Positions 1-14,158 are shown, counted from the first letter of the stretch. The stretch is 14,158 bases of DNA from Candidatus Nanohaloarchaea archaeon (GCA_041640035.1 JBEQBC010000017.1:1-14158); one strand, 5' to 3'. The notes: generated from the sequence alone by a model not told the origin. Made by a program: numbers and translations.

Positions 1-386
1 GGGTCGATGCTGGTCCAGTAGATATCAAGCATCTCTTTGTAAGAGATCACTGATGGATAGTACTTGACTCTTACCGCTTCCCTGTGCTCAGTTTCTCCGG
101 TAACAACTAGATCGTACTCCGCGGTTTCTTCAGAACCTCCTGTGAAGCCGCTGACCGCTGATTCAACACCTGGCTCTCCCTGGAAAACCTCCTCTATACA
201 CCAGAAGCAGCCTCCAGCAAATGTAGCGTTCTGAGGCGTAGAGTTCTCAATCTCCGATCGCCACTCCTCCGGACTCTGATTACTGTTCGATGAGGTCAGC
301 TCAGGTATAAGAAAACCTGCAGCCAGACCTATAATCACTACAGATACTATCTCAGTACTGTTCTCCGTCACGAAGGAAAAGTTCAT
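1..386 (-). CDS. msrA: Peptide-methionine (S)-S-oxide reductase MsrA with N-terminal hydrophobic anchor (3' end outside window)
   Basis: Not in the ORF track. Manual translation from ATG at 386: MNFSFVTENSTEIVSVVIIGLAAGFLIPEL...NATFAGGCFWCIEEVFQGEPGVESAVSGFTGG...GETEHREAVRVKYYPSVISYKEMLDIYWTSIDP. GGCFW is the MsrA active-site signature. ATG lies 4 nt after the upstream gene's stop. Confidence 0.95.
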   Translation of the reverse strand, partial: MNFSFVTENSTEIVSVVIIGLAAGFLIPELTSSNSNQSPEEWRSEIENSTPQNATFAGGCFWCIEEVFQGEPGVESAVSGFTGGSEETAEYDLVVTGETEHREAVRVKYYPSVISYKEMLDIYWTSID

Positions 387-390
387 AGGG

Positions 391-1347
391 TTAAATCCGA
401 TCTCTCTGATGAGGTTTTTCGAAATCCGGATCAGGTCCGATTGGAATCAAGCCCTTCGGATTAACTGAACCATGCGTAGTGAAGTAGTGCTCCTTGATAT
501 GGCTCATGTTAACCGTCTCAGCGATGCCATCGGTCTGGTAGATGTCTCTTAGATACGGCCAGAGGTTCTCGTACTCCATGATCTGTTTCTTGTTACATTT
601 GAAGTGGTTATGGTAGGCTTCATCGAAACGGACCAGTGTAGCGAAGAAACGCAGATCCGCGAGAGTTAACTGATCTCCAACCAGGTATCTCTGATCATCC
701 AGTACCTGGTTCCAGTGATCCAGTTCCTCGAAAAGCTTCTTCACAGCTTTATCGTATGCTTCCTGTGTCTCAGCGAAACCAGCCTTGTAAACACCGTTGT
801 TCACATGTTCATACAGTCTTTCAACAACCTGATCGATCTCATCCCTGTGTTCCTCCGGGTAGAGATTTCTGTCACCGTCGAATGCCTGTGAAAGCATCTT
901 CATGATCTCAATCGACTCGTTGTTCACTATAGTATCTTTTTCTTTATCCCAGAGAACAGGTACTGTGATTCTGCCGGTGTAATCCTCTTGTGCTTCTGTA
1001 TATACCTCATAGAGATAGTCGCTTCCATTCAAAGTATCTTCTGTGCAGTCTTCTTTCTCCGGTGTGAACTGCCATCCTCTCTTGTCTCTGTACGGGTCGA
1101 CTATATCCATGGAGATTTCTTCTTCCAGTCCCAAGAGTTTTCTAACGAGTACTGCACCATGCGCCCATGGACAGGCCCGGGATATGTACAGGTGGTAGCG
1201 GCCGCTTTCCGGCTTGAATTCTGCGTCTTCCTCATTTTTTATCCAGTCTCTGAAACTGGTTGTCGCTCGCTTGAACTCTCCATCTTCATCTGTCATTTCT
1301 TCTGCGTTGAACTGCCATTCGCCGTCGATAAACAAGTGTCTTCCCAT
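391..1347 (-). CDS. Glutathionyl-hydroquinone reductase (Xi-class GST, YqjG/ECM4 family)
   Basis: Motifs GRYHLYISRACPWAH, TVPVLWDK, IVNNES, NNGVYKAGFA, TLVRFD, HFKCN, HIKEHY. Start moved to ATG 1347 (MGRHLFIDG), 4 nt after the DsrE stop and preceded by SD-like AGGTG. Confidence 0.93.
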   Translation of the reverse strand: MGRHLFIDGEWQFNAEEMTDEDGEFKRATTSFRDWIKNEEDAEFKPESGRYHLYISRACPWAHGAVLVRKLLGLEEEISMDIVDPYRDKRGWQFTPEKEDCTEDTLNGSDYLYEVYTEAQEDYTGRITVPVLWDKEKDTIVNNESIEIMKMLSQAFDGDRNLYPEEHRDEIDQVVERLYEHVNNGVYKAGFAETQEAYDKAVKKLFEELDHWNQVLDDQRYLVGDQLTLADLRFFATLVRFDEAYHNHFKCNKKQIMEYENLWPYLRDIYQTDGIAETVNMSHIKEHYFTTHGSVNPKGLIPIGPDPDFEKPHQRDRI

Positions 1348-1351
1348 TCTT

Positions 1352-1690
1352 CTACACCTTGATATAGTTATAGCCTTTGTCTTCCAGGATGTTAAGTTCG
1401 CCAACACCTGAATTAACAACTTCCAAGCCTTCTACAAGATCTTCTTCCGACTTTCCAGCGTTCTCGAGAGAATTGCCGCATATCTTGAACTCTACGCCTT
1501 TATCCCGGCATTCCTCTATGAAATTGCTTGCCTCGGATTCCTTGAACGCCATTGTTATTGCGCCTGAATTGAGAACTGCTTTGATATTGTCTATCTCTAC
1601 TCTTTCATCGTCCTTCAGGTTTTCCATGTTTCCGAGTAGTTCACTTTTCTTATCTGTGTCGGATGAATTGAGGTGAAAAACTACATTCAT
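1352..1690 (-). CDS. DsrE/DsrF-like family protein (paralog 2)
   Basis: VVFHL start, N..NL, GVEFKICGNSL conserved Cys, and VVNSGVGEL...GYNYIK C-terminus, all typical of the DsrE/COG1416 family. Confidence 0.88.
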   Translation of the reverse strand: MNVVFHLNSSDTDKKSELLGNMENLKDDERVEIDNIKAVLNSGAITMAFKESEASNFIEECRDKGVEFKICGNSLENAGKSEEDLVEGLEVVNSGVGELNILEDKGYNYIKV

Positions 1691-1699
1691 AGTATATTT

Positions 1700-2035
1700 T
1701 TAGGGCTTGATATACCCAAAGCCTTCGTTTTGTAATCTTGATAGCTCTGAAACACCGGATCCAACGACTTCGACTCCTTCAATTAGGTCTTCTTCTTTCA
1801 TATCAGTTCCTTCTATTGAGTTGGAGCATGCCTTCATCACGACATTATATTCTTCGATTAGTTCTTTTATCTTGTCTGCGTAAGGGCTATCTTCTTTCAT
1901 CATAGTTACTGCAGAGGTATTAGATACTGCATGTATGTCTGCATCATCTTTGTCCTCTCTTAGATGTTTTATATTTCTGAGAGCTTTTCTGACTTCGTTT
2001 GCTTGGATCTGAGATAGATGAAAAGCAACTTGCAT
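1700..2035 (-). CDS. DsrE/DsrF-like family protein (paralog 1)
   Basis: VAFHL, KACSNSI conserved Cys, VVGSGVSELSRLQNEGFGYIKP. TATA-like TTTTTATA begins 33 nt upstream of the ATG. Confidence 0.88.
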   Translation of the reverse strand: MQVAFHLSQIQANEVRKALRNIKHLREDKDDADIHAVSNTSAVTMMKEDSPYADKIKELIEEYNVVMKACSNSIEGTDMKEEDLIEGVEVVGSGVSELSRLQNEGFGYIKP

Positions 2036-2060
2036 GTAAACAGTATTTTGAGTATTTTAC

Positions 2061-2090
2061 TATAAAAACAGGGGCTAACTTGCAGGTAAG
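2061..2090 (-). promoter_or_regulatory. Promoter of the DsrE operon: palindromic site CTTACCtgcaAGTTAG (2090-2075) followed 6 nt later by TATA box TTTTTATA (2068-2061)
   Basis: ggctaacttgcaggtaagcc (2073-2092) matches its reverse complement at 16/20 positions. TATA spacing fits a leaderless transcript starting near ATG 2035. Confidence 0.7.
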
Positions 2091-2155
2091 CCAGGAGATA
2101 AAGGGAGTTCGAGGTAAGTACAATAACTAAAAGCAAAAAAGGCTATCTATTGTTT

Positions 2156-3535
2156 ATGAAAGAGTTTGACTTGATTGTGCTTGGTTCCGGTTCAGGTCTG
2201 GATGTAGCATCGGGACTAGCCAGAAGAGGACAGGAAGTAGCAGTGGTAGAACCCGGAAGACTAGGAGGCACATGCCTGAACAGAGGATGCATACCCTCCA
2301 AAATGCTTATCCACAGAGCCGATATAGTCGAGGAAATCAATACTTCAGAAAAATTCCATATCGACGCAAAAGTAAACGATATCCAGTTCGAAGAAATAAT
2401 CGAAGAAGTGAACCAAGAAGTTCACAGCGACTCAGACAGTATAGAGAAAGGTCTCAAACAGTCCGATCAACACACACTTTACCAGGAAGAAGGACGATTT
2501 GTCGACGAAAAAGTCATCGAACTGAAGGAGAGCGGAGAGAAGATAACAGCCGAAACAATCGTTATCGCAGCAGGATCCCGACCTTTCATTCCGCCAGTTG
2601 AAGGTACCGATGAAGTAGATTACTGGGTTTCAACAGACGCACTAAACCCAGACTACCAGCCAGATAAAATTGTAATGATTGGAGGCGGATACATCTCACT
2701 TGAACTTGCACATTTCTACGACGCGATGGGTACCGAAGTCACTATCCTGGAAAGAGGAGACAGAGTCCTGAAGAGAGAGGACAAAGACATCTCTGAAAAG
2801 ATCACAAAAATCGCGGAAGAAAGATACGATGTGGAACTGAAGGTTTCAGCAACCGAAATCAGGGAAGAAGACGGTAGGAAAACTGTTGTGGCTGAAAATG
2901 GCGATGGTGATGAAGTTGATTATTATGGTGATGAAATTCTCTTTGCGACGGGTAGAGTACCTAACTCCGACTCCTTACAGGTAGAGGAAGCAGGTATAGA
3001 TACTACGGAACGAGGGTTCGTTGAGACAGATGAACAGATGCGTACCAATGTTAACGGGATCTACGCATTGGGAGATATCGCTGATAACTGGATGTTCAAG
3101 CACTCCGCAAACCATGAAGCAGAGGTAGTGTTCAAAAACATAGTTACAGAGGACCAGTACAGTGTAGATTATCCGGCTATGCCTCACGCCGTGTTCACCT
3201 CGCCGCAGATCGCAGGAGTCGGAAAAACAGAGCAGGAACTGGAAGAAGACGGAAAGGAGTACGGTATCGACTATGTGACCGCAAAATACGATTACAGCGA
3301 TACAGGTATGGGAGGAGCACTGAAAGAGGAAGACGGTTTTGTCAAAGTGCTAGCATCCAACGATGGAGAAATACTTGGCTGCCATATAATCGGCCCACAT
3401 GCCTCACAGCAGATACATGAAGTACTTGTAGCGATGAAAGCAGGAACAGGTCATGTAGATGACATAAAAGACACTATACATGTACATCCAGCTTTAAATG
3501 AAGTCGTTCAAAGAGCATTCAGTCAGATAAGGTGA
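2156..3535 (+). CDS. Class I pyridine nucleotide-disulfide oxidoreductase (dihydrolipoamide dehydrogenase / mycothione reductase-like)
   Basis: FAD motif GSGSG, redox motif GGTCLNRGCIPSK, NAD(P)H motif IGGGYISLE, ATGRVPN, IYALGD, C-terminal HVHPALNE His-Glu pair. ATG 2156 preferred over TTG 2150. Confidence 0.92.
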   Translation: MKEFDLIVLGSGSGLDVASGLARRGQEVAVVEPGRLGGTCLNRGCIPSKMLIHRADIVEEINTSEKFHIDAKVNDIQFEEIIEEVNQEVHSDSDSIEKGLKQSDQHTLYQEEGRFVDEKVIELKESGEKITAETIVIAAGSRPFIPPVEGTDEVDYWVSTDALNPDYQPDKIVMIGGGYISLELAHFYDAMGTEVTILERGDRVLKREDKDISEKITKIAEERYDVELKVSATEIREEDGRKTVVAENGDGDEVDYYGDEILFATGRVPNSDSLQVEEAGIDTTERGFVETDEQMRTNVNGIYALGDIADNWMFKHSANHEAEVVFKNIVTEDQYSVDYPAMPHAVFTSPQIAGVGKTEQELEEDGKEYGIDYVTAKYDYSDTGMGGALKEEDGFVKVLASNDGEILGCHIIGPHASQQIHEVLVAMKAGTGHVDDIKDTIHVHPALNEVVQRAFSQIR

Positions 3536-3545
3536 AAAATCATCT

Positions 3546-4220
3546 TTGAGAAGAATCTCTAGCAGGGAGATGGCTGAAATCGATGAAAAAGTACCTGAGA
3601 AGTACGGTATAACAGTTTCAAGGTTGATGGAGAACGCTGGCTATCAGATTGCAGAATTCATTCGAAAAGAAGTTGACCCTGAATGCATCGCGGTCTATGC
3701 AGGTAAAGGAAACAACGGCGGAGATGCTCTGGTGGCTGCACGGAGACTGGTACTATGGGGCTACGATGTAGAAGTTGTGCTTCTGACAGAAGAACTTGAC
3801 GGTATAAGAAAAGAGGAGTTGGAGATACTCAAAGAACTGGATGTAGATATCAGTCTGGAAGAACCCCGTAGAAACTTTAGTACAGCAGTAGATGGCTTGA
3901 TAGGTTACAGCCTGAAGGGAGATCCGCGTCCGCCTCTAGACAAGATGATAAACGAGGTAAACAATGGGTATGAAACGGTTATCAGTATAGATGTACCCTC
4001 AGGTGTAGAATCAGACACTGGAGAGAAGCTTGATCCCCATGTCAACCCAGATTACACCGTGACCCTGGCGATGCCAAAAACAGGTATAAACAAGGAAAAC
4101 TCCGGTGAGATATGGGTTGCCGACATTTCCGTTCCCCCACAGGCCTACAGAGACCTAGGGTTTGAACTAGACCTCTTCAAAGAATCTTCGCTGGTCAAGA
4201 TGAACGACCACAAAATGTAA
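3546..4220 (+). CDS. nnrE: NAD(P)H-hydrate epimerase (stand-alone YjeF_N domain)
   Basis: LMENAG, GKGNNGGDALVAARRL, VDGLIG, ISIDVPSG, TVTLAMPK. TTG start is preceded by SD-like AGGTGA overlapping the upstream stop. Confidence 0.92.
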   Translation: MRRISSREMAEIDEKVPEKYGITVSRLMENAGYQIAEFIRKEVDPECIAVYAGKGNNGGDALVAARRLVLWGYDVEVVLLTEELDGIRKEELEILKELDVDISLEEPRRNFSTAVDGLIGYSLKGDPRPPLDKMINEVNNGYETVISIDVPSGVESDTGEKLDPHVNPDYTVTLAMPKTGINKENSGEIWVADISVPPQAYRDLGFELDLFKESSLVKMNDHKM

Positions 4221-4234
4221 TCCATGTATTTCGT

Positions 4235-4768
4235 TTATTCTCTGCCTGAATACTTGAATACAGCTGCTGATTGAGCGAGTCCAGCTACCAGTGTTGAGAG
4301 AGCCTGGATACTTGTTGTCTCAGTCAGCACTCCCAAGAGGAAAAACATTGTCAGGAAGGAGGATAGATGTGTCAATAATGTATAGAGGCTTGTATCCTGT
4401 TCTGTGAAGTCTGCTACAATCTTGAATCCGTAGCCTGTTGCTGTCAGCCAGAAAACGGTCGTCCCCACAAATAGTTGTTCATGGAAAGTATTCTGGTATA
4501 TCGAAACCGATGCAGCAATGTTAAGCAGTATTCCAGCGATAAACATCCTTCTCCAGGTCAATCCCTGAGGAGAAGTCATATCCCTGTATCTGTACAGAGT
4601 GAATGCTCCGAGCAAGACAGCTGATACACCGTACAGAAGGTAGATATTCTCTGTATATACGCCTTCAGATACATAAGCCGTGGTTGTGGCAAGCCAGAAA
4701 GCCAGTACCGGTACCGCTAGAACTGCCTTGTAAAGTTTCTGTGGAATGTATTCTGTAACTTCAAACAT
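4235..4768 (-). CDS. Uncharacterised multi-pass membrane protein (about 6 TM)
   Basis: 177-aa ORF with repeated hydrophobic segments that fills the gap and is divergent from the HxlR gene. Confidence 0.8.
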   Translation of the reverse strand: MFEVTEYIPQKLYKAVLAVPVLAFWLATTTAYVSEGVYTENIYLLYGVSAVLLGAFTLYRYRDMTSPQGLTWRRMFIAGILLNIAASVSIYQNTFHEQLFVGTTVFWLTATGYGFKIVADFTEQDTSLYTLLTHLSSFLTMFFLLGVLTETTSIQALSTLVAGLAQSAAVFKYSGRE

Positions 4769-4841
4769 ACTCTTTATTCACTCTGTAAACGGGTTTTGTC
4801 AGATCAGAATTAAATAGCTCGTGAAACAGTTTTTCCACAAT

Positions 4842-5183
4842 ATGACTGACAAAGATATGCCCGAGTGGTGTGAAACAGAGGAGTGGTGTCCGGTAACCGT
4901 GACCTCAGAGCTTCTTAACCGTAAATGGCATCCTGTGATCGTTCACAGGCTTCTTCAGCAACCATTGGGTTTCAACGAGCTTCAAAGAGAGGTACATCAT
5001 ATATCAGACAAAGTACTTTCAGATAGTTTAGACGACCTCCAAGAGAAGAACATAGTAGAGAAAGAGATAATCCAGGAAAGCCCGAAGAAGGTAAATTACT
5101 CACTTACAGAGGCAGGAAGATCGCTTGAGAAAGTGATTGAACCGATGTATGAGTGGGGAGAAGAAAACGCTGACAAAGTCTGA
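4842..5183 (+). CDS. HxlR/DUF24-family winged-helix transcriptional regulator with N-terminal cysteines
   Basis: WCPV...LLNRKWHPVIVHRLL, GFNELQ, ISDKVLSDSLDDL, PKKVNYSLTEAGRSL...WG. ATG 4842 chosen because TTAAATA begins 32 nt upstream. Confidence 0.92.
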   Translation: MTDKDMPEWCETEEWCPVTVTSELLNRKWHPVIVHRLLQQPLGFNELQREVHHISDKVLSDSLDDLQEKNIVEKEIIQESPKKVNYSLTEAGRSLEKVIEPMYEWGEENADKV

Positions 5184-5184
5184 A

Positions 5185-5213
5185 CTTTCCAAACGGTAAG
5201 CCGCGGTTTATTA
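5185..5213 (+). promoter_or_regulatory. Thioredoxin promoter: palindromic site CTTTCCaaacGGTAAG (5185-5200), 6 nt gap, TATA box TTTATTA (5207-5213)
   Basis: Same palindrome and same spacing as the DsrE promoter. TATA begins 32 nt before ATG 5239. Confidence 0.7.
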
Positions 5214-5238
5214 ACACGCAGAAACCAGTAATACACAT

Positions 5239-5505
5239 ATGGTATTATACGAATTTTACGGCGATGGATGCCCTCACTGTGAGAAGATGGAACCTAAAGT
5301 CGAAAAGGTTCAAGAACAGGAAGATGTAGAAGTTGAACAGAAAGAGGTCTGGAACGACGAAGAAAACGCCAGAGAACAGGAAAAATACGATGATGGAAAA
5401 TGCGGCGGAGTACCTTTCTTCTACAACACAGAAACAGAAGAATGGATATGTGGCGAAACCGACTACGAAACACTGAAAGCCTGGGCAACCGGCCAAGAGG
5501 TATAG
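5239..5505 (+). CDS. Small thioredoxin/glutaredoxin-fold protein (CPHC)
   Basis: EFYGDGCPHCEKM active site, GVP cis-Pro motif, two extra Cys (CGGVP, WICG). Confidence 0.92.
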   Translation: MVLYEFYGDGCPHCEKMEPKVEKVQEQEDVEVEQKEVWNDEENAREQEKYDDGKCGGVPFFYNTETEEWICGETDYETLKAWATGQEV

Positions 5506-5518
5506 AGGCGAACTAAGA

Positions 5519-5608
5519 ATGGGAGAAGACGACAAAGTCTGCAAGGCCTGTGGCACAAGCTTTGATACAGACGAAGAACTAGACGAACACCAGGAAGAAG
5601 AACACTAA
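5519..5608 (+). CDS. 29-aa single C2H2 zinc-finger microprotein
   Basis: MGEDDKVCKACGTSFDTDEELDEHQEEEH* exactly fits C-x2-C-x3-F-x5-L-x2-H-x4-H. SD-like GAGGCG at 5505-5510. Acidic composition like its neighbours. Not in the ORF track. Confidence 0.85.
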   Translation: MGEDDKVCKACGTSFDTDEELDEHQEEEH

Positions 5609-5689
5609 CTTCGGACATGTCGGACAGCCGAGAATAGGTTTATTAGGGGTTGAGAACCCTTTAATGGGTAAGAGGTGTCAAACAAGATT

Positions 5690-5797
5690 ATGAAGACTCA
5701 ATCCTACCAGACCGCTGACAATGTCCCACACTACATCCCACTAGACCTGCTGGAAGAAGACAGGAACTCCGGTTTCTTCAGCTTCCTACGAAGATAA
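5690..5797 (+). CDS. 35-aa small protein with C-terminal amphipathic aromatic/basic tail
   Basis: MKTQSYQTADNVPHYIPLDLLEEDRNSGFFSFLRR*. TATA-like TTTATTA at 5639-5645, SD GAGGTG at 5672-5677, and a downstream hairpin plus pyrimidine tract. Confidence 0.6.
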   Translation: MKTQSYQTADNVPHYIPLDLLEEDRNSGFFSFLRR

Positions 5798-5806
5798 AAA
5801 ATCATT

Positions 5807-5858
5807 AATTGAAACCCACAGGGGGAGAGGGGGCGCTTCAATTTCCATCTTTCTTCTT
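5807..5858 (+). terminator. Possible terminator/structured element: AATTGAA...TTCAATT stem enclosing GGGGGAGAGGGGG, followed by a T/C-rich tract
   Basis: Inverted repeat 5807-5813/5837-5843, then tccatctttcttctt, immediately after the 35-aa ORF. Confidence 0.35.
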
Positions 5859-5950
5859 ATAGTGTTCGACAGTTTTCGTTTTCTGTGTCAGGTAGTATTA
5901 AATTCATGCAGTACTGACTATTGGGGTATAGAGGTTCTAAACTGGAAATA

Positions 5951-6307
5951 ATGACTTCAGAACAGATACAGCAGGACCTGAAACAGGACCTGGTAAGAGT
6001 AAAGGATTTGAACGAAAGAAAATACGGCTACTTCACAGACAACTTCTACATACTGAAAACAGCTCTCAGATACTTCACAGTAAGGCAGAGCCGACCGATC
6101 ACATCATCCAAACTTTCGGACAACTTCCCTATGACAGCACCGATAGCAGGATCATGCCTCGACATCATGGACAAACTGGACATACTAGAAAAAAGAAGCA
6201 AATCCAACTCACCAGACCTGTACATGCCCGAAAAAGCAGACCTTGAACGAATGACCGAAATCGAAAAGGTACTGAAACAAAACTACGAAATAGAAGAATT
6301 CTACTAA
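5951..6307 (+). CDS. Hypothetical protein, probable winged-helix fold
   Basis: ITSSKLSDNFPMTAPIAGSCLDIMDKLDILEK...PDLY resembles a helix-turn-helix plus wing pattern. ATG 5951 preferred over TTG 5921. Confidence 0.7.
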   Translation: MTSEQIQQDLKQDLVRVKDLNERKYGYFTDNFYILKTALRYFTVRQSRPITSSKLSDNFPMTAPIAGSCLDIMDKLDILEKRSKSNSPDLYMPEKADLERMTEIEKVLKQNYEIEEFY

Positions 6308-6312
6308 AACCT

Positions 6313-7572
6313 ATGGGCCTACTCGACAAGATAAAGTCAACACTTGAGACAGAAGACGATCGACAGCCGGACAGAAAGATAGTCATAGAGCCGGAAGAAG
6401 CACCTGAAATGGTGAAGGACGCATACGCAGGGCAGATAGAGACCGCGAAAGAACACGAAGAAGAACTTATAGATGAAACAGATGAACTCCTGAACCAGCT
6501 AGAGAACAATCTAGAGGAAGTCGAGGAGTATGAGGATGTTGAGGGAATCAAAGCTGCTGAAGACATCGCACAGAGCTTCTACAACTCCCGTAAAATAATG
6601 ATCGAAAACTTCAACCCGGATAAAGATACAGAGAGCTACGAAAACGCCCTGGAAGACTTTCTTTCAGAATTCAACGATGTGGACAGAAAGGAGAAAGCGT
6701 TGATGGAGCGTATGAAGACCGATGTAGTCGGGATCGCCGAAACAGTCCAGAAACTGGGAGATAAACTGGAAGAGATCAAAGAGTTCAACGAAAAAGGCAA
6801 GAAGATGCTGTACGATATAGATAATCTTGAGAAAGAAGTCAATCAGTACAACGAAACAGTAAACATGATAGGAGAGAAGAAAAACCAGGTTCAGAAACAG
6901 GAAGAAGAAATACAGCAGCTTGAAGAACTTCTCAGCCAGAAAAAAGACGAACTAGATGATTTGAAGGAAACGGAGGAATGGGAAGAGAAAGAGGAAATCG
7001 AAGAGGAAATCCAGTCCGTGAAATCAGATATCAAAGACCTGGAGAACAAGTTATCCAGCTCGGCATCCAACCTTGAAAGAGGCTTGAAGAAGCTGATATA
7101 CCAGGTAGAGAACCAGGGAATGAACTTCTCCGGGAAGATTGAAAACTTGAAAAAGCTGAAAGAAGAGGGATTCAACGACCTTGAACCTGTAGAGGACGAT
7201 CTTGAAGAAGCCAGGACGAAGATTAGGGAAGAAGAACTTCTTTCCGGACGCCAGCTTGAAGAGTTCGAAGACGAAGTCGAAAACCATCCCGAATATACTT
7301 CAGAAATAGAGGAGTTATCTGAACTGCGTGCAAGAAAGGAGGATCTAGAGGAAGAACTGGAAAACGCAGAGGCCTTGAAGAAGAAAAAGAAACTCAAAAA
7401 CAAGATACAGGAAGTCAAGAACAAGATAGAAAGCCAGCAAGAAAAACTGGAAACGCTGGAAGACGATTTAGAGGACTTAAAACAGGAGAAAAAATCTCTC
7501 AAATCCAGTATCAAGGATGATACAGAAGAACTGATGAATGAGCCTGTAGAATTCAAGAATACTGCAGCCTAG
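6313..7572 (+). CDS. Long acidic coiled-coil protein with N-terminal amphipathic helix
   Basis: 419 aa, E/K/L heptad pattern nearly throughout, N-terminus MGLLDKIKSTL, no Walker A motif. Starts 5 nt after the upstream stop. Confidence 0.85.
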   Translation: MGLLDKIKSTLETEDDRQPDRKIVIEPEEAPEMVKDAYAGQIETAKEHEEELIDETDELLNQLENNLEEVEEYEDVEGIKAAEDIAQSFYNSRKIMIENFNPDKDTESYENALEDFLSEFNDVDRKEKALMERMKTDVVGIAETVQKLGDKLEEIKEFNEKGKKMLYDIDNLEKEVNQYNETVNMIGEKKNQVQKQEEEIQQLEELLSQKKDELDDLKETEEWEEKEEIEEEIQSVKSDIKDLENKLSSSASNLERGLKKLIYQVENQGMNFSGKIENLKKLKEEGFNDLEPVEDDLEEARTKIREEELLSGRQLEEFEDEVENHPEYTSEIEELSELRARKEDLEEELENAEALKKKKKLKNKIQEVKNKIESQQEKLETLEDDLEDLKQEKKSLKSSIKDDTEELMNEPVEFKNTAA

Positions 7573-7612
7573 TGAACATTAATTTATATCTCACCGATAC
7601 CATACCAATAAT

Positions 7613-7765
7613 ATGAGACCTGATTACAGGGTAAATGGAGTACCATGCTACGAACTTGAATCCGAGGAGGAACTGGACCATCTACCAGAACATCTCAGAA
7701 AACTGGCAACCATCGGAGACAGAAACGGAAACAAGATTGTAGCACATATCCCGCGTTACATGTAA
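7613..7765 (+). CDS. 50-aa hypothetical small protein
   Basis: MRPDYRVNGVPCYELESEEELDHLPEHLRKLATIGDRNGNKIVAHIPRYM*. TTTATAT box at 7583-7589 begins 30 nt before the ATG (leaderless geometry). Fills an otherwise empty gap. Not in the ORF track. Confidence 0.7.
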   Translation: MRPDYRVNGVPCYELESEEELDHLPEHLRKLATIGDRNGNKIVAHIPRYM

Positions 7766-7777
7766 TCACTTTCAGCG

Positions 7778-7806
7778 GTTACCTTCACGAAACCTTCTCG
7801 TTTAAC
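7778..7806 (+). promoter_or_regulatory. AKR promoter: degenerate palindrome GTTACCttcaCGAAAC (7778-7793), 7 nt gap, TATA-like TTTAAC (7801-7806)
   Basis: Similar half-site and N4 spacer to the sites at 2075 and 5185. SD-like GAGGCG at 7832-7837 implies a short leader. Confidence 0.45.
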
Positions 7807-7846
7807 CTAATTTACCTAGACACCAATAATTGAGGCGAACAAAATA

Positions 7847-8647
7847 ATGAAGGAAATACCACAGCTCGGGCTTGGAACCTGGCAAAACACAGATCCAGAA
7901 CAGTGCGCAAAATCAGTTCAAACAGCTCTCGACATGGGATACAGACACATCGATACAGCACAGGCATACAGCAACGAAGAAGATGTCGGAAAAGGACTGA
8001 AACAATCCGAAGTAAGCAGAGACGACTACTTCCTGGCAACCAAGGTATGGATAGACAACCTAGCACACGAAGATGTACTGGAAACCACAGAGGAAAGCCT
8101 AGACAAACTAGATGTAGATAGCGTTGACCTACTGTATGTTCACTGGCCGGCAAGAGCATACGACCCGGAAGAAACCATGGAAGCATTCAATCAGCTGGTT
8201 GAAGAAGGTAAAATCGACAATATCGGAGTAAGCAACTTCTCACCTGAACAGATCGAAGAAGCACAGGAACACGCAGACACCAAGATACTGGCCAACCAGG
8301 TCGAGATGCATCCACTGCTCCAGCAGGATGAACTGGTCGAATACTGTCAGGACAACGACATGTACCTGGTAGCATACAGTCCTCTGGCACGAGGTAAAAT
8401 TATGGAAGTACCTGAGATCCAGGAAGTCGCCGAGAAACACGGAGTTTCAGAGGCACAGGTCAGCCTGGCATGGATCCTGCAGCACGACAATGTTGTAGCT
8501 ATCCCGAAGGCTTCTTCAGAAGACCACATCCAGGACAATTGGAACGCCAGAGACCTCGCACTCGATCAGGAGGACATAGAGAAGATTAACTCGATCGAAA
8601 GAGTGGACAGACAGGTAGATCCAGACTTCGGAAAAGGCTGGGAATAA
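7847..8647 (+). CDS. Aldo/keto reductase (DkgB/2,5-DKG reductase-like)
   Basis: LGLGTW, GYRHIDTAQAYSNE, ATKVW, DLLYVHWP, IGVSNF, NQVEMHP, AYSPLARG, IPKASS. Asp/Tyr/Lys/His tetrad intact. Confidence 0.95.
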   Translation: MKEIPQLGLGTWQNTDPEQCAKSVQTALDMGYRHIDTAQAYSNEEDVGKGLKQSEVSRDDYFLATKVWIDNLAHEDVLETTEESLDKLDVDSVDLLYVHWPARAYDPEETMEAFNQLVEEGKIDNIGVSNFSPEQIEEAQEHADTKILANQVEMHPLLQQDELVEYCQDNDMYLVAYSPLARGKIMEVPEIQEVAEKHGVSEAQVSLAWILQHDNVVAIPKASSEDHIQDNWNARDLALDQEDIEKINSIERVDRQVDPDFGKGWE

Positions 8648-8668
8648 AAACAAGAATTTTTTCTTCAA

Positions 8669-9037
8669 TTATTCCTCATCTTCTTCATCTTCATTTACTT
8701 CATGAGTGGCCTCAGAAATCTTCATGTGGAAATATACAAGACCGGCCATGAATACGATACCGCCCACTTCTGACAGGTACTGTAGAGCTCCTAGACTTTC
8801 ATTAGCTAGTGCGTACGCACCTATTAATGTGAATGTAGAGAATATCATGGCTGTGTAAGCAAGGACCCTGTAAGCTTCAACGGCTTCATCCTTCAAGGCC
8901 AGTTTTGTGGAAGCTAATTCTGAATTATCCCTGAAGTTACTGAACCCTCTATAGCTGTAGTAAACTATCAAGGATGCTACTGTTGTAGCTGCGAGGCCGA
9001 AGATTATGATATCTAGCTCGATTTCGATCTCCTCCAT
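8669..9037 (-). CDS. Uncharacterised 3-TM membrane protein with acidic tail (paralog B)
   Basis: Three hydrophobic segments, similar to the upstream ORF. Confidence 0.8.
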   Translation of the reverse strand: MEEIEIELDIIIFGLAATTVASLIVYYSYRGFSNFRDNSELASTKLALKDEAVEAYRVLAYTAMIFSTFTLIGAYALANESLGALQYLSEVGGIVFMAGLVYFHMKISEATHEVNEDEEDEE

Positions 9038-9342
9038 TGACGGATGAAAACATACGCGACCTGGGTAAGGAAGACCAGTAAAAGAACTCTAGCCATGTTT
9101 ATGTAACTCGTACTTCCTATGATTCCTGCTACGGGGTACAGTGCGAATACGAATAGCAGTGCGGATTCTCCGCTGAGAAGCATCTTGAAATCCTGAGCTG
9201 TATGGTCAGAACTCAGTTTGAACTGGGTCATTACTAGGTCAGAATCTTCTCTGATATTGAGAAGTAGGTGACCTGAAGCTAGTCCAATCACTGCAGCGAC
9301 CGCAGCTAAACCGAATTCAAAAGCTATGTGCAGATCAATCAT
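9013..9342 (-). CDS. Uncharacterised 3-TM membrane protein (paralog A)
   Basis: Three hydrophobic segments. Overlaps the downstream ORF by 25 nt. Confidence 0.8.
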   Translation of the reverse strand: MIDLHIAFEFGLAAVAAVIGLASGHLLLNIREDSDLVMTQFKLSSDHTAQDFKMLLSGESALLFVFALYPVAGIIGSTSYINMARVLLLVFLTQVAYVFIRQWRRSKSS

Positions 9343-9392
9343 TTTGGACTTTCCTTAACCGTCAATGAACAGAAACCAGTTATTAAAATTAT

Positions 9393-9785
9393 CTAAATCC
9401 TTCTAACCCTGTAAACCTCAAGAGAAGCCGAGCCCTGCTCACTACCGTTGTTATACTGGAAATAAAGCTGATAAGCCTTATCTTCCCTGACTACCTCTCT
9501 TACAAATCCTTGATTCTCCTTTTCAGCTTCAGAAAGCTCGGATTCAAAGGAATCATCGCCGTCCATATCCAGGAAGAACGCTCCATCCTGATACCAGACA
9601 CCGATAGAACTGTTCTCAAACATGACATCCGCATTACGGTTACTCTCATTAACCACTATACTCATTTCCTTACTGAAAACCTTCCTCTCGCCGTCCTGAC
9701 CACTGTAATGGCTGTTAACACCGACTATGAAGCCTGTGGCAAGGCCAGCGATAACAAGTGAGGCAACCGCAATCCTGTAATTCAT
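9393..9785 (-). CDS. Membrane-anchored/secreted hypothetical protein
   Basis: Start moved to ATG 9785 (MNYRIAVASLVIAGLATGFIVGV, a signal/anchor helix). Beta-rich soluble part contains DMDGDDSFE. Confidence 0.75.
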   Translation of the reverse strand: MNYRIAVASLVIAGLATGFIVGVNSHYSGQDGERKVFSKEMSIVVNESNRNADVMFENSSIGVWYQDGAFFLDMDGDDSFESELSEAEKENQGFVREVVREDKAYQLYFQYNNGSEQGSASLEVYRVRRI

Positions 9786-9868
9786 AACCTGTATATGAAG
9801 ACTGATATTTTTCAAGCCCTGCTGTAAGATATACCTGTTTTTTATTTCTGACAGGTACAACGGTACAA

Positions 9869-11011
9869 ATGATGAAGAGAAAAATCCAGTTAGGTGAAGA
9901 TAGAGAGATCACGCTCTTGGGAACAGCACATGTATCAGACCAGAGTGTACAAGAGGTAAAAGATACAATCGATGAGGAGGACCCGGACAAAGTTTTCGTA
10001 GAACTGGATGAAGGCCGACTCACATCTCTTCAAGAGGAATCAGGCTGGAAGGACAAAGACCTGCTTCAGATAATCTCAAACGGAGAAATCAACCTTCTCG
10101 CATTCACCTTGATGCTTTCAATCTACCAGCGAAAGATAGGTGAAGAAACAGGAGTCAAACCCGGAACAGAACTGCTCGAAGCAGTAAACTACAGCCAGGA
10201 AAAAGACATACAATACGAACTGGTAGATCGAGATATCAATGAAACCATAAACGACCTCAGAAACAGCATGAGCCTCTGGCAAAAATCAGCTATAATCGCA
10301 TCATTCCTAGCCTTCGGAGAATCAGAGGAAGAAGAGGACATCGAAGAACTGAAACAGCAGGACATGATAGAAGCACTGGTAGAAGATCTCGGAGAAGAGT
10401 TCCCAGAAATAAAGGAGATACTTCTTGACAAAAGAAACAGCTACATGGCCGAAAAAATACAGAAATCAGATTTCAAGAACGGAGTAGCAGTAGTAGGCGC
10501 AGCACATATAGATGGACTGGAAGAAGAACTTCAACAGCCTACCGATAGAAGCTTCGAAGTCAAAAAACCGTTCCCATGGGGCAAAGTCGCAGTATACGGA
10601 ATACCGCTTCTCGTACTCGGACTGTTCACCTACGGATTCATGCAGGGCGGAATCGACAAACTATACCAACTAGGAACACCATGGATAATACTTAACACAT
10701 CACTCTCGCTTATAGGTGCTTTAATAGCCCGTGCACACCTGTCAACCGGCATTATCAGCGGGATAGCAGCTCCGATTACTTCAGTCAATCCTACTATAGG
10801 AGCCGGAATGGTAGCAGCATACATCGAAGCATACTTGTACCCACCAACAGTTGAAGACATGGAGTCTATTGTCGAGATCTCAGCCTACAGAGACCTGTGG
10901 GGTAACCAGGCTGGCAGAGTCATCCTGACATTCATCTTCGTCACCCTGGGGAGCTTCATCGCCACGATACTTGGCGCGGGAGTGCTGACATACCTAGTCG
11001 CCTTCCTCTAG
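9869..11011 (+). CDS. TraB/PrgY (Tiki-superfamily) family protein with C-terminal TM domain
   Basis: LLGTAHVS, VFVELD, KPGTE, LVDRDI, RNSYMA, VVGAAHIDG, followed by the AP.TS.NP.IGAG membrane region. Confidence 0.92.
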   Translation: MMKRKIQLGEDREITLLGTAHVSDQSVQEVKDTIDEEDPDKVFVELDEGRLTSLQEESGWKDKDLLQIISNGEINLLAFTLMLSIYQRKIGEETGVKPGTELLEAVNYSQEKDIQYELVDRDINETINDLRNSMSLWQKSAIIASFLAFGESEEEEDIEELKQQDMIEALVEDLGEEFPEIKEILLDKRNSYMAEKIQKSDFKNGVAVVGAAHIDGLEEELQQPTDRSFEVKKPFPWGKVAVYGIPLLVLGLFTYGFMQGGIDKLYQLGTPWIILNTSLSLIGALIARAHLSTGIISGIAAPITSVNPTIGAGMVAAYIEAYLYPPTVEDMESIVEISAYRDLWGNQAGRVILTFIFVTLGSFIATILGAGVLTYLVAFL

Positions 11012-11626
11012 CATGTACTTGCTCTCCCAGGCACGGATACGGCTCTCCCAGTCATCCATATCCTCCTCTTCATCATCCTTCTCTTCTTCATCGAAGTAAT
11101 CCTGATCACGAAGCAGGTAACCGATACCCAGACCCACAAACAGGCCGATAAGATGTGCCTCATACGCAACATTTGTTGAACCGGTTAAGCCAGCGAAATT
11201 GATCAATAGATATGAGATCAGTACTGCCCACATCGGTAGAGGTACCCAGAGCGCCAACCCGATATCTCTTGGACGGTAAGCAGCTAAAGCCGCAAGAACA
11301 CCCATAGCACCTCCCGAAGCACCTATAATAGCAGACTCAGCATAGAAAATAAACGCCGAGATATTCGCCAATAAGGCTGAACCCAGAAAGATAGATAGAA
11401 ACATCTTGGAAGAGGTTCTGAGCTCAAGTACAGAACCAAATATCAGGAGAAAGAAAATATTGTTGTAAAGATGCTCGGCGTCCGCATGACCAAAGATGGA
11501 TAGGAAAAAGTTCAGTGGATCTCCGCCGGGACTGAAAGCAGGGTTAAAACCGGTAGTTACCTGAAAAGCAAAAACTAAAACCATCAAAAAGGAAAGGATG
11601 GCAGCGGAGAAATAGAAATCTCTCAT
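10994..11626 (-). CDS. Rhomboid-family intramembrane serine protease
   Basis: SIFGHAD..HLYNN, GSVLE, catalytic IGASGG, and VAYEAHLIG catalytic His. Confidence 0.93.
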   Translation of the reverse strand: MRDFYFSAAILSFLMVLVFAFQVTTGFNPAFSPGGDPLNFFLSIFGHADAEHLYNNIFFLLIFGSVLELRTSSKMFLSIFLGSALLANISAFIFYAESAIIGASGGAMGVLAALAAYRPRDIGLALWVPLPMWAVLISYLLINFAGLTGSTNVAYEAHLIGLFVGLGIGYLLRDQDYFDEEEKDDEEEDMDDWESRIRAWESKYMLEEGD

Positions 11627-11637
11627 ATCAACTGGTT

Positions 11638-13239
11638 TTAGATGTACCCTTCGATGATCTTCCTGGATTTTTCAACTCCCAATGCAGCTAACAGTGTGGA
11701 AAGCCGTGGTCCCTGATCACGGGAAAGAAACACCTGATAACAAGCAGTGAAGAACTCACCGGTCGAAAGCTCCGACTCATCCTTCGCATCGAAAACAGCC
11801 TGATCCAGCTCATCAGTATCCTCAAAATCACCTTCCAAGTTACCGTACAGGATTTCAACTGCCTCAAGTTCTTCCTCGCTCAGTTCATCAAGTACTTCTT
11901 CGTCCGGTTCTTTATTAATACTGTAGAGGTAATCTTCAGGCGCATAGTTTCTCGCCCAATTCTTCGCTTTCTCTAGTCTGCTGAGAACCTGCTCTCTTTG
12001 TTCCTCAGATAGTTCTTCTGGGATGTGTCCTGTGGAACGGAGCGATTCGAAAGCCGTAGTATTCCATTCATCTTCTGGAATGGTCTGAGCCAGCAGTGAT
12101 GCGTGTTTGAAGGGAATCCTTACAGGCTGCTCTTCAGGGATATCAACCATCGCGATCTCGTAGACCCGTTCTCTGTGCTTCTCTTTCTTCTCATTCTCCA
12201 TCTCAATCTCATCAAAGTAAGTCTTCTCGAAACGATCAAAACGATCATACACCTGGATAATCTCCTCATCAAACGCAAGAACAAGTTCAGATTTCGGCTT
12301 GTTCTGCGAGAACAGGAACCTTATCATCTCAGGGCTGTAAATCTGCTTCAAATCGTCCAATGTGAGCGTGTTTTCCCCTGCGCTGCTGGAAATCTTCTTA
12401 TCGCTGCCTTTCGGCTTCACGAAGTCGTACATCTGATAGATAGGTGCGTCGTCTTCGTATACTTCTTCTACTATTTCTTTTCCGGTGTCACGGCTACTTC
12501 CTGCCGCGGAGTGGTCCTTACCTCCTGGTTCGAAGCTGACCTGTTCGTAATGCCATCTCATAGGCCAGTCAACCCTCCACGGAGGCTTCACATTACCTTC
12601 TTCCTCGAAGTTCAGTTCAAACTCTTCGTCACATTCCTCGCAGTAGTACTCAACTGTGTAATCCCCATCGTATTCTTTGACTTCAGTGAAGTCTTTCCCA
12701 CATTCCAGACAGTATACTCTTAACGGGTAGTAAGGTGTTTCAAGCGGTTCCTGACGGTACTGGTCAAGTATTTCTTTGATCTTTTCTCTGTGGTTCAAAG
12801 CCTGTTTAATCAGGTCTGCGTACTCTGCTTTCTCGAACATCTCTGTCTGCCGGATAAACTCGATATCCATATGGAAATCTTCCAGTTGCTCTTCAAGCAT
12901 CTGTTCGAAATGCTCCGCATAACTGTCATGACACTCTTCTGGATCTGGTACTTTGGAGAGCGGTAGTCCGATGTACTGCTCCCATTCATCCGGTACATTA
13001 TCAGGTACTTTCCGGAAACGGTCGTAGTCGTCCCAAGAGTAGATGAAACGGGCGTCTTCTCCTCTTTCCTTCAGCGACTTCACCACGAAGTCGGTAGTGA
13101 TTATTTCACGGAAGTTTCCTATATGCACCATCCCGGATGGAGAGATCCCTGAGGCGCATACATAGGTATCTCTGTCTTCAAATTTTTTCGCGGTTGCAAA
13201 TGCTAACTGGTCACTCCAGAAAAGAGGTTGATCGCTCAT
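11638..13239 (-). CDS. lysS: Lysine--tRNA ligase, class I
   Basis: SGISPSGMVHIGNFRE, WDDYDRFRKVP, two CxxC pairs, WRVDWPMRW, EPGGKDH, KISSS (KMSKS equivalent), GPRL. Confidence 0.98.
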   Translation of the reverse strand: MSDQPLFWSDQLAFATAKKFEDRDTYVCASGISPSGMVHIGNFREIITTDFVVKSLKERGEDARFIYSWDDYDRFRKVPDNVPDEWEQYIGLPLSKVPDPEECHDSYAEHFEQMLEEQLEDFHMDIEFIRQTEMFEKAEYADLIKQALNHREKIKEILDQYRQEPLETPYYPLRVYCLECGKDFTEVKEYDGDYTVEYYCEECDEEFELNFEEEGNVKPPWRVDWPMRWHYEQVSFEPGGKDHSAAGSSRDTGKEIVEEVYEDDAPIYQMYDFVKPKGSDKKISSSAGENTLTLDDLKQIYSPEMIRFLFSQNKPKSELVLAFDEEIIQVYDRFDRFEKTYFDEIEMENEKKEKHRERVYEIAMVDIPEEQPVRIPFKHASLLAQTIPEDEWNTTAFESLRSTGHIPEELSEEQREQVLSRLEKAKNWARNYAPEDYLYSINKEPDEEVLDELSEEELEAVEILYGNLEGDFEDTDELDQAVFDAKDESELSTGEFFTACYQVFLSRDQGPRLSTLLAALGVEKSRKIIEGYI

Positions 13240-13326
13240 ACAGGTATAGATACACAGTCATTATTTTTTAACTTCTGCACAACAAAGACTCCTGTTTTAA
13301 AACTACACCTGACGGGTTCTATACAT

Positions 13327-14158
13327 ATGATGGAAGTTAACCCACGGCTAATTTTTCTCATAGCTTTCGTAGCAATACTCGGAACCCTGATGTGGAAGGA
13401 CCGAAAAAATGTAAACCGCGTATCAATACTATTCTACCGGCGAACCAAAAGAGGACTAGACCTCATCGACCGTATAGCCAAGAAAGCACCACGATTCTGG
13501 AGCATATACGGATGGACAGGATTCGCAGTAGGAATAATATCAGTATTCGTAGCAGCACAGCAAATCGGAACATCACTGCTACAAATCGGAAGCAGTACAG
13601 GAGGAGGCTCTGCAGGACCAAAAGCAGTTCTTCCAAGCCTACAGGGAGAAGCTACCATGGGAGGAGCAGCATTATTCATACCGATCGAGTACTGGCTAAT
13701 CTCCATAGGAGTCCTGATGTTTGTACATGAGATCAGTCACGGAATCGTAGCTCGTTCAGAAGATTTCGACTTGAACAGCGTCGGATGGATGGTCATGGGG
13801 ATTATTCCCGGAGCATTCGTCGAACCAAAAGGAGAAAAGATGCTTCCAAACGGAGACGAAAAAGAAGGAACCGAAGAAGATGAAGAGAATGAGTCTGATG
13901 ATGAATCAGAAGACGAAGAGGAAGAGCATCACGGAATGTGGGATCAGGGTAACTGGAAATCCCGCATAAAGGTACTCAGCGCAGGAAGCTTCGCTAACTA
14001 CCTCACCGCAGCACTGTTCCTCATCATACTGACCGGCTTAACAGCTGCGACTACCTCCGCTACAGGAATTTATTATCAGGTAAGTGAAGATTACCCTGCT
14101 GCTCAGGCAGGAATGACCAACGGCACGCTTTTCAGCATCAACGATGAAACGGTTAGAA
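13327..14158 (+). CDS. Site-2 protease (M50 zinc metalloprotease) with probable PDZ domain (3' end outside window)
   Basis: Not in the ORF track. Manual translation MMEVNPRLIFLIAFVAILG...IPIEYWLISIGVLMFVHEISHGIVAR...SVG...IPGAFVEP...RIKVLSAGSFAN...YPAAQAGM. HExxH motif present. TTTTAAAA box begins 32 nt upstream. Confidence 0.93.
   Translation, partial: MMEVNPRLIFLIAFVAILGTLMWKDRKNVNRVSILFYRRTKRGLDLIDRIAKKAPRFWSIYGWTGFAVGIISVFVAAQQIGTSLLQIGSSTGGGSAGPKAVLPSLQGEATMGGAALFIPIEYWLISIGVLMFVHEISHGIVARSEDFDLNSVGWMVMGIIPGAFVEPKGEKMLPNGDEKEGTEEDEENESDDESEDEEEEHHGMWDQGNWKSRIKVLSAGSFANYLTAALFLIILTGLTAATTSATGIYYQVSEDYPAAQAGMTNGTLFSINDETVR

Follow-up and report, generated by a model that had tools for sequence, protein, structure and literature searches.

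A recurrent 16-bp pseudo-palindrome lies just upstream of the core promoters of redox genes in DNA of Candidatus Nanohaloarchaea archaeon (GCA_041640035.1, JBEQBC010000017.1:1-14158; the whole stretch analysed, 14,158 nt, is called the window below), and it is most likely the docking site of a cysteine-sensing regulator of the HxlR type. Versions of the site are common to two lineages of salt-loving archaea, the Nanohaloarchaea and the Halobacteriales. Leaving activation aside, we consider it quite probable from the sequence comparisons that the motif is the operator of an HxlR/DUF24 clade marked by the motif WCx5WCP, with a small regulon. The full proposal, in which operator and regulon are combined with a thiol switch and with activation, would fall somewhat short of an even chance.

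Sites and genes in the window

The earlier note on this DNA had described an element at a fixed distance upstream of the TATA boxes of redox genes, and all four of its sites were found when the sequence was re-read. The dsrE-proximal site (2075..2090, minus strand) reads CTTACCtgcaAGTTAG, followed by cccctg and by TTTTTATA, the TATA box (2061..2068, minus strand) of the dsrE-dsrE-gst-msrA genes, which was the best TATA match when the promoter was scored (4.5) and lies 33 nt from the ATG at 2035. This site, with two mismatches to CTTACC-N4-GGTAAG, is 6 nt from the TATA box and ends 40 nt from the ATG. The reductase-proximal site (2103..2118, plus strand) reads GGGAGTtcgaGGTAAG, or CTTACCtcgaACTCCC on the minus strand; the half-site GGTAAG previously reported before the reductase is present at 2113-2118, and the site ends about 5 nt ahead of a weak TATA box, TAACTAAA, and 38 nt ahead of the reductase ATG. 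The site of the thioredoxin (trx) promoter (5185..5200, plus strand) begins 2 nt past the hxlR stop codon and reads CTTTCCaaacGGTAAG, then ccgcgg, a 6-nt spacer, then the TATA box TTTATTA at 5207-5213; it ends 39 nt from the ATG at 5239. The last site, in the promoter of an aldo/keto reductase (AKR; 7778..7793, plus strand), reads GTTACCttcaCGAAAC, with the 7-nt spacer cttctcg before TTTAAC at 7801-7806. Its end is 54 nt from the AKR ATG, a distance that the earlier note did not give, and since this ATG is as far down as 7847 the transcript probably has a leader.

The four sites of the window stop 5-7 nt short of a TATA box, which puts them immediately ahead of the BRE; the distances of 40, 39 and 38 nt to the ATG of dsrE, trx and the reductase were reproduced. 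The element is real, but the clean palindrome CTTACC-N4-GGTAAG first proposed has to give way to an asymmetric consensus, (C/G)TTWCC-N3/4-(G/A)GTAA(G/C), whose GGTAA half is strong and whose TTWCC half is weak or degenerate. As 6-N3/4-6 pseudo-palindromes, the predicted sites have the form of the operators of HxlR/DUF24 proteins, which are palindromes of about 16 bp near promoters.

The gene identities proposed earlier agree with Pfam. The first site precedes a set of minus-strand genes (3..2035), namely dsrE (1700-2035), a second dsrE (1352-1690), a GST-like gene (391-1347 or 1419) and msrA, which runs off the contig (3-386); we infer that they form an operon because they overlap or are separated by gaps of 4-9 nt. 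The second site makes a candidate regulon member of a plus-strand unit (2156..4220) in which a class I pyridine-nucleotide disulfide oxidoreductase (2156-3535; Pfam and NCBIfam) is followed by a gene for a YjeF_N NAD(P)HX epimerase; the best NCBIfam model of the reductase was of the dihydrolipoyl-dehydrogenase subfamily, with a score under the model cut-off. The other candidate members are the gene of a small thioredoxin-like protein with a CPHC motif (5239..5505, plus strand), which is syntenic with hxlR in relatives, and, through its own site, the AKR gene (7847..8647, plus strand). The genes hxlR, trx and reductase adjoin in G009, G013, G003, G023 and G008, and in 8 of 80 homologous loci, most of them from Haloarcula, the gene divergent to hxlR encodes a Pyr_redox_2 reductase; the linkage of the reductase with hxlR and trx extends over relatives and Haloarcula.

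Spacer composition was also compared. The archaeal BRE consensus is RNWAAW. At the trx, dsrE, AKR and SOD promoters, no A occurs in the six positions that precede the TATA box. The BRE region, previously described as C/G- or pyrimidine-rich, is A-poor in four of five promoters; the reductase spacer, with 3 A, does not follow the description. A-free spacers occur at 32 of the 255 TATA-bearing promoters genome-wide (12.5%), and the BRE signal of this genome is weak throughout (mean of 2.0 A per 6 nt).

Frequency, conservation and association with hxlR

We scanned the nanohaloarchaeal genome (978,572 bases, 0.98 Mb) for CTTACC-N4-GGTAAG and recovered a single match at up to one mismatch, the trx site itself, which is the best match of the genome, and 21 matches at two mismatches, when a hand estimate for random sequence gives about 2 and about 35, respectively. 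Two of the two-mismatch matches fall within the lysS coding sequence. Across the 1087 called starts, GGTAA[GC] did not peak at a distance of 38-40 nt; of the three cases found there, two belong to the window itself. The genome-wide enrichment and positional bias that had been suggested as a check were thus not recovered in this genome, where the motif occurs at or below chance frequency. What stands of the proposed regulon is a predicted set of redox genes that is small and local, not genome-wide. The sites did have a larger non-coding share (22/81) than those of four control words (49/535). The motif exceeds chance only through its conservation in orthologous promoters and its presence in hxlR promoters.

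Conservation, another check suggested earlier, gave a positive answer, with counterparts of the trx, dsrE and AKR sites in relatives. The trx site, as YTTTCY-N4-RGTAA(G/C) located 6-7 nt before the TATA box, was found in nine related genomes (among them G009, G001, G013, G021, L176, L177 and, in two copies, G006), and the trx promoter of G008 carries a half-site only. In the alignment of 10 trx promoters, the sole invariant columns outside the start were T23 and G33-T34-A35-A36, while T24, C26 and four TATA columns were near-invariant. A strict scan requiring an exact GGTAA and TTWCC with at most one mismatch retained 4 of 13 orthologous trx promoters and 17 of 1088 background promoters (1.56%; p=3.8e-5, the related genomes not being independent observations). 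The same scan was weak for the other genes (AKR 1/10, dsrE 0/3, reductase 2/24, SOD 1/24). Most reductase orthologues lack a site of their own, and several sit downstream of trx.

Individual relatives lent support to the weak AKR site and to the lone reductase half-site of the earlier note. The dsrE/reductase intergenic region of G008 contains GTTACCtcgaACTCAG, identical to the reductase-proximal site at 14 of 16 positions by hand count, within diverged flanks and 7 nt ahead of the dsrE TATA box. In the AKR promoter of G001, GTTTCCtcaaGGTAAC stands where the window has its site and is likewise followed by a 7-nt spacer and TTTAAC; the AKR ATG of G021 comes 3 nt after a perfect palindrome, GTTACCtatGGTAAC. 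In seven listed divergent reductase promoters of the Haloarcula type, GTAAC lies 5-7 nt before the TATA box. Half-site and TATA box are separated by 6-7 nt in the 10 trx promoters, at dsrE by 6 and 7 nt, at AKR by 7 nt in both cases and at the reductase by about 5 nt; this is the arrangement known for archaeal activators of the OxsR and Ptr2 kinds, whose site adjoins the BRE on its upstream side and keeps a constant distance from the TATA box. Where no main-clade HxlR was found, the site was absent from the promoters looked at, two of trx (G019, G022) and one of dsrE (G015).

The hxlR promoters carry the same half-site, often as a perfect palindrome GTTACC-N3/4-GGTAAC abutting the TATA box. 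We collected the 130 nt upstream of hxlR in 80 homologous loci of Nanohaloarchaea and Halobacteriales, and counted 117 occurrences of GTAAC/GTTAC in 63 of them, a density of 11.25 per kb vs 0.89 per kb elsewhere in the loci. GTAAC was the top enriched 5-mer (z-score 16.5), and a half-site abutting an A/T-rich 6-mer was present in 46 of the 80 loci, random windows giving a mean of 2.2 and a maximum of 6. Perfect or near-perfect palindromes were found upstream of hxlR in L026, L016, L017, L012, L025, L006 and L024, the last being the paralogue in the window's own genome, with GGTTACCtttGGTAACC located 1 nt from the TATA box; in L016 and L017 the site follows the TATA box and precedes the start. 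The half-site takes two registers: it lies 0-2 nt from the TATA box when the promoter is that of hxlR, and 5-7 nt away at the targets. We found no clear site in the promoter of the window's own hxlR, where all that we saw was a weak GTAAACgggTTTTG at a TATA distance of 11 nt.

The candidate regulator and alternative readings

The candidate binder, HxlR-A, is an HxlR/DUF24 protein of 113 aa (4842..5183, plus strand), whose residues 24-112 match PF01638 (E 2.4e-24; 85.4 bits vs a cut-off of 20.8). Its best PDB match is HypR (4a5m, E 3e-18), and its matches include 5hs7 and 4hqm of the YodB/QsrR/CatR family. Its N-terminal motif is WCETEEWCPV, and the alignment of EEWCPVTVT with KEGCPVEFT of HypR places C16, the cysteine of CPV, at HypR Cys14. 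According to its translation, HxlR-A has only two cysteines, C10 and C16, with no partner at the position of HypR Cys49, and a two-cysteine switch, if any, would need a geometry other than that of HypR. The CX5C motif, as WCx5WC, is present in 80/80 and 27/29 homologues. That the neighbouring HxlR binds the site, as had been suggested, holds in part: the link between motif and HxlR is strong, since hxlR promoters carry these half-sites in 63 of 80 loci and so does the promoter of the paralogue; the neighbour is not singled out as the binder, because the genome encodes two paralogues (HxlR-A and that of L024, on contig C1) and its own promoter has no clear site.

We propose that an HxlR dimer binds the pseudo-palindrome through one strong and one degenerate half-site. 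Its regulon, small, local and devoted to thiol/electrophile stress, would comprise trx, dsrE-dsrE-gst-msrA, the disulfide reductase (with yjeF_N), AKR and possibly SOD. The protein would be switched when its conserved cysteines, C16 and C10, are oxidised or alkylated. At the redox targets, HxlR would help to recruit TFB/TBP to promoters with an A-poor BRE, an activation suggested by the position of the sites just upstream of the BRE and by the A-poor spacers. At the hxlR promoters of the clade, including that of the paralogue on contig C1, the half-site in the BRE slot would lead to autorepression; in this genome, candidate sites argue for autoregulation of the paralogue only. A broader version, which we regard as rather unlikely, would make this a position-coded thiol switch common to Halobacteriales and DPANN Nanohaloarchaea, with WCx5WCP as a new DUF24 sensor. 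In hxlR promoters GGTAA fills the slot of the BRE, and the regulator bound there would compete with TFB and repress its own gene; at the redox genes GGTAA lies exactly one BRE-length further upstream, from where the regulator would bring TFB to A-poor BREs. The invariant cysteine pair would form a disulfide within the subunit, or else bind a metal or a cluster. As nanohaloarchaeal and haloarchaeal HxlR proteins are 55-67% identical and interleaved in a quick tree, one redox code might be read by symbiont and host alike.

With the same operator and regulon, HxlR could also be a classical thiol-sensing repressor like YodB, CatR and QsrR, a possibility that we take seriously although we tend to doubt it. 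Reduced HxlR, seated on the site, would shield the adjacent BRE from TFB until oxidation or alkylation of its cysteines released it and derepressed trx, dsrE, the reductase and AKR. YodB and QsrR, characterised thiol sensors that act as repressors, rank among the closest solved relatives, and, with a 16-bp site that stops 5-7 bp short of the TATA box, a dimer could have a footprint that extends to the BRE. Positions elsewhere are clearly repressive: abutting the TATA box in hxlR promoters, in the gap between TATA box and start (L016, L017) and just before the AKR ATG of G021. The tightly fixed spacing just outside the BRE argues against repression at the targets, because stereospecific activators need a fixed spacing and repressors do not, and so do the A-poor spacers at four of five promoters. 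HypR and OxsR, moreover, provide precedents for activation from upstream sites (PMC3351151, PMC9426492).

It is improbable that the element, while functional, is bound by another factor, either another transcription factor or a TFB/TBP variant reading GGTAA as an extended promoter element, which would regulate hxlR and the redox genes together and leave HxlR merely co-regulated. The tie between HxlR and the site is one of sequence, GGTAAC beside a TATA box resembles an archaeal BRE, and the window's own hxlR lacks a clear site. A BRE, however, would not be expected in two registers, nor as inverted repeats with 3-4 nt spacers, which fit a dimeric winged-helix protein. In Nanohaloarchaea and in Halobacteriales the motif goes with hxlR irrespective of the genes around it, and autoregulation by HxlR is for that reason the simplest reading. 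Chance resemblance among A/T-rich promoters with no common function, already disfavoured, is hardly credible: it would agree with the background frequency, the missing positional peak, the lysS matches and the weak second half-sites, but not with an invariant GTAA and a nearly invariant TT.C in 10 trx promoters with diverged flanks, nor with the strict-scan enrichment, the non-coding share and the 5-mer enrichment in hxlR promoters.

Significance and comparison with known systems

Transcription regulation is almost unexplored in Nanohaloarchaea and other DPANN archaea, and our full-text literature search turned up no paper that assigns an operator or a regulon to an HxlR-family protein of archaea. 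The analysis provides a concrete predicted operator, a small predicted thiol/electrophile-defence regulon and a candidate sensing motif, WCx5WCP. Haloarcula and other Halobacteriales, with the same hxlR/reductase pair and half-sites, would be tractable stand-ins, and the two TATA registers offer a clean natural test of how the choice between activation and repression depends on position at archaeal promoters.

The best solved relative is HypR (YybR), a MarR/DUF24 regulator of Bacillus subtilis, which shares with the window protein the aligned CPV cysteine. According to PMC3351151, which also cites redox sensing by YodB and CatR, HypR Cys14 is conserved among DUF24 regulators, and a 16-bp inverted repeat upstream of a redox-enzyme target mediates activation while the same repeat downstream of HypR's own promoter probably mediates repression. 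The HypR operator, GTATCAAAATTGATAC (7-2-7), differs from TTWCC-N3/4-GGTAA, and HypR uses a Cys14-Cys49' intersubunit disulfide, whereas the WCx5WCP clade lacks the second-position cysteine and has an invariant CX5C instead. HypR works with the bacterial machinery, at positions relative to -35/-10 and not to BRE/TATA.

The quinone- and diamide-sensing YodB, QsrR and CatR belong to the same DUF24 family and have an N-terminal sensing cysteine, but their operators are unrelated in sequence and overlap bacterial core promoters, whereas the sites described here are just upstream of the BRE. The YodB and QsrR regulons contain quinone and aldehyde reductases and thiol-repair genes, reminiscent of the AKR, GST-like and trx genes here. 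SurR of Pyrococcus furiosus is, like HxlR-A is proposed to be, an archaeal redox-switched winged-helix protein, with a CxxC motif, and whether its short palindrome brings about activation or repression depends on where the palindrome stands with respect to BRE/TATA; it differs in being of the ArsR type, in its motif GTTn3AAC and in its response to sulfur. OxsR of Haloferax volcanii is an archaeal single winged-helix protein with a conserved sensing cysteine, like HxlR-A, and, according to PMC9426492, it acts both as activator, from a motif upstream of BRE/TATA, and as repressor, with thiol-relay genes among its targets; it belongs to the TrmB family (PF01978 and not PF01638) and its motif is CG-rich rather than TTWCC/GGTAA.

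Redox genes and candidate operator sites

The window is a complete 14,158-base contig (C17) of a genome of 978,572 bases in 24 contigs (45% G+C), whose nearest named relatives are MAGs designated "Candidatus Nanohaloarchaea archaeon". Searches with Pfam and NCBIfam confirmed the gene identities that the earlier note had proposed from the sequence alone. Two dsrE genes, a GST-like gene and msrA occupy the minus strand from 2035 down to 3 with gaps of a few bases between them. The plus strand carries a class I pyridine-nucleotide disulfide oxidoreductase (2156-3535) with yjeF_N downstream, the HxlR/DUF24 regulator HxlR-A (4842-5183), a small CPHC thioredoxin-like gene (trx, 5239-5505) and an aldo/keto reductase (AKR, 7847-8647). 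The GST-like protein (391-1347, minus strand) matched Pfam GST domains and its translation contains a CPWAHG motif, which we take to be typical of Xi-class glutathionyl-hydroquinone reductases; such an enzyme would suit a quinone-stress regulon. A 29-aa ORF at 5519-5608 (plus strand), with a C-x2-C...H-x4-H pattern, gave only weak matches to zinc-finger Pfam families. The same peptide is also encoded between trx and the reductase in four relatives (G009, G019, G013, and G034), so the ORF probably represents a genuine small gene conserved within the cluster.

On re-reading the sequence, all four elements assigned to the consensus CTTACC-N4-GGTAAG were found where they had been placed, with TATA boxes assigned from position and composition. 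These are the dsrE site CTTACCtgcaAGTTAG (2075-2090, minus strand), separated by 6 nt from TTTTTATA; the trx site CTTTCCaaacGGTAAG (5185-5200, plus strand), 6 nt before TTTATTA; the AKR site GTTACCttcaCGAAAC (7778-7793, plus strand), 7 nt before TTTAAC; and a GGTAAG on the reductase side (2113-2118, plus strand). The distances of 40, 39, and 38 nt to the ATG of dsrE, trx and the reductase were also correct, and the AKR site lies 54 nt from its ATG.

Conservation of the sites in orthologous promoters

The hxlR-trx pair recurs in relatives and so does the trx site, always 6-7 nt upstream of the TATA box. We recovered it as CTTTCTtcgaGGTAAG in G009, ATTTCAtcaaGGTAAG and GTTTCCacaaAGTAAC in G006a and G006b, ATTCCTtcaaGGTAAG in G001, where it contains the hxlR stop codon, CTTTCCttaaGGTAAG in G021, GTTTCGggagAGTAAC in G013, and CTTTCCgggaAGTAAG and CTTTCTcctgAGTAAG at the loci L176 and L177, while in G008 the position is taken by a half-site, GGTAAG, and a full site, GTTACCtggGGTAAT, lies 12 nt further upstream. 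Conservation in orthologous promoters, on which the earlier note had staked its proposal, was thus observed for trx: in the alignment of 10 promoters, the window's included, the only invariant columns apart from the start codon were a single T in the left half-site and GTAA in the right one, the sequence between TATA box and ATG having diverged. The genomes compared are related and hence are not independent observations of this conservation. The alignment left out L178, whose promoter sequence is the same as that of G006a, as well as G019, G022 and six promoters from other families (G031, G035, G027, G040, G039, and the incomplete G038), the site being absent from the trx promoters of these last eight. 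The main-clade HxlR was not found in G019, and G022 has only the distant paralogue clade.

Between dsrE and the reductase, the window has two sites that read along the strand of dsrE, CTTACCtcgaACTCCC (2103-2118) and CTTACCtgcaAGTTAG (2075-2090). The same divergent gene pair is present in G008, which belongs to another genus, with GTTACCtcgaACTCAG 7 nt upstream of the dsrE TATA box. Of its 16 positions, 14 are the same as in the distal copy of the window, CTTACCtcgaACTCCC, the remaining spacer being different, so that the GGTAAG described as a lone half-site before the reductase, although correctly positioned, belongs to a complete conserved 16-mer. The latter lies about 5 nt upstream of a weak reductase TATA box. 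G001 belongs to the same genus, and its AKR shares 85% protein identity with that of the window; the flanks are unrelated. Here GTTTCCtcaaGGTAAC, 7 nt and TTTAAC occupy the same place. In G021 the site, a perfect GTTACCtatGGTAAC, lies 3 nt upstream of the AKR ATG.

A strict scan for full sites in orthologous promoters gave a weak result (AKR 1/10, dsrE 0/3, reductase 2/24), after exclusion of the genome's own loci, of loci with less than 111 nt upstream and of AKR and dsrE matches below 60% identity, which are paralogues. None of the 24 reductase promoters had GGTAAG near -38. Most reductase orthologues have no site of their own, and several are located directly downstream of trx and the small zinc-finger gene; these could therefore share the trx promoter and be co-transcribed. 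Outside the window, a SOD gene (C1:253273-253863, plus strand; L144/L150) is preceded by TTACTCCAAGGTAAC at C1:253204-253218, 7 nt and TTTATA. Its orthologues have a half-site in 9 of 24 cases (p=0.019) and a full site in one of the 24, GTTACC-N4 half-sites occurring upstream of SOD in G003, G008, G018, and G024 as well; SOD is a possible further member of the putative regulon. SufB and SufS, with 2-mismatch sites only, were dropped as candidates.

HxlR proteins and their promoters

The best solved relative of HxlR-A is HypR of Bacillus subtilis, and C16 of HxlR-A aligns with the cysteine of the HypR CPV motif; HypR Cys14 is described as the conserved sensing residue of DUF24 proteins (PMC3351151). 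In contrast, HypR Cys49 has no counterpart. Judged by its domain and predicted sensing cysteine, HxlR-A belongs to the HxlR/DUF24 family but falls outside the two-Cys subtype of HypR. All 80 homologues, which come from Halobacteriales and Nanohaloarchaea, have a W-C-x5-W-C-(P) motif (residues 10-16 of HxlR-A; window 4869-4889), as do 27 of the 29 copies in relatives, the two exceptions being the most distant (31-34% identity). The motif may form a clade-specific disulfide or metal site. Nanohaloarchaeal HxlR show 53-67% identity with HxlR from numerous genera of Halobacteriales, among them Haloarcula, Halorussus, Haladaptatus and Halosimplex (L176-L255). In a quick tree of 106 homologues, the nanohaloarchaeal sequences formed six separate pure groups, mostly with weak support, a pattern that may reflect either shared ancestry or transfer between host and symbiont.

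A second HxlR, 59% identical to HxlR-A, is encoded on contig C1 (C1:115908-116291, minus strand; L024). A separate tree groups it with the G001 protein and HxlR-A with the proteins of G006a and G009. In the promoter of the second hxlR, GGTTACCtttGGTAACC, a 17-bp palindrome without mismatches, is separated from the TATA box by 1 nt, and similar palindromes were found in the hxlR promoters of G006b, G014, G008, G031, and G027. The gene is divergent from that of a secreted protein of about 680 aa (C1:116400-118439, plus strand), which looks like a multicopper oxidase from copper-site-like motifs spotted by eye.

We extended the comparison to 80 hxlR loci, one genome per species (53-75% identity; 7 nanohaloarchaeal, the others from Halobacteriales). 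Their upstream regions are rich in (G)GTAAC, typically with one copy abutting the TATA box and with extra copies or TTTCT a few bases further upstream. GTAAC was the top 5-mer (z-score 16.5 against a first-order Markov expectation), and GTAAC/GTTAC occurred 117 times at 63 of the 80 loci, i.e., 11.25 per kb vs 0.89 per kb elsewhere in the loci. A half-site abutted an A/T-rich 6-mer at 46 of the 80 loci, vs a mean of 2.2 and a maximum of 6 in random windows. Autoregulation of hxlR is the simplest explanation, and on this reading an HxlR protein, HxlR-A or its paralogue, probably binds the related sites in the window. The window's own hxlR promoter has no clear site. Gene context is consistent with a link to HxlR. 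Many relatives have the reductase gene next to hxlR or trx. At 8 of the 80 loci, mostly in Haloarcula, hxlR and a Pyr_redox_2 reductase gene are divergently arranged, and the seven such loci inspected have GTAAC 5-7 nt upstream of the reductase TATA box. Other hxlR neighbours encode a peroxiredoxin, an AhpD-like CMD protein and a Rdx-family protein.

Predicted size of the regulon and direction of regulation

The genome-wide enrichment and positional bias for which the earlier note had proposed to look did not appear. With rough gene calls made for this analysis (1098 genes, 10% non-coding sequence), a TATA signal was observed 25-31 nt upstream of gene starts, indicating mostly leaderless transcripts, and GGTAA[GC] had no peak 38-40 nt from these starts. 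The consensus palindrome was at or below chance, with one match at no more than one mismatch (the trx site) and 21 at two mismatches, against about 2 and 35 expected in random sequence as estimated by hand. Two of the 2-mismatch matches lie in the lysS coding sequence (window 12517-12532 and 12719-12734), probably by chance. A looser pattern (GGTAA exact, TTWCC with at most one mismatch, gap of 3-4) was modestly enriched in non-coding DNA, with 22 of 81 sites vs 49 of 535 for four pooled control words. Three of the four exact sites were non-coding: the trx site, the second hxlR promoter and an unannotated stretch of contig C14. We take the absence of genome-wide enrichment to mean a small regulon rather than a spurious site. 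Across 41 genomes, exact TTACC-N3/4-GGTAA gave 52 sites vs 19 for the reversed control, both under a hand-made composition estimate, and we did not retain this count as strong evidence. The C14 palindrome, TTACCTTGGGTAA (C14:9919-9931; L145), is located in about 3 kb with short ORFs only and no called gene, and this region matched no Rfam family.

The sites occur in two registers, the proximal half-site ending 5-7 nt before the TATA box at target promoters and 0-2 nt before it at hxlR promoters. HxlR would activate its targets from a site just outside the BRE and would repress itself where the half-site falls within the BRE slot. We infer this combination of activation and autorepression from two precedents and from promoter composition. 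HypR activates from a 16-bp inverted repeat upstream and probably represses its own gene via a site located downstream of the promoter, as described in PMC3351151, and the motif through which Haloferax OxsR activates is located upstream of BRE/TATA (PMC9426492). At the promoters of trx, dsrE, AKR and SOD, A is missing from all 6 positions preceding the TATA box. This applies to 12.5% of 255 promoters in this genome, where A otherwise makes up 35-41% of the BRE region. The spacer of the reductase is not A-poor, which counts against activation. So do the weak BRE signal of the genome and the presence of the same type of site in plainly repressive positions in other promoters; YodB and QsrR, relatives of HxlR-A, are repressors. 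Activation of the targets with autorepression of hxlR nevertheless remains the reading that we favour.

Searches of openly accessible full texts turned up no published account of the operator or regulon of any HxlR-family regulator from archaea. New here, and open to testing, are the proposed operator, the WCx5WCP motif and the two-register geometry, which span a DPANN lineage and haloarchaea that can be grown in culture. The predicted HxlR system would work like the thiol switches of the HypR or OxsR type, with a palindromic operator.
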